From assembly GCA_001821055.1 (NCBI GenBank), contig MHRT01000005.1, positions 156,378 through 220,377 on the forward strand: 64,000 bases of DNA. Direction: 5' to 3'. Source of the stretch: Candidatus Taylorbacteria bacterium RIFCSPHIGHO2_12_FULL_45_16. Lineage in GTDB: Bacteria; Patescibacteriota; Minisyncoccia; Phycocordibacterales; PALSA-1337. Both the position numbers and the translations under genes were made by a program. This document shows positions 1 to 64,000 of the stretch, piece after piece. Positions within the stretch are counted from its first letter, which is position 1; each line of letters opens with the position of its first letter. The notes under the pieces were generated by a model. That model saw nothing but the letters and a program-made list of their open reading frames with translations. It was not told the origin of the DNA and did no database searches.

Positions 1-1
1 A

Positions 2-1516
2 GTAACAGAAGCAGTCATCACTGTTCCGGCCTACTTCAACGATTCACAAAGACAAGCTACGAAAGATGCGGGTAAGATTGCTGGACTCGATGTAAAGCGC
101 ATTATAAATGAGCCAACGGCGGCGGCGCTTGCCTACGGCTTCAGCAAAAAGAAAAATGAAAAGATAGCTGTCTTCGACTTTGGAGGCGGTACTTTCGACA
201 TATCCGTCCTGGAGGTCGGAGATGATATCATCGAAGTCAAATCTACTGACGGCGACTCGCATCTCGGCGGACGCGACATCGATGCCAAGATCGTCAATTG
301 GTTGGCCGACACATTCAACAAAGAAAATGGTATCGACCTGAAGAAAGATCCATTGGCGCTGCAACGTCTCGATGAAGCCGCTGAAAAGGCCAAGATCGAA
401 CTATCTGCGGCTATGCAAACGGAGATCAACATCCCGTTCATTACGTCTGGAAGCGACGGGCCAAAACACTTACTTGTCGTCATGACACGCGCAAAGTTGG
501 AAGAAATGACCAAGGAATTCGTCGACCGCGCCATGGAGATCACCAAGCGCGCCGTCGAAGCTTCGCCGTTCAAAGTGGCTGAAATTAACGAAGTAGTTCT
601 GGTTGGCGGACAGACTCGCATGCCGGCACTTCAGGAAGCGGTCAAGAAGTTCTTCGGAAAAGATCCTCACATGGGTGTCAATCCCGACGAGGTGGTTGCG
701 GTTGGCGCCGCCATTCAAGGCGGAATATTGGGCGGTGATGTCAAAGATGTGCTCTTGCTTGACGTCATACCATTGTCGCTCGGAATTGAGACTATGGGTG
801 GTATCGCCACGAAACTCATAGAAAAAAATACCACGGTCCCTACCCAGCGTTCGCAGATCTTCTCAACCGCTGCAGATAATCAAGGTTCAGTTGAGATCCA
901 TATCACTCAAGGTGAGCGTGCCATGTCGGCTGATAACAAGTCGCTAGGCCGATTTATCCTAGATGGTATTCCACCAGCACCTCGCGGTACGCCGCAGATC
1001 GAAGTCAGCTTTGATGTTGACGCCAACGGTATATTGAACGTGACTGCCAAGAATAAAGCCACTGGCAAAGCCAATTCAATCAAGATTACAGCTTCTTCTG
1101 GCCTCTCCAAAGAAGAAGTTGAGAAAATGAAACAGGACGCGGCCAAGCACGAAGCAGAAGACAAAGCCAAGCATGAAGGAGTTGAAGCCAAAAATATAGC
1201 GGAGCAGTTGGTCTACACTGCGGAGAAAGCTATGAAAGATGCCGGTGAAAAAGTTCCTGCTGAATTGCGTGAGTCGATTGAGGATAAAATTGCGGATTTG
1301 AAGACGGCAAAAGATAATGCAAATCCAGATAAAGAAGCTATTAAAAAGGCGACTGGCGCATTGTCAGATGAGATACAGAAAATAGGGCAGTATATGAAAA
1401 ATGATCAGGCCGGTGCTGCTGGCGCGAATCCAAATAGTAACACAACGGGTGGAAATTCTGACGGAAAGGGTCCAGAAGGGGATGTTAAAGACGCGGAGTT
1501 TAAGGAGAAGAAGTAG
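2..1516 (+). CDS. dnaK: Molecular chaperone DnaK (Hsp70), 5' partial; continues upstream of the window
   Basis: Frame from nt 2 reads [46 protein letters not shown], then the substrate-binding and lid region; stop at 1514-1516. Canonical Hsp70 motifs. Confidence 0.9.
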
Positions 1517-1518
1517 GT

Positions 1519-1536
1519 GAGGTCGGACCTCCAGAT
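1519..1536. repeat. Copy of the GGTGAGGTC-S-GACCTCCAGAT palindromic motif directly after the dnaK stop; second locus at 31501-31534
   Basis: gaggtcggacctccagat here. The same 21 nt including the preceding ggt occurs at the rpoB-rpoC junction. The GAGGTC-N-GACCTC core is a palindrome. Confidence 0.6.
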
Positions 1537-2077
1537 AGAGCCATTTCTGGACAAAAAAAGATCTCTCCAGCTTCCCGGAGCGTGATGCTCGGGGGAGTGA
1601 AGAGGGGTCTTTGGGATATCGTTGTCATTTTTTCTCAGTGATTGCTTCACAAAGAGCAATTAGAGTGGCGCCTATGCCAATTACAGAGACAATGATTACG
1701 ACAGCGATTGAGAATCCGTCTAATGTGTGGTTAGCAATCGTGAAGGCGTAACCAATAAGTGAACCGAGACAAAGTGAGGCGATAATAATGGGACTGATCC
1801 ATCTATTGTCCATAATCGATTGATTGTTTGTTCTTTGTGAAAGATTACGTAAAACATCCCAAGATGCCTTGCGTAGCGGGATGAGACCTCGCTAAAACTG
1901 TTCAAAATCAAGATAACATAAAGAGGTGTGAAAGTTAAATTTGACAAATAACTATTTTCTGCTATCTTTATTGCACAAGTCGCCTCCGGACGTCGGCGGA
2001 TTTATTAAAAAATAAGTCCGCAAGCTGAAATGAATACGCTTACACTTATGCTTGTAGTATTAATTACAGGTATAGGA

Positions 2078-2106
2078 TTGCATTTGAATTTAATGATAAG
2101 TATATT
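2078..2106 (+). promoter_or_regulatory. Candidate sigma70-type promoter upstream of the dnaJ-like gene
   Basis: TTGCAT (2078-2083), 17-nt spacer, TATATT (2101-2106), about 45 nt upstream of the ATG at 2152. Confidence 0.35.
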
Positions 2107-2151
2107 TATTCTGATTCGATTGGCTCTCACGGCAACGTATATTAAACCAAA

Positions 2152-3093
2152 ATGAAAGACTATTATAAAACTCTCGGCCTAGAAAAAAACGCCTCCAAAG
2201 ACGACATCAAAAAGGCGTTTCGTAAAATGGCACATGAACATCACCCAGACAAGAATAAGGGCAATACCAGCTCTGAACAGAAATTCAAGGAAGCAAGCGA
2301 GGCATATTCGGTGCTTTCAGATGATAATAAACGAGCTCAATACGATCGATTTGGTTCAGCGGGACCTGGTGGAACTGGTTTCAATTCTGGCCAAGGCGGC
2401 TTTGGTGCTCAAGGATTCGGCGGCTTTGATTTTTCTCAATTCCAACAGGGAGGAGGATTTCACTTCAATCAAGGTGGGGTTGAGTTTGATCTTGGGGATA
2501 TTTTTGGAGAATTTTTTGGAGGAGGTAGCGGAGGGCGGGGACGTCGGCCACGCAAAGGCGCGAACATTACAGTGGATATGGAAGTATCGTTCAAGGATTC
2601 GATTTTCGGCGTGGAAAAGGAAATATCCGTAAATAACTCGAAGTTTTCCATAAAAATTCCTCCAGGAATAGAGAGCGGCCAAGGATTGCGTGTTGCGGGA
2701 AAGGGTGAGGATGGCCCCTCAACAAACTCGGGGCAAGGTACAAAAGGTGATTTGATTGTTCGTATTTGGGTAAAGGAACATCCCGTGTTTCGTAAAGAGG
2801 CATTCAATCTGATAATGGATTTGCCGATCAGATTGACGCTGGCTTTGACCGGTGGTTCTGTTGATATCGAAGCATTGGAAGGGAAGTTGGAAGTCAAAAT
2901 TCCAGCTGGCACTTCTCATGGTGAAATCTTGCGTGTCAAAGGCAAAGGCGTGCCGTATGAGACAACTGGCGGAATATTTGACACTGGCGGAAGGCGTGGG
3001 GACTTACTCATTGTGACACATGTGGAGATGCCAAAAAGACTAAGTAAGAGGGCCAAGGATTTGATTGATGAGTTGAAGGGGGAGGGAGTGTAG
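2152..3093 (+). CDS. dnaJ: DnaJ-family co-chaperone, class II/CbpA-like: J domain, G/F-rich region and C-terminal domains, but no Cys-rich zinc-finger
   Basis: N-terminal YYKTLGLEKNASKDDIKKAFRKMAHEHHPDKN with the HPD motif; long Gly/Phe tract; zero cysteines in 313 aa; C-terminal DnaJ substrate-binding-like region. Confidence 0.8.
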   Translation: MKDYYKTLGLEKNASKDDIKKAFRKMAHEHHPDKNKGNTSSEQKFKEASEAYSVLSDDNKRAQYDRFGSAGPGGTGFNSGQGGFGAQGFGGFDFSQFQQGGGFHFNQGGVEFDLGDIFGEFFGGGSGGRGRRPRKGANITVDMEVSFKDSIFGVEKEISVNNSKFSIKIPPGIESGQGLRVAGKGEDGPSTNSGQGTKGDLIVRIWVKEHPVFRKEAFNLIMDLPIRLTLALTGGSVDIEALEGKLEVKIPAGTSHGEILRVKGKGVPYETTGGIFDTGGRRGDLLIVTHVEMPKRLSKRAKDLIDELKGEGV

Positions 3094-3145
3094 TTTTAAC
3101 GATGTCCAATCTCGCTAATTAACTCCAATTTGCTATAATATTCAC

Positions 3146-4186
3146 ATGAAAAAAATTCTCCTATCAGGCGTCAAACCAACCGGTATCGCACATATCGGTA
3201 ATTATTTTGGGGCCATGAAGCAATTTGTTGATTTGCAGGATTTCCAAGATGGAACCTCAGATGGTTATCAATGTTACTTTATGATAGCCGATTATCATGG
3301 ACTTAATCTGATCCAAAATGGAGAAGAGATGAGGAGGTTAACTCTTGATCTTGCTCTTGATTACTTGGCAATTGGAATAGATCCCTCCAGATCAATTCTC
3401 TTCAAACAAAGTGACGTGTCGGCCCACACAGAGTTGACGTGGATTTTTGACACACTAGTCACGATTCCTTATTTGGCACGCGCTCACGCATTCAAGGCGG
3501 CAGTAGAAAAACTAACAGACGCCACAGTGGCACAGAGGCATCTCTCATCAAAATTGGAACAACTAACTGATATTAATGTCGGCACTTTCAATTATCCAGT
3601 TTTAATGGCTGCGGATATTCTTCTTTACGATACCGATGTTGTTCCTGTCGGCCAAGATCAGAAACAGCATGTAGAGTATGCCAGAGATATCGCGCTTAAG
3701 TTTAACCATACTTTCTGCCGAGATTCCATCTCGACGTTCAAACTGCCTGAGCCGTTGATAATAAAAGATGTCGCCGTTGTCCCAGGTATTGATGGACGCA
3801 AGATGTCCAAAAGTTACGGTAATACCATTCCGTTGTTTGCCACGCGCGGAGAAATCGAGGATGCCGTCATGTCCATTGTTACTGATTCCAATGTTACCGG
3901 AGCTGGTGGCATACCACCAAATATTTATAACATCCATAAACTATTCAAAAACGAGGCTGATTTAACACCTCTATATGATGCCCATAAAGGTCAATACAAG
4001 GCCCTTAAAGAGGCTCTAATTGAGGATATAGACGCTTTTTTGAAGCCAATGAGAGAAAGACGTGCCCAATTGAAGATAAATACCGATAAAGTGCTCGAAA
4101 TACTCAAAAACGGGGCTGAAAGAGCCGGAAAACAGGCTGATGCCAAGCTACTAGAAGTAAAAAAAATAATAGGGGTAACACCATAA
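3146..4186 (+). CDS. trpS: Tryptophanyl-tRNA synthetase
   Basis: Class I HIGH-like PTGIAHIGNYFG near the N-terminus; KMSKS motif (GRKMSKSYGN); 346 aa typical of TrpS. Confidence 0.85.
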   Translation: MKKILLSGVKPTGIAHIGNYFGAMKQFVDLQDFQDGTSDGYQCYFMIADYHGLNLIQNGEEMRRLTLDLALDYLAIGIDPSRSILFKQSDVSAHTELTWIFDTLVTIPYLARAHAFKAAVEKLTDATVAQRHLSSKLEQLTDINVGTFNYPVLMAADILLYDTDVVPVGQDQKQHVEYARDIALKFNHTFCRDSISTFKLPEPLIIKDVAVVPGIDGRKMSKSYGNTIPLFATRGEIEDAVMSIVTDSNVTGAGGIPPNIYNIHKLFKNEADLTPLYDAHKGQYKALKEALIEDIDAFLKPMRERRAQLKINTDKVLEILKNGAERAGKQADAKLLEVKKIIGVTP

Positions 4187-4235
4187 AATAAAGCGTTTTC
4201 GGCCTAAAATATCCCTCTAAAACACTGGTTTTCGC

Positions 4236-4280
4236 GTCTTCAGCAAATCTTTATCACTTCTTCAGCGAAACTTTATCGCT
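4236..4280. repeat. Tandem ~20-nt motif (cttcagcaaatctttatcac / ttcttcagcgaaactttatcgc), copy 1; inverted copy at 23967-24006
   Basis: The 41-nt block is near-identical to the reverse complement of 23967-24006. Both copies are intergenic. Confidence 0.6.
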
Positions 4281-4310
4281 GTCTGATATGGTGACGTTAT
4301 TACAAATACT

Positions 4311-4598
4311 TTGTCTTGTCAGATAGAGTTGAATAAAAATAACATCACAATGTCATTAGACCAAAAAGATATAGAACTTATCGAGCACCTGATGTTCAAA
4401 AACGCGGATGATATCGCCGTATCTATAGCTCGCAGTTTTGAGCGATTGGAGGAGCGTATTGACGCTAGTGAGTCTCGTCTTTATTCTCGCATGGCGGAGA
4501 TTGAAGATAAGGTAGAGGTGAGTCGGCAGGATATTTCGGATGTTATCGGAGAGATGAAGGAGGAAGTGAGAGAAGTGGTGAGAATGAGGGAAATGTAA
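4311..4598 (+). CDS. Hypothetical small coiled-coil protein
   Basis: 95-aa ORF, charged and helical (…LEERIDASESRLYSRMAEIEDKVEVSRQD…); no recognisable family. Start may be the internal MSLDQKD. Confidence 0.3.
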   Translation: MSCQIELNKNNITMSLDQKDIELIEHLMFKNADDIAVSIARSFERLEERIDASESRLYSRMAEIEDKVEVSRQDISDVIGEMKEEVREVVRMREM

Positions 4599-4620
4599 TT
4601 GCCAAGGTTCCACCTCGACA

Positions 4621-6024
4621 CTATTTCAGGATAACTCTAATCCCATCCTTGGTGTCAGTCACGACAAATCCACGTTCCTCGATCTCTTGTCGCAGGGCGT
4701 CGGATTTGACCCAATCTTTTTCAGCGCGAGCCTGTTCACGTGCTTCGACAAGTGCGGCAATGTCTGCCGGAACATCCTTGACTGTTTCTTCGGCAATGCC
4801 TTTGGCCGCGATCAGATTTAGACCTAGAACCTCATCAATGTTGATAATCGTGGCTTTTTTGTCGGCATCGGACAATTGTTTATCTCTCAAGATATCCCAG
4901 ACCAAAGCAATACCCTTTGGCGTGTCCAGATCATTGTTGATATAAGTTTGAAAATTTTCTTTATACGAAGTGGAGATGAATCCATCATCCGGAAGATTAC
5001 CGATCAAGCTGATCAAGCGTATTAAGGCATTTTGAGCGCCTTGGACAGCTTCCAAAGTGAAATTTGCAGGCGAACGGTAATGCGCGGTTAAAAGCCAGTA
5101 ACGGTAGGCAAGAGGTGATATAAATTGTTCCTTGAGTTCGGCCAGAGTCGCGAAGTTTCCGGCAGATTTTGACATTTTGGAATTATTCAATGTCACAAAT
5201 TCATTATGCATCCAATAATGTGCTAGTGGTCCATCATAGGCGGACTCAGATTGAGCGATCTCATTGTTGTGATGGATTGGGATATGATCCACGCCACCCG
5301 TATGAATATCAAACGGCTGACCGAGATATTTTCGTGACATCACGGAACATTCAATATGCCAGCCGGGGAGGCCTTTGCCCCACGGACTCTCCCAGCCTAA
5401 TTTCGCATCAAATTTCCAAACAGCAAAATCTCTTTGGGATCTTTTATCCGAATTCCAACCGACCCGCGATTGAATATCTGTTTGGTCGTCGATTTTTAAA
5501 GCAGTTTCCTTTAGTTTCCCCAACTTACCATAAGGCGTAAACTTGGCCGTGTCAAAATAAATGCCGTCCTCTGTCGGGTATGTGTATCCTTTTTGCTCCA
5601 GTATTTTGATGAAATCTATGTCATCCTCTATATGATCGCTGGCTCTAGGAAATTCCTGGGGCAATTTGATATTCAGGGATTTCAAATCGTCAACAAATTT
5701 TTCAAAATAAAAAGTCGCCACATCACGCATAGCTTCCAAGGTGAAAGGTTTACCTTCGCGTTTCAAGGCTTTTATCATCTTGTCCTCGCCGTCATCACCA
5801 TCTGTGACCAGATGACCAATGTCAGTAATATTGATGACTTGATGAACTTTGTAGGAATTGTATTCAAAAGTCCGACGCAAGATATCGGCGAAGACATAAG
5901 AACGCAGGTTACCAATATGGGCATAATCATATACCGTCGGTCCGCAATGATACATCGTAACCCATTCTTTTTTAATGAATGTTTCCTTATGGAGTGTAAG
6001 CGTATTATATAAATGTATATCCAT
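4621..6024 (-). CDS. cysS: Cysteinyl-tRNA synthetase
   Basis: MYHCGPTVYDYAHIGNLRSY (HIGH region); KMSKSAGN; WHIECS zinc-site motif. 467 aa. Confidence 0.9.
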   Translation of the reverse strand: MDIHLYNTLTLHKETFIKKEWVTMYHCGPTVYDYAHIGNLRSYVFADILRRTFEYNSYKVHQVINITDIGHLVTDGDDGEDKMIKALKREGKPFTLEAMRDVATFYFEKFVDDLKSLNIKLPQEFPRASDHIEDDIDFIKILEQKGYTYPTEDGIYFDTAKFTPYGKLGKLKETALKIDDQTDIQSRVGWNSDKRSQRDFAVWKFDAKLGWESPWGKGLPGWHIECSVMSRKYLGQPFDIHTGGVDHIPIHHNNEIAQSESAYDGPLAHYWMHNEFVTLNNSKMSKSAGNFATLAELKEQFISPLAYRYWLLTAHYRSPANFTLEAVQGAQNALIRLISLIGNLPDDGFISTSYKENFQTYINNDLDTPKGIALVWDILRDKQLSDADKKATIINIDEVLGLNLIAAKGIAEETVKDVPADIAALVEAREQARAEKDWVKSDALRQEIEERGFVVTDTKDGIRVILK

Positions 6025-6074
6025 AGCTGGTAACTGGTTGCTGGTAACTAGTTACTAGTAACCAGTTACCAGCT
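6025..6074. repeat. 50-nt near-perfect palindrome: 15-nt perfect arms agctggtaactggtt/aaccagttaccagct around a nested GTAACTAGTTAC palindrome. It lies between the corA-like stop and the cysS start codon.
   Basis: Read directly from the sequence. It abuts the cysS ATG at 6024, and no T-run follows on the transcribed minus strand. Confidence 0.7.
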
Positions 6075-6078
6075 ACTG

Positions 6079-7071
6079 TCAAACCCACCTTTTTTTCTTA
6101 AAAAATAACCAAATACCGCTGGTGATAGCGACCATCGCCACCAAAATACCGTACCAACCGAGGCCATGTCTGATGATCGGCACATTGATGGCTGGGATGG
6201 TGAACAGGGCGGCGATAAAAGTCATAGGTTGGAAGATAAAGGCGACCAAAGTTAACATTTTGATTATGTCATTCTGTTTTGTATTCAACAGGGAATCATT
6301 GGTCTCACGGAGATCAGTGAGCAATTCGCGGGCATTGGTGATAAGTTCACGGATCCGATTGAACTCGTCCCTGATATCTCTGGCATACACGAGAAAATCT
6401 TTACCGAATATCATAACCTCGTCGTAACGGATCATGTCTTCCCAAATATCTTGATGCACGCGGGCGGTTTGCTTGAAGTCAATAAGTTCACGACTGAGAT
6501 TGGAGAGAACTTCAACCATATCACGCTCGTCTCCGTTAAATATCCTGGTTTCAGCCGAAATAAGGGAGTCTTTGATGTTTTCCAAATCCTCAACCATGCC
6601 AGCGTATATACGCTTGACCATGTAATAAAATAAATGGCCAGCATGGTCCATCTTGTCGTCTTTTTTGAGGATGGAGTTGGCCTCAAAAATCTTCTTGAAG
6701 TATTCCAGCTGTTCGATGGTATCGACCCTAGAAGTGATGAGAAAGTTTTTGCCAATCACGAAGTCGACTTCACGATCGACGATCTCATATTCGCCTGACT
6801 TCGTCTGCACACGAACAGGCAAGGTGAGGACGACAAGCATATAATCTTTGTAAAAGTCCATTTTGGCCAACGATGACGAATTTTTTAGTTCTTCGCCGAC
6901 CAACGGATGAAGATCATATCGTTTGACCAAACCGGTAATCTCGTCGTCGGTCGGATTGGAAATGTCAAGCCAGACGATTCCATGAGATGCGTGATGTGTA
7001 ATCATGTCACTATTATAGCGACTAAATAAAAAAAAGAAAATGCCTTGTATATGAATTGAATCACCAAGCAT
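6079..7071 (-). CDS. CorA-family divalent cation transporter homologue with a non-canonical pore motif (TIP in place of GMN)
   Basis: The N-terminus (IVWLDISNPTDDEITGLVKRYDLHPLVGEEL … DYMLVVL) is typical of CorA. The C-terminal MLTLVAFIFQPMTFIAALF-TIP-AINVPII aligns with CorA …FIAGIY-GMN-FEYMPEL. Two C-terminal TM helices. Confidence 0.65.
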   Translation of the reverse strand: MLGDSIHIQGIFFFLFSRYNSDMITHHASHGIVWLDISNPTDDEITGLVKRYDLHPLVGEELKNSSSLAKMDFYKDYMLVVLTLPVRVQTKSGEYEIVDREVDFVIGKNFLITSRVDTIEQLEYFKKIFEANSILKKDDKMDHAGHLFYYMVKRIYAGMVEDLENIKDSLISAETRIFNGDERDMVEVLSNLSRELIDFKQTARVHQDIWEDMIRYDEVMIFGKDFLVYARDIRDEFNRIRELITNARELLTDLRETNDSLLNTKQNDIIKMLTLVAFIFQPMTFIAALFTIPAINVPIIRHGLGWYGILVAMVAITSGIWLFFKKKRWV

Positions 7072-7164
7072 TGGTTATTTAGTGATTATATGTAATAATG
7101 TCTTTGTTGCATCTTATAAGTGCGTGTTGGTTTTTTGTAACCATGTAACCAAATTTCATAATAC

Positions 7165-8370
7165 ATGAATCTCAATGATCGAAAACTTCTTATATTTCTA
7201 GTCGGGCTTCCAGTGGTGATAATCGTCTTCTTTGTCGGAGTATATGTTGGAGAAGACAAGTCCTATGTCCCAAATGCCGACGTGGGCGATGTCAGCGCGA
7301 TTACATCCGAGCAATTTCAGCCATATTGGAAAGTCTGGCATATTCTGGATGAAAAATTCGTCGAGTCCAGCAGTACGACGCCGCAACAGAAGATTTATGG
7401 CTCGATTCAGGGTTTGGCTTCTTCATATGGTGATCCGTATACTGTTTTTTTCCCACCGGTAGAATCAAAAATGTTTGAAGAAGATATCTCAGGCAATTTT
7501 GAGGGTGTAGGCATGGAGATTGGTATCAAAGACAAACAACTCCAAGTCGTCAGTCCACTCAAGGGAAGTCCAGCCGAGCGTGCCGGAGTCAAAGCGGGCG
7601 ATTTTATCTTAAAAATTGATGACAAAAACACCATGGATATGTCGGTTGACGCAGCAGTCAAACTTATTCGCGGCAAAAGCGGAACGACAGTCAAAATACT
7701 GTTCTTGACAAAGGGTGTTTCTAGGCCCGTTGAGCGCTCCATTGTTCGTGATGTGATCAATATTCCGACCATTGAAACAAGTACAAAGCCTGGTGGCATA
7801 TTTGTTATTCGTCTTTATAGTTTTACGGCACAATCGCACAATCTGTTTCGTAACGCCCTTCGTGAATTTGTCCTGTCAGACAATCACAAACTGATTCTGG
7901 ATCTTCGTGGCAATCCTGGTGGATATCTCGACGCGGCTTGGGATATGGCCTCATGGTTCTTACCGACCGGTTCAGTCATCGTCACGGAAGATTTTGGCAA
8001 AAACGGCGGCGAACCGCGTGTATATAGAAGTAAAGGATATAATATATTTAACAACAATCTCAAAATGATTATTTTGGTGGATGGAGGATCGGCGTCCGCT
8101 TCAGAGATTCTAGCTGGGGCGCTCAAAGAAAATAACATCGCCAAGCTTGTTGGAACTAAAACTTTTGGTAAGGGTTCCGTCCAACAGTTGATTTCAATTA
8201 CCTCCGACACCTCACTCAAAGTTACGATAGCTCGCTGGCTTACACCAGGTGGACACAACCTTTCACATGATGGATTGGAACCAGATTACAAAATCGAAGT
8301 GACAGAAAAGGATATCGAGGACAAAAAGGACGTGGCTATGGACAAGGCGGTGGAATTATTGAATAAATAA
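7165..8370 (+). CDS. ctpA: Carboxyl-terminal processing protease (S41 family) with a PDZ domain
   Basis: N-terminal TM; PDZ-like GVKAGDFILKIDDKNTMDMS; S41 motifs LDLRGNPGGYLD and DGGSASASEILAGAL. Confidence 0.8.
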   Translation: MNLNDRKLLIFLVGLPVVIIVFFVGVYVGEDKSYVPNADVGDVSAITSEQFQPYWKVWHILDEKFVESSSTTPQQKIYGSIQGLASSYGDPYTVFFPPVESKMFEEDISGNFEGVGMEIGIKDKQLQVVSPLKGSPAERAGVKAGDFILKIDDKNTMDMSVDAAVKLIRGKSGTTVKILFLTKGVSRPVERSIVRDVINIPTIETSTKPGGIFVIRLYSFTAQSHNLFRNALREFVLSDNHKLILDLRGNPGGYLDAAWDMASWFLPTGSVIVTEDFGKNGGEPRVYRSKGYNIFNNNLKMIILVDGGSASASEILAGALKENNIAKLVGTKTFGKGSVQQLISITSDTSLKVTIARWLTPGGHNLSHDGLEPDYKIEVTEKDIEDKKDVAMDKAVELLNK

Positions 8371-8450
8371 GAAGAGATTAGTGATTAATAATCAGAAATT
8401 GGAGATTGAAAAAAATAAAAATTTCGTTAATAAATTAATCAAAAGTCACC

Positions 8451-8924
8451 ATGAAAGTAATCCTCCTCAAAGATGTAGCCAAGCTTGGCCGAAAGTATGA
8501 CATCAAAACAGTCAGTGATGGCCATGCCATAAATTTGCTCATTCCTCAAGGCCTAGCCGTCACCGCCACACCCGAAGCAATCAAACGCAATGAAGTCTTG
8601 AGAGCGACCACTGAAGTGGAAAGGAAGGTACAGGAAGAACTTTTGTTTAAAAATATTGAAGGACTTGATGGCGTAACTATTACGATTGTAGGCAAGGCCA
8701 ACGACAAAGGTCATCTCTTTGCCGGTCTGCACAAGGAAGTTATCGCAGATGAGATCCAAAAGCAGACTAGATTGCAAATTGATCCATCATTCATCCAACT
8801 TGAGCATCCACTGAAAACAGTTGGTGAACATCTGGTCGAAGTGAGGGGACCCTCCTCCGTCGAAGGCTCCGGAGGGGCGAAAGGGAAGTTAGTGAAGTTG
8901 AAGGTGGTGGTTGAGAAAATGTAG
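8451..8924 (+). CDS. rplI: 50S ribosomal protein L9
   Basis: MKVILLKDVAKLGRKYDIKTVSDGHAINLLIPQGLAV, classic L9 N-domain. Length 157 aa with an acidic/Gly tail. Confidence 0.85.
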   Translation: MKVILLKDVAKLGRKYDIKTVSDGHAINLLIPQGLAVTATPEAIKRNEVLRATTEVERKVQEELLFKNIEGLDGVTITIVGKANDKGHLFAGLHKEVIADEIQKQTRLQIDPSFIQLEHPLKTVGEHLVEVRGPSSVEGSGGAKGKLVKLKVVVEKM

Positions 8925-9051
8925 GTAGATTCTAATAATATTACAAAATTTCCGTGGGGCGTGACTACATTCTTCAAAGATTCTGAAGGGAACCAGCTTG
9001 CAGTTGTGAGGGATGACAGATGAGTAATTTTATCCGATTATTTTTTTGTCC

Positions 9052-9324
9052 CTATTTCACATGCACGATTTTCTTTCTCAAAATATCATTGTTATAGCCG
9101 GTCTTACGCTTTGAGCCAAATTCAACAACACCTTCCTTGAGGGCAAAAAGGGTATAGTCTTTGCCTACGCCGACATTTCTGCCTGGAAGGCAGGTGGTAC
9201 CGCGCTGACGGAGAATGATTTGACCAGAAATTATGTTTTGGCCGTGATTGACTTTGACACCCAAATATTTTGGGTTTGAGTCGCGACCATTTTTTGTCGT
9301 GCCGGCGGCTTTCTTATGAGCCAT
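9052..9324 (-). CDS. rpmA: 50S ribosomal protein L27
   Basis: [43 protein letters not shown], near-universal L27 sequence. Confidence 0.9.
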
Positions 9325-9477
9325 GGAATTTATTTAAGTCACAAGTTAGAAAGTGACGTAAAAACAGCTTAACATAAGGGTATATTTAGTGCAAGGCAAA
9401 TATTAGCAAAGTCTACCCTAGCTATTTAGTGTCAAAAATACGGCTCTGTTTAGCCATATCGTAATGAAAATTAAGCT

Positions 9478-9506
9478 TGACTTTAGAGATCAGGGGTGCT
9501 ATACTG
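9478..9506 (+). promoter_or_regulatory. Candidate sigma70-type promoter upstream of 9564..10034
   Basis: TTGACT, 17-nt spacer, TATACT (ttgactttagagatcaggggtgctatact). Confidence 0.4.
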
Positions 9507-9563
9507 CTCTTACAAGAACGAAAGTAGTAGCCTCATGGTTATTAGCTTCGTTTTTTTAATTGT

Positions 9564-10034
9564 ATGCTTGAATTAACAACTGGTGTGGTGTTCCTCATGT
9601 CATCTATTTATGGTTCCGGACAAAGTGATAATCACATTCAGTCGATTAATGCCACGACTGAAGCAGGACAGATTGCGACAACGACGGAAATTCGCTCATT
9701 TTCAACTTCAACGGATGTGAAAACATATCTTCATGAACAATACTTTGATACCCCGATCTTGATTGAGATCGCGCGCTGTGAGTCGGAATTTCGTCAGTTC
9801 GATAAGGATGGCAAACCGATTCGCGGTCGGGCTAACGCAGCCGATGTCGGCGTCATGCAGATCAATGAATTCTATCACGCTGATACGGCTCGCAACATGG
9901 GTATTAATATCCGCACTCTGGAAGGTAATGTCGCCTTCGGCAGATATCTTTACGAGAAGTATGGTTCAAGTCCATGGTCGGCCTCAAAGCCGTGTTGGTC
10001 TAAAGCTAAAATTGGAGACTTGGCACGGAGATAG
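9564..10034 (+). CDS. Secreted small lytic-transglycosylase-like (SLT-domain) protein
   Basis: Signal-peptide-like N-terminus. ARCESEFRQF … VGVMQINEFYH resembles the family-1 SLT catalytic ES…GLMQ motif. 156 aa. Confidence 0.45.
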   Translation: MLELTTGVVFLMSSIYGSGQSDNHIQSINATTEAGQIATTTEIRSFSTSTDVKTYLHEQYFDTPILIEIARCESEFRQFDKDGKPIRGRANAADVGVMQINEFYHADTARNMGINIRTLEGNVAFGRYLYEKYGSSPWSASKPCWSKAKIGDLARR

Positions 10035-10245
10035 ATGACGGAGACACAACACAAAAGGCCTCAGAAATGAGGTCTTTTGTGTTGATTCATCTGCGGTAGT
10101 GAATATTCAAATTGCCGACTGGATCGCTGGAGCATTGGCGAGATATCTTGAAAAGGGGAGGCTTGGAGAAAAATGTTTCAAGATTCTGAAGGAAAATATT
10201 ATCGGGGAAGGGAAGGAACTATTTAATGGAGAGGCGATTGCATAA

Positions 10246-10276
10246 ACAAAAAATCCGCCGAAGCGGGTTTTTTGTT
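10246..10276. terminator. Rho-independent terminator-like hairpin flanked by an A-run and a T-run (bidirectional)
   Basis: aaaaaatccgccgaagcgggttttttgtt: GC stem ccgc/gcgg, extendable, then a T-tract. Confidence 0.5.
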
Positions 10277-10493
10277 AGAAGTAGCGTCTCACAAGGTGGT
10301 GCTCTCCAACTCAAGCCCCAGATACTCTGAGGGAACATCGGAGCGCCTCGTAAGTTATTATCGCATACTTCTGAGATAAGAATAACAAATGGGGCACACC
10401 GTGTGTCAACTAGACATGTGAATTACTTTTAATTTGTAATAAGATGCCTTGTGCAGGAGGCGAAGATTTGACAGAATAATTGCATTTAATATA

Positions 10494-10859
10494 ATGCTAA
10501 CTATGAATATCAGCAGAGAAAATGATGAATTAGTGATTCGCCTGCCGATGGAGCAGGACGCTATTGATGCTATAGATGAAGTAGTTGGACGTGTGCCGAA
10601 TCTTATAGGAGTCATCGAGGGTGATGAACAGGGTATTCATCAGTCAATTGATATGACCTATAAAGGCAAAGATCCACAAATTGACGGCCTTCTGGTGAGA
10701 ACCTATTACTCTGACGAGGAGTTTAAAAAGAAATGCAATGAGTGGGGAATAGATGTCTTTGAATGCCCAATTTGTGCTTATTGCCGTAAAGCAATTTGGG
10801 GAACATTTACGTTCAAGAATGGAAAAGATTGTTGCTTTGATTGTGCGGAGAAAAAATAA
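10494..10859 (+). CDS. Hypothetical protein with a C-terminal CxxC…CxxC zinc-ribbon
   Basis: ORF 10449..10859; the likely start is MLTMNISREN. C-terminus FECPICAYCRK…CCFDCAEKK. No family recognised. Confidence 0.3.
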   Translation: MLTMNISRENDELVIRLPMEQDAIDAIDEVVGRVPNLIGVIEGDEQGIHQSIDMTYKGKDPQIDGLLVRTYYSDEEFKKKCNEWGIDVFECPICAYCRKAIWGTFTFKNGKDCCFDCAEKK

Positions 10860-11013
10860 TCTCTTCTATAGGAAGGAGGTTCACCTGAGATCTGTAAATG
10901 GAATAACACAACAATGCGCTCAGCTTCAATGGGGCAGGCGAGTGGCCAAAGTTGTATCTTATCGAAAGATACCATGTCGCACAATATATCTTAATATACT
11001 CTTATACCACCAT

Positions 11014-11358
11014 TCAATTTGGGATGGGTTGAGGATTCGGTATGGTTGGTGCAGAAGACCTAAGGCTATCAGGTTCGCCATCTCGGATCTTCGTCAGATT
11101 GTTAATTGCGGGGTTCCAAATCAGATCAAGAAAAATATCTTTCCAGAGGTACATAACTGGTTTCTTTAGATAGTTATTCCAAACATTGATCATAATTTCT
11201 TGGACATAGCTGAAGTTCTCTTGGCCGGCCGGAGAATTGACTATAGCGCGTATATTGAGTCCGAAATAGCTCAAAATAAGCAAAATCACAATTATAAAGA
11301 TAACCATACGAAGCAATCCTCCCCTGCCAGGATTTCTCTTTTTGATGGGGGAATACAT
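11014..11358 (-). CDS. Hypothetical small membrane protein
   Basis: 114-aa ORF with one strong TM helix (MVIFIIVILLILSYFGL). No family recognised. Confidence 0.3.
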   Translation of the reverse strand: MYSPIKKRNPGRGGLLRMVIFIIVILLILSYFGLNIRAIVNSPAGQENFSYVQEIMINVWNNYLKKPVMYLWKDIFLDLIWNPAINNLTKIRDGEPDSLRSSAPTIPNPQPIPN

Positions 11359-11436
11359 GCTAGTATTTTAGCGCATTTATGTGCACTCTAACAACATTAG
11401 TTATGCACAGACGCTATATTTTATTAATCAAAATTA

Positions 11437-12729
11437 TTATAAATACGATAATGGGTTCAAATATGCTTTTGGATCGGCCAGTGGATATAGGACGCCGGAA
11501 CAATATGAACTTGAAGATAAGTTTGTGATACGGACTCCTTCGGTTGCGTAGACCCCCAAATGAAGATGCGGACCAGTAGTAGCTCCAGTGTTGCCGCTAT
11601 AACCGATGATATCTCCCGTGATGACTGCCTGATTTTTGACGACTCCTATAAGCGACAAGTGGGCATACAGCGTAGAAAGACCATTATTGTGTTTTATCAT
11701 GATCCATTTTCCGTAAGCCCTACAACGGCCGCCTCCGGATTGGTCCATATCTCCGGATGCCACTATCACTCCACTAAGCGACGCCTTGACGGGTGTGCCG
11801 ATGGGAGCGGCAAAATCTATGCCCGGATGACTACCTGTCTTATAAATTTGAGGGTTTTTTGTAGCAAAAGCAGTATTACCAAAATATTGCGTTATACGTA
11901 CGGTATTCAACGGATAAACTAGGACTCCTGAACCGGAAGCCGGAATAAGAGTAGGATCAATGGCGATTTTCAGCTCTGCTTCCAAGCTGTCCACTTCCCT
12001 TTCAAACGCCTCTTTTTGCTGCTGACGAGTGGCTAGAAGTTTCGTGTAGTTTGTCTGATTATTTTTTGTTTCTTTCAATAAAAAATTATTTTCTTTGGCT
12101 GTTTCCATCACAATTTTCTTTTGGTCATTCAACTGCCTACCGAGCGTTGAAAGTTCGACTCTGGCTTTTTCAGTAGCTTTTTTGTTAGCCTCCAGATTGA
12201 CTTTGGATTGTTGAAGTTGCTCAATATGATCCGATAAGTTTTTTTGAATTGTGGATATTTCTTCAAGAGAATTCCAAGCGTCTGATAGTGAGTCTTTGGC
12301 GAGCAACAATTCAGGAAGTGATTTGGTGCCAAGCTCATTCATTGTCGCAAATGAACGCTCTATGATGCGCTTATTGTCCTCAATATTGTCTTCCTTGTCG
12401 GAGATCTGCGAACCTAGCTGTTGAATGACAAGATTTTTTTCAATAATTTTATTTTCAGTGACCTTGATATCCGTTTCAAGCTTCTTTTGGGTGAGTTGGA
12501 GCGATTTGATGCTTGCCGATAATGAATTTGCTTGATTGCCAAGTTCGGCTATCTGCTTTGAGTATTCGGCAATCTCCTTCTCCAGATTTTTTATGTCCAA
12601 AATACGCTGGTCAATTTTTGATTGAAGGCTGTTTATGATTGAATTTGTTTGGGCGTATGTATATGTTGAAAAAATGATTGAATAGAGAAAAATACTGATC
12701 ACGAAAGCAGAAGGAAATCTTTTTTCCAT
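11437..12729 (-). CDS. Coiled-coil M23 (LytM) family peptidase, EnvC/NlpD-like
   Basis: Signal/TM N-terminus and a long coiled-coil. The C-terminal M23 domain has HPGIDFAAPIGTPVKASLSGVIVASG and HLHLGVY. Confidence 0.8.
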   Translation of the reverse strand: MEKRFPSAFVISIFLYSIIFSTYTYAQTNSIINSLQSKIDQRILDIKNLEKEIAEYSKQIAELGNQANSLSASIKSLQLTQKKLETDIKVTENKIIEKNLVIQQLGSQISDKEDNIEDNKRIIERSFATMNELGTKSLPELLLAKDSLSDAWNSLEEISTIQKNLSDHIEQLQQSKVNLEANKKATEKARVELSTLGRQLNDQKKIVMETAKENNFLLKETKNNQTNYTKLLATRQQQKEAFEREVDSLEAELKIAIDPTLIPASGSGVLVYPLNTVRITQYFGNTAFATKNPQIYKTGSHPGIDFAAPIGTPVKASLSGVIVASGDMDQSGGGRCRAYGKWIMIKHNNGLSTLYAHLSLIGVVKNQAVITGDIIGYSGNTGATTGPHLHLGVYATEGVRITNLSSSSYCSGVLYPLADPKAYLNPLSYL

Positions 12730-12736
12730 ATTACTT

Positions 12737-14146
12737 TTAATTTCTTAATCTACTCAACGCCTCATAAAGACGCTTCAAAGACTCCTCCTTACCAAGCAAA
12801 GCTGCGGAGATAAAAGGATCGGGAGATTGTTCCTGACCAGTAAGCGCCATCCGGAGAGGCCAGAGAACATCACCTTTGCCGTTGGCCTCAACATACGGCC
12901 AAATCGTTTGTTTTATTACATTTGCCATAAAAGAATCGACAGAAATTAGTTTGAACAGATTTCCGGTCTCTATAAGATGAGTTTGGGCGTTTCGTGGATC
13001 GGGATTTTTCTTCCAAAGTAGTGACTGTTTTTCATATTCCGGCAACCGACGGACAAATGCCAATTCGCCAGATGTCCCTAACATGGCTGTGATTTCGCTA
13101 AATTTGGTGATTTTGTCACGTAACACCGGAATCAGTTTATTGAAGGTGTCACTATTTGGCACAACCCATTCCGGTAAAAACGGTCTTGCGTGTTCGGCGA
13201 AGTCAGTGTCAGACAATTTGAGGACATATTGCCGATTGAACCATTTGAGTTTTTCTTCATCGAAAATGGCACCACTTTTTTGAACGCGTTCTAGGGAAAA
13301 TTCGTCCATAATCTCTTCAATAGTTAGAATTTCCTTGTCATCGGACGGATGCCAACCGAGTAACGCGAGATAATTGACCATAGCCTCAGGCAGATATCCT
13401 TTGTTACGATACTCACTGACAGAAATGGCGCCGTGGCGCTTGGAGAGCTTGGAGTGGTCGGATGAGAGCAAGAGTGGAATATGGACATATTGAGGAATTT
13501 TAGCTCCTATAGCTTCAAAGATGAGAATTTGACGGGATGTGTTGGAAATATGGTCTTCTCCGCGGATGATGTGGGTTATACCCATTTCGTGGTCGTCTAT
13601 AACGACTACGAGATGAAATACGGGCTCATTTTCACTCTTGGCGATGATGAAATCACCAAGCTCTGTAGTGTCAAATTCAACCATGCCGCGGATAGTATCG
13701 TTAAAACTGATTTTTTTGTTGGGGTTTTTGAAACGGATAACGCTAGCTCGCAATTGATTGGTCTCAATTTTTTTACCTTCTACTGCAAACCGTTTCTTCA
13801 CTTCTTCATTTTTAGACGTCTCGTCGGAAACATAGGCGTAGCCGTCGACAATTAATCTTTGAATATATTTTTTGTAAACTTCAATCCGATCAGATTGACG
13901 AAAAAACTCGTCATATTCCAAACCGAGCCACTTCAGGCTATCAATGATATTTTCTTCATATTCCCTTTTTGAACGCTCCTTGTCGGTGTCTTCAATCCTC
14001 AAGATGAATTTGCCTTTGTTTTGTCGCGCGAATATCCATGAAAAAAGGGCCGTCCGGTATGATCCCGCATGAAAATAGCCTGTTGGTGATGGAGCAAAGC
14101 GTGTTATAACAGTCATAAGCGTATTATAGCAGAAAATTGGAGCCAA
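12737..14146 (-). CDS. gltX: Glutamyl-tRNA synthetase (true start probably MTVITRF at about 14116)
   Basis: RFAPSPTGYFHAGSYRTALFSW (HIGH-type) and KLSKRHG (KMSKS-type). 469-aa ORF. Confidence 0.85.
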   Translation of the reverse strand: MAPIFCYNTLMTVITRFAPSPTGYFHAGSYRTALFSWIFARQNKGKFILRIEDTDKERSKREYEENIIDSLKWLGLEYDEFFRQSDRIEVYKKYIQRLIVDGYAYVSDETSKNEEVKKRFAVEGKKIETNQLRASVIRFKNPNKKISFNDTIRGMVEFDTTELGDFIIAKSENEPVFHLVVVIDDHEMGITHIIRGEDHISNTSRQILIFEAIGAKIPQYVHIPLLLSSDHSKLSKRHGAISVSEYRNKGYLPEAMVNYLALLGWHPSDDKEILTIEEIMDEFSLERVQKSGAIFDEEKLKWFNRQYVLKLSDTDFAEHARPFLPEWVVPNSDTFNKLIPVLRDKITKFSEITAMLGTSGELAFVRRLPEYEKQSLLWKKNPDPRNAQTHLIETGNLFKLISVDSFMANVIKQTIWPYVEANGKGDVLWPLRMALTGQEQSPDPFISAALLGKEESLKRLYEALSRLRN

Positions 14147-14200
14147 AAATAAGACATCGGAAATACGCGATATATCTCATAAATTTTAACTTGTGAGGAG

Positions 14201-15172
14201 TTAGCCTACTGGACTGATAACCTGTCCAGTTTCCAAAAAATTGATGACGTTGTCAGCGGCAATTCTCGCCATCTCATTGCGAGTCTCTTCGCTGGCGGAA
14301 GCGATATGTGGAGTCAAAATAACGTTGGATAATTCGGCAAGACCTGGAGCTAATTTCGGTTCAAATTCAAAAACATCAAGACCGGCACCTTTGATAACGC
14401 CGTCTTGGAGAGCTTTGACCAAGGCTTTTTCATCAACAACCGGTCCTCGTGAGGTATTTATGAGATAACTGGTGGACTTCATCATATTCAGTCGTGACTC
14501 ATTCATTAGGTGACGGGTTGAATCCAAAAGCGGCACATGAAGACTGACGATATCAGATTGTTTCAAAACATCCTCTATTGTCTCCAAATATCTGGCACCA
14601 TATTCCCTTTCAATTTTTTTATTCCGAATGATATCATGGTAGATGACTTCCATATCAAACCCCCGCGCGGCAATTTTGGCCATCTGTTCACCGATCCTTC
14701 CCGCCCCGATCAACCCAATCTTCATACCTTTGATGTCATGACCGATAAAATTCATAGGTGTCCAACCTGTGTATTTCCCCGCTCGCACAAAATCGTCAGC
14801 CTCAACAATCCGCGTGGCTAGACCAAGCACGAGCGCCATAGCATGCTCAGCAATACAAAAGGCGTAGTTGCCTACGGTATTGGTTACCGCAATGCCGCGT
14901 CTTTTGGCTTCAGTGATGTCAATGTTGTCATATCCGACGGCATAATTCGCGTATAATTTGACGGTCGGTGCGGCGTCAAAGACTTCGGCGTCTATTTTGT
15001 CGGTCAACAAACAAATGACGGCGTCATACTGTTTTTTCCGGAGTGCCTCGATGATTTCGGCTTGTGTCGGAATCTGGTCTTTATCATAGATATCTATTGA
15101 GTAGCCTTTAGCTTGGAGCATATCAGAAGCCAATCTTGGAATAATACGGGTGATGTAGATTTTTTTTGACAT
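14201..15172 (-). CDS. D-isomer-specific 2-hydroxyacid dehydrogenase (glyoxylate/hydroxypyruvate reductase-like)
   Basis: GLIGAGRIGEQMAKIAARGFDMEVIYHD Rossmann motif and catalytic-domain hallmarks. The track ORF extends to 15250; the start is likelier at MSKKIYITR (15172). Confidence 0.75.
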   Translation of the reverse strand: MSKKIYITRIIPRLASDMLQAKGYSIDIYDKDQIPTQAEIIEALRKKQYDAVICLLTDKIDAEVFDAAPTVKLYANYAVGYDNIDITEAKRRGIAVTNTVGNYAFCIAEHAMALVLGLATRIVEADDFVRAGKYTGWTPMNFIGHDIKGMKIGLIGAGRIGEQMAKIAARGFDMEVIYHDIIRNKKIEREYGARYLETIEDVLKQSDIVSLHVPLLDSTRHLMNESRLNMMKSTSYLINTSRGPVVDEKALVKALQDGVIKGAGLDVFEFEPKLAPGLAELSNVILTPHIASASEETRNEMARIAADNVINFLETGQVISPVG

Positions 15173-15260
15173 AAGATGATTATAACAAAGAAAGAAACAA
15201 ATAAGCAAAAAACGAAGATACGATAATCTTCGCCTTTTCGCTTCAATCAAACTTCACTCT

Positions 15261-15767
15261 TTATCCTTTCAATCCCGCGCCAACCGCCGCTGTAGCTCTG
15301 AACAATTTCATAATGGTATTGCCTTTTGAATCTTTCAATGGAAGATCCTTTGTGTCATCAAATACCTTGTCGCCGTCGTCAGAATGAAGCATGGCGTAAT
15401 AAATGCCGCCTTCAGTTGTCGGCTTGGTCAGAGTGATCTTGCCTGTATTGATGCCCTTGTTAAAATACATCGAACCGATAATCTCGCCCGGTATGCCGGC
15501 ATTGTCCTTGTGGATGACTACCCAACCGCCGTTGGCGAGTTGTACCGAAGAGAGAAAGACAACATTGCCTGGAAATTGATCGCCCAAAACAACGCGATTT
15601 GCTTCAATTGAAGCAGTGGTATCGGTAGTGTCAATATCCGTGCCCAAATCGTCCTGGTCTGAAGCTTTGTCATTACCAAAAACCATAATACCAATGATAA
15701 TAAGAACAATAATGACGATAACAGTCACTACCCACTGCCATGTCTTGATACCTGATGATGGTTCCAT
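15261..15767 (-). CDS. Hypothetical exported/membrane-anchored protein
   Basis: N-terminal TM (VVTVIVIIVLIIIGIMVF) then an Asp/Thr-rich linker and a beta-rich domain. No family recognised. Confidence 0.35.
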   Translation of the reverse strand: MEPSSGIKTWQWVVTVIVIIVLIIIGIMVFGNDKASDQDDLGTDIDTTDTTASIEANRVVLGDQFPGNVVFLSSVQLANGGWVVIHKDNAGIPGEIIGSMYFNKGINTGKITLTKPTTEGGIYYAMLHSDDGDKVFDDTKDLPLKDSKGNTIMKLFRATAAVGAGLKG

Positions 15768-15891
15768 AATATTGTTAATTGTTTTTATAAGTTAATAAAT
15801 TCGACGAATTTAGACTGGTATTATAGCACATATCTGGGTCAAGTACGCAAGAGCCCTTGTAGTCAAGCTAGAGTAGATCTCACTAGTAAGC

Positions 15892-17025
15892 TTATTTTTC
15901 ATGCCGAAGGGCGATATCCAAAATCGCGTCAGCTATCAGTCTGGCACTATCCAATCTGGCAAAATCTTTAGCTTTTTGTTTCATAGTCTCCTTGATTATT
16001 GGTGAATTATATATGCGATCAATTTCTTCTATCACAATATGCGCGCTCAAGTTATTGTCTTCAACAACAGACGCCGCGCCTGTACGGGCATAAGCGAACG
16101 CGTTTGCCGTCTGATCATGACTGATAGAAGTTGGCAACGGGATAATAATTGACGGTATTCCCCAAGCAGCTATCTCAAATATAATGGAACCAGCGCGTGA
16201 GATGACCACATCGGCAACACCCGCGGACATGCGCAGCGCCAATTCATTCAAATAATCAAACGGATGGTATCTAAATGAATAGGGATGATCTTTGAATATT
16301 ACGCTTGTCGTGGATTTTATCTCCTCAATATTATCACGACCAGTTTGATGGATAATTTGATAACGATTGAGAAGTTCCGGCAACCCTTCAATGATGATAT
16401 CGTTTATATGTTGAGCGCCTTGAGATCCGCCTAGTATGAGGATTACTGGCGTATTCTGCTCAAGATGCAAAAACTCATGCGCGCCGTTGGAAAGTGGTTG
16501 AACTACTCCGTTGCGAACGGGACAACCCGTGAGGGCGATCAAGCCTTCTTTTTTTGGAAAATGCGCCGCCGCGTTCGGATATGAAATAGCGATCTTCTTG
16601 GCAAACTTACCGGCCCAAGCATTGACTCGACCGGGTGCGCTATCCGATTCGTGGATGATGACTGGTATATGTAATAATTTAGCCGCAAATAATGCCGGGA
16701 AACTGACATAACCGCCCTTACCAAATACAACATCGGGATATATACGATACATGCTCACAATCGCCGAAACACAACCAAAAAGTGTTTTGAAGATATCCGT
16801 GATATTTAAAATAGAAAAATAACGGCGAATTTTACCGGCGGACACGGGGACAAACTCAAGTTCATTATCAAACAGAGCCCGAGCATTGTATCTGCTTGAG
16901 GCCATATAATAGAGTTTGGGTGCGATGATTTTGCGTTCTTTGACGCGCTCATGCAAGGCCTCGACAACCGCGATGATTGGATAAAAATGGCCGCCTGTAC
17001 CTCCACCGGTAAATAGGATTTTCAT
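15892..17025 (-). CDS. murG: UDP-N-acetylglucosamine--N-acetylmuramyl-(pentapeptide) pyrophosphoryl-undecaprenol N-acetylglucosamine transferase
   Basis: MKILFTGGGTGGHFYPIIAVVEAL, the canonical MurG N-terminus; GT28 C-terminal domain. Confidence 0.85.
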   Translation of the reverse strand: MKILFTGGGTGGHFYPIIAVVEALHERVKERKIIAPKLYYMASSRYNARALFDNELEFVPVSAGKIRRYFSILNITDIFKTLFGCVSAIVSMYRIYPDVVFGKGGYVSFPALFAAKLLHIPVIIHESDSAPGRVNAWAGKFAKKIAISYPNAAAHFPKKEGLIALTGCPVRNGVVQPLSNGAHEFLHLEQNTPVILILGGSQGAQHINDIIIEGLPELLNRYQIIHQTGRDNIEEIKSTTSVIFKDHPYSFRYHPFDYLNELALRMSAGVADVVISRAGSIIFEIAAWGIPSIIIPLPTSISHDQTANAFAYARTGAASVVEDNNLSAHIVIEEIDRIYNSPIIKETMKQKAKDFARLDSARLIADAILDIALRHEK

Positions 17026-17097
17026 GAAAACATTGTAATATGAATCCGTGAATTATGCGAATGCGTGACACATAAGTTGGTGGGTTGATAAGTTGAA

Positions 17098-18210
17098 TTA
17101 CCCCCTTTCATATTTGGAAACATTGGCCACGATACCACTTGCGGCCAGGACAATGATTAAAGCCGTGCCACCGTGGGAGACGAATAACAAAGGTAGACCG
17201 GACAGTGGAATGATACCTAGCATGGCGGCCATATTCATAAATGACTCGGTAATAATGAGTACGACAATGCCAATCGCCAACAAAGCGCCGAACACATCCG
17301 GCGCTCGCACGCCAACGCGAAACGCACTTATAGCGAGAGAAAGATAAAGCGCCAATAACACCAGACTTCCGACAAAACCAAATTCTTCTGCCGCCACTGC
17401 AAAAATCGAGTCCCCTATTGGTTCAGGTAGATAACCGAATTTCTGAACGCTTTGACCAAAACCGCGACCGGAAAATTGACCGGAACCTATAGCGATCAAT
17501 GATTGGTTGACTTGATAGCCGGCACCCTGGATGTCGGCGTTGCTATTTAAGAAAGTTTGAACTCGTTGTAAAGCATATGGTCTAAACCAAATGACTCCAC
17601 TGATCACTGCCACCATTATAATGCCGGCGATTATAATATGACGCGTCGGCAATCCTGAAATAATCAACATAATAATCCCGGTAAAACCGATAATGACCAA
17701 AGTATCCGTGTCTGATTGTGTCAACAAAAACGCGCTTAGAATCGCCATCAAAACAAGATACGGTATCAAACCGAATCGAAGTTTATCTATTCTGTCTTTG
17801 GCAAAATGGATCCAGGCAGCCAGATATATAATAAAAGCTATTTTCAAAAACTCTGAAGGTTGAAAGGAAAAAAGGCCTAGATTGATCCAGCGCGAAGCAC
17901 CGCCATGATATAAGGCCAAACCAGGTATAAAAAGAAGCAGGTTAATGATGATTGCGCCAATCAACACAAAAAAAGCCATCTTGCGGATATATTGATATTT
18001 TATTTTGGAAAATACAAAAAAAGCCATGATACCTATCACCAAGCTGACGCTTTGTTTCAAAGCGACACTGCTAAAACTCACTCCTTCTTGGGCAAGCAGA
18101 CCAAGTGACGCGGACAGGAAGATAACAAACCCGACAACTGTCAGAATGGAAACAGAAAAAAGAAAGAAACGGTCAATTGGTCTGCTGTTGTGTGAATGCA
18201 TGATAATCAA
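17098..18210 (-). CDS. ftsW: SEDS-family peptidoglycan glycosyltransferase, FtsW-like (adjacent to murG)
   Basis: Ten-TM profile, typical FtsW/RodA length (370 aa). Position immediately downstream of murG. Confidence 0.75.
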   Translation of the reverse strand: MIIMHSHNSRPIDRFFLFSVSILTVVGFVIFLSASLGLLAQEGVSFSSVALKQSVSLVIGIMAFFVFSKIKYQYIRKMAFFVLIGAIIINLLLFIPGLALYHGGASRWINLGLFSFQPSEFLKIAFIIYLAAWIHFAKDRIDKLRFGLIPYLVLMAILSAFLLTQSDTDTLVIIGFTGIIMLIISGLPTRHIIIAGIIMVAVISGVIWFRPYALQRVQTFLNSNADIQGAGYQVNQSLIAIGSGQFSGRGFGQSVQKFGYLPEPIGDSIFAVAAEEFGFVGSLVLLALYLSLAISAFRVGVRAPDVFGALLAIGIVVLIITESFMNMAAMLGIIPLSGLPLLFVSHGGTALIIVLAASGIVANVSKYERG

Positions 18211-18213
18211 ATT

Positions 18214-18774
18214 TCAATGATCAAGTTGTGCGCGCTTGAAACCATCAATATCTTCCCTGACCTGAGCGTATTCCGGCAACTCTTCAATTTTTGAAATACC
18301 CAAATGAGACAGCAAATCAAGTGTCGTCTTGTAGAGAAAACTGCGGGCGTCCTTTGGATTCTCGACGCGCTCCACAAGTCCGCGAATCAAAAGATTCCGA
18401 ACAATGAATTGTGAATTGACGCCACGAATATAATCAATATCGGCACGAGTAATTGGACCTTGATAAAGAATAATTGAAAGTGTCTCAAGCCCAGCTTTTC
18501 CAAGATCCTTGGTCAATTCTTCCTTGGTCAACTGCTCAATAAGCGGCGAAAGTTCTTTGGCGGTCCCCAACATGGCTTCCTCGTCCGTTCGGACCAAAGT
18601 AAGTCCCCTGCCTCTTAAAGTATTTTCCAATTCATCTAGGCCGTTTTTGACTGTTTCGACATCTATATTCAAAAGTGCCGCAAGTTTCTTGAAAGAGACT
18701 GGTTCGGCTTTCCAAAAAAGAATGGCCTCTAGTTGTTGAGGAAAATGCATGAGTACATTATACGAGGTATTCAA
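18214..18774 (-). CDS. scpB: Segregation and condensation protein B
   Basis: Tandem winged-helix ScpB pattern (…LEAILFWKAEPVSFKKLAALL… / …ITRADIDYIRGVNSQFIVRNLLIRGLV…). Confidence 0.8.
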   Translation of the reverse strand: MNTSYNVLMHFPQQLEAILFWKAEPVSFKKLAALLNIDVETVKNGLDELENTLRGRGLTLVRTDEEAMLGTAKELSPLIEQLTKEELTKDLGKAGLETLSIILYQGPITRADIDYIRGVNSQFIVRNLLIRGLVERVENPKDARSFLYKTTLDLLSHLGISKIEELPEYAQVREDIDGFKRAQLDH

Positions 18775-18822
18775 TAAATAAAAAAGCTTTCTCTAAAAAT
18801 ATTCACAAGCTTTGAGGTAATC

Positions 18823-19545
18823 CTAATATCTTGGCACTCCGACTTCCTTGGTCTCCATGACAATATCATCAAATTCTTTCTCTTGGTTGACCTGTACAAT
18901 ACCCTCCTTGACCAATTCCAGCATGGCCAAAAAACTAACGATAATCCCGACTTTTTCGCCTTTGTGTTCGGCCGTGAACTGTTTGAAACTCATCCGCAGG
19001 CTCGTCGTTATCCTAGTCGTCAGGTTGGCGATCATCTCCTCAAGACTGATGACTTTTTGTACAATATGTTTAGGTAAATTCTCTTTTTTGGGCAGACGGT
19101 TGACCAAATCTTTCAAGAAATACAGAGCCATTTCAAGAGTGAATGTCGAATCTGGAGTAAAGATTGGATTTACATGACGGAAACGGGATTGGGGAAAAAT
19201 TATATCTCGGCCAAATAATTCACTTATTCGTCTGCTTGCCTCTTTTATCCGTTTGAAAATCTTCAGGCGAATCTCCAGATCTAAGATATCACCTTTTTCT
19301 TCTTCGGTCAGCGATAATTCCGGCAATAAAGATCTCGACTTGATTAAAAGTAATATTGAGGCAATCAGGATAAAGTGCGCTGATTCCGCCATCGGTAGGT
19401 TCTCAAACCGACGAACATGACTGATGAAATCATCAGTGACTTTGGCCAGCGAAATATCATTGATGAAAAGTCTTTTCTTCTCAATCAAATCCAAAAGCAA
19501 ATCAAGTGGACCTTCGAAACTCTGAGTTTTGACAGTGAATGACAT
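18823..19545 (-). CDS. scpA: Segregation and condensation protein A
   Basis: MSFTVKTQSFEGPLDLLLDLIEKKRLFINDISLAKVTDDF, the canonical ScpA N-terminus. Confidence 0.8.
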   Translation of the reverse strand: MSFTVKTQSFEGPLDLLLDLIEKKRLFINDISLAKVTDDFISHVRRFENLPMAESAHFILIASILLLIKSRSLLPELSLTEEEKGDILDLEIRLKIFKRIKEASRRISELFGRDIIFPQSRFRHVNPIFTPDSTFTLEMALYFLKDLVNRLPKKENLPKHIVQKVISLEEMIANLTTRITTSLRMSFKQFTAEHKGEKVGIIVSFLAMLELVKEGIVQVNQEKEFDDIVMETKEVGVPRY

Positions 19546-19653
19546 GGTTTAGGCTATTGCGCATTCAAATCGAGCTATGCGGTTACAATTATACTATCAT
19601 ACTATCAGTTAATCGATTCAACTAAATATTTATGAATACCAAATGAGCAGTGA

Positions 19654-20052
19654 CTATATGGCTACGACACAGCCAAGATCTCTCAATTTGACCGTCTCAT
19701 TTAAGAAATAATCCTTAGCGGCAAGTAGCCGCAGAGTTTCTTGACAAGCTGTCTCGTTTAATCTTTTTTGTACGCGCATTTCTTTTCTTTCAATACCGTC
19801 GAAATACGAGGCTACCGCGGATAAAGTGGCGACCTGAAAAAATAACGCACCCATAGCCAGCAACATAACGGCTGTGGTCGCGATAAATCCTTTCTCCGCA
19901 TTCTGAATTTCGTCCATCAGTTTCAAATCACGCGCGTGTATTGCGTATATATAGTTGATCATATTGGCGACAAGCATGGAAAGAAGCACGGTAAAAATAA
20001 TGACTTCAACAAACGTCACGCCCTTACTTACATTGGAATATTTTTTTAACAT
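19654..20052 (-). CDS. Type IV pilin-like / pseudopilin protein (prepilin-type N-terminal cleavage/methylation-like)
   Basis: SKG-VTFVEVIIFTVLLSMLVA resembles a class III signal peptide (G, hydrophobic, E at +5). 132 aa. Confidence 0.5.
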   Translation of the reverse strand: MLKKYSNVSKGVTFVEVIIFTVLLSMLVANMINYIYAIHARDLKLMDEIQNAEKGFIATTAVMLLAMGALFFQVATLSAVASYFDGIERKEMRVQKRLNETACQETLRLLAAKDYFLNETVKLRDLGCVVAI

Positions 20053-20072
20053 ATTTTCGGCGTGATTAGATA

Positions 20073-21656
20073 TTAAAACAATACCTGATACAAAACTGGT
20101 GCCGTGGCCGCAAGAATGTATAGCGAGTCATTATCACAGGTCAACGATTGGGGCATGGCGGGTAGAGCGATTTTTTTCAGCGTGCTGGTCGAGATATGCA
20201 AATCAGATATCTGGAATTCGGCATCTGGTTGTCGGCTTATGACATACAAGAAAGAACGATCCTGTATAATCCCGTAGATCCCGCCCGTGACATCTAGAAA
20301 ACGCTTATTTTCCGACTCAATAAATGGTAGGATGCCATCACTCCAGCTAAATAACTCATGATCCTGTTTTATATTAAAACCGCCGGAAGTTCGTCCAAAA
20401 CTTAATCGATCTTCAAAATAATCAAGCGACTTCCCTTCTTGCCTCTCCCAGCCTGACGGATTGAATGAATCAATAAGAAATGGTACAGCATGATTACTTA
20501 TATCAATCGCGCGCAATTGTTTTTCATCCGAAGCCGCGAGATATGCGACATCATCTCGAACATATATAGCGCCCACCTTGCTGCCTATTTCCAACCCACC
20601 CAAGCCGATTGGCCGAGTTGGATTGGACATGTCAACAACGGAAAACTCCTGACCTTCCCATTTCTCCGTGCCCAGATATATCAGACCACGATCATAGAAA
20701 ATAGCGCTTCCCAGTGGCGGCGTTGCCGTGGCGTATGGCAGAGGCAATTTGTAACTGGATTCAATGATAAGGTTGGCAAGATCCGGCATTTTAATGACTT
20801 GAAGTTGTGCCACTCTACTTGTCGCCGCGGCAAATATCCTGTCGCCAACCAGAGCAATGGATGAAATTCCCGGTCCAGTATTGATACCCGACAATAAGTA
20901 GGCACTCGACGAATCACGAATGTCCACCACAAAAATATCCGGATCTGATTGCCTCGAGGAATCAGTTGAAATGTAGGCCCTGCCATTCCTGACTTCAATA
21001 TCGGTCAGAGGGATCAAGGGATCAATCGGTAAAATAATAGGAGTAATCGTCGGATTGAGTGATTGCGGGTTCAATCCATTCGAAAATACGGCGTCCTCCA
21101 ATTGGGGACGTTGTCGTCCGTCAAAACCATATGAACCAATCGTATCTTTGCTTGAAAAATCCACGTTGCACAAAGCGGTACCGGAAGCGTCATTTATGTT
21201 CAAAAATGGATACGCGACCACGCGAGTAAATGTCATTGATTGCGTACGCGATGCCGACCTTGGATAAACGCCAGACTCGGTGCTTGACGAAATATGGTCG
21301 GCAATTTCGGAACGAATCGTGATATCAGTTTGAATCCTGACATTGCCATACCAACGTGCATGACCAGTAAGCGTCGTCGTGGAGTATACCGAATAATTTG
21401 AATCATTGGAGTCAAGGACTATCGTCCGTGATTCATATGGCACCATTCCATCAAACTTATTTGAATGATTTTCAAAGATGTTTATCAGTCTACCGCGTTC
21501 TTTGGCGAATTCAAATAATTCGCGGGAATTCGCAGATGACTGCGCGAGGACGATCACGAAAATTGTCGCTAGTGACATGGCCACAAGAATGTCCATCAAA
21601 ATCAGACCACGATGTTGTTTGAATCTAATTTTCCGCATATGTATTATGTGACTCAC
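20073..21656 (-). CDS. Large pilin-like/minor-pilin or pilus-tip-associated protein
   Basis: N-terminus HRGLILMDILVAMSLATIFVIVLA is prepilin-like with D at +5. The 527-aa Ser/Thr-rich beta-rich body has no recognised family. Start may be the internal MRKIRF. Confidence 0.4.
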   Translation of the reverse strand: MSHIIHMRKIRFKQHRGLILMDILVAMSLATIFVIVLAQSSANSRELFEFAKERGRLINIFENHSNKFDGMVPYESRTIVLDSNDSNYSVYSTTTLTGHARWYGNVRIQTDITIRSEIADHISSSTESGVYPRSASRTQSMTFTRVVAYPFLNINDASGTALCNVDFSSKDTIGSYGFDGRQRPQLEDAVFSNGLNPQSLNPTITPIILPIDPLIPLTDIEVRNGRAYISTDSSRQSDPDIFVVDIRDSSSAYLLSGINTGPGISSIALVGDRIFAAATSRVAQLQVIKMPDLANLIIESSYKLPLPYATATPPLGSAIFYDRGLIYLGTEKWEGQEFSVVDMSNPTRPIGLGGLEIGSKVGAIYVRDDVAYLAASDEKQLRAIDISNHAVPFLIDSFNPSGWERQEGKSLDYFEDRLSFGRTSGGFNIKQDHELFSWSDGILPFIESENKRFLDVTGGIYGIIQDRSFLYVISRQPDAEFQISDLHISTSTLKKIALPAMPQSLTCDNDSLYILAATAPVLYQVLF

Positions 21657-21676
21657 GACTCTCGATAAATCATCAG

Positions 21677-22729
21677 CTACTGTTGCAACACCTTTGATAT
21701 GTCATATATCGGCATCATAATGGATAAAGCTATACTTCCAACCGTGCATCCCATACCAATCATCATGATCGGCTCTATAAGCGATGTCAGACGCTTTAAA
21801 CTGTGGTCCATGTCACGGTCAATGATAGACGCCGCGCGAATCAAGGAAGCGCCAAGGGTACCCGAGGCTTCACCGGCCGATAAAAGTGATGGCACATAAG
21901 CCGGAATCCGTTTTGAGACATGCGCCAAAACTAATCCGCACGAAACCCCTTTGTGTATATCTGGGGAATTGTGCTGTAGAACTTTTTGAAAAGGAATTAA
22001 TGAAAGGGTGCTGACAGTATCGGTGTACGAACGCGGGACAGACATGCCTGATTCTACCAATGAGCCGAGCGATTGAAGAAACAGCGAAAGTGAATATGAA
22101 TACAACAAGTAGCCTATAATAGGCACGCGAATGAACAGAGATTGGGAAATGTACCTGAACCGTTTGATTTTGCCGTATAGAATGACAAACAAGACCGTCA
22201 CTCCGCACAACACAACAAACACATAAAGGCCATAGGTAACCAAGTGTTCTGAAACAGCCATAACTATTCGAGTCAACAATGGTAATTCAATGTTAAGACT
22301 TCTGAGCATTGGTGTGATCTGCGGCATAACTCCGCGAACGAGTCCAATAGTCAGCAGAGACGCGAAGACTGCGATAATGCTTGGGTAAATAAGCGCCGAA
22401 GCGCATTTACGCGAAGCATCGCCTTGTTTTTCCAGCATGGCGCGGGAAATGGTTAAGGCGCGAAGCAATTGTCCGGAGGACTCGCCGTGTTCAATAAGCC
22501 CAGAGAGTGTCTTTGACACACCTATATGTTTGGCGAAGGATTTTGACAAAAGTCCACCCGACATTACATCCTCACGAATGCGGAAAAGACATAGGCGTTG
22601 GTGTTTGGTGCTTGCTTGTCCGATAATGTGGAGTGCCTTATCCAATGACAGACCGGCAGAAATATATAGCTCAAGACGCTCAAACAATATTATCCGATCT
22701 TTATTGTTCAATGGTGAGAATAATTTCAT
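21677..22729 (-). CDS. pilC: Type II secretion / type IV pilus platform protein (GspF/PilC family)
   Basis: Two GspF-like repeats with TM segments, 350 aa, next to a GspE/PilB ATPase. Confidence 0.75.
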   Translation of the reverse strand: MKLFSPLNNKDRIILFERLELYISAGLSLDKALHIIGQASTKHQRLCLFRIREDVMSGGLLSKSFAKHIGVSKTLSGLIEHGESSGQLLRALTISRAMLEKQGDASRKCASALIYPSIIAVFASLLTIGLVRGVMPQITPMLRSLNIELPLLTRIVMAVSEHLVTYGLYVFVVLCGVTVLFVILYGKIKRFRYISQSLFIRVPIIGYLLYSYSLSLFLQSLGSLVESGMSVPRSYTDTVSTLSLIPFQKVLQHNSPDIHKGVSCGLVLAHVSKRIPAYVPSLLSAGEASGTLGASLIRAASIIDRDMDHSLKRLTSLIEPIMMIGMGCTVGSIALSIMMPIYDISKVLQQ

Positions 22730-22770
22730 ATAAAATTATAAAGTTAGATCTATAAAAAACTAAGCCACGA

Positions 22771-23877
22771 TTATTCGTACAGGATTCGGGTTATTTCTTC
22801 CTCTGTCGTAATGCCCCATTGGACTTTCTCATAACCATCATCGTCCATGGGACGAAAACCTTGGGATCGAGCGTACGCGAGATATGAGGAAATATTTTCC
22901 TTTTTTGTGATGAGGCTCCTCATCCCGGCGTCTATTTCACAAACTTCTGCCATGACATAACGACCGTTATAACCGGTATTCCTGCAAGCCTGGCATCCAA
23001 CGGAAAAACAATCATGGCATACGGCACGAATCAATCTCTGGGCAATCACGCATTTCAGAGTCGAGGCCAGAAGATAATGATCAATACCCATATCAATGAG
23101 ACGAGGTATGGCTTCGAGCGCGGAATTGGTATGAAGCGTCGATAAGACTAGATGTCCGGTGAGCGCGGTATGAACAGCCACGCGCGCGGTCTCCGCATCA
23201 CGGATCTCTCCGACCATGATCACATCCGGATCTTGACGCAGGGCAGAACGTAAACCCGAAGCGAATGTCACCCCGTAATTGTGACGGATATGGATTTGCC
23301 GAACGGTTGGGATCTCATACTCGACAGGATCTTCAAGGGTAATGATGGATAAGGGTTCACGGGCCTTGAGCGACAAGCAGGTATGAAGCGTCGTGGTTTT
23401 GCCTGAACCTGTGGGTCCTGTCACCAAGATAAGTCCAGAAGTCCTTCGTAATGCGTTATTTATTGAATAGACATGTTCGGGTGTAAAACCAAGCTTAGCG
23501 AATGAAACATCAGCTGATACGCGCGTGGGTAATATGCGCATGACGGCATTTTCTCCATGATATGTCGGCATAAATGAGACGCGAACTTGATATGATGAAT
23601 CATCAATACTCGCCGTCCATCTTCCGTCCTGCGGTATGGCATGAATGTCCGTGCGTACACCAGATAAAATCTTCAGTCGCGCAATAATCTCTTCATGCAA
23701 TCGTTTGGGCACCGTGCCGACATGACCGACTTGACCGTCTATGCGAAGCCGAGCACATGAATCATTTTCCTGAGGATCAAAGTGTATGTCAGACGCACGC
23801 ATGTAAATGGCATAGGAAAGAATAGAGTCAATGGTTTCAACGGCCGTGGTGAATTGTCTCGGAAACGAATATAACAT
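22771..23877 (-). CDS. pilB: Type IV pilus/T2SS assembly ATPase (GspE/PilB family), short form lacking the N1 domain
   Basis: Walker A LILVTGPTGSGKTTTL, Asp box, His box, and a tetra-Cys motif (CHDC…CQAC). 368 aa. Confidence 0.8.
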   Translation of the reverse strand: MLYSFPRQFTTAVETIDSILSYAIYMRASDIHFDPQENDSCARLRIDGQVGHVGTVPKRLHEEIIARLKILSGVRTDIHAIPQDGRWTASIDDSSYQVRVSFMPTYHGENAVMRILPTRVSADVSFAKLGFTPEHVYSINNALRRTSGLILVTGPTGSGKTTTLHTCLSLKAREPLSIITLEDPVEYEIPTVRQIHIRHNYGVTFASGLRSALRQDPDVIMVGEIRDAETARVAVHTALTGHLVLSTLHTNSALEAIPRLIDMGIDHYLLASTLKCVIAQRLIRAVCHDCFSVGCQACRNTGYNGRYVMAEVCEIDAGMRSLITKKENISSYLAYARSQGFRPMDDDGYEKVQWGITTEEEITRILYE

Positions 23878-23966
23878 ATTGGTTTCTGGCTAATATTGAT
23901 AAATTGACTAAAAATAAGTTAAAAAATTCTAAAAAACCCACGAACCAACAAACCATAGCAAATAAT

Positions 23967-24006
23967 GATAAAGTTTCGCTGAAGAAGTGATAAAGATTTG
24001 CTGAAG
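23967..24006. repeat. Inverted copy of the tandem ~20-nt motif seen at 4236-4280
   Basis: gataaagtttcgctgaagaagtgataaagatttgctgaag is the reverse complement of 4238-4279 with 1-2 mismatches. Confidence 0.6.
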
Positions 24007-24157
24007 ATTTTAATAAAAGTGGTCGTTGCTCGACAAACTCGTCTCAATTTACACGTTTTTGACAAAAATGACCAAATAATGTAGACTACCTACTCATTCA
24101 TCATATAAATCTTAATCCCCCTCTTCTTTCCATCCCCTCTCTTTATCTTTTACCCCT

Positions 24158-25948
24158 ATGGACATCCGAAACATCGCTATTATCGCCCATGTGGATCACG
24201 GCAAAACTACTCTGACCGATGCTATCATGGCAGAGTGCGGTCATGGAGACGAAGGCACCATGGATTCAAACGCACTCGAACAAGAACGCGGAATTACCAT
24301 ATACGCCAAGAACACTTCTGTTATTTACAAAGGCACCAAGATAAATATCGTTGACACTCCGGGCCATGCTGATTTCGGTTCAGAGGTAGAGCGTGTTCTT
24401 CGCTCGATCGACACCGTCCTTCTAGTCGTTGACGCCCAAGAAGGCCCCATGCCCCAGACTCGTTTTGTATTGAAAAAATCTTTGGAGCTTGGTATCCGAC
24501 CAATTCTCGTCTTGAATAAGATTGACAAGCCCGCCGCCAATCCAGCTCGCGCTCATGATGAAGTTCTTGAACTTTTTATGGAGCTTGGTGCCAATGATAA
24601 ACAATTGGACTTCCTTACTGTCTATGCAGTTGGCCGTCAAGGCATCGCAAAAAAGAACCTTACTGATGAGGCCAAAGACTTGACACCGCTTCTTGATATG
24701 ATCTTGGAACATGTCCCCCCGGCAAATGCCAAAAAGAACGCCAATGATATCTTGACCGCACAAGTCTTCAATCTTGGCTATGACAATTTCCTTGGTCGTC
24801 TGGCAGTATGCCGAATCTATAGTGGTACCATCAATGAAAATCAAAATGTTTGGGTCAAGGATATTAATGGCAAAACATTCACCGGAAAAATCACCAAACT
24901 CTTCACCTTTGATGGCAAAAAGCGTATAGAGGTCAGACAGGCCGAATCTGGTGACATTATCACTATTGCTGGAATTCCTGATATATATATTGGTGAGACA
25001 ATTACAGATAATGAAAATTCCGAGGCTCTCCCTGCGATCAATGTCGATGAGCCGACTATTTCCCTGCAATTTTTGGTCAACAATTCCCCATTTGCTGGTC
25101 GCGAGGGTACTTTTGTTACAGGTCGTCAGATCCGTGAACGCCTCGAACGTGAACTCGAGACGAATGTCGGTCTTAAAGTTGATTTTAGTGCCAATGAATA
25201 TTTCACTGTTTTCGGTCGTGGCGAGCTCCACATTGCCATTCTTATAGAAAATATGCGCCGAGAAGGTTATGAACTCCAGGTTTCTCAACCAAAAGTTATT
25301 TTTAAGGAAATTGACGGGGAGCAGACTGAACCATTTGAGGAGTTAATCATCGACTGTCCGACTGTCTATTCCGGCGCCATCATTGAAACTCTCGGCAAAC
25401 GCAAGGGCGTCATGACCAATATGACTACTCACGGCAATCAGGTTCGTCTGGTTTTCGAGATTCCGACTCGAGGTCTTTTGGGTTATAAAAATGCATTTAT
25501 TATCGATACCAAGGGTGAAGGTATCATGTCTTCTCGCGTCATTGGTTTCAAACCATATGCTGGGGAGATCGAAAAGCGCGAGACTGGTTCTATGACTTCA
25601 ATGATTTCTGGTAAGTCCCTCGGTTTTTCACTCTGGAATCTCCAGGATCGTGGTCGGCTCTTCATCGGTCCAGCTGTGGAAGTCTATGAGGGTATGGTTG
25701 TTGGTGACACTTCCAAGGGAGATGATATGGATGTCAATCCTTGCAAAGGCAAGGCTATGAGTAATATGCGCTCTTCAGGCAAGGACGAGGCTCTGATGCT
25801 TGTTCCACCATTTGAACTTTCGATCGAACGTGGACTAGAGCTTATGCGTGAAGATGAATACCTAGAGGTTACCCCAAAGAATGTACGACTACGTAAAAAG
25901 TTTTTGACGGAACTTGATAGAGCTAGGTCGAGAAGGAAGGATTTGTAA
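24158..25948 (+). CDS. typA: Translational GTPase TypA/BipA
   Basis: MDIRNIAIIAHVDHGKTTLTDAIM; G1-G5 motifs; 596 aa; EF-G-like domain order without domain IV. Confidence 0.9.
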   Translation: MDIRNIAIIAHVDHGKTTLTDAIMAECGHGDEGTMDSNALEQERGITIYAKNTSVIYKGTKINIVDTPGHADFGSEVERVLRSIDTVLLVVDAQEGPMPQTRFVLKKSLELGIRPILVLNKIDKPAANPARAHDEVLELFMELGANDKQLDFLTVYAVGRQGIAKKNLTDEAKDLTPLLDMILEHVPPANAKKNANDILTAQVFNLGYDNFLGRLAVCRIYSGTINENQNVWVKDINGKTFTGKITKLFTFDGKKRIEVRQAESGDIITIAGIPDIYIGETITDNENSEALPAINVDEPTISLQFLVNNSPFAGREGTFVTGRQIRERLERELETNVGLKVDFSANEYFTVFGRGELHIAILIENMRREGYELQVSQPKVIFKEIDGEQTEPFEELIIDCPTVYSGAIIETLGKRKGVMTNMTTHGNQVRLVFEIPTRGLLGYKNAFIIDTKGEGIMSSRVIGFKPYAGEIEKRETGSMTSMISGKSLGFSLWNLQDRGRLFIGPAVEVYEGMVVGDTSKGDDMDVNPCKGKAMSNMRSSGKDEALMLVPPFELSIERGLELMREDEYLEVTPKNVRLRKKFLTELDRARSRRKDL

Positions 25949-26013
25949 AATGCAACATGCAGGCGGATCCACAGATTCACCTACGTATAAAACTTAATTT
26001 TAGATAAAAAAAG

Positions 26014-26043
26014 AGGGCACAACGGTTGCGAGTCGTTGTGCCC
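26014..26043 (-). terminator. Intrinsic terminator oriented for the minus strand (hairpin followed by a T-run on the minus strand)
   Basis: gggcacaacg-gttgcgagt-cgttgtgccc with 10-bp GC-rich stem. Plus strand has aaaaaaaga upstream, so the minus-strand RNA ends in UCUUUUUUU. Confidence 0.55.
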
Positions 26044-26696
26044 GAGATGGAGCGCAGAGATCATCGATCCCATCTGAATCTCACATCCCGCCGGATGTGC
26101 CCTGTTGCGTCCCAACAGGAAAGCTTGGACAAACATGACCTCGAGGGTCAGTCCCATAATCTTCATTCGGCAACATCGCTTTCAAATGTTTGTTTGCCTT
26201 CAGAAGACTACAGCAAGATACATTCCATTTTAACAATTCATCACAATACGCCTTATGCATCAAATTCAGCGTATTGTAGGAAGAATACAATCTTACTTAA
26301 GTGAAACGTATGCGTAGCATCTTCTTTCCATAATGCTCGTAACTCGCTTTCACTTATCTGGCTCTTTATGATAACAGGGCTATAGCCAGAACTGCCCTTT
26401 TCCACCAAGGGGACAATGTCCCCAAACCACAGAATCCCTAGGGGAAAGCCAAAGGCTGACCCCCCGGTGACCCAATGACAATGTACTGAAAGCGTCACAT
26501 GACGCATCAAGGTTGTATCAAATACCTTACCCTGACACGCTAAGTATAGCACACCTGCAGAATTTGTCAAGCGTTTTTATACTTTGTTTGTTGAAATCCC
26601 AAATTATGGCTCAAAATAAGGGGGTTTCAATGGTGCATTTTTATTTTCTTTATCTATTGTGCGCAGGTGAATCAGCAAATTCACATGCGTATCTTC

Positions 26697-27671
26697 CTAC
26701 CTCCAATGTGTCTTTATGTACTCCTCTGTCTCACTCATCGAGAATGGTTGAGTCGAATTGCCGACTCGAACATAGAAATCTTCTTTTTTATCACCATTTT
26801 GAAGATAGGCTGGCTTGTGACTTTCCTTTACCGAAACAACACAGATATCTTTACCGTCGATCTCCTCAAAACTAATCTTCACATATTTCGTAAATGGCAG
26901 ACCTATCAAAGTCTTGATCAACATCGTAACATGATTTTCGAAACCATCACGATTCTTCTTGGTCAGCGTCTTGTAATCATTTTGTAAACCGACGATTTTC
27001 GCGTCATCGCTCACTCCGATGAGCAAAGTTCCACCTTCTGAATTCAAAAACGCCACGATAGTTTTGAGTATCATTTTTTCCAATTCCCTGCTGATTTCGC
27101 CTTTGCGCGCGTCATAGCGGAGTGTTTCTTTGAATTCAACATACAAACCTTCGCCTTTTTCCAGTAGCACGCGCGGATCTCTGGAGAGAATGCGTCCAGA
27201 CGCTTCTTGAACCATGCTTTTGATGACATAGACGTGCTCATCCACATTAGAGACATTCTTGATTTTGGTTATGCGCCCATTAACGTGTTCAAGGATGATT
27301 GTAGCGTGATTCATCATCCTGCTAATCGGAGATTGGTACGTTTCCACTGAAGTCACATCACTAAGACTCATTGATTTGCGACGACGAAAAATTAGGCCTG
27401 ATTTTCTGACTATTTCTTTGTCATTGACTTCATATTGGGTAAAATACCAATCAAAAAACAACAATGAAAGATACACAAGTTGAAAAACAGAAAAAACAAA
27501 TACCTCAAATATATCAAAACGAATATAATCTGAGAGTACCCAATTTTGATACAGTGTGCCGTAATTGCCAACAAATGAAAGACCAAAAAACAAGATGGCC
27601 GCTATGATTTCCATCGACAAAACATTGCGTATAAAGACAAGCGGTCCTTCTTTGATGGTTATGTTACGCAT
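26697..27671 (-). CDS. Membrane-anchored bPH-domain (YdbT-like) protein fused to an AlbA_2/Schlafen-like putative DNA-binding domain
   Basis: N-terminal half has two long TM segments and a PH-like region. C-terminal half has LYVEFKETL … ELEKMILKTIVAFLNSEGGTLLIGVSDDAKIVGL, the AlbA_2 (PF04326-type) signature. Confidence 0.5.
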   Translation of the reverse strand: MRNITIKEGPLVFIRNVLSMEIIAAILFFGLSFVGNYGTLYQNWVLSDYIRFDIFEVFVFSVFQLVYLSLLFFDWYFTQYEVNDKEIVRKSGLIFRRRKSMSLSDVTSVETYQSPISRMMNHATIILEHVNGRITKIKNVSNVDEHVYVIKSMVQEASGRILSRDPRVLLEKGEGLYVEFKETLRYDARKGEISRELEKMILKTIVAFLNSEGGTLLIGVSDDAKIVGLQNDYKTLTKKNRDGFENHVTMLIKTLIGLPFTKYVKISFEEIDGKDICVVSVKESHKPAYLQNGDKKEDFYVRVGNSTQPFSMSETEEYIKTHWR

Positions 27672-27747
27672 ATGGATAGTATTCGATCACATAGTATCAT
27701 ATCGCGGTCATACCTTGAACTTGTCAGATTTGTTTTTGCGTGAGAAT

Positions 27748-30700
27748 CTACCTCGCGTGTGTTGGCGATTCATCGGCCCCAAACTCCTTGGGCGCGACCG
27801 CATCAATCATCTCTTTTTTGAGCGAACCTGGGAAGCCACTACCCGCTGGAACCAGTCGTCCGATAATAACATTTTCCATAAGACCGGTAAGGTTATCCTC
27901 CGCCCCGCGAACAGCGTTACCAATAAGGACACGAGTGGTGTGTTGGAATGATGCGGCTGACAGGAAACTCTTGCGTGAGAGCGAAGTCTCGGTAATACCC
28001 ATAACGATTCGTTCTCCTTTGGCGCTCAGACCACCCTCAATTTTCGCGATAGAATTTTCTTCAGAGAGATAAGCATCATCAACAACCATGCCCTCAGTCA
28101 GATTCGTATCGCCAGCATCTTTGATGCGACGACGGGAAAACATCTGCTTCACGATCACCTCAATGTGCTTGCGTGAGACAGTCTCACCCTGAAGTTCATA
28201 AATCTTACCGACTTCGGTAATAACATAATCTTTGGCGCGCTCTTCGCCGCCAAACTCAAACACATCATCAATGTCCGCGGAGCCGTCAGTAAGGAGATCC
28301 CCTTTTTTAATCTTGTCACCGGCGCGTACCAGAACAGTACGACGATATGGGAAAGTGTATTCAATCTGTTGCGTGAGTTTCTTTTTGCCACGATCTTCCA
28401 TTTCGGGCAAAACGACAATAACTTTTTCTTTACCGAGATCTTTGACTTCAACGACGACACCATCCACGGTCGCGACGACAGCTGGATTTTTTGGTCGGCG
28501 CTTCTCGAAGATTTCTTCAACGCGGGGCAGACCTAGAGTAATATCTCCACCCCGTGAAGCGGCGCCGCCAGCGTGAAATGTGCGCATCGTAAGCTGAGTG
28601 CCGGGTTCTCCAATGGCCTGAGCGGCGACCGTACCAACGGCTTCGCCAAGATCTATGATTTTATTTTTACCCAAATCGAGACCATAACATTGCGCGCAGA
28701 CACCACGGATCGTCTTGCAGGACAACGGCGAACGCACGGCGACATTGACCGCGTTGGATTCTTCCACCACGACGGCGTCCGCTTTTGAAAGAAGGTGTCC
28801 TTTCTCAAAGATAACTTTACCATTGGAGTCTTTGACATCTTCGGCCAAAATTCTGCCACGGATGTTTTTGGACAAAGGGGTGGCCACGCCTGAAGTCGTC
28901 TGGCGACGGATGACGATGAAGTCTTTGGTCCCACAATCATCTTCTGAAACAACCACATCCTGGGCAACCACGAAAAGTTTGCGGGTGAGATAGCCTGCTT
29001 TGGCGGTATTGAGTGCGGTGTCGGTAAGACCTTTGCGTGATCCGTGGGTCGTGATGAAGTATTCGATCGGAGTCAAGCCTTCCTTGGCGCATGAAAGAAT
29101 CGGAAACTCAATAGTATCTCCGGAGACTGACGCGATTAGACCTTTCATACCAGCCATTATAGTGATCTGGGAAAGCGAGCCGCGAGCACCAGAATTGACC
29201 ATGTCATACACTGAGCCATTTTTGTCTAGTGAAGCTGGGATAGTCTTTTCGACCTCGCCTTTTGCGTGTTGCCATATTTCGATATGCTTCCTGACGCGCT
29301 CTTCTTCCGTCAAAAGACCTTCATTGAATTGATGTGTCACGGCATCCGCTTTGTCTTTGCCATACTTTATGATGTCATATTTTGCCGGAGGAATGACGAT
29401 ATCATCAATGCCCCAGGTCGTACCGGAGAATGTGGCATAATGGAAACCAAATGATTTGATGCGATCCAATATAGGAGCGACATTTTCGGCGCCGTGAATG
29501 GTAATCATGTCGTCAATGATTGCCGCGATGCGCTTGCGACCAGCCTCTTCATTGAGAAACGGGTAATCCGTCGGAAGAATATCGTTGAGAAGAATGCGAC
29601 CGACGGTTGTCTCAAACAAACCTTCTTTGAATTTGGCGTACTTGGCGCCCTTTGGCACAATAACCTTTACCGGCTCACGAAGACCAATACTATTAAAATT
29701 ATATGCGAGTACCGCAGCATCCGGAGATTCAAAATACTTCTGTGAATTTTTTTCCACTTCTTCAGGTTTTTTGTCACTAACTATTTTGGTTACCCAAAAA
29801 CACCCAAGCACAATGTCAAGAAGCTTGGCGACGACCGTGGGATCGTTGTTACCTGGTTTTAAGATATTTTTGTCGGAAGCCATAATCATTTTGGCCTCCA
29901 TTTGCGCTTCATCCGACAATGGAACGTGGACGGCCATTTGATCACCATCAAAGTCGGCGTTGAAAGCCGTGCAGACAAGCGGGTGAACATGAATAGCGTT
30001 ACCTTCTATCAGGATTGGACGGAAAGCTTGGATACCAAGACGATGCAATGTCGGTGCACGATTCAAAAGAACATATTTGTGTTCGATGACTTCTTCGAGA
30101 ATTTCCCAAACTTCCTTGGCACCATCATCGATGAGACGGTTGGCACCACGAATATTATAAGCCAGTTCCTTTTTCAAAAGACCCGAAATAACGAATGGTC
30201 GGAACAATTCCAAAGCCATGTGCTTTGGCAGACCACATTGGTCAAGTTTCAATTCTGGACCGACGACGATAACCGAACGACCGGAATAGTCTACGCGTTT
30301 GCCGAGCAGATTTTGACGAAATAGGCCACGCTTTGACTTCAAACTATCGGAAAGAGATTTCAAGGCGCGTTTCTGGGCGGCGGCGGCGGCGGCGCCGGCT
30401 GAAGAGCTGTGACGAATGGAATTGTCAATGAGAGCGTCAACGGCCTCTTGGAGAATACGCTTTTCATTGCGGAGAATTACCTCCGGCGCGTTAATCTCTT
30501 TTAATTTCAAAAGACGATTGTTGCGATTGATGACGCGACGATACAGATCGTTGACATCGGATGTGGCATAACGACCGCCATCAAGAGCGACCATCGGACG
30601 AATGCCCGGCGGAATGACTGGAATGCGAATAAGAAACATCCACTCCGGACGGAGTTTGGCTTTAATCATCTGCTTGACGAGTGAGACGCGCTTGGAAAGC

Positions 30701-31455
30701 TTTTCATGATCAGCCGAACTTGCATTTTCCAAATATTCTTCGAGTTCGGTTTTGAGTTTGGCTAGATCAATTTTTTTCAAAAGTTCATAAACGACTTCCG
30801 CGCCGATACCGGCCTCAAAAAGTGAACCATATTTCATAGCATACTTGTGATATGTCATTTCATCCATGACCATGCCAAGCTGAAGACTTTCGATTTCTTT
30901 GCGAGCGTTGACTACAAGTTCTTTGAGGGCTTCCTTGGTTTTGTCGTCTTGCGCCCCTTTGACTTTGTTTTTGTATTCACCGTCAAGTTCTTTCAAAAAA
31001 GCGTTTTTTTCATTTTCATTTACCTTGGTAACGATATAGCCGGCAAAATAAACAACTTTTTCAAGATCGGCGGTTGTCATCCCCAAAATAAGTCCGATTC
31101 GCGACGGAACTGATCGAAGGAACCAAATATGAGAAACCGGACTAGCAAGTTCAATATGACCCATTCGTTCACGGCGAACAATCGAACGAGTGATTTCGAC
31201 TCCACACTTTTCACAGACTATTCCCTTGTAGCGGATGCCGCGATATTTGCCGCAATAACACTCATAGTCACGGTCCGGACCGAAGATTCGTTCATCGAAA
31301 AGACCACTCTTTTCTGAGCGCTGGGTGCGATAATTGATCGTCTCTGGCTTGGTGATTTCGCCATATGACCACTCAAGGATTTTGTCTGGTGAGGCCAAGG
31401 AGAGCTTCACGATGTCGAAGATTTGAGGATCTGATTTTTTTATTGGGGTGGTCAT
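27748..31455 (-). CDS. rpoC: DNA-directed RNA polymerase subunit beta'
   Basis: [12 protein letters not shown] catalytic motif, zinc-binding cysteines, trigger loop and so on. The track ORF to 31536 adds 27 aa that merely translate the upstream palindrome; the likely start is MTTPIKK at 31455. Confidence 0.9.
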
Positions 31456-31500
31456 GGTGATAATGTTATGGATTAATAGTGAAAATACGGGTTTTCGGGT

Positions 31501-31534
31501 GAGGTCCGACCTCCAGATCTGGAGGTCGGACCTC
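31501..31534. promoter_or_regulatory. Perfect 34-nt palindrome in the rpoB-rpoC intergenic spacer: 15-bp arms around GATC
   Basis: gaggtccgacctcca-gatc-tggaggtcggacctc. Shares the GGTGAGGTC-S-GACCTCCAGAT motif with 1519-1536. Confidence 0.6.
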
Positions 31535-31538
31535 AAGA

Positions 31539-34500
31539 TTACTCCTCCTCGACCTTCGGCTTACTGGTAAGTTCGACGTTAAGTGCTAACCCTCTCAGTG
31601 TCTTCAGTAACACATTAAACGACGCTGGCAAGTTCGGACTACGTGGACGTTCACCTTTGACAATAGCATCGAAGGTCTGTGAGCGGCCCACGATGTCATC
31701 TGATTTGACTGTAAGAATTTCACGCAAAGTGTGGGCGGCGCCGTGGCCGAGCAATGCCCAAACTTCCATTTCTCCAAAACGCTGACCACCACCCTGAGCC
31801 TTACCTCCGAGTGGCTGTTGAGTGATAAGTGAGTAAGGACCGATAGAGCGCATGTGGATTTTATCTTCAACCATGTGATGAAGTTTCAGAACATACATGT
31901 ATCCGACCGCTATTGGCTGACTGAAATGATCACCGGTTCGACCATCGCGAAGTCTCATTTTACCTGAAGCATCATATCCAGCTTTGACAAGCTCTTCTTT
32001 TATTTCAGTCTCGGTGGCGCCAACAAATGGCGGGACAATAGCTTGATAACCTAGAGCGTTGGCAGCCAGACCCAGATGCAATTCCAGAATTTGACCGAGG
32101 TTCATGCGCGAAGGTACGCCGAGCGGAGTCAAGATAACGTCTATCGGGGTTCCATCCTCCATATACGGCATGTCTTCTTCGGGGAGAATTCTGGATATGA
32201 CACCCTTGTTGCCGTGGCGACCAGCCATCTTATCTCCAACTGATATGTTCCGGACTTGAGCGACTTCAATATAAATCTTTTTAATGATGCCAGATTCAAG
32301 TTTGTCGCCTTTTTCTCGTGAAAATATTTTTACCGAAATGACACGTCCCCGTTTGCCGTTTTCCATACGTTTTGAAGTATCTTTGACGTCTCGAGCTTTT
32401 TCTCCGAAAATAGAGCGCAACAGGCGTTCTTCTGGCGTAAGCTGCGTTTCGCCTTTCGGAGAAATTTTGCCGACTAGAATATCTCCGGGACGGACTTCCG
32501 CGCCGATGCGCACGATACCTTCTTCGGTGAGATTTTTGAGCTTGGCTTCACCGACATTCGGGATGTCGCAAGTTGTGACTTCCGGACCGAGTTTGGTGTC
32601 GCGAACATTGACCACGAACTCCTCGATGTGGACCGAGCTCCATTTGCTGTTCTTGACAACCCGTTCCGAAAGAATGATTGCGTCCTCATAGTTGTTACCA
32701 GACCATGACATAAAAGCCACGAGCGCGTTGTGACCTAGAGCGATCTGGCCATTATCTGAAGTGGAAGTATCGGCGAGTATCGCGCCTTTCTTTACTTTGT
32801 CACCGACCGAAACTATTGGACGCTGATGAAATGCTGTAAAACCGTTCGTTCGTGAAAATAATACCAAATTGTACTCATATTTTTTTCCTTTCTTTGACAT
32901 AAACACAATTTTCTTGGCGTCAACGCTGACAATATCACCATCTTCAGGAGCCAGCACGAGGCGTCCAGTATCAAGAATCGCCTTTGCTTCTATGCCCGTA
33001 GCTACAAATGGAGCTTCCGGGACCAAGCACGGAGTCGCTTGCTTCAACATGTTCGATCCCATCAGCGCGCGATTGGCATCATCATGATTCACGAATGGGA
33101 TAAGCGAAGTAGCGATTGAAAAGGCTTGATTTGTAGCCACATCAATATAGTCAACTTCCTTACGGTTTGCCAAAGACGGTTTGCCGTTGATGCGGACTTC
33201 AATTTCATTGAGGATGATGTTGCCCTGACCGTCGAACGGGGTCGCCATGTGAGCAATCCGAAAGTTTTCTTCTTCAAGAGCGTTCATGTAAACTATCTCC
33301 TTGGTGATTTTGCCTTCCTTGACTTTGGCATATGGAGTCTCGATCATCCCAAAATCGTTGATCCGGGCATACATAGCCAGACGGAGGACCAGACCGATGT
33401 TCGGACCTTCTGGAGTATGGATCGGACACAAACGGCCGTAGTGTGAAGGATGAACATCACGGACCTCAAAACCAGCCCGTTCGCGCGAGAGACCGCCTGG
33501 ACCGAGAGCCGTCAACTGACGAAGGTTCTCGATTTCTCCCAAAGCGTTTGTCTGTTCCATAAATTGCGAAAGTTGGTTGGTCGTGAAAAATTCCTTGATT
33601 CTAGCTTGAAGTGGACGTGGATAGATAAATGAGACCGGTAAAATGATGTCTGGCTCGACCGTCGACATTTTGTCTTGAATATTGCGTTTCATTTGAGTTA
33701 GGCCGAGACGAATGCGTTGTTCAAGCAATTCGCCGACATAGCGAACGCGTCGTGAACCGAGGTGATCGATGTCGTCAGGCTTACTGTCCGGGGTATTGGT
33801 CAGAGAAATGATATGTCCGACGGTCGTGGCGATGTCGTCGAGATTTAGCGTCCGGCGTTCAAGCTCTTTTTCATCCATCAATTTGCCGAAACGCTTATTG
33901 AAACGAAAACGACCGACCCGATTGATATCATAACGGTCATCCTTGAGCAGGGTCTGGACAAAACTGCGAGCATTCTCGGCCGTGGCCAGATCGCCGTCAC
34001 GAAGACGCTTGTGAATCTCCATGTAAGCTTCGTCCTTGGTCTTGGCGTGATCCTTGGCCAAAGTCATCTCAATGATTTTGACAGCATCAGGATTTCCCTT
34101 GAATAACTCCTTGATCGCCTCATCAGTCTCCGCTCCAAGGACACGTAGAAGCGAGGAGATTGGAAACTTGCGCTTGCGATCTATCCGGCAGAAAATAGTT
34201 CCATCAGTATCAGTCTCGATTTCCATCCAGACGCCGCGAGCCGGAATGATTTTGGCGCCAAAATAGCTCTTACCTTTAACCTCAGTGCCGGTAAAAAAGA
34301 TTCCAAATGAGCGAGCCAATTGGGGTACAATCACCCTTTCGACGCCGTTGATAATGAAAGTGCCATGGTCAGTCATAAGGGGAATGTCTGCCAGAAACAT
34401 CTCCTGTTCTTTAACCACATTCAAAGACTTGTTCCTCAGAGTCACCTTGACTTTGATCTGACCTTCGTAGTTCAATTTGTTGTTCTTGGCATAGTGCTCA

Positions 34501-34718
34501 TCGAACTTCGGACGCTGAAGTTCCGGCGAACCGATCGACAAATCAAATTTTTTACCAGCATAGTCGGTAATCGGAGAAAATTCATCCAGTAAATTCTTTA
34601 TTCCCTTCTCGACAAGTTGTGTGAAAGACAGAAGCTGTGATTCAACCAAGTGTGGCGTCTCGGTCAGTGGCGCCTGGTAGCGAGAGAAAAATTTCTTCGG
34701 ACGAATTGTTGTGGTCAT
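31539..34718 (-). CDS. rpoB: DNA-directed RNA polymerase subunit beta
   Basis: Rif-region, fork and clamp motifs; 1072-aa ORF. The likely start is MTTTIRPKKFF at 34718; the track ORF begins at 34757. Confidence 0.9.
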   Translation of the reverse strand: MTTTIRPKKFFSRYQAPLTETPHLVESQLLSFTQLVEKGIKNLLDEFSPITDYAGKKFDLSIGSPELQRPKFDEHYAKNNKLNYEGQIKVKVTLRNKSLNVVKEQEMFLADIPLMTDHGTFIINGVERVIVPQLARSFGIFFTGTEVKGKSYFGAKIIPARGVWMEIETDTDGTIFCRIDRKRKFPISSLLRVLGAETDEAIKELFKGNPDAVKIIEMTLAKDHAKTKDEAYMEIHKRLRDGDLATAENARSFVQTLLKDDRYDINRVGRFRFNKRFGKLMDEKELERRTLNLDDIATTVGHIISLTNTPDSKPDDIDHLGSRRVRYVGELLEQRIRLGLTQMKRNIQDKMSTVEPDIILPVSFIYPRPLQARIKEFFTTNQLSQFMEQTNALGEIENLRQLTALGPGGLSRERAGFEVRDVHPSHYGRLCPIHTPEGPNIGLVLRLAMYARINDFGMIETPYAKVKEGKITKEIVYMNALEEENFRIAHMATPFDGQGNIILNEIEVRINGKPSLANRKEVDYIDVATNQAFSIATSLIPFVNHDDANRALMGSNMLKQATPCLVPEAPFVATGIEAKAILDTGRLVLAPEDGDIVSVDAKKIVFMSKKGKKYEYNLVLFSRTNGFTAFHQRPIVSVGDKVKKGAILADTSTSDNGQIALGHNALVAFMSWSGNNYEDAIILSERVVKNSKWSSVHIEEFVVNVRDTKLGPEVTTCDIPNVGEAKLKNLTEEGIVRIGAEVRPGDILVGKISPKGETQLTPEERLLRSIFGEKARDVKDTSKRMENGKRGRVISVKIFSREKGDKLESGIIKKIYIEVAQVRNISVGDKMAGRHGNKGVISRILPEEDMPYMEDGTPIDVILTPLGVPSRMNLGQILELHLGLAANALGYQAIVPPFVGATETEIKEELVKAGYDASGKMRLRDGRTGDHFSQPIAVGYMYVLKLHHMVEDKIHMRSIGPYSLITQQPLGGKAQGGGQRFGEMEVWALLGHGAAHTLREILTVKSDDIVGRSQTFDAIVKGERPRSPNLPASFNVLLKTLRGLALNVELTSKPKVEEE

Positions 34719-34979
34719 GTTATTTGTAATATAATTAAAATAGAGCCAACTAAACACGCAAAAAGTCCGTTTTTAAAAAACGGCTATTGAGTTCACATGC
34801 TTATAGTGATGTGATAGACACTAGGGTAGGACTAATGATGGACCTATCTAATCCTCCGCTAACGGTCCTTCTTCGCCAAGGCTACGAAGGACACAGCAGA
34901 ACACAATCTGCGAAGTTGTGTCTAGCCTAGCAGAGTACCTCCGGACTGTCAATGGTCATTTGGGGAAAACTTTGATTTC

Positions 34980-35819
34980 TTATTTCCTGTGCTTTTTTGC
35001 CATCTTCCACTCCTCCATTTTTGCATGATGACCGCCCAAAAGAACCTTCGGGACCCGATATTTCTTCTTTCTGTATTCGATAATTGCTGGACGGGTGTAA
35101 ACATCTGGACTAGCGATACGTCCTTCTTCTATTGAGGTATTGTCGCCTAAAACTCCAGGAATCCGACGAGTGATGGTATCTATCATAATCATAGCTGGCA
35201 ATTCCCCACCAGTTAGGACGTATGGACCAACAGAAATATCAATCATTGGAAAAGCTTTTTTGACTCTAGCATCGATACCTTCATAACGACCACAAATAAA
35301 GACGATATCCGTGTATTTTTTGAAACTTTCAGCCATAACATTAGTGAATTGCTTCCCTGAAGGGCTGAAAAAGATGATTTTAATTTTTGACACCGTTTTT
35401 TTGGATTTCTTATTTAGATTTTCGGATTTGTTTCGGCCATTTGACTCTACGGACCTCAGGTTCGAAAAAATTTCTGATTTCGTATTTCGAATTTTCCCTG
35501 CCCTTCGAAGCTCCGAACGACTTGTCCTCTGTAGTTTTAGCAAAGTAGAAAGAGAGGAGCGAAGTAGGGCCGCCTCAATCGCTTTTATAACCGGCATTGC
35601 TTCTATAACCATCCCCGGTCCACCACCATACGGCCGATCATCGACTCTGCGTTCGGCGTAAGTTTGTTTGGCGCCTTTTTTGGCTGAAATAGTAAAGTCA
35701 CGTGGATTGTAATATTTTATTGCAATCAGACCCTTCTTCTCCGCCCGTTTCAAAATCGAGGCATTCAAATATGACTCGGTGCTTTCCGGAAACAGGGTTA
35801 TGAGGTGATAAGTAAGCAT
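34980..35819 (-). CDS. trmD: tRNA (guanine37-N1)-methyltransferase TrmD with a ~65-aa basic low-complexity insertion
   Basis: N-terminus HLITLFPESTESYLNASILKRAEKKGL; …RRVDDRPYGGGPGMVIEAMPV… SPOUT/TrmD core. An internal Ser/Lys/Arg-rich insert is unusual. Confidence 0.75.
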   Translation of the reverse strand: MLTYHLITLFPESTESYLNASILKRAEKKGLIAIKYYNPRDFTISAKKGAKQTYAERRVDDRPYGGGPGMVIEAMPVIKAIEAALLRSSLSTLLKLQRTSRSELRRAGKIRNTKSEIFSNLRSVESNGRNKSENLNKKSKKTVSKIKIIFFSPSGKQFTNVMAESFKKYTDIVFICGRYEGIDARVKKAFPMIDISVGPYVLTGGELPAMIMIDTITRRIPGVLGDNTSIEEGRIASPDVYTRPAIIEYRKKKYRVPKVLLGGHHAKMEEWKMAKKHRK

Positions 35820-35890
35820 ATATAAACAAAAAATCGCAGTAACTATACATTACCACGATTTTTTGAATTTGGCTAATTTAATATTACTTA

Positions 35891-36250
35891 TTATTCCAAT
35901 TTTAGATCCGCCATTGCCTCATCTACAGTCTTTGAATTTGGGGTCGAAAGTGGAACTGTCGGCATTGCTTGAGCCATCCTCTCTGGTGACTTTAGGCCAC
36001 CAACTGGTTCATTGATTTTGAGATTGACGCGACTATTATTCTTCATTCCGACAACACGGAGTAATGTTCGAACGGCCTTGGCAGTATTGCCCTGACGACC
36101 GATGATTTTACCCATGTCAGCCGCACCGACTTCGAGAGTGAGGAGTACCCCCATCTCATCGACTGTTCGAGTAGTCTTGACTTGATCCGGATAATCTACA
36201 AGCGCTTTAATAACATAATCGAGGAACTCTTGATCTTTCTGCATGGTCAT
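35891..36250 (-). CDS. KH-domain RNA-binding protein (KhpA/UPF0109-like)
   Basis: …VDEMGVLLTLEVGAADMGKIIGRQGNTAKAVRTLLRVVG… KH fold with GXXG, located between rpsP and trmD. Confidence 0.6.
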   Translation of the reverse strand: MTMQKDQEFLDYVIKALVDYPDQVKTTRTVDEMGVLLTLEVGAADMGKIIGRQGNTAKAVRTLLRVVGMKNNSRVNLKINEPVGGLKSPERMAQAMPTVPLSTPNSKTVDEAMADLKLE

Positions 36251-36383
36251 TAAATTAATTCTTACTTAATCGTACAGTTCGCTGTACTATCTTTATTGTA
36301 ACAGAAATGCCGAATTATGAGCAACTCTCTAGCGATTTGGCAATGGAGTATATTCCACACCGCACAACATCGACAAAATATAA

Positions 36384-36764
36384 TTAAGCAATAACAGGGG
36401 CAGGTTCAGTAGCTTTCGGAGCCTCTGCTGGTGCCGGAGTTGCTTCTGAAGTTTTTGCGGCTTCAACCGAGACCTCTTTCTTTATCGGTGTCTTCTTTGG
36501 CAAAGCATTCAATTTCTTGCCTTCAATAACTTTCTGGCCAACAAGATAATTGTGAAGCGTAAGCGAGAGTTTGGCTCCTTTTGACATCCACTCCTTCACC
36601 GCTTCGACATCAATCTGCTCAACTTTGTTCTTGATCCGGGTATCATACCAGCCCAAATTCTTGAGGTATTTTCCACTCTTCGGACCATTTTTCGAATCAG
36701 TCAAAACTACTCGAAAAGTCGGCTCATGAACTCGGCCAGTACGTTGTAAGCGAATCATTAACAT
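36384..36764 (-). CDS. rpsP: 30S ribosomal protein S16 with an Ala/Pro-rich C-terminal tail
   Basis: MLMIRLQRTGRVHEPTFRVVLTDSKNGPKSGKYLKNLGWYD. The track ORF starts at 36803; internal Met preferred. Confidence 0.8.
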   Translation of the reverse strand: MLMIRLQRTGRVHEPTFRVVLTDSKNGPKSGKYLKNLGWYDTRIKNKVEQIDVEAVKEWMSKGAKLSLTLHNYLVGQKVIEGKKLNALPKKTPIKKEVSVEAAKTSEATPAPAEAPKATEPAPVIA

Positions 36765-36814
36765 GTGAAAAACTATAATAGCAGATGAACGGGTAAGGCG
36801 CAAGAAAGGAAAAA

Positions 36815-38131
36815 TTAATCGCTCAATATCTTCTCAATGGCCATCAATGCAAAGGTGATGTCTTTTTCTTTAGTCCAACGGCCAAATGAAAATCTAATCG
36901 AAGTTCCACTATCGGCGCCAATCGCTTTCAAGACATAAGATTCTTCTTCGTCGCGCAGACATGAGCTTTTAATTGAGCAGGCGATGCCTCTGGCATCTAA
37001 TTGAAACAAGAAAAACTCATTATCAACGCCCGGAATTGAGATATTCAAAATATGTGGCGAATGTTTCGAAATATCATTGTTTTCGCCATTTACCATGATA
37101 TCAGATCGAATTTTCTTCAGACCGGCAATCATTATATTTCTCAATTGTCCAGATTTTGTCGACATTCTTTTCTTCTTTTTTTCTAGTTGGCCTCTTTCTC
37201 TTCGCGCCATTTCCACTGCCTTGGCAAAACCAGCAATGGCTGGAAGGTTCTCTGTTCCCGATCTCATTCCTCCTTCTTGGCCACCACCATAGATGATAGG
37301 TTGGATCGGCGTACCCCGCTTCACAAACAAACATCCGATACCACGAGGCCCGTAAATTTTCGAACCATCCAAAGTCATGAGATCAATCCCAAGCTTTTCG
37401 ATATACAATTCTTCATAAAGAAATGCCTGAGCCGCATCAGTGTGGAAAAGTGGGTATATTGAAACCGATTCAGATTTATCATCTCTATCATTTTTAGGTG
37501 AAATATCTGCAATCGTATTATTACTATTATTTCCTGAAGTAATCTTACCAGCTCGAGCTTGTCTAATAGCTTTAGCAATCTCCTTTATCGGCTGGATCGA
37601 GCCGATCTCATTATTAACTGTCATTATTGAAACCAAGACCGTATTTATTTTGATAGTTTTTTTCAATTCATCTACAGAAATAATTCCAGTAGAATCAACT
37701 TTCAATCGAGTAATCTCACAACCATTTTTCTCCAAAAAGTTCGCTGTTTCAATAATCGAGGAATGTTCAATGTTTGAAATAATGATATGCGGCTTCGAAA
37801 TTCCAGCCATTTTCGCCGCCCGGACGACACCTTCTAGAGCCAATGCATTGGCTTCGGTTCCGCCACTGGTAAAGACAATTTCATCTGAATGGGAATGAAT
37901 GGTATCAGCGATTTTCTTACGCATTTCAAATAAAGCCTTCTTGGCCAAGACTCCTTCCATATATAGAGAAGAAGGATTGGCATACGCCTGCTTAGAGTAC
38001 TTACCCATTTCGCGAATGACTTTTTGGTCTATCGGAGTAAGTGAAGCATAATCAAGATAAATTCGTCTTTTCGATTTGATCATGGATAAAATGTAGCACA
38101 TTTTTGCCAAAAAAGTGTATAATCTCTCCAT
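36815..38131 (-). CDS. Cysteine desulfurase (class V aminotransferase, IscS/NifS-like) with a low-complexity insertion
   Basis: …DYASLTPID… FTSGGTEANALAL … HTDAAQAF … SKIYGPRGIGCLF (PLP-Lys region). An Asn/Ser-rich insertion lies before the PLP site. The start may be the internal MIKSKRR. Confidence 0.75.
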   Translation of the reverse strand: MERLYTFLAKMCYILSMIKSKRRIYLDYASLTPIDQKVIREMGKYSKQAYANPSSLYMEGVLAKKALFEMRKKIADTIHSHSDEIVFTSGGTEANALALEGVVRAAKMAGISKPHIIISNIEHSSIIETANFLEKNGCEITRLKVDSTGIISVDELKKTIKINTVLVSIMTVNNEIGSIQPIKEIAKAIRQARAGKITSGNNSNNTIADISPKNDRDDKSESVSIYPLFHTDAAQAFLYEELYIEKLGIDLMTLDGSKIYGPRGIGCLFVKRGTPIQPIIYGGGQEGGMRSGTENLPAIAGFAKAVEMARRERGQLEKKKKRMSTKSGQLRNIMIAGLKKIRSDIMVNGENNDISKHSPHILNISIPGVDNEFFLFQLDARGIACSIKSSCLRDEEESYVLKAIGADSGTSIRFSFGRWTKEKDITFALMAIEKILSD

Positions 38132-38618
38132 GGCTTATCTCACTTCACTTTTTGACAATCCGCTACTTCTCGGATTCATCATCCTTGCGATCGCCACATT
38201 GATCTTACTCGGTCTGGTTATTTGGATGTATATGAAATTGCGCCGTTTCCTTGTTTCTGTTGATGCTCACAATATTAGTGATTCCCTATCACATGTCTCG
38301 AACAATCTCAGTGAACTCCAAACATTCCGATCTGAAATGGAAAAATATCTGCTCGGCGTCGAAAAGCGTCTCAGGAAAAGTGTTCAATCAGTTCATACAG
38401 TCAGATTCAATCCATTCAAAGGCACTGGTGGTGGTGGCAATCAAAGCTTCGCCACGACCCTCATCAATGAAGAAGGTGATGGTGTCATCATCTCCAGTCT
38501 CTATTCTCGCGATCATGTCAGCATCTTTTCCAAACCAGTAAAAAATCACAACTCTGAATACGAACTGTCCGAAGAAGAACGTGAGTCGTTGAATAAAGCA
38601 AAAGGGGGGTTGAGGTAA
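38115..38618 (+). CDS. Hypothetical membrane protein, possibly DUF4446-like
   Basis: N-terminal TM, then RFNPFKGTGGGGNQSFATTLINEEGDGVIISSLYSRDHVSIFSKPV. The family assignment is from memory only. Confidence 0.35.
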   Translation: MYNLSMAYLTSLFDNPLLLGFIILAIATLILLGLVIWMYMKLRRFLVSVDAHNISDSLSHVSNNLSELQTFRSEMEKYLLGVEKRLRKSVQSVHTVRFNPFKGTGGGGNQSFATTLINEEGDGVIISSLYSRDHVSIFSKPVKNHNSEYELSEEERESLNKAKGGLR

Positions 38619-38628
38619 TACGCAGACA

Positions 38629-40890
38629 TTATTCAGGCCACCCCTCAACCATCAACAAACCCTTGCCATCCTTATTTAAATTTTTTGAGTCAGCAAACCC
38701 AGCATCAGACCAAATCTCCTCAGTCACATACGGCATAAATGGGTGGAGCAATTTGAGAATAGTCTTCAGAGAGTGGAGCAAAAACTGGATACGAGAAACC
38801 GTAGCTACAGAATCATTACCAGAAATGATTGGTTTACTTTCTTCTAGGATCTTATCCGCCAATTCATGCCAAACATAATGATAGAGTTTTTCACCAACTA
38901 GATAAAACTTGTATTCGTCCATTTCTCCTGTAACCTCAGCAGTCAATTCTTCCAAACGCTTCATATGTGCAAGATCAGCCGGAGTCCAAGCCTTGAAAGT
39001 TGGATCATAATTTATCGCTTCGACTTCCAGAATTTCCGGCTTTTCTCCTGCAACCATCTTGACCCTCTCACCTTCTGCCATTCCAATAATGAATCGAGCA
39101 ATATTCCAAATCTTATTTGAGAAATTCTTGTAGCCTTTCACCTTATCTTCGGACGATTTCGAATCATTTCCTGGACCAGTCCCAATAATCAGTGACAATC
39201 GTGTAGCATCAGCACCATATTTCTTTATCATATCCAGCGGATCGATGATGTTATCGAGTGACTTGGACATTTTGCGACCCTTGGTATCACGGACCAATCC
39301 GTGTAGATAAACTGTCTTGAATGGTATATCACCCAAAAGACAGCCAGTCATCAAAACCATCCTAGCAACCCAGAAAAAGAGAATGTCATAACCGGTTTCT
39401 AGAACATTGGTTGGATGAAATGTTTCCAAATCTTTTGTCTTCCCCGGCCAACCGAGTGTAGAAAATGTCCAAAGTCCTGATGAGAACCAAGTATCGAGAG
39501 TGTCTTCATCCTGAGTCCAACCTTCCCCTTTTGGCGCCTCTATTCCAACAAAAATATCTTTCTCCTTGTACCAAACCGGTATCCGATGCCCATACCAAAT
39601 CTGTCGCGAAATACACCAATCACGCAAATTGTCGATCCAATGGAAATACACTCTTTCGAATCTTTCCGGAATTATTTTTATCGCCCCGGACTCGACTGCT
39701 TTTTTCATTATTTCTTTTAGAGTGACTTCATCACCAGATTTTATGCCAGGAATAACTGAATGTGGAATCCTGAATGGTTTGTTAACACCGATGAACCATT
39801 GCAATTTTGGCAGTGGCTCTATAACACCACCAGTCCTTTCTGCTGTGGCAATATTTTGGACAATGTCTTCAGTCTTTTCCAAAAGAGAATTATCCTCCAA
39901 CCATTTAACGATAGTCTCACGTGCTGGACCGACTTTCATCCCAGCAACCAAACCAGTATTTGGTGTCATCTTGGCAAATTCATCGATAACTTGGATCGTT
40001 GGTAGACCATGTCGTGAAGCAATATCGGCGTCAATTCCACTATGAGCAGGCGTCACACCAACCGCTCCAGTCCCGAATTCCGGATCTACAGCCGTATCTG
40101 CAATTACTTTGATATTCAGTTTGGCTCCAGAAAAGTCGACTTCAAATGATTGACCAACGTATTTTTTATATCGAACATCATCCGGATGAACTGCTACAGC
40201 GACATCGCCGACTTTCGTTTCAGGTCGAGTAGTGGCAATAGAAATTGGAAAGTCTTTTGAATATCTGAAAGTATAAAATTTCGCTTTGCGTTCTTCATAA
40301 ACAATCTCATCATCCGATATCGTAGTCTGGCCTTTTGGATCCCAGTTCACTATCCTGTGACCGCGATAGATCAAGCCCAGATCATACATTGTCTTGAAAG
40401 CCGTCCGAACTGCAAGATTTCGTTCCTCATCCAGAGTGAACGCTTCACGCGACCAATCGATCGATGCGCCCATTTTGCGAACTTGACTGACGATCGTATC
40501 ATGACTAGCTTTAGCAAAAGCATCTACTCGTTTCAACAGTTCTTCGCGCCCGAGATCATGACGACGTTTACCTTCTTTCTTTTCAATATCTTTTTCAACC
40601 TTGGATTGAGTGGCAATAGCGGCATGATCAGTGCCGGGCAACCACAGGGTTTTGAAGCCTTGCATTCTTTTGTAACGAATCATGATATCTTCGATCGCCA
40701 GCATCGCCGCATGACCCATATGGAGAGTACCGGTCACATTTGGCGGCGGTAACACTATCGAAAATGGCTCGCCCGCCTGATTTCTAGCTGGCAGTTTGTC
40801 AGGATTAAAAAATCCGCTTTCTTTCCAAAGTCTGTAAATTCGATCCTCAGTCGAGGTAGAATCATATGGTTTGAGAAATTTCTTGTGCAT
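38629..40890 (-). CDS. valS: Valyl-tRNA synthetase, short form without the long C-terminal coiled-coil
   Basis: PPPNVTGTLHMGHA (HIGH region); GRKMSKSLDN (KMSKS); editing domain present. 753 aa. Confidence 0.85.
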   Translation of the reverse strand: MHKKFLKPYDSTSTEDRIYRLWKESGFFNPDKLPARNQAGEPFSIVLPPPNVTGTLHMGHAAMLAIEDIMIRYKRMQGFKTLWLPGTDHAAIATQSKVEKDIEKKEGKRRHDLGREELLKRVDAFAKASHDTIVSQVRKMGASIDWSREAFTLDEERNLAVRTAFKTMYDLGLIYRGHRIVNWDPKGQTTISDDEIVYEERKAKFYTFRYSKDFPISIATTRPETKVGDVAVAVHPDDVRYKKYVGQSFEVDFSGAKLNIKVIADTAVDPEFGTGAVGVTPAHSGIDADIASRHGLPTIQVIDEFAKMTPNTGLVAGMKVGPARETIVKWLEDNSLLEKTEDIVQNIATAERTGGVIEPLPKLQWFIGVNKPFRIPHSVIPGIKSGDEVTLKEIMKKAVESGAIKIIPERFERVYFHWIDNLRDWCISRQIWYGHRIPVWYKEKDIFVGIEAPKGEGWTQDEDTLDTWFSSGLWTFSTLGWPGKTKDLETFHPTNVLETGYDILFFWVARMVLMTGCLLGDIPFKTVYLHGLVRDTKGRKMSKSLDNIIDPLDMIKKYGADATRLSLIIGTGPGNDSKSSEDKVKGYKNFSNKIWNIARFIIGMAEGERVKMVAGEKPEILEVEAINYDPTFKAWTPADLAHMKRLEELTAEVTGEMDEYKFYLVGEKLYHYVWHELADKILEESKPIISGNDSVATVSRIQFLLHSLKTILKLLHPFMPYVTEEIWSDAGFADSKNLNKDGKGLLMVEGWPE

Positions 40891-41014
40891 ATAAATCTAA
40901 ATAAAAATCAAGATTGTAAACATAACTGTAGCAAGAATACTGATAATAAAAAAGAGGCTTGAGCATAGATTGAAATGAGTGGACGAATCCATCATCAATG
41001 AACTCAAGCCTAGA

Positions 41015-41380
41015 TCACGATCGCACCAATCGACCAAAAAGCTCATGAAGGAGCCAGCCTAAAATTGCGCACACCGTAAGAAAACAGGCAATCACAACTG
41101 GTTCCTGAATCACATAAGGTAAGCCAGAAAGAATATCCCTGACTTCCCATTTCAGGAAGAACCACTGCTCCTCAGATGACTGCATATTCATCCTCGCTAT
41201 TCGTGCTGATTCACGATTGGCACTGATTTTTGCGAGAATCAAAGGATCAGTGGCGGTAGTAATCACCTCCTGTGGCGAAACATTCGTCGCCGCAGGCGAA
41301 ACAGAAAGTAGTGCGTAGGTGTTTGACACCCACACAAAGATGGCGATAATTGCCACCAAAAAAATGTAGCGAGTCTTCAT
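41015..41380 (-). CDS. Hypothetical membrane protein
   Basis: Signal/TM N-terminus and a C-terminal TM. No family recognised. Confidence 0.3.
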   Translation of the reverse strand: MKTRYIFLVAIIAIFVWVSNTYALLSVSPAATNVSPQEVITTATDPLILAKISANRESARIARMNMQSSEEQWFFLKWEVRDILSGLPYVIQEPVVIACFLTVCAILGWLLHELFGRLVRS

Positions 41381-41522
41381 CTCTTTCCTTTCAAAGATTC
41401 ATGTATGGGTAATCCACACACATTCCGCATAAATAATACCTGTATTTAAATCATTTTGTCAAGCCTGTTGCTATCCACATTCCTGTGCCGAGGATAGGCC
41501 TTCGAAAGATTATTCCTCCAAC

Positions 41523-41548
41523 AAAAAACACCCTTTCGGGTGTTTTTT
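41523..41548 (-). terminator. Rho-independent terminator downstream of cspA
   Basis: aaaaaacaccctttcgggtgtttttt: GC stem acaccc/gggtgt with a T-run on the minus strand. Confidence 0.6.
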
Positions 41549-41568
41549 GCATGTCAACAGAGGCGTTA

Positions 41569-41772
41569 TTATACGCGTGTCACATTCTTTGCACTTGGGC
41601 CTTTCTGTCCATCAACAACTTCGAAAGTGACTTTGTCACCAACCTGAAGTTCATTGTATGAAACACCGACCACGTCATTTGAGTGGAAGAAAAGATCCTT
41701 TGTCTCGCCTTCGCGAGCAATGAATCCAAATCCTTTCTCAGTGAGGGTCTTGATTGTTCCTTGTCCTTGCAT
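41569..41772 (-). CDS. cspA: Cold-shock protein (CspA family)
   Basis: GTIKTLTEKGFGFIAREGETKDLFFHSNDV…: RNP1/RNP2 motifs. 67 aa. Confidence 0.85.
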   Translation of the reverse strand: MQGQGTIKTLTEKGFGFIAREGETKDLFFHSNDVVGVSYNELQVGDKVTFEVVDGQKGPSAKNVTRV

Positions 41773-41893
41773 GATTTTTTGATTTTAATTAATATTGCGA
41801 AAAAACTCGACTCGCTCTCTCGTAGAAACAAGTGTAGCATAGATTCTATTATTCACCTAATCCTTTAGATTAAACATATCATCCTCATCCAGA

Positions 41894-42302
41894 CTACAAT
41901 CGCGGCTCAACCAGTTCACTTTTCAATTTTATATGATAATCAAAAGACCAACGATCTGCTCCATACAGAAACACAGCAACTAGTGCTAACATGAGTCCAA
42001 AATCTCGTATGGCAACGGCGCTGTAGCCAAGATTAAGAATGATACTCAAAAGATGTAGAGCAAGAAGCAGTGCTGAAACGCGTGTAAAAAATCCGGCCAT
42101 GAGCGTAAGTCCAAATACTACCTCAAATGCGGCGTTGAGATGCACAAAGTTTGCGGCACTAAATCCTGTCGTTTCAATGAGTGATACTGGGATAAGACCG
42201 GTCCACATCTCGGTACTCATCAATTGTTGCGAAGCGAACCACAAAAATACCAGAGATATTGCAAGACGAAGAACAACTGGAGCGTATTCTTTCATTGTCA
42301 TC
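41894..42302 (-). CDS. DoxX-family membrane protein
   Basis: Four-TM profile with DoxX-like spacing. The likely start is MTMKEY at 42302; the track ORF runs to 42436, overlapping the next gene. Confidence 0.55.
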
Positions 42303-42335
42303 TTTAATAAGGGGAATAATATTATGCGTCTATAA

Positions 42336-42764
42336 TTATTGGGCCAAAACTCCGATTTTGAAATTGACAAGTTGGTCCGCCGGTTTTGATTGTTTATCGT
42401 GTTGATTCGTAAATGCGACGGTTCCGTCTTTGCCACAGATACTCAAAATAGCTTGTGCTCCTCCGGGATGTTTTTGGATCCAATCTGTTAGTTCATAAAC
42501 ATTCCCATTGATGGTAGTCCAACAGCTTTGAACATTACCATGCGCAGCAATTTGGGACATATTATAACTGTTTATAGGTTGTTGGGTTGCCGAGGTTGTG
42601 CTTGTCGGCACAACAATAGGTATATTTACAATTGAGTTATTTTTGTTTGGGCCGGATTCAGCTGATGGTGTTGAATTGGGAGAAGGGGTAACGAGAGTTA
42701 TGATTACGATAATTATTACGGCAACAATGACAAATATAATTGTTGTAAGATATTTTTTTGACAT
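42336..42764 (-). CDS. Membrane-anchored cytochrome b5-like heme-binding domain protein
   Basis: N-terminal TM and Ser/Thr/Pro linker. C-terminal YNMSQIAAHGNVQSCWTTINGNVYELTDWIQKHPGGAQAILSICGKDGTVAFTNQH matches the cyt b5 HPGG fold. Confidence 0.5.
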   Translation of the reverse strand: MSKKYLTTIIFVIVAVIIIVIITLVTPSPNSTPSAESGPNKNNSIVNIPIVVPTSTTSATQQPINSYNMSQIAAHGNVQSCWTTINGNVYELTDWIQKHPGGAQAILSICGKDGTVAFTNQHDKQSKPADQLVNFKIGVLAQ

Positions 42765-42857
42765 GTAATTATTGGGCTAATGGTTAAATGCACGGATAAT
42801 TATATTATGTGATAAAAAAATGTCAAAATTTTGTAACATTACATGAGTCAAATTACT

Positions 42858-43028
42858 GGTAGCCCTACGGGGAATCGCCCGCGCCTCTCGCCTCGCCAGC
42901 TCGGCTCGGGCTGGGCACCGGCTCGCGGCCTCGCGTGCTCGCTCGACATCGCTCCGCCGTTCGATCCCCCAGTCGCAGGCACTCAAAGTGCCTGCTCGGT
43001 TTCTACTAATATTACCTACTTAAGTAAC
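42858..43028. repeat. Direct repeat DR-A (171 bp), beginning with the tRNA-Glu 3'-terminal 19-mer gtagccctacggggaatcg
   Basis: Matches 49179-49350 with about 2 substitutions and 1 indel. Contains the hairpin gcaggcactcaaagtgcctgc. Confidence 0.85.
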
Positions 43029-43036
43029 GTCACCGA

Positions 43037-43083
43037 GTAGGCAAATTGTAACATTCGCGCGAACTTTTTACGAGCAAAATTGA
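43037..43083. repeat. Inverted repeat IR-L (47 bp), partner at 49089-49135
   Basis: gtaggcaaattgtaacattcgcgcgaactttttacgagcaaaattga is the reverse complement of 49089-49135 with 1 mismatch. Confidence 0.85.
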
Positions 43084-43088
43084 AGTAC

Positions 43089-44126
43089 CGCCGCCCACAA
43101 TTTCACTGGGGGCGTGCGAGGGCGGCGGGACTACTGCCTCGGCGCTGAAAACTCGGGGGACTGGGGGCGAGTTTTCAGCGCCGTCCGCTTTTTTGGGGGC
43201 GGGGATGGTTTTAAATTTAAAATTAAAGCGCATACCATTGCTGATATGCGCTTTCCTTAGTCCACGTGACCGTGACCGAGTCTAGCAAAGCACGCTGAAC
43301 AGAACTCTAGCGCACTCGAATTAAAGAACAATGAAATTTTGGAGGGGGTTTTACCTCCCTCCCAGTACTCCACAGCAGACAAGAATGCGTTAGCGAGCTT
43401 GCACTCTACGCCACCGGAAAATGGTAACAATAAAAATTCTTAGACGAGCCCCTGTTTTATCAAGGGCTCGTCCCGTAGACTGCCGCAGTGCACTTGAGTC
43501 TAGCCAAGCAAACTACAGGACGCTTCGGCATGAACTGGTATGCAATACGACCAAATCTAACTGGAAATTTTTGCACGAGTGATTTTTAGGCCACTCGTGC
43601 TCCTTAGAGTGGCGTAGCCGAGTATACTGAAGGAAACCAGACTGCAGCGGACCTCAGAACGCGGGGCCAAACCGGAAAGAGTAACCGACCATACCCGAAG
43701 ATATGGTCGGTTCCGTAGACTGCCGCAGCAAACATTTGGCGCACTGCACGCAACGGCAGCGAAGCCCAGGCTGCGTCACTATCAAAATCATCTAAAAATA
43801 GATTAACATAGATATTATAAAAAGTAAAGCGTATACCATTTCTGATATACGCTTTCATTAGTGAACTGCACGACAGCACAGCCTACGATAGTAAGGCACA
43901 GCATAGTCGAGCGAACCACAAAATGACTACGAAATTATAGCTATAGCCAACTGGACCGAACCAAGATTACTAAACCCGAGAAATTTTTAGTAGGAGTGAT
44001 TTTTAGGCCACCCCTACTCCGTACTGAACCCTACTGCAGGAAGCGCTACGATGGAGAACTGCTCCAAGCGTCACAACTGCGTAGTGTCAGAAATTGTAGC
44101 CGACCCCACCCGAAGATGGGATCGGC
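43089..44126. repeat. ORF-free block of at least 10 stem-loops at ~83-165-nt spacing, in families sharing the loop and inner stem while the outer stem varies with compensatory changes
   Basis: H3 43225-43254 aaagcgcata-ccattgctg-atatgcgcttt pairs with H8 43826-43855 aaagcgtata-ccatttctg-atatacgcttt (c/g changed to t/a on both arms). H6 cacgagtg-atttttaggc-cactcgtg pairs with H9 gtaggagtg-atttttaggc-cacccctac. H7 ccgaccat-acccgaagat-atggtcgg pairs with H10 gccgacccc-acccgaagat-gggatcggc. Most hairpins are followed by CC-R-TA-N (ccgtagactgccgcag twice). Confidence 0.7.
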
Positions 44127-44200
44127 CCGTACTTTGCAGGAGGATACTGGAGCGAACGCGAGCTCAGCTAACTGAAGCATGCACCAGTGTACCCTGTAAA

Positions 44201-46018
44201 CTACTTTCCCTTTAACAGCTCCTCTGCTTGGGAAATGCACTCGTCAAATGTACGATCGTTGACGTATGCCTTTTCAAGCCATTTGGGAAGTGAAGCGTGG
44301 ACGAATCGCCGGAACTGTTGAGACATGAATATTGTCACTCCAAGGTCTTTGGTTGAACGAATGTTCCGACCGCGAACCTGAAGTGCCTGTATCATAACCC
44401 GCCAATTCCACAATGCCCAGCGACTACCACCGAATCGTTCCTCCTCAAACTGAGTGCCCGGATCGCTTGGATTCGGATACCCTGGACGCAGGAAGAAGAT
44501 GACTGGAGCAATCTGTTTGGGCAGATCGACCCCTTCGGCATAGTTTGAAGCTGTGCCGCAGAGGACATCGCCTTCACCATCACGGAAACGAACTGCCGCC
44601 TCCTTGGCGGTCACACCGTTCCCATAACTGATAGCTTTGAGGCCTTCCTCTTCCGCCATCATCATGAACTTATCGCGCTCGAGATTCGAGATGGTGACGA
44701 AGAGACTACGAATCCCTTTGTCTGCCAATCGCTTCGAGGCGCGAGCGACCATGCGAATACTTTTCGGAAGATCACGATTACTGCGTTCGTTCACTGCCAA
44801 GTTGGCTGTGTTCGTCGGCATGAAGAGCCGAGCATTGTCAGATGGAAAGTTGGATTCCAGACTGAATACCGGATTCCGTATCCCCGTCTCGTGCCCGAAT
44901 ACCTCCGGATCACCGATCGTAGCCGAGAGCGCCACCGTCGTCTTGCCCATGATCTTTTGGATAATTGGCGCGACGTAGTAACACTTGACCACCAGTCGAT
45001 ACTGCACATGCTCCTTTTCACCCTTTTCCTCCTTGTAATAGGCGTAGGTGTAGTTGAGCGCGTGGCGATTCTGATCAGGAAGTGAATACTCGAATGAGCG
45101 CAGGTAGCGGCGAAGGTCTTTCACCACAACCTCAAGCTTCTTCAGAGTCTCTCGCTTCTCCACGACATCAATGACTTTTTCCTGCACGGCCTTTTCAAGC
45201 TTGCGCAGGAGTCCTGATTGGTCGATGACCTCGAGTTTCTCCATGAGCGCACCAACCTCGCGTGCATTGAGCACGGTTTTCTGATGCGCCGGTTTCGACT
45301 TGATGATGTAGATCAACTTCTTGTAGAAGTCGTGAAGCAATTCTGCCTCCTCGGCGCCAATCTCTCGCAGAAGCTCCACCGACTTGCGCAAATGCCAATC
45401 GGTTATTTCATACGAGAGCGCGTTCCTGACCACTTCGGCCATGCGGTGTGCTTCGTCAATGACGAGCACTTCCGGCTGTTCCCATTCCCGGCTGAAAAGC
45501 TGGGTGAAGAGATAGAAAGCCATAGTGGAAAGAACAATGCCACCCTGTTTAGCCTCGAACTTCTGCTTCAAGTACGGACAAGGGATCGCTCCCTCGACAA
45601 AAGTCTTGCCTGTTGCTTGGTCCACTCTATGCGGGCAGTCTTTGAGCAGTGAGCATGGGATTTCATCCGCCATCGGCTGTTTGTCTGCCGGCAGTGTGTC
45701 CTTGAAGTAGTGACATTGATGCTCATTGCGCCCGAGAGCGACCTTGAGATCAGGAAACTCTTGGCGGATCTGCTCCATCAGAGTCTTGTTCGTTGTGATG
45801 AGGAAGAGCGGTTGTTTCCGCTTCAAATCCGCGGCCTTGAGTACGGTATACTCTACGGCAGTCTTGCCGCTTCCTGTGGGAGATTCGATCGTGACCGAGC
45901 CATTCTCGGAGATGATACGAAACATTTCCCGCTGACTTGCCCACGGTGCTCTGCGGAGAGCGTTTGTGGGGAATGTCTCTTCTAGCAGAGACAATTTTAG
46001 ATGTTCCAGATGTTGCAT
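44201..46018 (-). CDS. DinG/XPD(Rad3)-family Fe-S cluster DNA helicase
   Basis: Walker A ESPTGSGKTAVEY; four Cys between motifs I and II (HQCHYF, IPCSLLKDCPHR, IPCPYL); DEAH box VLVIDEAHRM; C-terminal helicase motifs (VLCGTASNYAEGVDLP…VIFFLRPGYP). The track ORF extends to 46087; the likely start is MQHLEHL at 46018. GC-rich codon usage. Confidence 0.7.
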   Translation of the reverse strand: MQHLEHLKLSLLEETFPTNALRRAPWASQREMFRIISENGSVTIESPTGSGKTAVEYTVLKAADLKRKQPLFLITTNKTLMEQIRQEFPDLKVALGRNEHQCHYFKDTLPADKQPMADEIPCSLLKDCPHRVDQATGKTFVEGAIPCPYLKQKFEAKQGGIVLSTMAFYLFTQLFSREWEQPEVLVIDEAHRMAEVVRNALSYEITDWHLRKSVELLREIGAEEAELLHDFYKKLIYIIKSKPAHQKTVLNAREVGALMEKLEVIDQSGLLRKLEKAVQEKVIDVVEKRETLKKLEVVVKDLRRYLRSFEYSLPDQNRHALNYTYAYYKEEKGEKEHVQYRLVVKCYYVAPIIQKIMGKTTVALSATIGDPEVFGHETGIRNPVFSLESNFPSDNARLFMPTNTANLAVNERSNRDLPKSIRMVARASKRLADKGIRSLFVTISNLERDKFMMMAEEEGLKAISYGNGVTAKEAAVRFRDGEGDVLCGTASNYAEGVDLPKQIAPVIFFLRPGYPNPSDPGTQFEEERFGGSRWALWNWRVMIQALQVRGRNIRSTKDLGVTIFMSQQFRRFVHASLPKWLEKAYVNDRTFDECISQAEELLKGK

Positions 46019-46032
46019 GTTTCCTTTCTTCT

Positions 46033-46377
46033 CTACTTTTTGTTGTCGATCCAAGCAACGAGCTTGAACCTGCCGATTCCTTCCCACTTGTCCGACCGAC
46101 CAAGCACGTTAGGTGCTCCTGTAGGAATAGTCGTGTTTTCCATGAGCTCGTATAGACGCCCGTGGAATATTGTTCTGAGTCCCGCTTTCACGGTCTCATT
46201 CGGCCTTCCCATAATCGGCAGATAGCGGAATGTTTTGTCCTGCGGATCATATTCGTTCTTTCGTTCAGGTATTAGATGAGCATATTTGTTCACACTCGTA
46301 TGATGTCCGCGTCTTGGTCTGTGATCCGACTTACGACGGAATCGTGGACCATAATGTGGATAGACTTTTTTACCCAT
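46033..46377 (-). CDS. Hypothetical basic protein (island cargo)
   Basis: 114-aa ORF with the SD-like AGGAGAA 9 nt upstream; Arg/His-rich N-terminus. No family recognised. Confidence 0.35.
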   Translation of the reverse strand: MGKKVYPHYGPRFRRKSDHRPRRGHHTSVNKYAHLIPERKNEYDPQDKTFRYLPIMGRPNETVKAGLRTIFHGRLYELMENTTIPTGAPNVLGRSDKWEGIGRFKLVAWIDNKK

Positions 46378-46666
46378 GAGAATATCCGTTCTCCTAAATT
46401 GTATTTGTTGTCAAAAAATCAAGCTTACTCGGCCTGATTCTGGCTTAGCTGTTAAGGGCTTTTCCATTTTTGATGCTAACATACAATAAGTAATCCGTCA
46501 ACTTGCGTAAAGGACCGTGTTCTGTTACGCTGTAATTACAAATGGCTTCGGCCTCGCCCCGCTCACGCGGGGAGGAAGAAATGAGCGATTATTCTATCAA
46601 ACGAATGATCGCTTGTTTTATTTTCTGAAACTGTTCCGAGTCAATGGTGGTGATTTTTTCCTGTAA

Positions 46667-46978
46667 TCACTTGGAGTCTACCAATCGAATTTGAGATAGA
46701 ATGATTTTTCGCGCTACCTTATCACCTAGATTAATATCCGCATAGTATTTTCCTTTTTTATTTTTTGTAGTAAGTGGCACAGATAAAAATACTTCTTTAT
46801 TGAAACCCTTGATGATTAGTACTGGGCGCGCAAAATCAAATCCTTTGCCATCCTGCTCAAATCCAACATTTTCTCCGAGAGAACACCACCAGATTTCTCG
46901 CTCATGATAAAATCGCCGCTCCTTTTCATTATGGATATTTTGCTTGAGTGTATGCCATTTTTGAAAATCTTTTTTCAT
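46667..46978 (-). CDS. MazF/PemK/Kid-like toxin-fold protein (mRNA interferase family); no adjacent antitoxin ORF found
   Basis: …REIWWCSLGENVGFEQDGKGFDFARPVLIIKG…FLSVPLTTKNKKGKYYADINLGDKVARKIILSQIRLVD matches MazF-like logic (RGDI…G.EQ.G.RP.LVL…P.T…….V…QIR.ID). 103 aa. Confidence 0.5.
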   Translation of the reverse strand: MKKDFQKWHTLKQNIHNEKERRFYHEREIWWCSLGENVGFEQDGKGFDFARPVLIIKGFNKEVFLSVPLTTKNKKGKYYADINLGDKVARKIILSQIRLVDSK

Positions 46979-47002
46979 CGTAGGATTTTAACATAAAAAA
47001 AT

Positions 47003-48030
47003 GGCAGGCACTCATTGAGAATGCCCGCCCCATAGAATAGGACTAGTCTGGATTAGTGCAGCCAACTCCGCGCAACTTCACGGCACTGTAGACTGAAATT
47101 TCAGACAAGGAACAAGATGGATAAATCTCGGCGGGGAATTTTCATTCCCCGCCCCGTAGACTGGTGAAGCGTGGTTTAGTACAGGCCAACAAGGAGAACA
47201 GAACTACACCTTACCGGATCAAATCACATGTTGAAACCATGACTCCTTCTGTAAAAAGTAAACGGTAGGAGAAAGTTGATGCTCTCTCCTACCCCTTGCG
47301 CAACCGCACCGCTCCCTAGAGTAGCCCACGGGAGGGCAGCTAACTCCAACAAACGATGGTGGAAATGTAAATTCTGCCGTGGAGTTTTACCTCCACGGCC
47401 CATACTCGAGTGCACAGCAGAGAGGAAAGACGCGCTAAGGCGAACTCCGGGCTGGTTTACACTAGAGAAAAGTTTGGCGGGAGTTTTACCTCCCAGCCCC
47501 ATACTTAGGCACGCGACCACTTCAGGCCACAGTGGGCTAGGCCAGGTCACACCACCCTAAATTTGTTTTAGTCTGAATTTAATATAACATACAAAGCTAA
47601 ATTATGCAAATTTAAAGCGCATACCATTGCTGATATGCGCTTTCCATAGAAGACCGATGTGAAGCTTGGCGCACCTCACTGAAGACAGCGGCACGCGACC
47701 AAGGGACACTACAACGGACTCGAAAAGAACAATTATGAAATTATGTCGCGGAGATATTTCACTCCGCGACCAATACTAAACGGCAGTGTAGTCTAGCCCA
47801 CTGCGGCTAACCGAGCTACACCGAGGTGTGCGCGAGACTGCCACAAAGAACAAACTGGAAAGTGAAAGAATGGCGGGGAATTTTCATTCCCCGCCCCGTA
47901 ACACAGATAACTAGAGTTGCAGAAAAGTCCACCACAGTCCGGGGAACAAAACCGCACCTTACGCGACCCTACGTTACGCAAAAAATCTGAAAATTATAGG
48001 CGGAGGTCAATCTTGCGATCAACCTCCGCC
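47003..48030. repeat. ORF-free block of degenerate ~100-138-bp tandem units (three intervals of exactly 127), each carrying one stem-loop
   Basis: Hairpin starts at 47003, 47130, 47264, 47376, 47476, 47614, 47745, 47872, 47999. ggcggggaat-tttc-attccccgcc is identical at 47130 and 47872. gccgtggag-ttttac-ctccacggc and ggcgggag-ttttac-ctcccagcc share loop and inner stem. aaagcgcata…tatgcgcttt at 47614 is a third copy of the array-1 H3 family. Units starting at 47130 and 47872 also share caccttacYg about 80 nt in. Confidence 0.7.
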
Positions 48031-48146
48031 CCACAGAGAAGCCCGGGACAGTTTAGTTCAGTATGCCCTAGTGAGCGACACGCGAGCTAAGACCAGATCA
48101 CCGAACTGCAAACCCTATTGACTCTGAAGGACGCGCGGACGGAAGG

Positions 48147-48839
48147 TCAGCTGGTCACGACTTCCGCGAGCCGATTGGCACCATTGCCCGACACCGGTGC
48201 TGACGCTTCGGTTTCCTCGGACTCTTCGGGTCTCGTGCCTTGCTTGTCCGATTCTTCCATCGTCACTTCCCATTTCTTGACCGCGAAACGGCCGAAGGGA
48301 CCGCCCTTGTTCGGACGGAAGTCACCGATGCCCGCTTTGGAGCCGGCGGTGTCCACAAGCTGGCGAATCAGAGTGTCTTTCGCTTGCTTGCCATCAACTT
48401 GGAAGGTCACATCGAGCGACCAATCCTTGAACTTCGGGCGGACGATGCAGACGGCGATGTCCATGCAGGTACCGCGACGCATGTCGGGTTCCCACGCAAT
48501 TTCGCCCTTGGCGTTGTTGTCCGCGAACGGCAGAAACTCTTCCTCAATGGAGAGGAACGAGTAGAGCAAGGTGCCCTCAGCAGTCGAAACCGCCTTCTTA
48601 CCGTCGAATTTGTGGAACCGACCAGCGGCTTTGATGGCCGCGAGCAGATTCAGTGTGGGAATGCCCATCGGCCCGGTGCTGTCGTTCTGGCGGTAGATCT
48701 TCGTAACAGCTTCCTGTTTTGGCGACAGATCTTTGGCCTTGGGCGCATGGACTTTGGTACGGAGACCTTCCAAGGTCGCCGGAGTCATGCGATTGATAAG
48801 GAGTGGGCTAATGCCCACGAGTAGTGCGCGTATTTTCAT
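48147..48839 (-). CDS. Hypothetical protein (island cargo), acidic C-terminal tail
   Basis: About 230-aa ORF; the likely start is MKIRALLVGISPLL at 48839, and the track ORF begins at 48884. GC-rich. No family recognised. Confidence 0.4.
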   Translation of the reverse strand: MKIRALLVGISPLLINRMTPATLEGLRTKVHAPKAKDLSPKQEAVTKIYRQNDSTGPMGIPTLNLLAAIKAAGRFHKFDGKKAVSTAEGTLLYSFLSIEEEFLPFADNNAKGEIAWEPDMRRGTCMDIAVCIVRPKFKDWSLDVTFQVDGKQAKDTLIRQLVDTAGSKAGIGDFRPNKGGPFGRFAVKKWEVTMEESDKQGTRPEESEETEASAPVSGNGANRLAEVVTS

Positions 48840-49088
48840 AACCTTACTTTCCGACTTTAGAGCAGAATCAATGATCCTGCTCAAGACGTTATTACCTTTG
48901 TTTTATGCTGTCAAAGAAAAGGCTTTGTTAAGCCCTATAAATAGGTCCACCCTAATTACAAAAAAAGGTTAGCACATTGATTTATTTGTGTCAATAGCAT
49001 GCTTGACAACTTTACTATTCTATTTGTATATATAAATACATATAAAGTACACTATTCACGGTCTAATGCGTGTCGGTACAGCGGGACA

Positions 49089-49135
49089 TCAATTTTGCTC
49101 GTAAAAAGTTCGCGTGAATGTTACAATTTGCCTAC
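49089..49135. repeat. Inverted repeat IR-R (partner of 43037-43083)
   Basis: tcaattttgctcgtaaaaagttcgcgtgaatgttacaatttgcctac. Confidence 0.85.
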
Positions 49136-49178
49136 CAACAAAAATGGCCTTCGCATTCGCTTAGGCTCATTTTTGTAT

Positions 49179-49350
49179 TGGTAGCCCTACGGGGAATCGC
49201 CCGCGCCTCTCGCCTCGCCAGCTCGGCTCGGGCTGGGCACCGGCTCGCGGCCTCGCGTGCTCGCTCGGCATCGCTCCGCCGTTCGATTCCCCAGTCGCAG
49301 GCACTCAAAGTGCCTGCTCGGTTTCTACTAATATTACCTACTTAAGTAAC
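49179..49350. repeat. Direct repeat DR-B (172 bp), immediately adjacent to tRNA-Glu
   Basis: See DR-A. Separated from the tRNA 3' end by only 10 nt (aacatctctc, 49351-49360). Confidence 0.85.
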
Positions 49351-49360
49351 ATCTCTCTCG

Positions 49361-49432
49361 TAGCCCTACGGGGAATCGAACCCCGATTACTGCCTTGAGA
49401 AGGCAATGTCCTAACCGTTAGACGATAGGGCC
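49361..49432 (-). tRNA. tRNA-Glu (anticodon CUC)
   Basis: Minus-strand read GGCCCTA-TC-GTCT-AACGGTTA-GGAC-A-TTGCC-TTCTCAA-GGCAG-TAAT-CGGGG-TTCGATT-CCCCG-TAGGGCT-A: cloverleaf with G1.U72, 7-nt T-loop TTCGATT, anticodon loop TTCTCAA. CCA not encoded. Confidence 0.8.
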
Positions 49433-49501
49433 CTGCTTCGCTAAAGCTACGCAGGGCAAGCCCCTCTCTAGCTTTACGCGCTTTGCATCATAACCTCTTT
49501 T

Positions 49502-50944
49502 CTACGCTTTCTCAAGCCATTCTTTCTCCTGACGGACCACCAACTGGTCGGCCTGATCAGGATATTTCATTAACATCTTTACAATGCGCTCCATCCGAAT
49601 CGACTGTGAACCCTTGATTAGAACTAGATCACCAGTTTTGATGATTGTTTTGAGAAATTCCCCAGCTTCAATAGAATTATCAAATGCGTGGACATTTCCA
49701 ACCACAAAACCATTCTTCACAGCCTCATCAGCCGTAGTGCGAGAGCGTTGTCCAACTGTTACAAGCACACTTGCCACACCGACAACTTCCCTACCGATCC
49801 GCCGGTGTTCTTCAGCCGAATAATGACCGAGTTCCATCATGTCACCCAGCGCAATGATTTTCGAACCATTAGTTTCCAATTCCTTCAAAGTATTCAAAGC
49901 TGAAATGACCGCATCTGGTGATGAATTGTAGCTATCATCGATCAACGTCGTATCGTAGGAGCCAGCAATTATATTCATTCTACTTTTCGGCGCTTCATAA
50001 TTATTGAGACCGTTAATGATTGCCGAGATCGGAACATCCTTTACTTTACCTACTGCGGCTGCTGCCAATAATGGATACATGTATGATCTACCAAGGAGGC
50101 CATTTATTGAAACTTGGGTACTCATTCCATTCAAATTCAATTTGAAAGTAAAGCCAGAAGGAATCTTTGTAGCCACAGCCAAACTGGTTGAATTCGAAGC
50201 TGAAACTGGAATAGAACTAGTCTGATTTGACTCTTCACTAGTCGAAATTGGCATAGAAATCGACTTTGAAATTGAAATTTGGGCTGTGGCCGAAACCGGC
50301 ACTTCTGCCAATTCATAAACAATTCTCTGTTCACTCCCCTTCACATCGGCCTTATTAATTGTTCCGAATGAAATGACTTTTACATCTTTATCCTTGACCA
50401 GTTCTCCAAGCAACAAAACTTTTTCATTATCAGCAAAAAGCACTAACGTCCCACCCTTTTTCACAGCCGTAGCAAGTGAAGCCTTCTCTTCAAAGACTTC
50501 TTTCGGTGATTTGAAAAACTCGACATGGACAGGGGTTGAACTGACTTGAGTGACTACGGCAATCTCCGGATGAAGCCATCTGGCTATTTTTCTAATATCA
50601 CCTGGATGATCAGCACCAATTTCCAAAACCAAACAGTCAGGATATTCATTCTTCCGGAAAATCAATCCGAGACCACATGAAATATTCCGAAGCCAACCCC
50701 ACAGACTATGCCAAGCATTTGGTACGCCGATAATAGTCAGGGGCAAACCGATTTCACTATTCAAACTCTTTTCACTTTTGCGAACATAATTACTCTGATT
50801 CTTGAGCACGCTATAAATAGCATCCTTGGTTGAAGTTTTCCCTACACTGCCAGTAACAGCTACTATAAAAGGCCTATACTTGGCCAGAATGAGTCGAGAT
50901 TCGAGAATCAGGATTGCTGCCAGGATTTTCTTGAAGAGAATCAT
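49502..50944 (-). CDS. murF: UDP-N-acetylmuramoyl-tripeptide--D-alanyl-D-alanine ligase with a Ser/Thr-rich low-complexity insertion
   Basis: VAVTGSVGKTSTKDAI P-loop and DDSYNSSPDAV (MurF-type). About 60-aa insert SATAQISISKSISMPISTSEESNQTSS…. Confidence 0.75.
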   Translation of the reverse strand: MILFKKILAAILILESRLILAKYRPFIVAVTGSVGKTSTKDAIYSVLKNQSNYVRKSEKSLNSEIGLPLTIIGVPNAWHSLWGWLRNISCGLGLIFRKNEYPDCLVLEIGADHPGDIRKIARWLHPEIAVVTQVSSTPVHVEFFKSPKEVFEEKASLATAVKKGGTLVLFADNEKVLLLGELVKDKDVKVISFGTINKADVKGSEQRIVYELAEVPVSATAQISISKSISMPISTSEESNQTSSIPVSASNSTSLAVATKIPSGFTFKLNLNGMSTQVSINGLLGRSYMYPLLAAAAVGKVKDVPISAIINGLNNYEAPKSRMNIIAGSYDTTLIDDSYNSSPDAVISALNTLKELETNGSKIIALGDMMELGHYSAEEHRRIGREVVGVASVLVTVGQRSRTTADEAVKNGFVVGNVHAFDNSIEAGEFLKTIIKTGDLVLIKGSQSIRMERIVKMLMKYPDQADQLVVRQEKEWLEKA

Positions 50945-51594
50945 TGTTTTAGTGATTTTATATCCCCAATCTTTTCACTTATTTTTTTAACAGATAAATT
51001 ATTAACCAACGATTCCATTTGAAAAATCGCTATTTTATTTAACTTCTGAAGCCGTATATTTTGTGAAATTTTCTGTGGAATAATGTGTTTCCTGATTGCA
51101 TCAGTATGAATTTTATAATTCACCTTGGCAAGTAGACGTTTCAAATCCCAACCAGTAGCTATTTTCTCGTTTTCTTCAATTTTTAGGCGTTGAAACTCTT
51201 TGATCAGATATAGTTCAAACTCGGGACTAATCCAGGAAGCAAATTCAAAAGCAATGTCCATATGGCCATAAGTTCCACCATATCGACCAGATTTTGAAAT
51301 AAGCCCGATTGCGGAGGTTTCATTTATCCATCTTTTTGGTGTTAAAGAAAAACTATTTAATCCCGCCTTATTTTTAAACCCATCGAATTCGATGGAATTA
51401 AAGGTTGGATTATGAATTCGTTCCCACAGACCAAGAAACTCTATTGTACTCCTTGTACGGATCCAGTTTTGCAAAATATAGTCAGTTTTTTCATTGTCTT
51501 TATAGCGAGCAATATCAGACAAAGAAATAAAGTCGCCTGCCAAATGAGACGTAAAGCCAATCGAGATATCCTGTACGACTATTTTTTTTATCAT
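50941..51594 (-). CDS. KilA-N domain-containing protein (phage/mobile-element-associated DNA-binding fold) embedded in the dcw cluster
   Basis: …RYGGTYGHMDIAFEFASWISPEFELYLIKEF… matches the KilA-N core (GTWVHPDLAIEFARWLSPEF). 217 aa with a C-terminal coiled-coil. Confidence 0.55.
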   Translation of the reverse strand: MIKKIVVQDISIGFTSHLAGDFISLSDIARYKDNEKTDYILQNWIRTRSTIEFLGLWERIHNPTFNSIEFDGFKNKAGLNSFSLTPKRWINETSAIGLISKSGRYGGTYGHMDIAFEFASWISPEFELYLIKEFQRLKIEENEKIATGWDLKRLLAKVNYKIHTDAIRKHIIPQKISQNIRLQKLNKIAIFQMESLVNNLSVKKISEKIGDIKSLKQ

Positions 51595-51642
51595 ATTGAA
51601 TAGAACCCATTATAAGCGGATTTTGAGAAAAAGGAAAATGAA

Positions 51643-52080
51643 TTAATTTTTCCAACCGATAATGATCGAGCCGCAATTATCTTCAGGAAATCTATTATCT
51701 GGATGGATTTTTAGTAACTCTGTTTCAACTTCTCTCTCAAAATCAACAAGTTTATCTTTGAAAAGTCCTGGGGCGGCAAATGACATACTATATAGGAGGC
51801 CAACAATTTCATCTATATTAAGAGTGCGTGTAGGTAGATTAAATTCAATTTTTTCTGTTCTCCTAAAACTTGATCTATTCAAAAAATCAATGAAATCGTT
51901 TTTCGTACCTGTAGATTTATATTCCCCATTCAGAGTCATCCTACGTGGTCCAAGATATTTTTTGATTATTTCGAGAACCTTTTGTTGCCAGAATTGAGGT
52001 GCATGGGTCCATATCGTACGAATGCCAATTATGACAACTGCGCCATTTTCAGATAAAAGACTATGTACTGAATCCAACAT
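51643..52080 (-). pseudogene. C-terminal fragment of a class I SAM-dependent methyltransferase-like protein (N-terminal SAM-binding half absent)
   Basis: Begins MLDSVHSLLSENGAVVII, which resembles MTase motif IV onward. An in-frame stop sits immediately upstream of the ATG, and no GxGxG region is found. Confidence 0.35.
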
Positions 52081-52115
52081 ACTTAATGAATCAAACCAAT
52101 GTACTTCTTTCTTCT

Positions 52116-53831
52116 CTACCGATCCGGTGGCACATTGTAATAATCAATCAGAAACTTCGTCAGTTCACCAAATGGCTCCGCCAAAGTTTCGGAAGCGTAT
52201 TGCGCGCCCTTGGGATACTTTTGGTATAAGAAAACAATAAATTTCGGTTCATAGGCCGGAAAATACCCGAAAAAAGAGTGGAGGTAGCGGTCTTGATAAT
52301 ACCCTTTGGTCGTGGAATCGGCTATTTGGGCCGTACCGGTTTTCGCGGCGACGGTATAGTGCTCTACTCTAAGCGCGCCTTTGCGTAAAGCTTCATCAAC
52401 CACTTTGACCAACATTCGCGTCACGGTTTCCACGGTTTCCGGCTTCAAAACTTGGACTCCAACGTCAGGCGTGATAATTTTTTTTGTGCCGTCCACGTAA
52501 TCAATTTCCTGAACCAAACGCGGTTTGACTATTTTTCCGTTGTTCGCTAACACCGCCAAGGCCCGCGTCATGGCCATCGGCGACAAGGCGATGCCTTGCC
52601 CATACGCCATAGTAGCGATTTCGATATCACGCCCAGTTTTCAAATTTGCGACAAGTCCAACAGTCTCATTCGGTTGATCGACGCCAGTCTTGCTGCCAAA
52701 CCCCAAAGCAGTAAAATATCTTACGAACGCCTGTTTCCCGACTTCCAATGCCACCGTAGCCGAGCCGACATTGAGTGACTGGCTTAGAATTTCCTGAATC
52801 GAGGTTGTCGGACCACGCGCCTTGCCGTCAAAATTTGAAATATTCTTGCCGCTCAGAGTCATCTTGCCCGTATCATCATATGTCCATGTCGGAGTCAGGG
52901 CGCCGGAATCAAATCCAATGGCCACCGTCAACGGTTTCATTATGGAACCCATTTCGTAAGCGTATTCGACAAGTGGATTGGAAAGGATTCCAATATTTTT
53001 TATTTTGGATATGTCGTTCGGATCAAAATCGGGCAATGAAGCCATGGCGAATATATTTCCCGTCTTCGGGTCCATGATGATGCCTCCAATTTCATCAGGC
53101 TTCCATTGGTCGTTCGTTTCGTCAAGGACCTTTTCCAAGTATCCCTGCACCGTCGGTTCTATAGTCGTCACAATATCTCCGCGAACGAAATCCGCACTCA
53201 AAATAGAATTACGCGTATTAGTGAAAAGTTGTGCAAAAATATTAGCCGAAGACGAAACATACGGACGACTTAGAATATTTTCGTACGTGCGTTCCAAACC
53301 GTATCGCCCCTCGATTGTTCCGTCGCTTTCACCGACAATACCCAAAACATGGGCCGCCAAATTAGCGCCTGGGTATAGACGAATCGTCTCTTTTACGACC
53401 CCAATCCCATTCAACGACAACGAACTGACCTGCTGGGCTACCGAAGCATCGATCTTTTTCGCCAATTCTTCATACGGGTCGTTCAGTAGCGCGGATTTTC
53501 TGAGAAATTGTTCCCGATCAATCTTGATATATTGTGAAAGAGCCTGATATGTACCTTGGGCGTCTTTGATTAGTTTTGGATTGACATAAACAAGATAGTT
53601 TGACGATAATGTCGCGGCGGAAGAATGTGTGCCGTCTTTGGCGGTAAACATTATGGACCCTCTATCAAAAAAATTCAATGGTAGTTTGACCTGCTTCTCA
53701 ACTTTCGCGACATATTCAGATCCGCGCGTAATCTGGAGATTATATAATGTCACGCCAAGGCCAAAAGCGGCCACGATAATTCCTCCCAATATAATACGCG
53801 CACGAAATCTTTGTTTAGAGTTCATGACCAA
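52116..53831 (-). CDS. ftsI: Penicillin-binding protein 2/3-type transpeptidase (FtsI-like)
   Basis: N-terminal TM, dimerisation domain, and transpeptidase SxxK (GSIMKP), SxN and KTGTA motifs. Confidence 0.8.
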   Translation of the reverse strand: MVMNSKQRFRARIILGGIIVAAFGLGVTLYNLQITRGSEYVAKVEKQVKLPLNFFDRGSIMFTAKDGTHSSAATLSSNYLVYVNPKLIKDAQGTYQALSQYIKIDREQFLRKSALLNDPYEELAKKIDASVAQQVSSLSLNGIGVVKETIRLYPGANLAAHVLGIVGESDGTIEGRYGLERTYENILSRPYVSSSANIFAQLFTNTRNSILSADFVRGDIVTTIEPTVQGYLEKVLDETNDQWKPDEIGGIIMDPKTGNIFAMASLPDFDPNDISKIKNIGILSNPLVEYAYEMGSIMKPLTVAIGFDSGALTPTWTYDDTGKMTLSGKNISNFDGKARGPTTSIQEILSQSLNVGSATVALEVGKQAFVRYFTALGFGSKTGVDQPNETVGLVANLKTGRDIEIATMAYGQGIALSPMAMTRALAVLANNGKIVKPRLVQEIDYVDGTKKIITPDVGVQVLKPETVETVTRMLVKVVDEALRKGALRVEHYTVAAKTGTAQIADSTTKGYYQDRYLHSFFGYFPAYEPKFIVFLYQKYPKGAQYASETLAEPFGELTKFLIDYYNVPPDR

Positions 53832-54150
53832 CTAAAACAACCCGTCCCAATGCGGCTGTACGGGATATGAAAGCGCTTACTCTACCTTGATCAAAACCGC
53901 GGGCAACAAGAGTATCGGGCGTGACAGCACTCGAAAGAATGATATATTCCGCGTCAAGTTTATTGATTGCGGTATCTATGGCCGCAACTTGTGTCGTGAC
54001 GCGTTGTATTGATATTGTATAAGAAATGACGCGATAAAGATTGATCGAGTAGACGACGGCCAGAGCCGCGCCGGTCGCTAAAAGAGCCAGAGTAATTTGG
54101 CGTCTATATCCATGGATAGTCGTGTATGTGTGTGTAATTGCCTTGATCAT
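53815..54150 (-). CDS. Small bitopic membrane protein, FtsL-like by position (between rsmH and ftsI)
   Basis: Single TM (ITLALLATGAALAVVYSINLY) followed by a short periplasmic segment. Synteny is the only support for an FtsL call. Confidence 0.4.
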   Translation of the reverse strand: MIKAITHTYTTIHGYRRQITLALLATGAALAVVYSINLYRVISYTISIQRVTTQVAAIDTAINKLDAEYIILSSAVTPDTLVARGFDQGRVSAFISRTAALGRVVLVGHEL

Positions 54151-54213
54151 AATAAATGGTTAATTATGAATTTGCCGTACTCATAATTCACAACTCTTAA
54201 TTTGATTTATATC

Positions 54214-55122
54214 TCATATTTTTTCTATCACTCTCAATTTCGCGCTTCTTGATCTTGGATTTTCCGTTTTCTCCTGATCTCCGGCCATGATTGGCTTTTT
54301 TGTGATGATCCGCGCGCCTTCAATTGCTTTTTTTTTATAGAAATCTTTGACAATACGGTCCTCAAGGCTATGAAACGCGATGATTGCCATCCTGCCCCTT
54401 GGATTAAGCCTCGCGTATCCTTTTGTCAACCCTTCTCTAAGCGCGTTGAGTTCGTCGTTGACCGCGATACGTAAGGCTTGGAATGTTTTCGTCGCCGGAT
54501 GAATCTTGGTACCTCTCTTATAAAATCCCGGAGTGGCTGATTTGACGATTTCCGCTAGTTCACCGGATGTTTCAATTTTCTTTTTGACCCTATACGCTAT
54601 GAGTGTTCTGGCGATCCGGCGCGCAAAGCGTTCTTCGCCATATCCGAATATCACATTGGCGATATCTTCTTCCGCCCAATTGTTGATAATGTCTCGGGCG
54701 ACGAATGGATATCTGGACGGATCTCCCATAGTCATGAGCAACGGTTCATCTTTCTGAAAAGTAAATCCCTTACCGGAATTTTCCAATTCATCGGAAGAGA
54801 CTCCAAGATCTAGAAGCATCATGTCAACGCCGGCAATCTGGTGTCTGTCCAAGACTTTATCAAGGTCGCGATAATCTTCATTTTCAAGAATAATTCGCTC
54901 CGCTTTCCCTTTTAAAGCTTCATTGGCCAGAAATATCGCTTGCGGATCGCGATCCAGGCCGATGATTGTCAATTTCCCTTCGAAAGATTTGGCAATCATC
55001 AAAGCGTGTCCGGCACCTCCGAGCGTGCCATCTAGATATGTCTGAGGTCCGACCTTGGACTTGATTGGAAGCATAGCTACAATCACTTCATGTAAAAGAA
55101 CAGGCGTGTGGACGGTGTTCAT
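54214..55122 (-). CDS. rsmH: 16S rRNA (cytosine1402-N4)-methyltransferase RsmH (MraW)
   Basis: HTPVLLHEVI…DGTLGGAGHA…, the canonical RsmH N-terminus. Confidence 0.85.
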   Translation of the reverse strand: MNTVHTPVLLHEVIVAMLPIKSKVGPQTYLDGTLGGAGHALMIAKSFEGKLTIIGLDRDPQAIFLANEALKGKAERIILENEDYRDLDKVLDRHQIAGVDMMLLDLGVSSDELENSGKGFTFQKDEPLLMTMGDPSRYPFVARDIINNWAEEDIANVIFGYGEERFARRIARTLIAYRVKKKIETSGELAEIVKSATPGFYKRGTKIHPATKTFQALRIAVNDELNALREGLTKGYARLNPRGRMAIIAFHSLEDRIVKDFYKKKAIEGARIITKKPIMAGDQEKTENPRSRSAKLRVIEKI

Positions 55123-55130
55123 GTCAGCTA

Positions 55131-55571
55131 TTATGCATGACCCTCTCTGCCCAATTTCTCAGCAAGCGAATCAGCTCTGAGCTCGACTTCATGAACATAC
55201 GCGTTCCACGCTTCTTCGTTCCATAACTCTACGCGATCTTTGACGCCAACAAAGGCGACAGAAGATTGGAGCTTGGCGCGTTGACGCAAATGCTCCGGGA
55301 TGAGCATGCGACCAACTGCGTCAACCTCGACCTCAACCGCTCTACCCAAGAGATAGCGGTTGAAGCCACGATTGTCCGATGAGAGCATCGAAGCGTGAGA
55401 CACCGACAAACGACCGGAAATTTTTTCCCACTCTCCAACCGTAAAGATGAAGAGGCAGGAATCTAGTCCTGGCGTAATTACCACCGTCTTTCCCATTTCC
55501 TTGCGAAATTTGGATGGAAGAGACAGACGGTTTTTGTCGTCGATAGTGTGTCTGTATTCCCCGATTAACAT
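55131..55571 (-). CDS. mraZ: Transcriptional regulator MraZ
   Basis: MLIGEYRHTIDDKNRLSLPSKFR and a second DxxxR repeat. Confidence 0.85.
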   Translation of the reverse strand: MLIGEYRHTIDDKNRLSLPSKFRKEMGKTVVITPGLDSCLFIFTVGEWEKISGRLSVSHASMLSSDNRGFNRYLLGRAVEVEVDAVGRMLIPEHLRQRAKLQSSVAFVGVKDRVELWNEEAWNAYVHEVELRADSLAEKLGREGHA

Positions 55572-55722
55572 ACATCATGCGGGTATGAAGTGATGTTAAA
55601 TAATGTCGACCATTTATTTACCACTTCTTCCCACTTAATGGATATTATATACCACTTTAATCAAAAAGGCATGCAAATGAAGGTGGGGATAACCTGTGAA
55701 TGAGTTTTGAGATGTATTTACG

Positions 55723-57165
55723 CTACTCAACATACTCTGCCCCTTTTTCATACAACACTAATTTTGTTTGTCTCAAATTGTTCAGAATAGACATCATAAA
55801 TTTCCACGAAGCCATTATCTCATCGGTTGAGGCAAAGAGTGCTTGGTCGCCGATGAAAGCATCGTGAATGAGTCTCTCGTAATCATTGGAAATGATATCA
55901 AAAGACGCGACATCGGCGTATTTGAATTTCAGTGTCTTTGATTCGGTTATATAATCATAACCCGGAACTTTGACGAAAAATCTAATACGAATCCCTTCTT
56001 CCGGTTGAATCCGAAAAGTCAAAATGTTTTGTTTGTTTTCCGCGTCACCCACTCCTGTCTCTTGTCTGTCGTTTCTTTCTCCTTTTTTGAAATACACATC
56101 TATCTCCACCTTTGATTCCGACATCGCTTTTCCGCTTTCCAGGTAAAACGGCACATCTTTCCAACGCGAAGAATTGATGAGTGCCTGGATACGAAAATAT
56201 GTCTCCGTTTGGGATTGCGCCGAAATGCCACTCTCCTGCATGTAGCCCATGTATTGGCCTCTCACCACGCGCCCACGGATCGAACGGCCGGTCATCAGCT
56301 TCAATTTCTCTAATATCTTTGCGCGTTCACAGCGGATATCTTTGGCTTTGAATGAATCCGGCGCTTCCATGGCAACTATAGCCAACATCATTAACATGTG
56401 ATTTTGTCCGACATCCTTGAGCGCACCGATCGGATTGTAGAATGCCCCGCGACCGTCCATCCCAGACTTCTCAAAGAGTTTAATGTGCACTTTATCTATA
56501 AAATGCCTATTCCAAAGAGGCTCAAACATGGAATTCGAGAAACGAAACGCCATAATATTCTGCAGAACTTCTTTGGCCAAATAATGATCAATGCGAAATA
56601 TCTGTTCTTCTTTGAAGAGCGTCCCTAGAAGCTTGTCAAGGCATCTGGCCGTGTCACTGTCGCTGCCAAAAGGTTTTTCTATCAAAACGCGCGTCCAGCC
56701 GCTGCCATCACCGCAAGATTGGGCCAATCCGGAACGCGCGATATTGCTCAGAATTTTTTCATACAGAGTCGGTGGAACGGATAAATGATATAGTTTGTTG
56801 GAGCACTGACCCCAGCGATCATCTATATTCTTCATCTTTGAAGCAAGACGAATATACGCACCGGCATCATCAAACATACCCTGTTCATAGGACATGTGGT
56901 CAAGAAAATGTTTGATGTCTTCTTCCTTGAATTGACCGAGCCTGACATTCATCCGGCTACGGATGAACTCGCGAAATTCTTCTCTGTTAAACATGCGGCG
57001 AGAAAAGCCGAGAATGGCGAAACGGGACGGCAAAAGCTTCTTCGTATATAAATTCAGCAGTGCCGGGATAAGTTTGCGTGACGCCAAATCACCGGTAATG
57101 CCAAAAATAACAAATATCGTTGGATTCAAAGCGAATAGTGCAACAGGTCGATCTGGTTGTGTCAT
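55723..57165 (-). CDS. zwf: Glucose-6-phosphate 1-dehydrogenase
   Basis: GITGDLASRKLIPAL (NADP site) and RIDHYLAKE (the G6PD signature with G replaced by A). 480 aa. Confidence 0.85.
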   Translation of the reverse strand: MTQPDRPVALFALNPTIFVIFGITGDLASRKLIPALLNLYTKKLLPSRFAILGFSRRMFNREEFREFIRSRMNVRLGQFKEEDIKHFLDHMSYEQGMFDDAGAYIRLASKMKNIDDRWGQCSNKLYHLSVPPTLYEKILSNIARSGLAQSCGDGSGWTRVLIEKPFGSDSDTARCLDKLLGTLFKEEQIFRIDHYLAKEVLQNIMAFRFSNSMFEPLWNRHFIDKVHIKLFEKSGMDGRGAFYNPIGALKDVGQNHMLMMLAIVAMEAPDSFKAKDIRCERAKILEKLKLMTGRSIRGRVVRGQYMGYMQESGISAQSQTETYFRIQALINSSRWKDVPFYLESGKAMSESKVEIDVYFKKGERNDRQETGVGDAENKQNILTFRIQPEEGIRIRFFVKVPGYDYITESKTLKFKYADVASFDIISNDYERLIHDAFIGDQALFASTDEIMASWKFMMSILNNLRQTKLVLYEKGAEYVE

Positions 57166-57205
57166 GTAGCAAGTTTACAGTGAAAGGCATGTTCCCGCAA
57201 TTTCA

Positions 57206-57421
57206 CTAAAAGTCTTCTCCCCATTCAACCCATTTTGGATATAAGTTGCCTGCCACAAACACGCAAGGCAAGATGACGATGCCGGCAAGCACCCAGAATA
57301 TGAAATGCAGTGCCATCGGAATGAAGCCAAAAAAAACCGATGCCATTTCTTTACAAATTTCCCAGATTACCGAAAATAATCCGCTAAATGTTTCTCCCAT
57401 AGAGAAAATATGGTAGCGCAC
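57206..57421 (-). CDS. Hypothetical small membrane protein
   Basis: 71-aa ORF with two TM helices. Confidence 0.3.
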   Translation of the reverse strand: MRYHIFSMGETFSGLFSVIWEICKEMASVFFGFIPMALHFIFWVLAGIVILPCVFVAGNLYPKWVEWGEDF

Positions 57422-57429
57422 AAATCACG

Positions 57430-59089
57430 TCTGCGCAAGTTTGTGCATTCTAGTTGACCATCTACGAACCCATTTTAGCAAGTAATCTGTCCTTGGAAAG
57501 GGTTGATAACCCTATCCCCACACCTATCCCCACGGCGGGGACACCCTGCGGTGTCGTGCCGTCCTGTGTTCACAATGGTTTTGTCGTGGTTTGGCTGCCT
57601 CGCAGCATCCCCGACTTCGGTCGGTTTTATGGCTCGCACGGCGCTGTTGTCGTGGTCGCTCCAGCCTACCCGGTCGGAAGCCGTCCCACGGCGCTAGCCA
57701 AGTCCGTGACTTCGTTCGGTTTTATTGCTGACGCACCCAAGACTGATGTTCCCACGGTCTGCTGTATCGTTAAAGGGCGCGATGCTATTTAGGCGAGTGG
57801 GACGAATCTAGGAAATCAGAAAGCAGGATGCTGTAGGAGAGCGATGGTCCACTTCTTGACGTTTCCAGCAAAGTTCGGACTTCACCTCTGTGGGCGGTTA
57901 ACCGCGGTGGAACTCATGTGGTTTGGCAATGAGCGCATGCTTTGATCCACAAAACGCGCGCACTGAACCTAACGTCGAGAATAGGCTACCAATAAATGGA
58001 GAGCCGAAGCGGCAAAGCCACGGCTCTCGTTAAGGCGCCCCCATTTAGCAGAAGAAAGGCAACCTTGCGCTTATCATAGCATATAGTGTGCCAGTTGCAA
58101 CTATTGCCTTTGCGGAAGGTGCCCCGCATGAATCAGGCTCGTCCTACCAAGTCGTCAACCGGGTTGCCGCCAGTCTTGCTGACAAGTCCCTGCAACATCA
58201 ACCCCATAACATCGGAGTATCCAATGACAGCCAATTATGACGAATGCAACCATTCATCGTCCTGATTCTGTGTAGCTCCGCACCGGCGCAAACTCCGGAG
58301 ATAGATAAGGAGCTTTCCGATCTGGCGACGAAGCTGGCGACCATCATCAAGGAGAACGGCAAGAAGAAGGTGACGGTTTTGGATTTTACCGACCTGCAAG
58401 GGGGCGCGAGCGAACTCGGCAAATACATTGCCGAGGAATTGACCGTCAACCTGGTGATGGTCAAAAAGGATTTTTCCGTGTTGGACCGCGCGAACCTGCG
58501 GCGCATTCTCGCCGAACACAAGCTCACGGCGACGGGCTTGGACCGAAACCGCTCGGCTTCATCTATGAAGCCCATCGGCATTACGCCGGAACAGGCGCAA
58601 CACCTTCATGGTCTGATTGACGCAGAAATGCACCAAGACGCGTCCACGCTCCAAAGCACGACCGCAAAGCTGAACGACAGCCTTGCGCTCGTTCAGGACA
58701 AACTTAACAAGCTCACGCGCGGGTATCTCGACGAACTGATTGACGAGGAGAGTTACCAAGCCGCCACGAAAGACTTGGTGCTCGAAAAGACCACCTTGAA
58801 GAAGGAAAAAGAACGTGTTCAGAGAACCCGCGCCAGTGCGTGGATCGAACCAGCCAAAAGGGTCATAAACACCTTAGAAATGGCCGGAAAAGCGCAGTCC
58901 GACAGAACTGCGCCGGGGGTTTCCGAAATCGTTCACAAAGTTGGAACGAACCGCCTGATTGCGCGCAAAACCGTTACGTTTGCTTTTGCCGAACCTTACG
59001 ATTTCATCCCGTCGTTATTGGGGAATTTGCACCCTGCCTTGTCCGATAACCCTTCACTTCAAAATGACTCCAACTGGTGGAGTACTACA
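57430..59089. other. Compositionally anomalous high-GC segment (by eye about 55% GC versus about 38-40% for flanks) directly abutting a tRNA cluster
   Basis: Strings such as ccgacttcggtcggttttatggctcgcacggcgctgttgtcgtggtcgctccagcc contain internal approximate repeats (tgtcgtggt … cttcgGtcggttttat, twice). Codons in the 58244 ORF are GC3-rich. Confidence 0.5.
58244..59086 (+). pseudogene. High-GC ORF, probably a remnant or chimera: N-terminal secreted/lipoprotein-like domain plus a C-terminal coiled-coil resembling the tail of a large serine recombinase. Its 3' end runs into tRNA-Val on the opposite strand.
   Basis: KKKVTVLDFTDLQGGASELGKYIAEELTVNLVMVKKDFSVLDRANLRRILAEHKLTATGL resembles a CsgG/FlgO/LpoB-type pattern. 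…LNKLTRGYLDELIDEESYQAATKDLVLEKTTLKKEKERV resembles the L(x)RLYdaYLdG(x)IseEeY coiled-coil of serine recombinases. Confidence 0.3.
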
Positions 59090-59166
59090 TGGTGCACTCT
59101 GCAGGACTCGAACCTGCGACCTCACCCGTGTGAAGGGTACGCTCTAGCCAACTGAGCTAAGAGTGC
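59090..59166 (-). tRNA. tRNA-Val (anticodon CAC), CCA encoded
   Basis: GCACTCT-TA-GCTC-AGTTGGCTA-GAGC-G-TACCC-TTCACAC-GGGTG-AGGTC-GCAGG-TTCGAGT-CCTGC-AGAGTGC-A-CCA; perfect acceptor stem. Confidence 0.8.
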
Positions 59167-59185
59167 GGAAAAATCACATCTCTAG

Positions 59186-59256
59186 TCGGGGTGCCGGGAA
59201 TCGAACCCGGACCTCACACTCCCGAAGCGTGTATACTACCACTATACTACACCCCG
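59186..59256 (-). tRNA. tRNA-Pro (anticodon CGG)
   Basis: CGGGGTG-TA-GTAT-AGTGGTA-GTAT-A-CACGC-TTCGGGA-GTGTG-AGGT-CCGGG-TTCGATT-CCCGG-CACCCCG-A. Confidence 0.75.
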
Positions 59257-59261
59257 ATTTG

Positions 59262-59332
59262 TGGACCTACGGGGAATCGAACCCCGGCTTCGCCCATGCC
59301 ATGGGCGCGTAATACCGCTTTACGATAGGCCC
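59262..59332 (-). tRNA. tRNA-Ala (anticodon GGC) with the G3.U70 identity pair
   Basis: GGGCCTA-TC-GTAA-AGCGGTA-TTAC-G-CGCCC-ATGGCAT-GGGCG-AAGC-CGGGG-TTCGATT-CCCCG-TAGGTCC-A. Confidence 0.75.
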
Positions 59333-59420
59333 AATATATATGCGATTGCGCCATTCACATCTAAAATCTAACATAAATAACACAATTATCAAAAATGCAA
59401 TTGTGATTCTCTCAAAAACA

Positions 59421-59444
59421 AAAACCGCTTATTAAGCGGTTTTT
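59421..59444. terminator. Bidirectional terminator-like hairpin
   Basis: aaaaccgcttattaagcggtttt flanked by A/T runs. Confidence 0.5.
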
Positions 59445-59934
59445 GTTTTATTTTGTACATTCACATGTCTCGCACTTTTTGCCCGAATGAGCTACGTGCC
59501 CGCAAGAGGAACATACCGGTGGTACATCTGCCATAATTTTATAATTGATTAAGGCTGATAAAACGACCTTTGCGAAGTGACATTATAGCACAGAAATTTC
59601 TTTTGGCGTATCTAAACGTGAGTTCGTCGACTATGCCGCTGACAAAGCTGAAGTACGTTGTTAATTAGGTAAACGATATGAAGTCGTTTTTACAATACCT
59701 CTTTTATGATCTTTTATCCTATTATTCAAATCGCCAGATGATCCAACATAGAATGAACCATCCTTTTTGCATTTCAATATGTACACAAAATATGACATAA
59801 ATTTATTGTATTGAATGTCCTGCTACGCTAAGGCTTCGCAGAACACTGCTTCGCTCTAGGTAATAGAAGTTATAGTTGACCTAACACAGTGCTTTGCACT
59901 GCGTAGCTCCTTGTGATCAACAAGGAGCGAAGCA

Positions 59935-59955
59935 GTGGACCCGAGAGGATTCGAA
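59935..59955 (-). repeat. Orphan duplicate of the 3' end of tRNA-Ala(UGC) (T-loop plus acceptor 3' strand), 152 bp from the intact tRNA
   Basis: gtggacccgagaggattcgaa is identical to 60107-60127. A further ttcgaatcctct copy lies at about 60016-60027. Confidence 0.7.
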
Positions 59956-60075
59956 GCTTACAGCTTCGGTACAGGTTTCGCATTTTCTCGAAGCAAAGCT
60001 TCTCGAAAATATGCTCAACCTTTTCGAATCCTCTACGCAAGGTGCAAAAGCACCTTGCTCGAGTCCTCTCAAACC

Positions 60076-60098
60076 AAAAACCGCTCAATGCGGTTTTT
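60076..60098 (-). terminator. Terminator hairpin immediately downstream of tRNA-Ala(UGC)
   Basis: aaaaaccgctcaatgcggttttt. Confidence 0.55.
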
Positions 60099-60106
60099 GT
60101 GTTTTC

Positions 60107-60181
60107 GGTGGACCCGAGAGGATTCGAACCTCCGACCTTTGCTTTGCAAAAGCACTGCTCTACCAACTGAGCTACGGGCCC
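60107..60181 (-). tRNA. tRNA-Ala (anticodon UGC), G3.U70 present, CC of the CCA encoded
   Basis: GGGCCCG-TA-GCTC-AGTTGGTA-GAGC-A-GTGCT-TTTGCAA-AGCAA-AGGTC-GGAGG-TTCGAAT-CCTCT-CGGGTCC-A-CC. Confidence 0.8.
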
Positions 60182-60269
60182 ATATCTGACGTTTTAAGGT
60201 AACTCGCATAGCTTACACGATTTTACCTGATTCTTCAATAACTGCCGCACCTCGACTGACACGACCAAT

Positions 60270-60461
60270 TCAGCTCAAATCCTTTGACATCTTGTCCACG
60301 AAAGTCTGTTTGACAGCGCACCATGGGCAATACCATTCCTTGCGTATAGGGGCATCACCTATTCCCCACCATCTGCGACAGGAGCCGCATTGAAAATGAA
60401 CGAACCGCTCCAGAGATATCGAGCCGACGATTTTTTTATTCTTTTTGCTGAATTTTTTCAT
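60270..60461 (-). CDS. Hypothetical small zinc-ribbon protein
   Basis: 63 aa, Lys-rich N-terminus, CGSC…CPWC. Overlaps the ddl stop by 4 nt. Confidence 0.3.
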   Translation of the reverse strand: MKKFSKKNKKIVGSISLERFVHFQCGSCRRWWGIGDAPIRKEWYCPWCAVKQTFVDKMSKDLS

Positions 60462-61471
60462 AACGACTCCTTGTCAGTGCTTCTCGGTCTTTTATTCATC
60501 AATGATAATTCAACCAGATGCCCGACCAATTCATGAACATCACTGCCGATCGCTCGCAGAGCCTTCGGAACTAGCGATTCAGCTGTGAGCCCTGGCAAAG
60601 TGTTGACCTCAAGGACATAGATGCCACGACGTGGATGGATGATAAAATCGGAACGTGAATAATGACGCAGACCAAGTGCCCGATGGATTTTACCAGCTAA
60701 TTCTTCCAAAGATTTTTTAATCTTTTCGGAAAATGTCGCTGGAACAATCTCTTGGGACTTGCCCTGATATTTTGCTTCATAATCGAAGAATGCGGTCATT
60801 GGTCGTATCTCGATCGGCGGCAATGCATAGAGAGCTTGCCCGCGAAATCCTTCAATCACGCCACAAGTGGCTTCGACTCCTGGAATGAATTCCTCAATAA
60901 GGATTATTTCTCCATGCTCGGCAGCAATGTTGAGGGCTGGGATCAAATCGGCGAAAGTTTTAACTATCGAAACTCCGACTGACGATCCGCTGGCATTCGG
61001 TTTGACGACGGCTGGCAGAATAAAAGTGTTGAACAACTCACGAGCGACTGCTTCGACATTCACGCGGACGGAATCAGATGAGACCTCTTTCCAGTAAGGA
61101 CTCTTGATGTCGTGGTCGGCGAACACTTTTTTTGAAAGAATTTTATTCATACCGACGGCCGAACCGAGGGATCCAGAACCGGTGAATGGAATACCGTGCG
61201 ATTCAAGAAACGCCTGAACTTTGCCATCTTCACCATATGTTCCATGCAAAGCGTTAAAAACAACGTCAGCCTTGGTCGAAATGTCATTTGGCGAAATGGG
61301 AATGCCATCTATGTGCCAATTTCCCTGCCTATCTATGAAAACATCTCGTGACTGATAGTCCTGCTCAAAATGTTCTCGCAGAGACGATAAAACGGATGCG
61401 CCTGAATCAAGCGAGACTTCATATTCTCTACTAGGTCCGCCGCGGATAACGCCAACGCGTAATTTATACAT
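60458..61471 (-). CDS. ddl: D-alanine--D-alanine ligase
   Basis: …RVGVIRGGPSREYEVSLDSGASV… and the ATP-grasp core (…EEFIPGVEATCGVI…). The track ORF extends to 61591; the likely start is MYKLRVGV at 61471. Confidence 0.8.
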   Translation of the reverse strand: MYKLRVGVIRGGPSREYEVSLDSGASVLSSLREHFEQDYQSRDVFIDRQGNWHIDGIPISPNDISTKADVVFNALHGTYGEDGKVQAFLESHGIPFTGSGSLGSAVGMNKILSKKVFADHDIKSPYWKEVSSDSVRVNVEAVARELFNTFILPAVVKPNASGSSVGVSIVKTFADLIPALNIAAEHGEIILIEEFIPGVEATCGVIEGFRGQALYALPPIEIRPMTAFFDYEAKYQGKSQEIVPATFSEKIKKSLEELAGKIHRALGLRHYSRSDFIIHPRRGIYVLEVNTLPGLTAESLVPKALRAIGSDVHELVGHLVELSLMNKRPRSTDKESL

Positions 61472-61508
61472 AAGTATATTATAGACTAAAAAAACAATAA
61501 GTGGGAAG

Positions 61509-62768
61509 TTAAGAAGGCCGCAAAAGATATCTTGGGATGCTGTTTCTCCGCAAACGGTGAAACGCGAGCGCGAAGCGGTGAGCTTCGGCATTCAAAGCCA
61601 CGATCTCTTTTTTGAATTTTTCAATTATCTCAGGATTACCGACGAATTTCGTAGCCTTATGTCTTTCATCTTTAGTAACTGCAACTACCGGAATTGAAAT
61701 TCGACGAGCTTTGAGGACTGATTCTGCGTGTATTTTATGAGTTTTATTGCCATCGACAACGATCAGATCTGGATAAGTCCATTCGGTATGATTGAGCCGG
61801 CGCGAGAAAATCTCCACTAATCCCGCAATGTCATCGTTAGCTTGACGGGAAATGTTAAATCTCCTGTATTGCGATGACGCAAATTGACCGTTCAAAGAAA
61901 CGGTGAAGGCGCCGACCACATTGGTTCCTGATAAATGAGCAATATCGTAGGCTTCGATGCGAAACTCTCTTCTACCGGAGCTCAAAGAATTTTCAGCCGG
62001 ATAATTCGCGCGTTTAATCAAGGCGATATCATTTATATGATCAAGGGCGTAAAGCAATTTCTTGGAATTCTGGGCCTCCTCAAACCTCTTAGCGCGTGCA
62101 TGGGTATTCATGCCTTTTTCGATCCGCCGATACAGTTCCCTCTTTTTTCCTTCAAAAAATAAAGTCAAATAGCTTATTGTTCTTTTGTATCTGCGCAATG
62201 CGTTGCTGTCATTTTCCTTCGGCGAACGACTGATGGCGCGATAGAAAGCATCATGGCGTGGATCAAATGATTTCTTGTCCCTGAAGGGGAAAAGTTTGCG
62301 CAAAGTCTTCAAGACTTCTTTGATTAGCCCGCCGTGAGGATACGGACCAAAATATTTTTTGACCTCGTATCCGAGAGTCCCGTCGGCAAGTGCCTGCTCA
62401 AAGTCACGCGCACGTGTCAGGAAAACCCGAGGCCACAATTCATCGGTAATGACGACATATTGATTGCTCTTGTCATCGCGTTCATCAACATTATAAAATG
62501 GCTGATATCTTTTTATTAAAATACTTTCTAGGATTATGGCTTCAAGCACAGAATCAGTTTCTTCAAAAGTGAACTTCTTTGACTTTGTGACCATATCCAC
62601 TATTCTCGGCCCACGAGTTTCGATCAGATTCAAGTCAAAATAGCTCTTGATACGATTCTTTAGTGAAGTTGCCCGACCGATGTAAATGGGTCTTTTTTGG
62701 ATATCCCTGAACACATAGACACCGGGAGTATCCGGCAGTCTGAGTTTTTTTAATGATTGACTAATCAT
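61509..62768 (-). CDS. uvrC: UvrC-like excinuclease subunit, short form (GIY-YIG plus central domains; the C-terminal HhH region appears absent)
   Basis: LPDTPGVYVFRD…IYIGRATSLKNRIKSYF GIY-YIG motif. About 419 aa from the likely start MISQSLKKL, versus about 600 typical. Confidence 0.7.
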   Translation of the reverse strand: MISQSLKKLRLPDTPGVYVFRDIQKRPIYIGRATSLKNRIKSYFDLNLIETRGPRIVDMVTKSKKFTFEETDSVLEAIILESILIKRYQPFYNVDERDDKSNQYVVITDELWPRVFLTRARDFEQALADGTLGYEVKKYFGPYPHGGLIKEVLKTLRKLFPFRDKKSFDPRHDAFYRAISRSPKENDSNALRRYKRTISYLTLFFEGKKRELYRRIEKGMNTHARAKRFEEAQNSKKLLYALDHINDIALIKRANYPAENSLSSGRREFRIEAYDIAHLSGTNVVGAFTVSLNGQFASSQYRRFNISRQANDDIAGLVEIFSRRLNHTEWTYPDLIVVDGNKTHKIHAESVLKARRISIPVVAVTKDERHKATKFVGNPEIIEKFKKEIVALNAEAHRFALAFHRLRRNSIPRYLLRPS

Positions 62769-62789
62769 CCTAGAGAGTGTATTGTAAAA

Positions 62790-63329
62790 ATGAATCGAAA
62801 GCAACCAATCGAAAAGAAAGATGAAAATATGAATGATGACAGACTTACGTCCGTCTATGAAAACGGCGGTCTTGATGAAGAAGTTGACGACCATATCTCC
62901 ATTCTCGAGAGCTTGAATCTTCTCGGTTGGATAGTCGGAGTGATACTTGCCATCTGTATTCCAATCACATGCACAGGTTATGTATGGCTGTGTACATACC
63001 ACCTAAAATGGACGTTGATCGCCGGCGCCGCACTTGCGACAATAGGTCTGTTGAGCATCATAGCATGGGCGTCGAGGTCGGCAGACTCGATCAAAACTAC
63101 CAACTTGGTACTTTGCTGCTGGTTGGCACTCGTGATCAATATCACTTCATGGCCGTTTCTGGCAGGCTGTATTGCGTTGGCGACGACGCCGTGGGCATTC
63201 AAGACGACCATGTTCATCTTTGTCGGTACCGTTCTTTTGATTGTCTTTTATGTGTATCAAAAAAGTATCAAGAACCGCGTTGCCGATATCTTCAACACTG
63301 TTTTGGTCGCGTTAAGCGGTGGAGACTAG
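62790..63329 (+). CDS. Hypothetical polytopic membrane protein
   Basis: 4-5 predicted TM helices with Cys/Trp-rich loops. No family recognised. Divergent from uvrC. Confidence 0.3.
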   Translation: MNRKQPIEKKDENMNDDRLTSVYENGGLDEEVDDHISILESLNLLGWIVGVILAICIPITCTGYVWLCTYHLKWTLIAGAALATIGLLSIIAWASRSADSIKTTNLVLCCWLALVINITSWPFLAGCIALATTPWAFKTTMFIFVGTVLLIVFYVYQKSIKNRVADIFNTVLVALSGGD

Positions 63330-63358
63330 TCATTGTCTTGCGACGCCACTCTGCAGTT

Positions 63359-64000
63359 CTACCCTGCGGATTTTTTTAACGCCTTTTTTAAATACTTCCC
63401 AGTGTAACTCTTGTCGTGCCGCGCCACATCTTCCGGTGTTCCTTTTGCCACTATTTTGCCGCCACATTCACCGCCATCAGGACCGATATCAATGACATAA
63501 TCGGCATTTTTGACCAGATCCAGATTGTGTTCAATGACCACCACCGTATTGCCCTTCTCAACCAATTTTTGCAAAATATCAATCAGTTTTTTGACATCTT
63601 CATAATGCAAGCCTACCGTCGGTTCATCCAATAGATAGATTGTTTTTTGCAAATGCGCGCGATACAATTCGGATGAAATCTTCACTCTTTGGGCCTCGCC
63701 ACCGGAGAGCGTCGTCGCCGACTGACCCAATTTTACATAACCCAAGCCAACATCTGTCATGCTTCGCAAGCGATCCTCAATAGCTGGAACGTCCTTAAAA
63801 AACTCAACAGCCTCTTCAATCGTCAACTCCAACACCTCATGAATATTTTTCTTGCGATACTTGATCTCCAATGTTTCTTTGGTAAATCGTTTGCCGTTGC
63901 AAACATCACATGTCACATAGACCGTTGGCAAAAAGTGCATTTCCACGGCAATTTCGCCGTTGCCCTCACAAGCCTCACAACGACCACCTTGACGGTTGAA
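63359..64000 (-). CDS. uvrA: Excinuclease ABC subunit A, C-terminal part (gene continues beyond the window end)
   Basis: …CDVCNGKRF… zinc finger, [15 protein letters not shown] signature, and [25 protein letters not shown]. The frame is open through 64000. Confidence 0.85.

Follow-up and report, generated by a model that had tools for sequence, protein, structure and literature searches.

A variable island of a Patescibacteria chromosome probably carries a VIPR-like system with an XPD/DinG-family Fe-S helicase and arrays of vrRNA-like hairpin units

VIPR (Viral Interference Programmable Repeat) was described in 2026 as a CRISPR-like, CRISPR-independent form of RNA-guided DNA recognition, with experimental study so far confined, according to the available preprint text, to the DNA-binding type II systems of phage SUSP1 and of a Pseudomonas fulva prophage (bioRxiv 10.64898/2026.04.26.720920, 10.64898/2026.04.26.720927). 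The same text describes loci that typically hold vipr and one vap gene, with nucleases or helicases in types III-V and nucleases, among the seven types, in III and V only. It gives the guide RNAs (vrRNAs) as about 100 nt long, with 9-16 repeats and a 3' tail, the repeat being canonically YNNGG with the variants NNNGG, YNNNG and NNNNG (bioRxiv 10.64898/2026.04.26.720920, 10.64898/2026.04.26.720927). Type IV-A CRISPR-Cas employs the helicase CasDinG (Csf4), which in its solved form has no more than a vestigial FeS domain (PMC10450177), and the TIGR-Tas systems of CPR bacteria and phages show that arrays of stem-loops can be guide RNAs (PMC12045711).

The locus studied here lies within the window, by which we mean the whole 64,000-nt stretch of Candidatus Taylorbacteria DNA that was analysed. 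Judged by its genes and non-coding sequence, a 6.3-kb island in this window very probably carries a helicase-type VIPR system, composed of a Vipr protein, about 17 vrRNA-like units and an XPD/DinG-family Fe-S helicase. The island is GC-rich (GC ~0.48-0.54, against ~0.42 around it) and is bounded by the following features:

42854..43031, no strand: 178-nt direct repeat, copy 1, its first 22 nt copying the 3' end of tRNA-Glu (repeat families D1, D7)
43037..43091, no strand: 55-nt inverted repeat, left arm, cargo boundary (I1; 95% complementary to 49081-49135)
43140..43183, no strand: perfect hairpin with 16-bp arms and G-rich flanks, between the last vrRNA-like unit and the left inverted repeat (inverted repeat I6)
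49081..49135, no strand: 55-nt inverted repeat, right arm (partner of 43037..43091)
49176..49353, no strand: 178-nt direct repeat, copy 2, 98% identical, abutting the tRNA gene (repeat families D1, D7)
49360..49432, minus strand: tRNA-Glu(CTC), apparent integration site (ARAGORN; Rfam tRNA 62 bits)

The original prediction had regarded the helicase as cargo of an island, and the GC shift, the junction with tRNA-Glu(CTC) and the 178-nt direct repeats, each opening with a duplicate of the 3' end of the tRNA, support that view. No integrase was found on the island, and the 55-nt terminal inverted repeat is absent from the related loci and from the metagenome collection.

The helicase gene is the following:

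44201..46018, minus strand: XPD/DinG-family Fe-S helicase, vap-type accessory gene, 605 aa (domain and family matches, motif and cysteine conservation, structure model, linkage to vipr)

The listed open reading frame has a GTG start and spans 44201-46087; starting at the ATG at 46018 yields 605 aa, the same length as the homologues. The protein was expected to be an XPD/DinG-type helicase with Walker A, four cysteines and DEAH and with no fused domain, and the Pfam searches, 28 homologues and an AF2 model agree on this. Pfam matches are limited to Helicase_C_2, DEAD, ResIII and DEAD_2, and include both of the families, DEAD_2 and Helicase_C_2, for which a search had been advised. GSGKT and DEAH are conserved among the 28 homologues, and the Fe-S-type cysteines Cys102, Cys122, Cys128 and Cys147 are kept in 28, 25, 28 and 28 of them, respectively, so that the protein combines Walker A, DEAH, a predicted four-Cys insert in HD1, an Arch-type insertion and Helicase_C_2 in HD2, as do SF2 Fe-S helicases of the XPD/DinG (Rad3) group. 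The AF2 model (pLDDT 88.7) was matched along its length by DinG and XPD, and neither the model nor the fold search showed an added nuclease or other domain.

A resemblance to CasDinG had also been raised, and it holds as a functional analogy at best. PADLOC model PDLC01439 ("typeIV_DinG, CAS-IV-A associated") gives a full-length match to the helicase (E=4.9e-43); TIGR03117 cas_csf4 gives 25.6 bits against a cut-off of 400 bits, and other NCBIfam models give weak, sub-threshold matches to YoaA and DinG, all far under their equivalog cut-offs (e.g. 62 vs 680 bits). In a profile search of PDB sequences the helicase reached XPD at E=2e-20, and no chain named CasDinG was among the best 60 of the 96 matches at E≤1. 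The fold search gave TM 0.65-0.70 to DinG/XPD and TM 0.53-0.60 to CasDinG structures. Judged by sequence and predicted structure, XPD and DinG are at least as near to the helicase as CasDinG is, and the helicase keeps its four cysteines.

The original prediction assigned the helicase a 114-aa basic protein as partner. The recurrent partner is a different one, a Cas7-like protein encoded 2 kb away:

48147..48884, minus strand: vipr, 245-aa Cas7-like RAMP protein, predicted guide-RNA-binding subunit (profile, AF2 model, PHROG)

Its family profile matches the PDB chain 36pp_D, "SUSP1 Vipr protein", at E=2.9e-21 and over the full length (profile positions 1-186 of 194 against chain residues 1-189 of 202), and the single sequence, used without a profile, still matches the SUSP1 Vipr chain at E=3.8e-5. 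The AF2 model (pLDDT 84) was matched by type VII Cas7 and Csm3 chains (Foldseek, E down to 6e-6), and the 245-aa protein is homologous to the Vipr family of minimal, ancestral Cas7-like RAMPs, whose described parts are an RRM core, a G-rich loop and a thumb; its G-rich loop, G181..G185-DFR..G195-x-FG-x-F, is invariant. No Cas7 or Csf2 model of PADLOC matched it. It matches phrog_4652, and tblastn found homologues with no named function in Felixounavirus and actinophage genomes; Vipr is absent from PLSDB plasmids. The true start of vipr may be the internal Met17, at ~48836.

The non-coding sequence on either side of the helicase gene was predicted to hold hairpin arrays, and these were recovered, with eight hairpins on one side (43225-44128) and nine on the other (47003-48031), all with GC-rich stems of 7-16 bp:

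47003..48130, minus strand: vrRNA-like array A, 9 units, between vipr and a MazF-like gene (pentamer tracts and hairpins)
47003-47029, 47130-47153, 47264-47293, 47376-47399, 47477-47497, minus strand: array A tail hairpins 1-5
47614-47643, 47753-47772, 47872-47895, 47998-48031, minus strand: array A tail hairpins 6-9
43225..44200, minus strand: vrRNA-like array B, 8 units, downstream of the helicase gene (pentamer tracts and hairpins)
43225-43254, 43341-43362, 43442-43473, 43573-43599, minus strand: array B tail hairpins 1-4
43684-43713, 43826-43855, 43990-44017, 44099-44128, minus strand: array B tail hairpins 5-8

Each unit, read on the gene (minus) strand, consists of about 12-15 pentamers of the form (U/C)NNN(G/C) followed by a 3' hairpin, with a unit length and hairpin spacing of 101-164 nt, which fits the ~100-nt vrRNAs of the VIPR preprint text. 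A search of the window for the canonical YNNGG pattern returned zero runs, and a variant consensus was therefore sought. In the 65-nt stretches adjoining the 17 hairpins, period 5 is the only periodicity (z=10.4). The fit to Y...S pentamers is 360.5 on the minus strand and 211.5 on the plus strand, against 182.6±11.3 in shuffles; position 1 is T in.72 and C in.22 of pentamers, and position 5 is G in.46 and C in.44. Since the phase starts anew with each unit, a coherent Fourier analysis of entire arrays showed no signal at period 5, and the per-unit analysis was used instead. The arrays have no 3-nt periodicity.

The hairpins are likewise strand-specific. Their summed energy is -332 kcal/mol as minus-strand RNA vs -260.5 on the plus strand, and they contain 19 G·U pairs on the gene strand vs 3 on the opposite strand. 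They are terminator-like, with an AAUUU(C) tail; stem sequences differ between units and the 3' tails fall into several sequence classes, the shared feature being the 5-nt periodic tracts. Neither TRF nor a search for CRISPR-like periodicity found a CRISPR array or a fixed repeat in the window, and an Rfam scan of the island at a permissive E-value returned the tRNA and chance matches only. Lying in non-coding DNA that flanks vipr, these tandem pentamers with a structured tail at the 3' end have the anatomy of vrRNA genes, with the deviation that the G position is G or C. From their sequence, the 17 units look like vrRNA (guide-RNA) genes in which the hairpin would be the 3' tail or terminator of each RNA. 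When the window is compared with the related locus L016, whose helicase is 93% identical, the genes share 79-82% nucleotide identity and the arrays can be aligned at the hairpins only, which is the pattern expected for fast-turning guides.

Related loci elsewhere in Patescibacteria show that this association is not particular to the island. A vipr gene lies within a few kb of the helicase gene in 67 of the 74 Patescibacteria genome loci that carry this helicase, and in four of the seven loci without it the sequence is truncated at a contig end. Across 75 loci, no gene families other than helicase and Vipr recur. It had been suggested that other genomes be searched for similar flanking arrays, and these were indeed present: the vipr-helicase spacer (median 1095 nt) has a period-5 power of 1.08 vs 0.72 in the helicase coding sequence, and the spacer value is the higher one in 60 of 61 measurable loci. 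Tandem NGYNN covers 16,400 nt in sense orientation across the related loci, against 1,130 nt antisense and 989 nt in shuffles. The helicase homologues are non-syntenic, with positions between fusA and tuf, next to the L25 gene and at tRNA genes, and almost always have vipr and arrays as neighbours; therefore an ordinary chromosomal DinG with syntenic orthologues, the finding that had been named as fatal to the original prediction, is not what these genomes contain. More distant archaeal helicases (~20% identity) are without vipr, and the helicase was not found in IMG/VR. The helicase of the window is thus not an ordinary chromosomal DinG and is cargo of a variable island. Together with its relatives in 74 genomes, the locus forms a coherent clade with this helicase, which is confined to Patescibacteria and has a core of two genes, large arrays and a variant repeat consensus.

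Compared with published VIPR loci, this one has in common a Vipr homologue with a predicted Cas7-like fold and profile similarity along its full length, extended non-coding flanks with arrays of ~100-nt units in which pentamers precede a structured 3' tail, and a minimal core of two genes, vipr and one vap, with no CRISPR array, no other cas genes and no other Cas match in PADLOC. Helicase accessory genes and YNNNG-type repeats are both reported for some VIPR types in the available preprint text, and from the gene content that this text gives for types III-V we infer that the locus may be a VIPR type IV. It also differs in several ways. Its host is a Patescibacteria chromosome rather than a phage or prophage, as for SUSP1 and P. 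fulva; its accessory protein is an XPD-like Fe-S helicase, unlike the DNA-binding vap1 of type II; and it has many more guides than type II systems, about 17. The consensus, (U/C)NNN(G/C) here and NGYNN across the clade, is looser than YNNGG, with G and C about equal; the tails are simple hairpins of several classes, unlike the invariant pseudoknotted tail described for the SUSP1 clade in that text. The near-equal use of G and C at the G position of the repeat finds no mention in the preprint text available.

The likeness to type IV-A CRISPR-Cas is one of composition, a Cas7-family protein together with an SF2 XPD/DinG-family 5'-3' helicase and no nuclease, and by analogy non-destructive interference or repression would be the likely outcome in both. 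The locus differs from type IV-A in having no CRISPR array, Cas6, Csf1 or Csf3 and in guides that would be pentamer-repeat RNAs, and its helicase is not a Csf4 equivalog, being nearer to DinG/XPD in structure and keeping the predicted four-Cys Fe-S site. Archaeal XPD, E. coli DinG and the XPD of TFIIH are its best sequence and fold matches, and its ~600 aa are the size of an archaeal XPD; identity to XPD/Rad3/DinG is nevertheless only ~15%, and the gene is tied to the vipr/vrRNA module without a repair-gene context. With TIGR-Tas, a system of CPR bacteria and phages, the locus shares arrays of hairpin units of variable sequence grouped about a small RNA-binding protein, although Tas has a Nop domain, box C/D and dual in-loop spacers (PMC12045711), whereas the present system has a RAMP protein and 5-nt repeats outside a small hairpin.

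The toxin-fold protein that had been noticed in the element is MazF/PemK-like, with matches to PemK_toxin in Pfam (E=4e-7) and to the MazF-like phrog_9567 (E=1.4e-13):

46667..46978, minus strand: MazF/PemK-like toxin-fold gene, 103 aa, locus-specific extra (Pfam, PHROG)

This gene, found by tblastn in none of the related loci and with no evident antitoxin open reading frame nearby, bears on one of the other explanations that have to be set against a VIPR system. Type III toxin-antitoxin systems have RNA repeats upstream of the toxin gene. Array A immediately precedes the MazF-like gene and shares its strand, no protein antitoxin is visible, and the array RNA could thus be the antitoxin of a MazF-like endoribonuclease with the helicase as unrelated cargo. 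We consider this extremely improbable, since the related loci have the arrays without the MazF-like gene, a second array lies downstream of the helicase gene and far from the toxin, and the units are ~120 nt long and divergent rather than short exact tandem repeats. That the helicase is a housekeeping DinG/XPD repair enzyme amid REP-like hairpins or intrinsic terminators can be given almost no credence. Its fold does equal that of DinG/XPD, YoaA and DinG models do match it weakly below threshold, and the hairpins do score as terminator-like, but the same NCBIfam scores are far under the equivalog cut-offs, the homologues are non-syntenic and linked to vipr, the distant archaeal helicases lack this neighbour, and terminators or REPs would not give a strand-specific 5-nt periodicity between hairpins.

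A degenerate or minimal type IV-A system, with CasDinG, a Cas7 of the Csf2 kind and the remains of a CRISPR array, would explain the full-length PADLOC match, the Cas7 fold of the partner and the lack of a nuclease. It is very unlikely, however, given that no fixed repeat exists at the 101-164 nt spacing, that Csf1, Csf3 and Cas6 are missing from the relatives as well, that Vipr matches no Cas7/Csf2 model and the helicase falls far short of TIGR03117, that CasDinG structures rank below DinG/XPD and none was named among the best 60 of the 96 PDB-sequence matches, and that the four Fe-S cysteines are kept where the FeS domain of the solved CasDinG is only vestigial. The original prediction had the helicase acting on the hairpin units; its notion of a defence- or interference-type module with repeat arrays stands, and the arrays as helicase substrates do not, their anatomy being that of guide-RNA genes. 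On that original reading the hairpins would function at the DNA level, say as sites where a small mobile element replicates or recombines as a single strand and which the helicase would unwind. Helicases of the XPD/DinG family do work on ssDNA, and the island lacks an integrase and has inverted and direct repeats at its ends; this explanation is very improbable all the same, because the strand bias of the G·U pairs points to selection on RNA rather than on DNA cruciforms, the stems differ between units which share the 5-nt periodic tracts, and the same arrays are found with vipr where these island ends are missing. Coding of the arrays in an alternative genetic code was rejected without a direct test, given the absence of 3-nt and the strength of 5-nt periodicity; TIGR-Tas stem arrays were rejected as the Pfam scan showed no Nop domain; and anatomy was the sole ground for dismissing integron attC sites, REP/RAYT elements and ToxIN-like repeats.

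A helicase-type VIPR system could work as follows, if the mechanism in the available text of the VIPR preprints applies. Vipr protomers would polymerise along the vrRNA, one per pentamer, sequestering the conserved G/C-pyrimidine positions and exposing the variable bases, and the filament would then read dsDNA by gapped, noncontiguous pairing to give an R-loop or triplex. Target binding could by itself silence transcription. By analogy, the helicase may be brought to the bound target by recruitment to, or loading onto, the single strand that is displaced there or lies beside it and, as a 5'-3' translocase in a locus with no nuclease, may widen the interference without destroying the target, for instance by removing RNA polymerase or replisomes or by propagating the unwinding. 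Its role would be analogous to that of CasDinG in type IV-A, although it is not a CasDinG orthologue. A role in host defence or in competition between mobile elements is likely, because the system occurs on chromosomes of Patescibacteria, which are poor in CRISPR, and searches of viral contigs did not find it.

Searches for targets gave no candidate. Nine position/skip rules applied to the window and the related loci (1.2 Mb) returned self-matches only. Four scans of IMG/VR with patterns of 8-10 repeats under the canonical NN+1 rule gave counts as by chance, and none of the matches extended along the guide. The JGI metagenome scan gave a single match in which 1 of 8 further positions agreed, as by chance, and 567 guide-like runs from all related loci, compared with 1.08 Mb of these loci by six rules, had scores no different from those of shuffled guides. 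The searched databases probably lack the relevant Patescibacteria mobile elements, because the island's own end sequence is absent from the metagenome collection.

A bolder proposal, which we regard as possible and rather doubtful, is that the locus encodes a nuclease-free RNA-guided machine in which the relaxed N-(G/C)-Y-N-N repeat reads DNA by a register or skip rule other than the published 1-nt skip and in which the gapped R-loop of the Vipr filament is the loading platform of the XPD-like Fe-S helicase. In that case a Cas7-like filament and an XPD/DinG-family helicase, partners also in type IV-A, would have been brought together independently of CRISPR, or earlier and outside it, and CRISPR-poor CPR bacteria would carry a programmable defence with about 17 guides on a 6-kb island without an integrase. 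The helicase-bearing clade offers a system in which to ask how a helicase couples to a gapped R-loop or triplex, whether the recognition code varies with the repeat consensus, and whether small-genome CPR bacteria, usually without CRISPR, use VIPR as a programmable defence. A defence-annotation pipeline would call the helicase a "type IV-A CRISPR-associated DinG" while overlooking Vipr as well as the arrays of putative guides. The N-(G/C)-Y-N-N repeat has three equally variable positions.

The MazF-like gene and the 114-aa open reading frame are local additions to the module:

46033..46377, minus strand: 114-aa basic ORF upstream of the helicase gene, with SD AGGAGAA, not a core component (sequence)
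46473..46501, minus strand: promoter-like site upstream of the 114-aa ORF and the helicase gene, TTGACG-17-TAGCAT with TG (consensus scan only)

The 114-aa reading frame is present as first noted, with AGGAGAA upstream of its ATG, and its role as a conserved partner of the helicase falls with its distribution: homologues occur in 2 of ~80 related loci (L016 and L033) and in 3 clusters of a 5.8-billion-protein database. Domain and family profile searches returned no family match for it, and it has no 3-nt periodicity, although the reading frame is short. A likeness of its C-terminus to the Vipr motif "GRFxVxxW" was dropped at an hhalign probability of 1.5%. Its end lies 15 nt upstream of the helicase ATG.

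By its sequence and predicted fold, the product of 44201-46018 is a stand-alone Fe-S helicase of the XPD/DinG family, and the original prediction described the protein correctly, because it matches helicase domains only (Pfam Helicase_C_2, DEAD, ResIII and DEAD_2), keeps the family motifs and cysteines, and agrees with DinG and XPD in fold and profile. The listed frame covers 44201-46087 on the minus strand; the likeliest start is the ATG at 46018, and the resulting 605 amino acids equal the homologue length. Across 28 aligned homologues, GSGKT and DEAH are kept and Cys102, Cys122, Cys128 and Cys147 are retained in 28, 25, 28 and 28 sequences, respectively. The AF2 model is confident (pLDDT 88.7); TM is 0.65-0.70 when it is superposed on DinG of E. 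coli or on XPD of archaea and eukaryotes, and 0.53-0.60 for CasDinG chains. Against solved structures, the family profile matched XPD at 2e-20, archaeal XPD at ~1e-13 and DinG at 3e-10. The helicase and its surroundings are arranged as follows:

42854-43031 and 49176-49353: 178-nt direct repeat, two copies, 98% identical
43037-43091 and 49081-49135: 55-nt inverted repeat, immediately internal to the 178-nt repeats
43225-44200: array B
44201-46018, minus: helicase, 605 aa
46033-46377, minus: 114-aa basic ORF
46667-46978, minus: MazF/PemK-like toxin-fold gene, between array A and the helicase operon
47003-48130: array A
48147-48884, minus: vipr, 245-aa ORF, matched by profile to SUSP1 Vipr
49360-49432, minus: tRNA-Glu(CTC)

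This layout bears out the earlier observation of a helicase between hairpin arrays on an island: GC rises from ~0.42 to 0.48-0.54 between ~43 and 49 kb, the repeats lie at tRNA-Glu, and 43225-44128 and 47003-48031 hold 8 and 9 hairpins, respectively. The toxin-fold protein reported in the element is likewise present, as the MazF/PemK-like ORF. All island genes (vipr, MazF/PemK-like, 114-aa ORF and helicase) are on the minus strand.

The 245-aa ORF received no Pfam, NCBIfam or PADLOC assignment, and its sole family match was phrog_4652, whose function is unnamed. A profile of 44 homologues matched PDB 36pp_D ('SUSP1 Vipr protein') over its full length (E=2.9e-21; 3.8e-5 with the single sequence), and the AF2 model (pLDDT 84) matches type VII Cas7 and type III Csm3 chains. 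In the available text of two preprints on VIPR systems (Viral Interference Programmable Repeat; bioRxiv 10.64898/2026.04.26.720920 and 10.64898/2026.04.26.720927), Vipr is an early-branching RAMP, and its long non-coding flanks hold genes for vrRNAs of ~100 nt, in which 9-16 YNNGG pentamers precede a structured 3' tail. The same text describes usually one accessory gene (vap) per locus and distinguishes seven types, among which the repeat consensus varies (NNNGG, YNNNG and NNNNG); the vap of types III-V are predicted nucleases or helicases.

The hairpin arrays have the predicted anatomy of such vrRNAs. On the minus strand, the 65 nt ahead of each hairpin have a period of 5 (z=10.4 relative to shuffles), the only periodicity in them, as in the tract TCGAG TCCGT TGTAG TGTCC CTTGG TCGCG TGCCG ... 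TATGG, read in register from the hairpin that follows it. A Y...S pentamer fit by dynamic programming scored 360.5 on the minus strand, 211.5 on the plus strand and 182.6±11.3 in shuffles; position 1 is T (.72) or C (.22), position 5 is G (.46) or C (.44), with no constraint on the three positions between. The hairpins fold to a sum of -332 kcal/mol as minus-strand RNA versus -260.5 as plus-strand RNA, with 19 versus 3 G·U pairs, an asymmetry which argues for selection on RNA from the gene strand. AAUUU(C) directly follows each hairpin, the units measure 101-164 nt, and no Rfam family matches the hairpins. One tail hairpin, AAAGCGCATA...TATGCGCTTT, is present three times across both arrays (47614-47643, 43225-43254 and 43826-43855), and an identical GGCGGGGAAT... 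hairpin occurs at 47130-47153 and 47872-47895. Units with common tails carry different guide tracts, which suggests that units were duplicated and their pentamer tracts then re-diversified.

Close homologues of the helicase number more than 360, nearly all from Patescibacteria. In the first five contexts inspected, the helicase lies amid gene-free, hairpin-rich stretches and is preceded by a protein of 200-316 aa that lacks Pfam matches and is 31-41% identical to the window's Vipr. A scan of species-representative genomes yielded 74 loci (helicase identity 37-93%, the closest from a Candidatus Taylorbacteria MAG). A Vipr HMM matches 67 of these, mostly upstream on the same strand, and four of the remaining seven end at a contig edge; no Vipr was found beside six archaeal helicases of ~20% identity. 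The vipr-helicase spacer (median 1095 nt) has a mean period-5 power of 1.08 versus 0.72 in the helicase coding sequence (period-7 control, 0.70), and exceeds the latter in 60 of 61 loci. Tandem NGYNN covers 16,400 nt in sense, 1,130 nt in antisense and 989 nt in shuffles; the clade repeat is therefore, as read from this excess, of the YNNNG type, and the window's system relaxes the G to G/C. Genomic contexts vary among the loci, three others of which lie near a tRNA-Glu(CTC). Between the window and its closest relative (L016), genes share 79-82% DNA identity and the arrays align at the hairpins only, the pattern expected of rapidly replaced guides.

Many related loci carry a second, far more divergent Vipr-like gene (HMM E 1e-14 to 1e-29), mostly downstream of helicase and array; the window has a single vipr. 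It could encode a paralogous capping or specialised subunit, and is found in L017, L031 and at these positions:

L004: 15278-15814
L008: 5277-5942
L027: 9136-9795
L033: 7308-7925
L037: 4558-5118
L048: 5047-5748
L085: 10043-10711

The helicase-vipr module seen in Patescibacteria also occurs, with 43-57% helicase identity, in records labelled Woesearchaeota/Aenigmatarchaeota archaeon, Gammaproteobacteria and Bdellovibrionales (L018, L042, L044; L022, L035, L062, L067, L081, L087, L061). These labels probably reflect mis-binning or mislabelling in co-assemblies, with real spread into DPANN archaea a conceivable alternative.

Every VIPR feature that sequence can test is found at this locus. Type IV-A CRISPR-Cas was rejected: the window has no CRISPR array, the locus has no Csf1/3 or Cas6, and the helicase scores far under the Csf4 cut-off and keeps its four Fe-S cysteines. 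PADLOC model PDLC01439 ('typeIV_DinG; CAS-IV-A; associated') aligns along the whole helicase (E=4.9e-43) and is the only trace of type IV CRISPR in the locus; automated annotation would therefore mislabel the helicase, and this model is a likely source of mis-annotated VIPR loci. Going by the preprint text, we would assign the locus to the preprints' 'type IV'. Those 2026 preprints already describe VIPR itself, with its helicase-bearing types and YNNNG repeats, and in their wake the locus is no longer surprising. Added here, from sequence comparison, are a Patescibacteria-wide vipr-array-XPD-like-helicase-array module, a relaxed S-Y consensus, simple hairpin tails in several sequence classes, ~17 putative guides in one locus and a tRNA-Glu island structure without a recombinase. 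The locus directs attention to the helicase branch, as yet uncharacterised, within a new class of RNA-guided systems.

With the parts and their conserved linkage established at the sequence level, a mechanism can be inferred. As the preprint text has it, Vipr protomers would coat the pentamer tract, hiding conserved positions and exposing variable ones, and gapped pairing would recognise dsDNA, with an R-loop or triplex silencing transcription. The preprints assign helicase accessory genes no clear role; we propose that the helicase could be loaded at the bound target and, at a locus without a nuclease, extend interference non-destructively by analogy to CasDinG, which is described as doing so in type IV-A CRISPR. 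IMG/VR contigs yielded no match to the helicase, and the helicase/vipr loci are chromosomal; on these grounds a role on the host's side, whether in defence or in competition among integrated elements, is likelier than use as a phage weapon. Target searches stayed at chance level with nine position/skip rules on 1.2 Mb (window and related loci), in four IMG/VR scans and one metagenome scan, and when 567 guide-like runs were compared with 1.08 Mb from related loci.

The interpretation originally offered, a replication or defence-related module acting on the hairpins with the 114-aa protein as partner, thus held for a defence-type module distinct from ordinary DinG, and mis-assigned the mechanism and the partner. 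Clustering of neighbouring ORFs returned helicase and Vipr as the only recurrent families, and just two related loci have a homologue of the 114-aa ORF (L016 2424-2753 and L033 7026-7292; ~51-53% identity). In L033 it lies directly upstream of the second, divergent Vipr-like gene, not of the helicase; in L016 it is ~51% identical versus 93% for the adjoining helicase, and therefore evolves much faster. A Taylorbacteria RIFCSPHIGHO2_02_FULL genome carries an annotation of the window's ORF, which falls into three clusters in a 5.8-billion-protein collection and has no 3-nt periodicity. The MazF-like gene is solitary, with no antitoxin ORF of at least 20 aa evident beside it, and none of the related VIPR loci has it. 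Judged by this distribution, neither gene is core.

The first 22 nt of both 178-nt repeat copies correspond to the tRNA 3' end, which is itself the third instance of this 22-nt stretch, and the island contains neither an integrase nor a transposase. The ends (42854-43091; 49081-49378) run in the order tRNA-Glu 3' end, 156 nt plus 22-nt tRNA-end copy, 55-nt inverted-repeat arm, 6-kb cargo, other arm, and a further 156 nt with tRNA-end copy. Such an order resembles a tandem integration in which one copy was cut to a stump, or else a 178-nt duplication in a TIR-bounded element; the 55-nt repeat has no further copy in the window, related loci or metagenome collection. The stretch 43140-43224, which lies between the left inverted repeat and the last vrRNA unit, contains a perfect hairpin (16-bp arms, 12-nt loop, G-run flanks; GGGGGCGGGG) that departs from the vrRNA unit pattern. 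Elsewhere in the window, 10277-10372 (minus) scores 76.7 bits for the Rfam DUF3800-V RNA motif against a gathering threshold of 37.4; it has no connection with the VIPR locus.

Follow-up and report, generated by a model that had tools for sequence, protein, structure and literature searches.

A solitary MazF-fold family of Patescibacteria with a conserved, predicted antisense RNA gene, and its truncated copy in a VIPR island of Candidatus Taylorbacteria

The txpA/RatA and bsrG/SR4 pairs of Bacillus subtilis are type I toxin-antitoxin systems with 3′-overlapping antisense RNAs, and the known type I toxins are mostly small membrane peptides. To our knowledge, no MazF-fold type I toxin has been described, and no report of a MazF-fold toxin paired with a type I-like antisense RNA was found in the literature. 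Type II systems such as MazEF and PemIK (Kid-Kis) are recognised by an adjacent, co-transcribed protein antitoxin gene, and type III systems such as ToxIN and AbiQ by a ToxN/AbiQ-family toxin that co-occurs with an upstream tandem-repeat RNA gene. A MazF gene can also stand alone, as in Myxococcus xanthus, where the solitary MazF-mx is reported to be under the trans-encoded transcription factor MrpC (PMC4803016). A further system of relevance is VIPR (Viral Interference Programmable Repeat), which represses the transcription of DNA targets, has vrRNAs of ~100 nt with 9-16 five-nucleotide repeats and a structured 3′ tail, and in its types III-V encodes nucleases or helicases (bioRxiv 10.64898/2026.04.26.720920).

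The gene considered here lies in a stretch of 64,000 nucleotides (the window) from a Candidatus Taylorbacteria genome. It resembles the type II toxins in family and, as far as its full-length homologs go, in fold, as judged by PF02452, a profile match to B. subtilis and S. aureus MazF, the Arg and Thr residues and Foldseek, but it differs from them in that no MazE/PemI-type gene adjoins it in the window or in 83 other loci of its family. The absence of an adjoining mazE is shared with MazF-mx; unlike MazF-mx, the conserved companion of this family is a predicted cis-encoded antisense RNA gene. The closest parallel to this companion is found in txpA/RatA and bsrG/SR4, since it is a convergent sRNA gene whose 3′ part overlaps the 3′ end of the toxin ORF and which has its own strong promoter and intrinsic terminator, both predicted here. 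In contrast to those type I systems, the toxin is a 129-aa MazF-fold RNase and not a small hydrophobic peptide, and the function of the RNA is one that we infer.

Identity and truncation of the window copy

The ORF at 46667..46978 on the minus strand (ATG start; ORF list, Pfam PemK_toxin and alignments) encodes a product of 103 aa, which the preliminary description had assigned to the MazF/Kid pattern. As to family, this assignment holds. Pfam PemK_toxin (PF02452) matches the product at 30.6 bits against a cutoff of 23.1 (E=4.2e-7) over profile positions 3-83 of 109, and phrog_9567, 'MazF-like growth inhibitor', matches it with E=1e-13; PADLOC and NCBIfam gave no match for the gene. The profile of the MazF family matches the B. 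subtilis and S. aureus MazF chains over residues 28-124 (~E=5e-6), aligning R51 ('RPVLII') with R25 of B. subtilis MazF and T70 ('PLTT') with T48, which we take to be the catalytic-site Arg and Thr. R51 is invariant in the family and T70 and T71 are at least 90% conserved. Both the Arg (R51) and the Thr (T70) are retained in the window ORF, so that the loss of catalytic residues considered in the preliminary description is not seen. The full-length homolog P0004 (129 aa, 77% identical) gave an AF2 model with a pLDDT of 83, in which the family shows an additional N-terminal helix of ~25 aa relative to MazEF/PemIK toxins. When this model was searched against the PDB with Foldseek, the top 50 matches were all MazF and included no ToxN chain; the comparison with ToxN/AbiQ that had been suggested thus returned the MazF fold. 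The window ORF is a genuine gene of the PemK/MazF family.

The length of 103 aa, by contrast, is not that of the family, as homologs of the ORF have 128-131 aa. Of 83 family loci taken, 3 gave no ORF call, and the ORF has at least 125 aa in all 80 scored species-representative loci, with none truncated (0/80). In the window, an in-frame TGA at 46667-46669 stands in place of Arg104, a residue invariant across 75 family sequences. The remnant of the ORF 3′ of this TGA, at 46589..46666 on the minus strand, consists of 25 in-frame codons, LQEKITTIDSEQFQKIKQAIIRLIE, and a TAA (read-through translation and homolog alignment), and it corresponds to the last β-strand and the C-terminal helix (homolog alignment and P0004 model). 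The TGA therefore removes these two elements, and the window product, ending at residue 103, is without the strand E105-111 and the helix H114-128 of the P0004 model, a difference also from MazEF/PemIK toxins. An alternative genetic code was rejected, because TGA terminates 6 of the 33 long ORFs in this genome and the long ORFs are intact under table 11. The window gene is thus a nonsense-truncated allele of a 129-aa MazF family, and low-level read-through of its TGA may occur. The same TGA allele was found in three contexts with differing N-terminal halves, a persistence which could mean that the truncated form is tolerated or even used. Since the copy is truncated, the earlier suggestion of a non-toxic MazF-fold protein is plausible for the window copy.

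A solitary family and its predicted convergent antisense unit

The family comprises at least 435 loci among species-representative genomes, and its 80 best-matching species genomes are almost all labelled Patescibacteria. The preliminary description had reported no cognate antitoxin ORF, which stands both for the window, where the ORF list holds no antitoxin-sized ORF adjoining the MazF gene on the same strand, and for the 83 family loci. In these Patescibacteria loci, 130 small neighbouring ORFs were clustered and no recurrent one emerged, the result being only three clusters of two members each. None was accepted as an antitoxin: the first is ribosomal protein S10, the second looks by eye like read-through of tRNA genes, and the third is a translation of the sRNA element described below. 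Members of the family are wedged within polysaccharide and ABC-transporter operons with no space for a partner gene. The 113-aa ORF upstream of the gene in locus L001 and a 114-aa ORF of the window gave no Pfam match. The family is truly solitary and lacks a conserved protein partner.

What the loci do share is found at the 3′ end of the gene. A core motif occurs 18-43 nt 3′ of the MazF stop codon in 77 of 84 loci and in none of the upstream controls. It belongs to a unit that is convergent with the MazF gene and lies over its stop codon, made up of a predicted promoter, a hairpin with a cUUCGg cap, a hairpin that varies in sequence and a terminator that covaries. The promoter consensus is TTGACA-N16/17-TGnTATAnT, followed after 12 nt by GGCTTCGGCC (family alignment and hexamer statistics); matches to TTGACA-16/17-TATACT average 9.9/12, and the distance from the -10 element to the cUUCGg core is 12 nt in 67 of 76 loci. 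The predicted sRNA of each locus folds into three hairpins (median z = -4.25). For hairpin 2, 83% of loci have a stem of 6 bp or longer, compared with 12% of shuffles, and 64 different sequences occur. The terminator helix is paired at 91% against 69% in shuffles, a level reached by 0 of 500 shuffles; compensatory changes occur at 10 of its 11 pairs, and its covariation score is 0.64, compared with 0.22 when shuffled and 0.12-0.22 when slid. This helix contains 47 G-U pairs versus 11 A-C pairs, which favours the antisense strand as the one that is folded, and in 56 of 76 loci the antisense strand has the more stable fold of the two (p=2e-6); G-U counts in the MFE structures give no distinction between the strands (118 vs 118). 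One arm of the terminator lies in the MazF coding sequence, and the hairpin could act as a bidirectional terminator that also serves the toxin mRNA.

On the antisense strand, the covariance model R1 built on this element matches at the stop codon in 78 of 80 loci; it also matches at the stop codons of two extra paralogs, with zero matches in 548 kb of control loci. The antisense unit thus accompanies the MazF ORF into unrelated contexts and with paralogs, and it is conserved and covarying in the family. At gathering thresholds, Rfam has no family for the 3′ region of the MazF gene or for the hairpin arrays of the window, and with an E-value limit of 10 it gave sub-threshold matches only, far below gathering scores (best E about 0.08-0.09). 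A scan of viral contigs for the 5′ motif of the sRNA gave four matches, which were put down to chance, as they lie within coding regions with neither promoter nor hairpins and with no MazF neighbour.

In the window, the antisense unit lies at 46536..46624 on the plus strand (R1 match, RNAfold, terminator scan and family covariation). The R1 match at 46536-46619 (79.3 bits, E=5e-25) is the only one in the window, and the predicted RNA has an RNAfold dG of -36.9 (z -5.9). The core of its 5′ cUUCGg hairpin is at 46544-46553, the variable hairpin 2 at ~46555-46573, and the terminator hairpin 3, followed by the U-run, at 46578-46619, so placed that it spans the true MazF stop codon at 46589-46591. 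The preliminary description had found no antitoxin-sized ORF downstream of the gene; the interval 46378-46666, empty at first sight, contains the rest of the MazF ORF and this conserved, predicted sRNA gene. The site orthologous to the family promoter, at 46503..46531 (plus strand, from the alignment), reads TTGCGT-17-TACGCT, where inspection by eye gives 6/12 matches to the consensus. An automated search for hexamers chose another pair with 7/12, and the promoter scan found no promoter of at least 9/12 on the plus strand. The -10 element ends 12 nt ahead of the cUUCGg core, as elsewhere, and the promoter is the weakest in the family; toxin and sRNA promoter both look decayed in this copy. A small peptide encoded by the antisense RNA (GGAGG-N6-ATG, then MSDYSIKRMIACFIF) was considered and rejected, because the start codon is not conserved in the other loci inspected by eye.

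The reading that we regard as probable is that the MazF-fold family has a convergent antisense sRNA which serves as a type I-like RNA antitoxin or repressor, the window copy being decaying cargo of a VIPR element. The family would consist of ~129-aa MazF-fold endoribonuclease toxins, each with a small convergent transcription unit at the 3′ end of its gene. A strong sigma-70-type promoter would direct transcription back into the MazF gene, and the stem of the intrinsic terminator would straddle the toxin stop codon, yielding an RNA of ~85-95 nt with perfect antisense complementarity to the toxin mRNA at its 3′ end and 3′ UTR. This transcript is predicted to start 5-8 nt upstream of GGCUUCGGCC and to end at the U-run after hairpin 3, and it may act by destabilising the mRNA, by controlling its translation or by interference from convergent transcription. 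Promoter, transcript ends and RNA are all predicted, and the feature that defines type I, a cis-encoded antisense RNA gene overlapping the toxin gene, is present in the form of a computational prediction. Transcription of the unit, toxicity of the protein and neutralisation by the RNA are what we infer. The full proposition, that a Patescibacteria-wide family of MazF-fold toxins would be neutralised by a dedicated cis-antisense sRNA instead of a protein, is put forward tentatively and with slightly less than even confidence. As to the preliminary description, its broader suggestion that the antitoxin of an orphan toxin may be RNA gains support from the convergent sRNA (78/80 loci), but the adjacent hairpin array is not supported as that RNA.

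An unlikely alternative is that the family consists of non-toxic or housekeeping MazF-fold RNases, in which the 3′ element would be a bidirectional terminator with an outward-insulating promoter and the window copy a pseudogene. Homologs of toxins often stand alone and may serve other functions (Makarova et al. 2009, PMC2701414), members of this family sit within housekeeping operons, and the window copy carries a nonsense mutation, all of which would suit such a role. However, a near-consensus promoter directed into the gene, a fixed distance of 12 nt, a capped hairpin and a terminator ~85 nt further on make up a complete sRNA gene, the unit travels with the ORF into unrelated contexts and paralogs, and the catalytic Arg and Thr are conserved.

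It is rather improbable that the RNA of the 3′ element binds the MazF-like protein directly, as an inhibitor or a substrate decoy, in a type III-like mechanism with a convergent layout. MazF proteins bind short single-stranded motifs, e.g., ACA and UACAU, and the sequence ACAAAYGGCUUCGGCC is nearly invariant in hosts that diverge widely, whereas identity of the toxin is only ~50-60%. Such invariance at the 5′ end is not needed if the mechanism is purely antisense, and it could instead reflect protein binding. Against this, the invariance could also come from the promoter, the first transcribed nucleotides and a UUCG hairpin that stabilises the 5′ end, and a compensated GCCUUCGGGC variant in two loci suggests that structure is what is conserved. 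Furthermore, the element shows no tandem repetition, unlike known type III antitoxins.

The VIPR island around the MazF module

The convergent antisense reading places the toxin-plus-sRNA module of the window as an insertion between a vrRNA array and a helicase gene, with the hairpin array upstream of it unrelated to the module. The surrounding island extends over 43037..49135 and is bounded by 55-nt terminal inverted repeats at 43037-43091 and 49081-49135. Direct repeats of 178 nt flank it at 42854-43031 and 49176-49353, each starting with a copy of the 3′ end of tRNA-Glu, whose gene is located at 49360-49432. The island has a GC content of 50-58% compared with ~40% in the host, and the MazF module has only 35-38%. 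On the minus strand at 48147..48884 is a vipr gene for a RAMP protein (profile match, motif and AF2), the product of which matches PDB 36pp_D, 'SUSP1 Vipr protein', by profile over its full length (E=5e-16, residues 1-189) and carries the G-loop motif GIGDFRPxKGGPFGRF; its AF2 model (pLDDT 83) has Cas7 and Csm3 as top folds. PADLOC and NCBIfam gave no match for Vipr.

Two hairpin arrays lie on the minus strand of the island. Array 2, at 46997..48130, has nine units of ~100-140 nt, and array 1, at 43200..44200, has eight; in every unit, TNNNS repeats of 5 nt make up the body and a hairpin forms the 3′ tail. Across the 17 units, the 5-nt periodicity reaches a KL of 0.49, compared with 0.044±0.017 in shuffles (shuffle maximum 0.12), and the signal is confined to periods 5 and 10. 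The units have variable bodies and their own promoter-like boxes. The hairpin arrays are VIPR vrRNA arrays. Array 2 had been placed upstream of the MazF gene in the preliminary description, a position that is right because the gene is on the minus strand; the array itself belongs to the VIPR system. In the terminator scan, the last tail of array 2 (47029-47003) and ATTTTTTTAT form a predicted terminator just upstream of the MazF ATG, so that a terminator-like element between array and toxin, for which a search had been proposed, is present.

Between array 1 and the MazF module, a DinG/XPD-like helicase is encoded at 44201..46018 on the minus strand (Pfam DEAD, ResIII, DEAD_2 and Helicase_C_2), which matches PADLOC typeIV_DinG with E=4e-43. 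In 27 of 85 related Vipr loci, vipr has a homolog of this helicase, at 40-58% identity, downstream of it, and the helicase is a probable VIPR accessory (vap) gene. The 114-aa ORFan between the helicase and the MazF module (46033..46377, minus strand) has no Pfam, NCBIfam, PADLOC or PHROG match and only three homologs among 5.8 billion proteins, and is absent from the 85 Vipr loci and from other MazF loci, as seen in L002. Scans of viral contigs for close relatives of Vipr and of the helicase found nothing, and the contigs of the closest Vipr relatives (P0122 and P0123) end inside the array.

The island thus resembles the published VIPR systems in its Vipr homolog, its RNAs of ~100-130 nt with 5-nt repeats and a tail hairpin, its probable helicase accessory gene and its state as an integrated mobile element, but it differs from them in two respects. 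The repeat consensus is TNNNS here versus YNNGG, resembling the 'YNNNG' alternative given in the methods of the same study (bioRxiv 10.64898/2026.04.26.720920), and it carries two additional pieces of cargo, the MazF module and the 114-aa ORFan, unseen in 85 other Vipr loci. Since the MazF gene is carried by 0/85 related Vipr loci, the module is a low-GC passenger in a VIPR element at tRNA-Glu.

The association with VIPR also bears on a possible control of the toxin in trans, whether by a protein antitoxin from another locus or through repression by a vrRNA, which we consider very improbable. The reported control of the solitary MazF-mx by MrpC is a precedent for the former (PMC4803016), and the repression of DNA targets by VIPR for the latter (bioRxiv 10.64898/2026.04.26.720920). 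Within this genome, the search for a trans partner covers 64 kb. The idea that a vrRNA targets the MazF module was rejected: with 20 gapped pairing rules (5 sets of variable positions x 4 skip lengths), vrRNA matches in the window do not rise above shuffles and only trivial self-matches exceed the shuffled controls, in a test limited by the pairing rule for this repeat type being unpublished. In addition, the MazF family is present in hundreds of genomes without VIPR.

The arrangement also recalls ToxIN and AbiQ in combining an RNase toxin, a suspected RNA partner and a terminator between an upstream repeat array and the toxin gene, but the array consists of vrRNAs in place of short identical ToxI-like repeats, the toxin is not ToxN-like, array and toxin do not co-occur elsewhere, and PADLOC gave no match. 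It is therefore scarcely credible that array 2 would be a ToxI-like RNA processed by, and inhibiting, the MazF-fold protein: its place directly upstream of the gene on the same strand and the terminator-like hairpin and T-run before the ATG are as in toxIN loci, but its periodic, variable units with their own promoter-like boxes adjoin a Vipr gene, another such array is found past the helicase, such arrays occur without MazF in the 27 helicase-type VIPR loci, the same MazF allele has no upstream array in L001 and L002, and 0 of 83 other loci of the MazF family carry such an array.

Implications for toxin genes in Patescibacteria

For the window, a false lead is removed, in that the hairpin arrays are VIPR guide RNAs, and the MazF copy is carried, in a decaying state, by a VIPR element in the genome of a Candidatus Taylorbacteria bacterium. 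For the family, the analysis yields one entire group of solo MazF genes with a conserved, structurally covarying, predicted antisense RNA gene. If the convergent antisense reading is true, the module would be the first MazF module of a type I-like (RNA-antitoxin) kind, would account for one large class of 'orphan' toxin genes and would make the division between type I and type II less sharp. Annotation would gain as well, since the genes currently carry the label 'type II toxin' and the RNA has no annotation. Finally, the reading would add a new class of sRNA in CPR bacteria, whose regulatory RNAs are almost unknown.

The truncated MazF-family gene and its neighbours

The 103-aa open reading frame (ORF) at 46667-46978 (-) matches Pfam PemK_toxin (30.6 bits, above the cutoff of 23.1; E=4e-7) and a phage 'MazF-like growth inhibitor' family, so the MazF/Kid pattern recorded in the preliminary description is real. 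Among 5.8 billion proteins the ORF has 1389 relatives, nearly all of 128-131 aa, and in the alignment the window protein ends exactly where these go on with 'RLxxKxxxIxxxQFxxIKxAIxxLIx'. Read-through of its stop codon gives '...VDSK*LQEKITTIDSEQFQKIKQAIIRLIE*' with the frame kept. The TGA at 46667-46669 therefore stands in place of the codon for Arg R104, a residue without variation in 75 members of the family. The genome uses TGA as an ordinary stop: of 33 ORFs with 200 aa or more, 6 end in it, and table 11 leaves long ORFs intact. No such truncation was found in the 80 species-representative MazF loci that could be scored.

In the AlphaFold model of a full-length homolog 77% identical to the window protein (pLDDT 83), residues 104-129 form the last β-strand (105-111) and the C-terminal helix (114-128). 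The top 50 PDB matches of this model are all MazF proteins, which does not bear out a likeness to ToxN/AbiQ. The window protein keeps an Arg and a Thr aligned with R25 and T48 of Bacillus subtilis MazF, residues with catalytic roles. Together, the Pfam match, the homolog lengths, the in-frame read-through and the kept Arg and Thr show that the window gene is a bona fide MazF-family member but a nonsense-truncated allele; its family identity thus stands, while the 103 aa first taken as its length is that of a shortened form, whose product is probably inactive. The truncated allele recurs in many samples and two deposited genomes. Two homologous proteins (P0002 and P0003) have identical C-terminal halves and the same TGA with different first ~45 residues, which indicates recombination inside the MazF gene.

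A scan of one genome per species recovered at least 435 MazF-family loci, the best 80 of which are almost all from Patescibacteria. Full-length members lie within polysaccharide and ABC-transporter operons, with flanking genes as near as ~40-80 nt. Around the best 80 loci and three others, 130 same-strand ORFs of 40-140 aa were collected within 250 nt, and no recurrent cluster was found among them. The only three clusters, of two members each, were rejected as antitoxins: one is ribosomal protein S10, another looks by eye like tRNA-gene read-through, and the third (L049/L052) is a translation of the conserved RNA element at the MazF 3′ end. The MazF family is genuinely solitary, without a conserved protein partner, and the lack of a cognate antitoxin ORF, remarked on earlier for the window gene, holds across the 83 loci. 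In loci L009-L013 (e.g., L009 4550-4993), a second solitary PemK-family gene of 147-162 aa lies ~1.2 kb from the 129-aa one, in CPR polysaccharide and ABC-transporter operons.

A predicted antisense RNA at the 3′ end of MazF genes

The downstream flanks of MazF genes hold a common motif, far better conserved than the protein and found in none of the upstream flanks. It consists of a variable-stem hairpin, then GAGGCCGAAGCC, then RTTTGTA..AGTATAGCA..GTCAA, and in 77 of 84 loci it lies 18-43 nt past the MazF stop codon. On the opposite strand, this motif is predicted to form a complete small transcription unit encoding an sRNA. The promoter consensus is TTGACA-N16/17-TGnTATAnT (mean match 9.9/12 per locus), with TTGACA or TTGACT as the -35 hexamer in 58 of 76 loci, TATACT and TATAAT as the most frequent -10 hexamers, and exactly 12 nt from the end of the -10 hexamer to the next element in 67 of 76. 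Each predicted fold has three hairpins. Hairpin 1 is GGC-UUCG-GCC with a cUUCGg tetraloop, of which a compensated GCCUUCGGGC variant occurs in two loci. Hairpin 2 is free in sequence and kept in structure (64 distinct sequences among 76), its stem reaching at least 6 bp in 83% of loci versus 12% of shuffles, and hairpin 3, whose loop and stem straddle the MazF stop codon, is followed by a U-run. With ends delimited by a U-run rule, the median length is 80 nt (range 50-113; most well-formed cases 85-95 nt), and the median folding z-score is -4.25, with 87% below -2.

In one clade, the sRNA linker is the Shine-Dalgarno-like GGAGGAAAA (46570-46582 (+) in the window and the corresponding sites of some other loci), and therefore the 3′ UTR of the toxin mRNA bears the anti-SD UUUUCCUCC. 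This feature, which part of the family lacks, is reminiscent of fold-back inhibition elements in hok-type mRNAs.

Given an alignment fitted to no structure, RNAalifold finds hairpin 3 again, and 10 of its 11 pairs show compensatory double changes. Its cells are paired in 91.1% of cases, compared with 68.8% after shuffling (0 of 500 shuffles reach the observed value) and 34-60% after sliding by 1-3 columns; cells changed on both sides number 138 (shuffled 50, slid 17-44), and the covariation score is 0.64 (shuffled 0.22, slid 0.12-0.22). The antisense strand is supported as the one probably transcribed by the promoter direction, by the U-run after hairpin 3, by UUCG there versus CGAA on the other strand, by 47 G-U versus 11 A-C pairs in the hairpin 3 helix, and by folding energy, which is lower for this strand in 56 of 76 loci (p=2e-6); MFE G-U counts by themselves do not tell the strands apart.

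Built from 38 sequences, a covariance model matches the antisense strand at the MazF stop codon in 78 of 80 species loci and, besides these, the stop codons of two further, more divergent paralogs (L062, L094). It has no match in 548 kb of Vipr control loci; no Rfam family matches the element, and no description of it was found in the literature. These comparisons show that the predicted RNA gene converging on the MazF 3′ end is conserved and covarying. In several loci (L062, L094) the 129-aa family is present twice, and each paralog has an antisense sRNA to itself. Model matches at L045 2252-2337 (-) (53 bits) and at L010 1835-1920 and L013 965-1049 (~27 bits), where no MazF-family ORF of 60 aa or longer ends, may be relics of lost toxin genes.

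The window copy and candidate modes of action

Within the 64-kb window the model has exactly one match, at 46536-46619 (+), with 79.3 bits. The sRNA body is intact (dG -36.9, z -5.9), and a consensus scan independently picked out its terminator. At the orthologous positions, read by eye and set by the 12-nt spacing, the promoter is TTGCGT-17-TACGCT, matching at 6/12 versus a family range of 7-12; an automated hexamer search picked another pair, TAAAGG-17-TGTAAT (7/12), and no promoter with at least 9/12 matches was detected on the sRNA strand. Both halves of the window module look degraded because of the TGA in MazF and the weak sRNA promoter.

The sRNA would be transcribed from its convergent unit and pair with the toxin mRNA at its 3′ end, along no less than the terminator region of ~40 nt and, should the mRNA read through, along as much as ~90 nt; this pairing would lower toxin expression. 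The proposed model is the action of txpA/RatA and bsrG/SR4, which are type I systems with a 3′ overlap. Alternatively, the sRNA may bind the MazF-like protein directly, as is suggested by its invariant 5′ sequence, or the 3′ element may act only as a two-way terminator and insulator next to the gene of a non-toxic RNase.

The VIPR island around the MazF gene

VIPR systems consist of the RAMP protein Vipr, vrRNAs and an accessory gene, which is a nuclease or helicase in types III-V; vrRNAs are ~100 nt long, with 9-16 five-nucleotide repeats (YNNGG, or NNNGG, YNNNG or NNNNG in other types) ahead of a structured tail (bioRxiv 10.64898/2026.04.26.720920). The 245-aa protein encoded at 48147-48884 (-) has no Pfam match, and the profile of its family matches PDB 36pp_D, 'SUSP1 Vipr protein', over the full length (E=5e-16); its model resembles the Cas7 and Csm3 RAMPs. 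Seventeen minus-strand units in two arrays (43200-44200 and 46997-48130) fit the vrRNA description. The 60 nt upstream of each array hairpin follow T-N-N-N-S with period 5 (summed KL divergence 0.49 versus 0.044±0.017, maximum 0.12, in 1000 shuffles), with no signal at periods 3, 4, 6 or 7 or in the helicase coding sequence. This DinG-like helicase (605 aa, 44201-46018 (-), assigned by family matches) has homologs downstream of a non-coding array in 27 of 85 related Vipr loci.

The ~6.1-kb island (43037-49135) ends in 55-nt inverted repeats (43037-43091 and 49081-49135) and lies between direct repeats of 178 nt (98% identical), both of which open with 22 nt copied from the 3′ end of the neighbouring tRNA-Glu; the region from the outer direct repeat through tRNA-Glu is 42854-49432. 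No integrase or transposase gene lies within 43037-49135. GC content is 50-58% in the island, ~40% in the host and just 35-38% in the MazF segment. The related VIPR element L019 also abuts tRNA-like 3′ ends. In L020 (1584-2301) and L019 (1051-1740), a TTGAGAAA...TAAAAT-like box precedes each vrRNA unit and a hairpin with a U-rich run ends it, which suggests that each guide RNA is a separate transcription unit, not part of a processed array.

The 114-aa ORF (46033-46377 (-)) that separates the MazF module from the helicase matches no family, and just three homologs turned up in 5.8 billion proteins. L001 carries this ORF as well; L002 does not, and there a helicase-like start comes right after the module. 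A promoter-like TTGACG-17-TAGCAT with an upstream TG (46473-46501 (-)) lies on the gene strand immediately beyond the sRNA unit and is directed toward the 114-aa and helicase genes. An 18-nt inverted repeat (46945-46962/46997-47014, 16/18 complementary) brackets the MazF start codon, pairing the last vrRNA tail and U-run with MazF codons 6-11, and window-L001 similarity begins at it (46998); the repeat may mark a recombination junction or form a structure occluding MazF translation. Elsewhere in the window, a KilA-N domain protein adjoining murF (50941-51594 (-)) matches the PADLOC candidate defence family PDC-S22 (E=4.6e-87) and phage transcriptional-regulator PHROGs, and Rfam DUF3800-V RNA is matched at 10277-10372 (-) (76.7 bits, above the gathering score).

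Control of the MazF toxin in trans is a further alternative, and if exerted by VIPR it is disfavoured by the lack of any vrRNA match in the window under 20 gapped pairing rules, though the true rule may differ. The weakest reading, the preliminary description's proposal of the upstream array as a type III-like RNA antitoxin, is rejected because the units are identified as vrRNAs of what is, from its sequence, a VIPR guide-RNA array, a MazF-family gene or 114-aa ORF occurs in 0 of 85 related Vipr loci, the truncated allele lies on two other contigs without an array upstream (a 113-aa ORF precedes it in L001, a surface-protein gene in L002), and the terminator sought between array and toxin does exist as a terminator-like hairpin before the MazF ATG (47029-47003) but is merely the tail of the last vrRNA.

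The surroundings of MazF are explained by VIPR, a known and very recently described system. The interesting remainder is the predicted family-wide antisense sRNA, of which the window has a decaying copy. With this sRNA as the type I-like partner of a MazF-fold toxin, the module is, on computational evidence, a candidate for a new variant of toxin-antitoxin organisation.

What the first reader, a model, noticed from the sequence alone, without database searches (positions are those of the whole stretch)
47003..48030. Hairpin array 2: nine degenerate ~127-bp tandem units, each with one variable-stem hairpin, on the other side of the cargo genes
**Observed**
- Hairpin starts at 47003, 47130, 47264, 47376, 47476, 47614, 47745, 47872 and 47999.
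- Spacing is 100-138 bp, with three intervals of exactly 127 bp.
- The units beginning at 47130 and 47872 carry the identical hairpin ggcggggaattttcattccccgcc followed by ccgta, and share a caccttacYg motif about 80 nt further on, so the units are homologous.
- A second family shows covariation: gccgtGGAG-ttttac-CTCCacggc versus ggcgGGAG-ttttac-CTCCcagcc, and also ggaggGGGttttacCTCCctcc in array 1.
- The aaagcgcata…tatgcgcttt hairpin of array 1 recurs here at 47614.

**Interpretation**
- Two such arrays flank the MazF-like, 114-aa and helicase genes.
- A regular-ish array of structured units beside a helicase invites comparison with CRISPR-like or retron-like systems.
- The units are too long and too divergent for CRISPR repeats, and there is no spacer-like hypervariable core.
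- This could be a family of tandem sRNA genes, protein-binding centromere/iteron-like sites, or substrates of a structure-specific recombinase.
Basis: seen in the sequence. Interest (0 to 1): 0.75.

Follow-up and report, generated by a model that had tools for sequence, protein, structure and literature searches.

The report
Guide-RNA gene array of a VIPR system
The "hairpin array" is a row of nine small guide-RNA genes (vrRNAs), read on the opposite strand, belonging to a VIPR system, a CRISPR-like RNA-guided DNA-recognition system first described in 2026; it is a clear new example in a candidate-phyla-radiation (CPR) bacterium, not a new kind of element.

Summary
The nine hairpins are real and sit at the stated coordinates. 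They occur only inside a 6.5-kb GC-rich island next to tRNA-Glu.

Read on the minus strand, each unit is a small RNA gene:
- 9-17 tandem pentanucleotides of form YNNNS (position 1 is T 78% / C 20%; position 5 is G or C 97%; positions 2-4 are close to random);
- a last pentamer TAYGG;
- a stable hairpin directly after it, then an A/T-rich tail.

An untrained periodicity model finds 17 such tracts, one per hairpin, in the two arrays. It finds one elsewhere on the minus strand of the 64 kb.

The 245-aa gene upstream (48147-48884, minus strand) is a homologue of the solved SUSP1 Vipr protein (profile E 8e-22). It keeps the G-loop D-[W/F]-R and a thumb region that aligns with SUSP1's (RPxFxDW).

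The 605-aa DinG/XPD-like helicase is the accessory (vap) gene. Relatives in other CPR genomes show the same layout of vipr, array, helicase, array.

In two orthologous vrRNAs, substitutions avoid positions 2-3 (2 of 48) and pile up at position 4 (12 of 24). This is what the published NN guide code predicts.

Verdict: a new member of a known kind (VIPR, helicase-associated, YNNNG-like repeats). The targets remain unproven; there is one candidate.

The parts
47003..48110 (-). vrRNA array 2: nine vrRNA genes (A2-1 to A2-9), between vipr and the MazF-like ORF
   Evidence: The pentamer HMM finds one tract per hairpin, each ending at the hairpin's 5' base.
47999..48110 (-). vrRNA A2-1: 16 pentamers (48031-48110) plus hairpin (47999-48030)
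   Evidence: A sigma-70-like promoter for the next unit overlaps this hairpin (TTGATC-18-TATAAT).
47872..47981 (-). vrRNA A2-2: ~17 pentamers with one 6-nt unit (47896-47981) plus hairpin (47872-47895)
47745..47845 (-). vrRNA A2-3: 15 pentamers (47771-47845) plus hairpin (47745-47770). An ortholog is present in L020.
47614..47723 (-). vrRNA A2-4: 16 pentamers (47644-47723) plus hairpin (47614-47643). L020 has the same hairpin with a different guide.
47476..47559 (-). vrRNA A2-5: 12 pentamers with one 6-nt unit (47499-47559) plus a bulged hairpin (47476-47498). It has an ortholog in L020 and a candidate target.
47376..47469 (-). vrRNA A2-6: 14 pentamers (47400-47469) plus hairpin (47376-47399)
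47264..47363 (-). vrRNA A2-7: 14 pentamers (47294-47363) plus hairpin (47264-47293)
47130..47218 (-). vrRNA A2-8: 13 pentamers (47154-47218) plus hairpin (47130-47153)
47003..47095 (-). vrRNA A2-9: ~13 pentamers (47030-47095) plus hairpin (47003-47029, with 2 G.U pairs) and an ATTTTTTTAT tail. It ends 25 nt upstream of the MazF-like start codon.
43225..44196 (-). vrRNA array 1: eight vrRNA genes downstream of the helicase. Hairpins are at 44098-44127, 43989-44018, 43826-43855, 43683-43712, 43573-43600, 43442-43473, 43341-43362 and 43225-43254. There is also a hairpin-less partial tract at 43941-43979.
48147..48884 (-). vipr: a 245-aa minimal RAMP protein. The true start may be the internal Met at residue 16.
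   Evidence: Family profile against PDB 36pp_D (SUSP1 Vipr): E 7.7e-22 over residues 1-189. The single sequence gives 3.8e-5 and aligns GIGDFRP with GVGDWRP. The AlphaFold model has pLDDT 83.6. Foldseek's best matches are Cas7/Csm3. phrog_4652 matches at 6e-18.
44201..46018 (-). vap: a 605-aa DinG/XPD-like SF2 helicase (the ORF extends to 46087 from an upstream GTG)
   Evidence: Pfam DEAD, ResIII, DEAD_2 and Helicase_C_2. PADLOC typeIV_DinG PDLC01439 at E 4.9e-43 over the full length. phrog_2488. It lies next to vipr in L004-L012.
46033..46377 (-). 114-aa basic protein of unknown function, ending 14 nt before the helicase start codon
   Evidence: No family hits. Only 3 protein clusters exist, and all lie in helicase loci of this kind.
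46586..46978 (-). MazF/PemK-like ORF interrupted by an in-frame TGA (46667-46669), followed by 26 more in-frame codons. It lies in a low-GC stretch (35-38%).
42854..43031 (.). Left copy of the 178-nt direct repeat that bounds the island. It contains a 22-nt copy of the 3' end of tRNA-Glu.
   Evidence: D1, D7
49176..49353 (.). Right copy of the 178-nt direct repeat, adjacent to tRNA-Glu (49360-49432, minus strand)
43037..43091 (.). Left arm of a 55-nt inverted repeat just inside the direct repeats (partner at 49081-49135, 95% complementary). Role unknown.
   Evidence: I1
49081..49135 (.). Right arm of the 55-nt inverted repeat, upstream of vipr

Best explanation
The region 47003-48110 is an array of nine vrRNA genes of a VIPR (Viral Interference Programmable Repeat) system, read on the minus strand. 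A second array of eight lies at 43225-44196.

The system sits on a 6.5-kb island integrated beside tRNA-Glu in a Candidatus Taylorbacteria (CPR) genome. Its order on the minus strand is: vipr, array 2, MazF-like remnant, 114-aa ORF, DinG/XPD-like helicase (vap), array 1.

Each vrRNA is about 90-130 nt and consists of:
- a short A/T-rich leader;
- 9-17 pentamers of form Y-N-N-n-S, the last being TAYGG;
- an 8-15-bp hairpin followed by an AAWTTTC-like tail.

By analogy with the solved SUSP1 complex (inferred, not shown here), one Vipr protomer binds each pentamer. It sequesters the scaffold bases (n-S-Y, equivalent to G-G-Y) and presents the NN dinucleotide. The NNs pair with double-stranded DNA, skipping every third target base. 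[quoted passage not shown] It probably also serves as an intrinsic terminator or 3'-end protector, so that each unit yields a discrete RNA.

The helicase is presumably recruited to the bound target. It could extend silencing or unwind and displace the target, as DinG does in type IV-A CRISPR.

The likely biological role is sequence-specific interference with competing mobile elements or other foreign DNA.
For: Shown here:
1. The family profile of the 245-aa protein matches the solved SUSP1 Vipr chain 36pp_D at E 7.7e-22 over its whole length. The pairwise alignment puts GIGDFRP opposite GVGDWRP and RPKFKDW opposite RPIFRDW. In SUSP1, D177/W178/R179 and R138 contact the GGY bases. D188, F189, R190, R136 and R149 are invariant in 42 homologues. 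The fold matches Cas7/Csm3.
2. An untrained HMM (Y at position 1, S at position 5) finds 18 minus-strand tracts of 40 nt or more in 64 kb. Seventeen are in the two arrays, one per hairpin, each ending at the hairpin base. Shuffled arrays give 0.8 nt in tracts against 1237 nt observed. The trained profile is T .78 / C .20 at position 1, G .53 / C .44 / A 0 at position 5, and near-uniform at positions 2-4.
3. The strand is the minus strand: G.U pairs and folding energies, terminator-like tails, and in-phase T periodicity seen only on the minus strand.
4. The layout vipr, array, helicase, array, with the same pentamers ending TAYGG before a hairpin, recurs in four further loci in which vipr is 43-57% identical (L001, L004, L008, L011). 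Tracts lie on the gene strand with a single exception (one opposite-strand tract in L011).
5. In orthologous vrRNAs of L020 (Vipr 84% identical), substitutions per pentamer position are 5, 2, 0, 12 and 5 out of 24. Positions 2+3 against position 4 give Fisher p = 1e-5, and every change at position 1 is T<->C. This is the pattern expected if NN carries the specificity.
6. Relatives L022 and L023 share hairpin families with the window but carry different guides.

From the literature:
- VIPR consists of Vipr, a vap gene and ~100-nt vrRNAs of 9-16 YNNGG repeats plus a structured 3' tail (PMC13142463).
- Variant repeats NNNGG, YNNNG and NNNNG occur.
- The vap genes of types III-V include nucleases or helicases.
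Against: - No RNA data exist for this locus, so transcription, 5' ends and processing are inferred.
- Only 3 of 17 units have a recognisable sigma-70-like promoter, so some units may be made by read-through and processing.
- The scaffold is weaker than the canonical GGY. Position 5 is C in 44% of pentamers, and the first G is not conserved.
- The 3' tail differs in sequence between units, whereas the tail described for SUSP1 is invariable.
- No secure target was found. There was no self-match in the window under seven skip rules. Viral scans gave only chance-level hits.
- There is a single candidate target, and no other guide supports it.
- The VIPR type number could not be read from the papers' text.
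Confidence: 0.9

Rival explanations
1. These are generic tandem small-RNA genes, or a stack of intrinsic terminators or insulators, with no functional link to the neighbouring proteins.
For: On the minus strand the hairpins resemble terminators. Tandem sRNA gene families exist in bacteria (own knowledge).
Against: This does not explain the strand-specific 5-nt periodicity that ends exactly at each hairpin. It does not explain the position-specific substitution pattern. It does not explain the strict co-occurrence with a Vipr homologue and the helicase in distant genomes.
Confidence: 0.04
2. The array is a type III toxin-antitoxin-like antitoxin RNA. It would lie directly upstream of the MazF-like endoribonuclease gene, which would process it and be neutralised by it.
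For: Array 2 ends with a terminator hairpin 25 nt upstream of the MazF-like start codon. ToxN-type toxins resemble the MazF/Kid fold (own knowledge).
Against: - The MazF-like ORF carries an in-frame stop codon and has a foreign, low GC content.
- Related loci have the arrays but no MazF gene.
- The units are ~100-138 bp and divergent, not 34-36-nt near-identical repeats.
- An identical type of array lies downstream of the helicase, far from the MazF-like gene.
Confidence: 0.02
3. The hairpins are DNA-level sites: REP/RAYT-like or IS200/IS605-like hairpin substrates, attC-like recombination sites, or iterons/centromere sites.
For: The stems vary in sequence and carry a conserved flanking motif (CCRTA on the + strand), which recalls hairpin-plus-tetranucleotide recognition by HUH enzymes. 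The island has terminal direct and inverted repeats.
Against: - The island contains no HUH transposase, integrase, replication or partition gene.
- The hairpins are confined to the island rather than dispersed.
- Twenty G.U pairs on one strand point to RNA structure rather than DNA structure.
- The conserved flank is simply the last guide pentamer, TAYGG.
Confidence: 0.02
4. The array is a degenerate or atypical CRISPR array of a type IV-like system.
For: The helicase gives a full-length match to PADLOC's type IV-A DinG model. The neighbouring protein is a Cas7-like RAMP.
Against: - There are no constant direct repeats or uniform spacers.
- There is no Cas6, Cas5, Cas8 or Cas1-like gene.
- The RAMP groups with Vipr by sequence.
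- The guides have pentamer periodicity.
Confidence: 0.01

Closest known systems
VIPR systems (Vipr + vrRNA + vap). References: PMC13142463 / doi 10.64898/2026.04.26.720920, and the cryo-EM study doi 10.64898/2026.04.26.720927. The closest match is the helicase-associated form with YNNNG-type repeats.
   Same: - A ~20-27-kDa single-RRM RAMP that keeps the G-loop D-[W/F]-R and the aligned thumb segment.
- ~100-nt RNAs made of 9-17 pentamers with a conserved scaffold and variable inner bases, followed by a structured 3' end.
- RNA genes in the long intergenic regions flanking the protein genes.
- One accessory gene predicted to act on DNA.
- Presence on a mobile island.
   Different: - The scaffold is n-S-Y rather than G-G-Y: C is as common as G at the second position, and the first G is free.
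- The 3' tail is a plain hairpin that falls into at least 10 sequence families within one locus, kept by compensatory change. The tail described for SUSP1 is invariable and pseudoknotted.
- There are 17 guides in two arrays.
- The island carries an extra 114-aa gene and an interrupted MazF-like gene.
- The host is a CPR bacterium.
- No target has been verified.
Type IV-A CRISPR-Cas (Csf complex with DinG/Csf4)
   Same: A RAMP backbone protein that polymerises on a guide RNA, combined with a DinG/XPD-family helicase. Action is probably by interference or silencing rather than by nuclease cutting.
   Different: - No CRISPR repeat-spacer array.
- No Cas6/Csf5, Cas5/Csf3 or Cas8-like Csf1.
- Guides are separate genes with gapped pentamer code.
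- The RAMP is Vipr-like and lacks the elaborations of Cas7.
Type III toxin-antitoxin loci (ToxIN, CptIN, TenpIN)
   Same: A repetitive non-coding RNA region ending in a terminator lies directly upstream of a small endoribonuclease-like gene.
   Different: The repeats are not short near-identical units. The MazF-like gene is interrupted and is absent from related loci. A second array is not next to any toxin gene.
Tandem sRNA gene families, each with its own intrinsic terminator (for example LhrC1-5 and Qrr; from own knowledge)
   Same: Several ~100-nt RNA genes lie head to tail, each ending in a hairpin.
   Different: Here the RNA bodies carry a protein-read 5-nt code and are tied to a dedicated RAMP protein.

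Membership tests
VIPR system | A Vipr protein: a minimal RAMP homologous to the characterised Vipr proteins | tested here: met
   The family profile matches PDB 36pp_D (SUSP1 Vipr) at E 7.7e-22 over residues 1-189 of 202. The single sequence gives E 3.8e-5. The fold matches Cas7/Csm3.
VIPR system | Residues that hold the GGY scaffold: a thumb Arg and the G-loop D-W-R (SUSP1 R138, D177, W178, R179) | tested here: met
   GIGDFRP aligns with GVGDWRP, and RPKFKDW aligns with RPIFRDW. D188, F189, R190, R136 and R149 are invariant in 42 homologues. W is replaced by F. Which arginine is the exact equivalent of SUSP1 R138 rests on the alignment only.
VIPR system | vrRNAs built of tandem pentanucleotide repeats (YNNGG, or the variants NNNGG, YNNNG, NNNNG) | tested here: met
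   There are 17 tracts of YNNNS pentamers on the minus strand. Shuffled controls give ~0. The form is closest to the YNNNG variant named in the preprint's methods, but with G or C at the last position.
VIPR system | About 9-16 repeats (up to 30) followed by a structured 3' tail | tested here: met
   Each unit has 9-17 pentamers followed at once by an 8-15-bp hairpin of dG -13 to -26 kcal/mol. The tail is a simple hairpin that varies in sequence, not an invariable pseudoknotted tail.
VIPR system | Scaffold positions are conserved and the NN positions carry the specificity | tested here: met
   Between paralogues, positions 2-4 are near-uniform while positions 1 and 5 are constrained. Between orthologues, positions 2-3 change in 2 of 48 cases and position 4 in 12 of 24.
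VIPR system | A minimal locus with one adjacent accessory (vap) gene predicted to act on DNA | tested here: met
   A DinG/XPD-like helicase is in the same operon direction. The same gene pair is found in L004-L012. The preprint states that types III-V have nuclease or helicase vaps.
VIPR system | The vrRNAs are expressed as discrete ~100-nt RNAs and bound by Vipr | not testable with these tools
   This needs sRNA-seq or pull-down. The only computational evidence is terminator-like tails and a few promoter-like sites.
VIPR system | Double-stranded DNA targets match the NN code with a 1-nt skip | tested here: inconclusive
   There is no match in the window. Five viral scans gave only chance-level hits. 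Guide A2-5 matches the end of one conserved small ORF in frame, in 10 of 11 metagenome loci and 3 of 3 genome loci. About one chance hit per database is expected, and no other guide converges on these loci.
CRISPR-Cas (including type IV-A) | An array of near-identical direct repeats separated by unique spacers of similar length | tested here: not met
   Tandem Repeats Finder and the repeat finder show no constant repeat. The hairpins fall into many sequence families.
CRISPR-Cas (including type IV-A) | The Cas gene set (Cas6/Csf5, Cas5/Csf3, Cas8-like Csf1, or Cas1-Cas2) | tested here: not met
   Only the helicase matches a cas-associated model. No other island ORF matches Pfam, NCBIfam or PADLOC cas models.
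Type III toxin-antitoxin | Short (~34-36 nt) near-identical tandem RNA repeats upstream of an intact ToxN/AbiQ-type toxin gene | tested here: not met
   The units are 100-138 bp and divergent. The gene is PemK/MazF-like with an in-frame stop codon. It is absent from related loci.
REP / RAYT-type repeated palindromes | Palindromes dispersed through intergenic regions of the genome, with an associated HUH tyrosine transposase | tested here: not met
   The hairpins with this motif occur only inside the island. No HUH protein was detected.

The most novel reading that the evidence does not exclude
Guide A2-5, and its ortholog in L020, may really target the 3' end of a conserved chromosomal small-peptide gene (...CPSYEGDSxSPGGGDGSTGEGV*). 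This gene lies next to an M16 peptidase in CPR genomes and also occurs in a Verrucomicrobiia genome.

If so, this helicase-type VIPR would silence or attack a cellular gene of neighbouring or host bacteria, or a cryptic element carrying that gene, rather than a phage.

A further possibility is that the locus-internal diversity of hairpin tails acts as a second layer of identity. It could sort guides between effector states or control how the helicase is loaded.
Probability: 0.12. Interest if true: 0.7.

Novelty: new member of a known kind. Interest (0 to 1): 0.38.

Why it matters
VIPR was described only in 2026 and characterised mainly in E. coli and Pseudomonas phages. This locus is a clean, guide-rich natural example (17 guides) of the helicase-associated form, in an ultra-small CPR bacterium.

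It adds several points:
- Independent comparative evidence that positions 2-3 of each pentamer carry the specificity, while the position equivalent to the first G can drift freely.
- Evidence that the 3' cap can be any stable hairpin placed directly after a TAYGG pentamer.
- A pairing of a Vipr RAMP with a DinG-family helicase, as in type IV-A CRISPR. This bears on the proposed descent of CRISPR effectors from VIPR.

The helicase family is large in Patescibacteria (at least 404 relatives). The system may therefore be a common, so far unannotated defence or conflict module in CPR genomes. At present gene callers place spurious ORFs inside the arrays.

Tried and rejected
1. tRNA, tmRNA and Rfam searches of the arrays found no family. 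This holds at the gathering thresholds and at E up to 1.
2. Tandem Repeats Finder found no ~127-bp period.
3. The ORFs inside array 2 (108 aa on the minus strand, 94 aa on the plus strand) have no Pfam match and overlap guide tracts, so they were treated as spurious.
4. A self-target search in the window under seven rules (NN or NNN with 0-3 skipped bases) gave only null-level scores.
5. Target scans used exact NNx patterns.
   - Five scans of viral contigs gave 0-2 hits each. The three hits whose extensions were scored matched 4 of 14, 4 of 14 and 4 of 12 flanking positions; the fourth lies in an unrelated sequence. All are consistent with chance.
   - A 24-base A2-3 pattern gave nothing in the metagenome collection.
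6. A convergence test asked whether the window's other 16 guides, and 43 guide tracts from relatives, also hit the candidate-target contigs. None exceeded its shuffled null by the preset margin.
7. The candidate peptide gene has no homologue in the window.
8. The period-5 tract called on the + strand inside the 178-nt direct repeat looks like a GC-composition effect: 12 of 19 pentamers fit in the best register.
9. Strain comparison of the island was uninformative. Four other metagenome contigs are identical, apart from mismatches at one contig end.
10. The VIPR type number could not be obtained, because the figure with the type scheme is not held as text.
Full report
**1. The observation.**
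The nine hairpins are present at exactly the stated starts, with spacings of 127, 134, 112, 100, 138, 131, 127 and 127 bp. The hairpins at 47130 and 47872 are identical. The AAAGCGCATA...TATGCGCTTT hairpin occurs at 43225 and 47614, and a doubly compensated variant is at 43826. Perfect stems of 9 bp or more are about 36 times denser in the two arrays (11 in ~2.2 kb) than outside the island (8 in ~57 kb). Hairpins followed by CC[RAT]TA occur nowhere else in the window. Tandem Repeats Finder sees no ~127-bp repeat. The units share hairpin families and a 5-nt scaffold, not overall sequence.

**2. The strand.**
On the minus strand each hairpin is preceded by TAYGG and followed by an A/T-rich tail with a short T run. 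Many are called terminator-like by a consensus scan. All 17 hairpins of both arrays fold as well or better as minus-sense RNA (summed dG -316.8 against -254.8 kcal/mol). They contain 20 G.U pairs that would be A.C mismatches on the + strand. The outer 7 bp are 98% paired across 15 distinct hairpins, with 2-5 pair types per position. Permuting the 3' arms lowers this to 59%. The structure is therefore conserved at the RNA level, and the RNAs are on the same strand as all the island's genes.

**3. The setting.**
The arrays lie in a GC-rich island (50-58% GC against ~40% in the host).
- The island is bounded by 178-nt direct repeats (42854-43031 and 49176-49353). Each contains a 22-nt copy of the 3' end of the adjacent tRNA-Glu gene (49360-49432, minus strand).
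- 55-nt inverted repeats lie just inside the direct repeats.
- The gene order on the minus strand is: a 245-aa ORF, array 2, a MazF/PemK-like ORF, a 114-aa ORF, a DinG/XPD-like helicase, array 1.
- The helicase matches PADLOC's type IV-A-associated DinG model over its full length (E 4.9e-43).
- The 114-aa protein is 100% identical to a protein annotated in a Candidatus Taylorbacteria MAG, so the host is a CPR bacterium.

**4. The key protein.**
The 245-aa protein has no Pfam match but belongs to phrog_4652. It has 67 homologues, all unannotated.
- A profile of 42 of them matches one solved structure, 36pp chain D 'SUSP1 Vipr protein', at E 7.7e-22 over residues 1-189.
- The single sequence aligns GIGDFRP with GVGDWRP and RPKFKDW with RPIFRDW. 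In the cryo-EM study these segments hold the residues that contact the GGY bases: R138, D177, W178 and R179.
- The corresponding residues are invariant in the family.
- An AlphaFold model (pLDDT 83.6) finds Cas7 and Csm3 subunits as its best structural matches, as expected for a RAMP.

**5. What VIPR is.**
Two 2026 preprints describe these systems: PMC13142463 (doi 10.64898/2026.04.26.720920) and doi 10.64898/2026.04.26.720927.
- A VIPR system consists of a minimal RAMP (Vipr), one accessory gene (vap) and ~100-nt vrRNAs.
- The vrRNAs are encoded in the flanking intergenic regions. They are built of 9-16 YNNGG pentamers followed by a structured 3' tail.
- One protomer binds each pentamer and sequesters GGY. 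The NN dinucleotides pair with double-stranded DNA, skipping every third base.
- The methods mention variant repeats NNNGG, YNNNG and NNNNG.
- Types III-V have nuclease or helicase vap genes.

**6. Testing the vrRNA prediction.**
An a-priori HMM with only 'Y at position 1, S at position 5' was run over the whole window.
- It minus-strand tracts of 40 nt or more. Seventeen are in the two arrays, one per hairpin, each ending at the hairpin's first base.
- Block-shuffled arrays give 0.8 nt in tracts, against 1237 nt observed.
- In-phase T periodicity (at least 9 of 12) is found in 17.5% of minus-strand array windows, in 0.8% elsewhere, and in none on the + strand of the arrays.
- The trained profile is T .78 / C .20 at position 1, G .53 / C .44 / A 0 at position 5, and close to uniform at positions 2-4.
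- Each unit has 9-17 pentamers.

The 'caccttacYg' motif is the pentamer run ..G TAAGG TG.

**7. Conservation of the architecture.**
Loci encoding Vipr homologues of 41-57% identity carry vipr, a 0.7-1.3-kb 'gap' and a ~600-aa helicase. These are L004-L007, L008-L010 and L011-L012; L001 is cut off before any helicase.
- In L001, L004, L008 and L011, the gaps and the stretch after the helicase are filled with the same pentamer tracts, ending TAYGG, TATGG or TAAGG directly before a hairpin. They lie on the gene strand, apart from one opposite-strand tract in L011.
- The helicase family has at least 404 members, which where named are from Patescibacteria.

**8. An independent test of the code.**
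L020 (Vipr 84% identical) carries orthologues of vrRNAs A2-3 and A2-5 (alignment A2).
- Over 24 pentamers, substitutions fall 5, 2, 0, 12 and 5 at positions 1-5.
- All changes at position 1 are T<->C.
- Positions 2+3 against position 4 give Fisher p = 1e-5.

So positions 2-3 (the NN) are under constraint, position 4 (equivalent to the first G) is free, and positions 1 and 5 vary only within their class. In the same alignment, A2-4 keeps its hairpin but has an unrelated guide. L022 and L023 share hairpin families with the window but not guides. Guides therefore turn over while the caps persist.

**9. Targets.**
- No guide matches the window itself under any of seven rules. This agrees with the preprint's report of no self-targeting.
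- Exact NNx patterns of nine pentamers from A2-1, A2-3 (two), A2-4 and A2-5 gave 0-2 hits each in viral contigs. The scored extensions were at chance level.
- A 20-base pattern from A2-5, chosen because its NNs are conserved in L020, hit 11 metagenome loci and 3 genome loci. Thirteen of these 14 hits are the last ten codons, including the stop, of one small ORF family (...CPSYEGDSxSPGGGDGSTGEGV*). They are in frame, with the skipped base at the wobble position.
- In several of these loci the preceding codon is GGN, which gives the L020 guide a 22 of 22 match.
- The peptide gene lies next to an M16 peptidase in chromosomal contexts in CPR genomes: Saccharibacteria, Parcubacteria and contigs from Hainich groundwater.
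- About one chance hit per database of this size is expected, and the family counts as one independent event. No other guide from this or related loci converges on these contigs.

I treat this as a lead with roughly even odds, not a result.

**10. The other genes.**
- The MazF-like ORF lies in a low-GC stretch. It has an in-frame TGA (46667-46669) followed by 26 more in-frame codons, so it looks like a decaying passenger gene. It is absent from related loci.
- The 114-aa basic protein ends 14 nt before the helicase start codon. It has only three homologous clusters, all in helicase loci of this kind. It may be an optional accessory protein.
- No integrase or transposase was recognised in the island.
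- Four other metagenome contigs carry the island with an identical sequence, apart from mismatches at one contig end.

**11. Mechanism, with status of each step.**
Shown here:
- the Vipr homology and the conserved contact residues;
- the pentamer tracts, their strand and their junction with conserved hairpins;
- the position-specific constraint;
- the conserved locus layout.

Inferred by analogy with SUSP1:
- filament assembly with one protomer per pentamer;
- presentation of the NN dinucleotides;
- gapped pairing with double-stranded DNA;
- silencing of the target.

Inferred from sequence only:
- the hairpin as 3' cap and terminator;
- separate or read-through transcription (only 3 of 17 units have a sigma-70-like promoter);
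- recruitment of the helicase.

**12. Verdict.**
The finding is real. It is explained as vrRNA array 2 of a helicase-associated VIPR system with YNNNS repeats, in a CPR genome. It is a new member of a recently described kind. Its distinctive features are:
- a relaxed scaffold;
- hairpin caps that vary in sequence and are maintained by covariation;
- 17 guides in two arrays;
- a DinG-family partner shared with type IV-A CRISPR.

Noticed in passing
window 46586-46978 (-): The MazF/PemK-like gene has an in-frame TGA at 46667-46669, followed by 26 more in-frame codons (LQEKITTIDSEQFQKIKQAIIRLIE). It is either a nonsense-mutated pseudogene or, less likely, a recoded stop. Its GC content (35-38%) differs from the rest of the island.
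   Followed up: partly
window 42854-43031 and 49176-49353; tRNA-Glu 49360-49432 (-): 178-nt direct repeats (98% identical) bound the island. Each ends with a 22-nt copy of the tRNA-Glu 3' end, as in tRNA-targeted integrative elements, yet no integrase is recognisable in the island. The repeat also contains a GC-rich stretch with apparent 5-nt periodicity on the + strand and a 9-bp hairpin (42975-42995). The periodicity is probably a composition effect.
   Followed up: partly
window 43037-43091 and 49081-49135: 55-nt inverted repeats (95% complementary) lie just inside the direct repeats. The right arm is upstream of vipr. They could be transposon-like ends, promoters or operators.
   Followed up: no
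window 43140-43203 (+): A 16-bp perfect hairpin followed by TCCGCTTTTTT on the + strand, just after the left inverted repeat. It looks like a + strand terminator, possibly ending a ~100-nt transcript that starts in the inverted repeat.
   Followed up: no
window 43941-43979 (-): A pentamer tract of about 8 units with no hairpin, followed by CTATAATTTC and then the next tract. It may be a decayed vrRNA or a leader fused to vrRNA A1-3.
   Followed up: no
window arrays; L001, L020, L022, L023: Two short motifs recur between units. AAWTTTC lies 1-3 nt after most hairpins. (A)TTGTTCTTT lies directly before the first pentamer of several units. Both are conserved in relatives and may mark 3'-end or termination signals and promoter or 5'-end signals.
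   Followed up: partly
L028 5135-5251, L030 9510-9617, L032 3824-3943, L040, L041, L042: A conserved 35-39-aa acidic peptide gene (...EEGCPSYEGDSxSPGGGDGSTGEGV*) lies next to an M16 (insulinase-like) peptidase in CPR genomes. In L028 and L030 there is also a second small peptide (MP..TIGDPMPTI...DDFDxRVPN). The arrangement looks like a RiPP-type precursor-protease pair. The end of the peptide gene is the candidate target of guide A2-5.
   Followed up: partly
window 46033-46377 (-); L036 4125-4466; L038 6001-6327: The 114-aa arginine-rich protein has only three homologous clusters in 5.8 billion proteins. All lie in loci with the same helicase family, so it may be an optional accessory protein of this VIPR clade.
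   Followed up: partly
window 10277-10372 (-): A full-length match to the Rfam DUF3800-V RNA (76.7 bits, E 1e-15). DUF3800 proteins also sit beside the helicase in L038.
   Followed up: no
L022 909-1995; L001 303-803: In close relatives, vipr is preceded by phage or mobile-element genes: RusA and a resolvase fragment in L022, and a NYN-domain protein in L001. This fits the mobile or phage origin of these systems.
   Followed up: no
L008 6456-6740: In this relative, two vrRNA units lie upstream of vipr as well as downstream. Arrays can therefore flank vipr on both sides.
   Followed up: no
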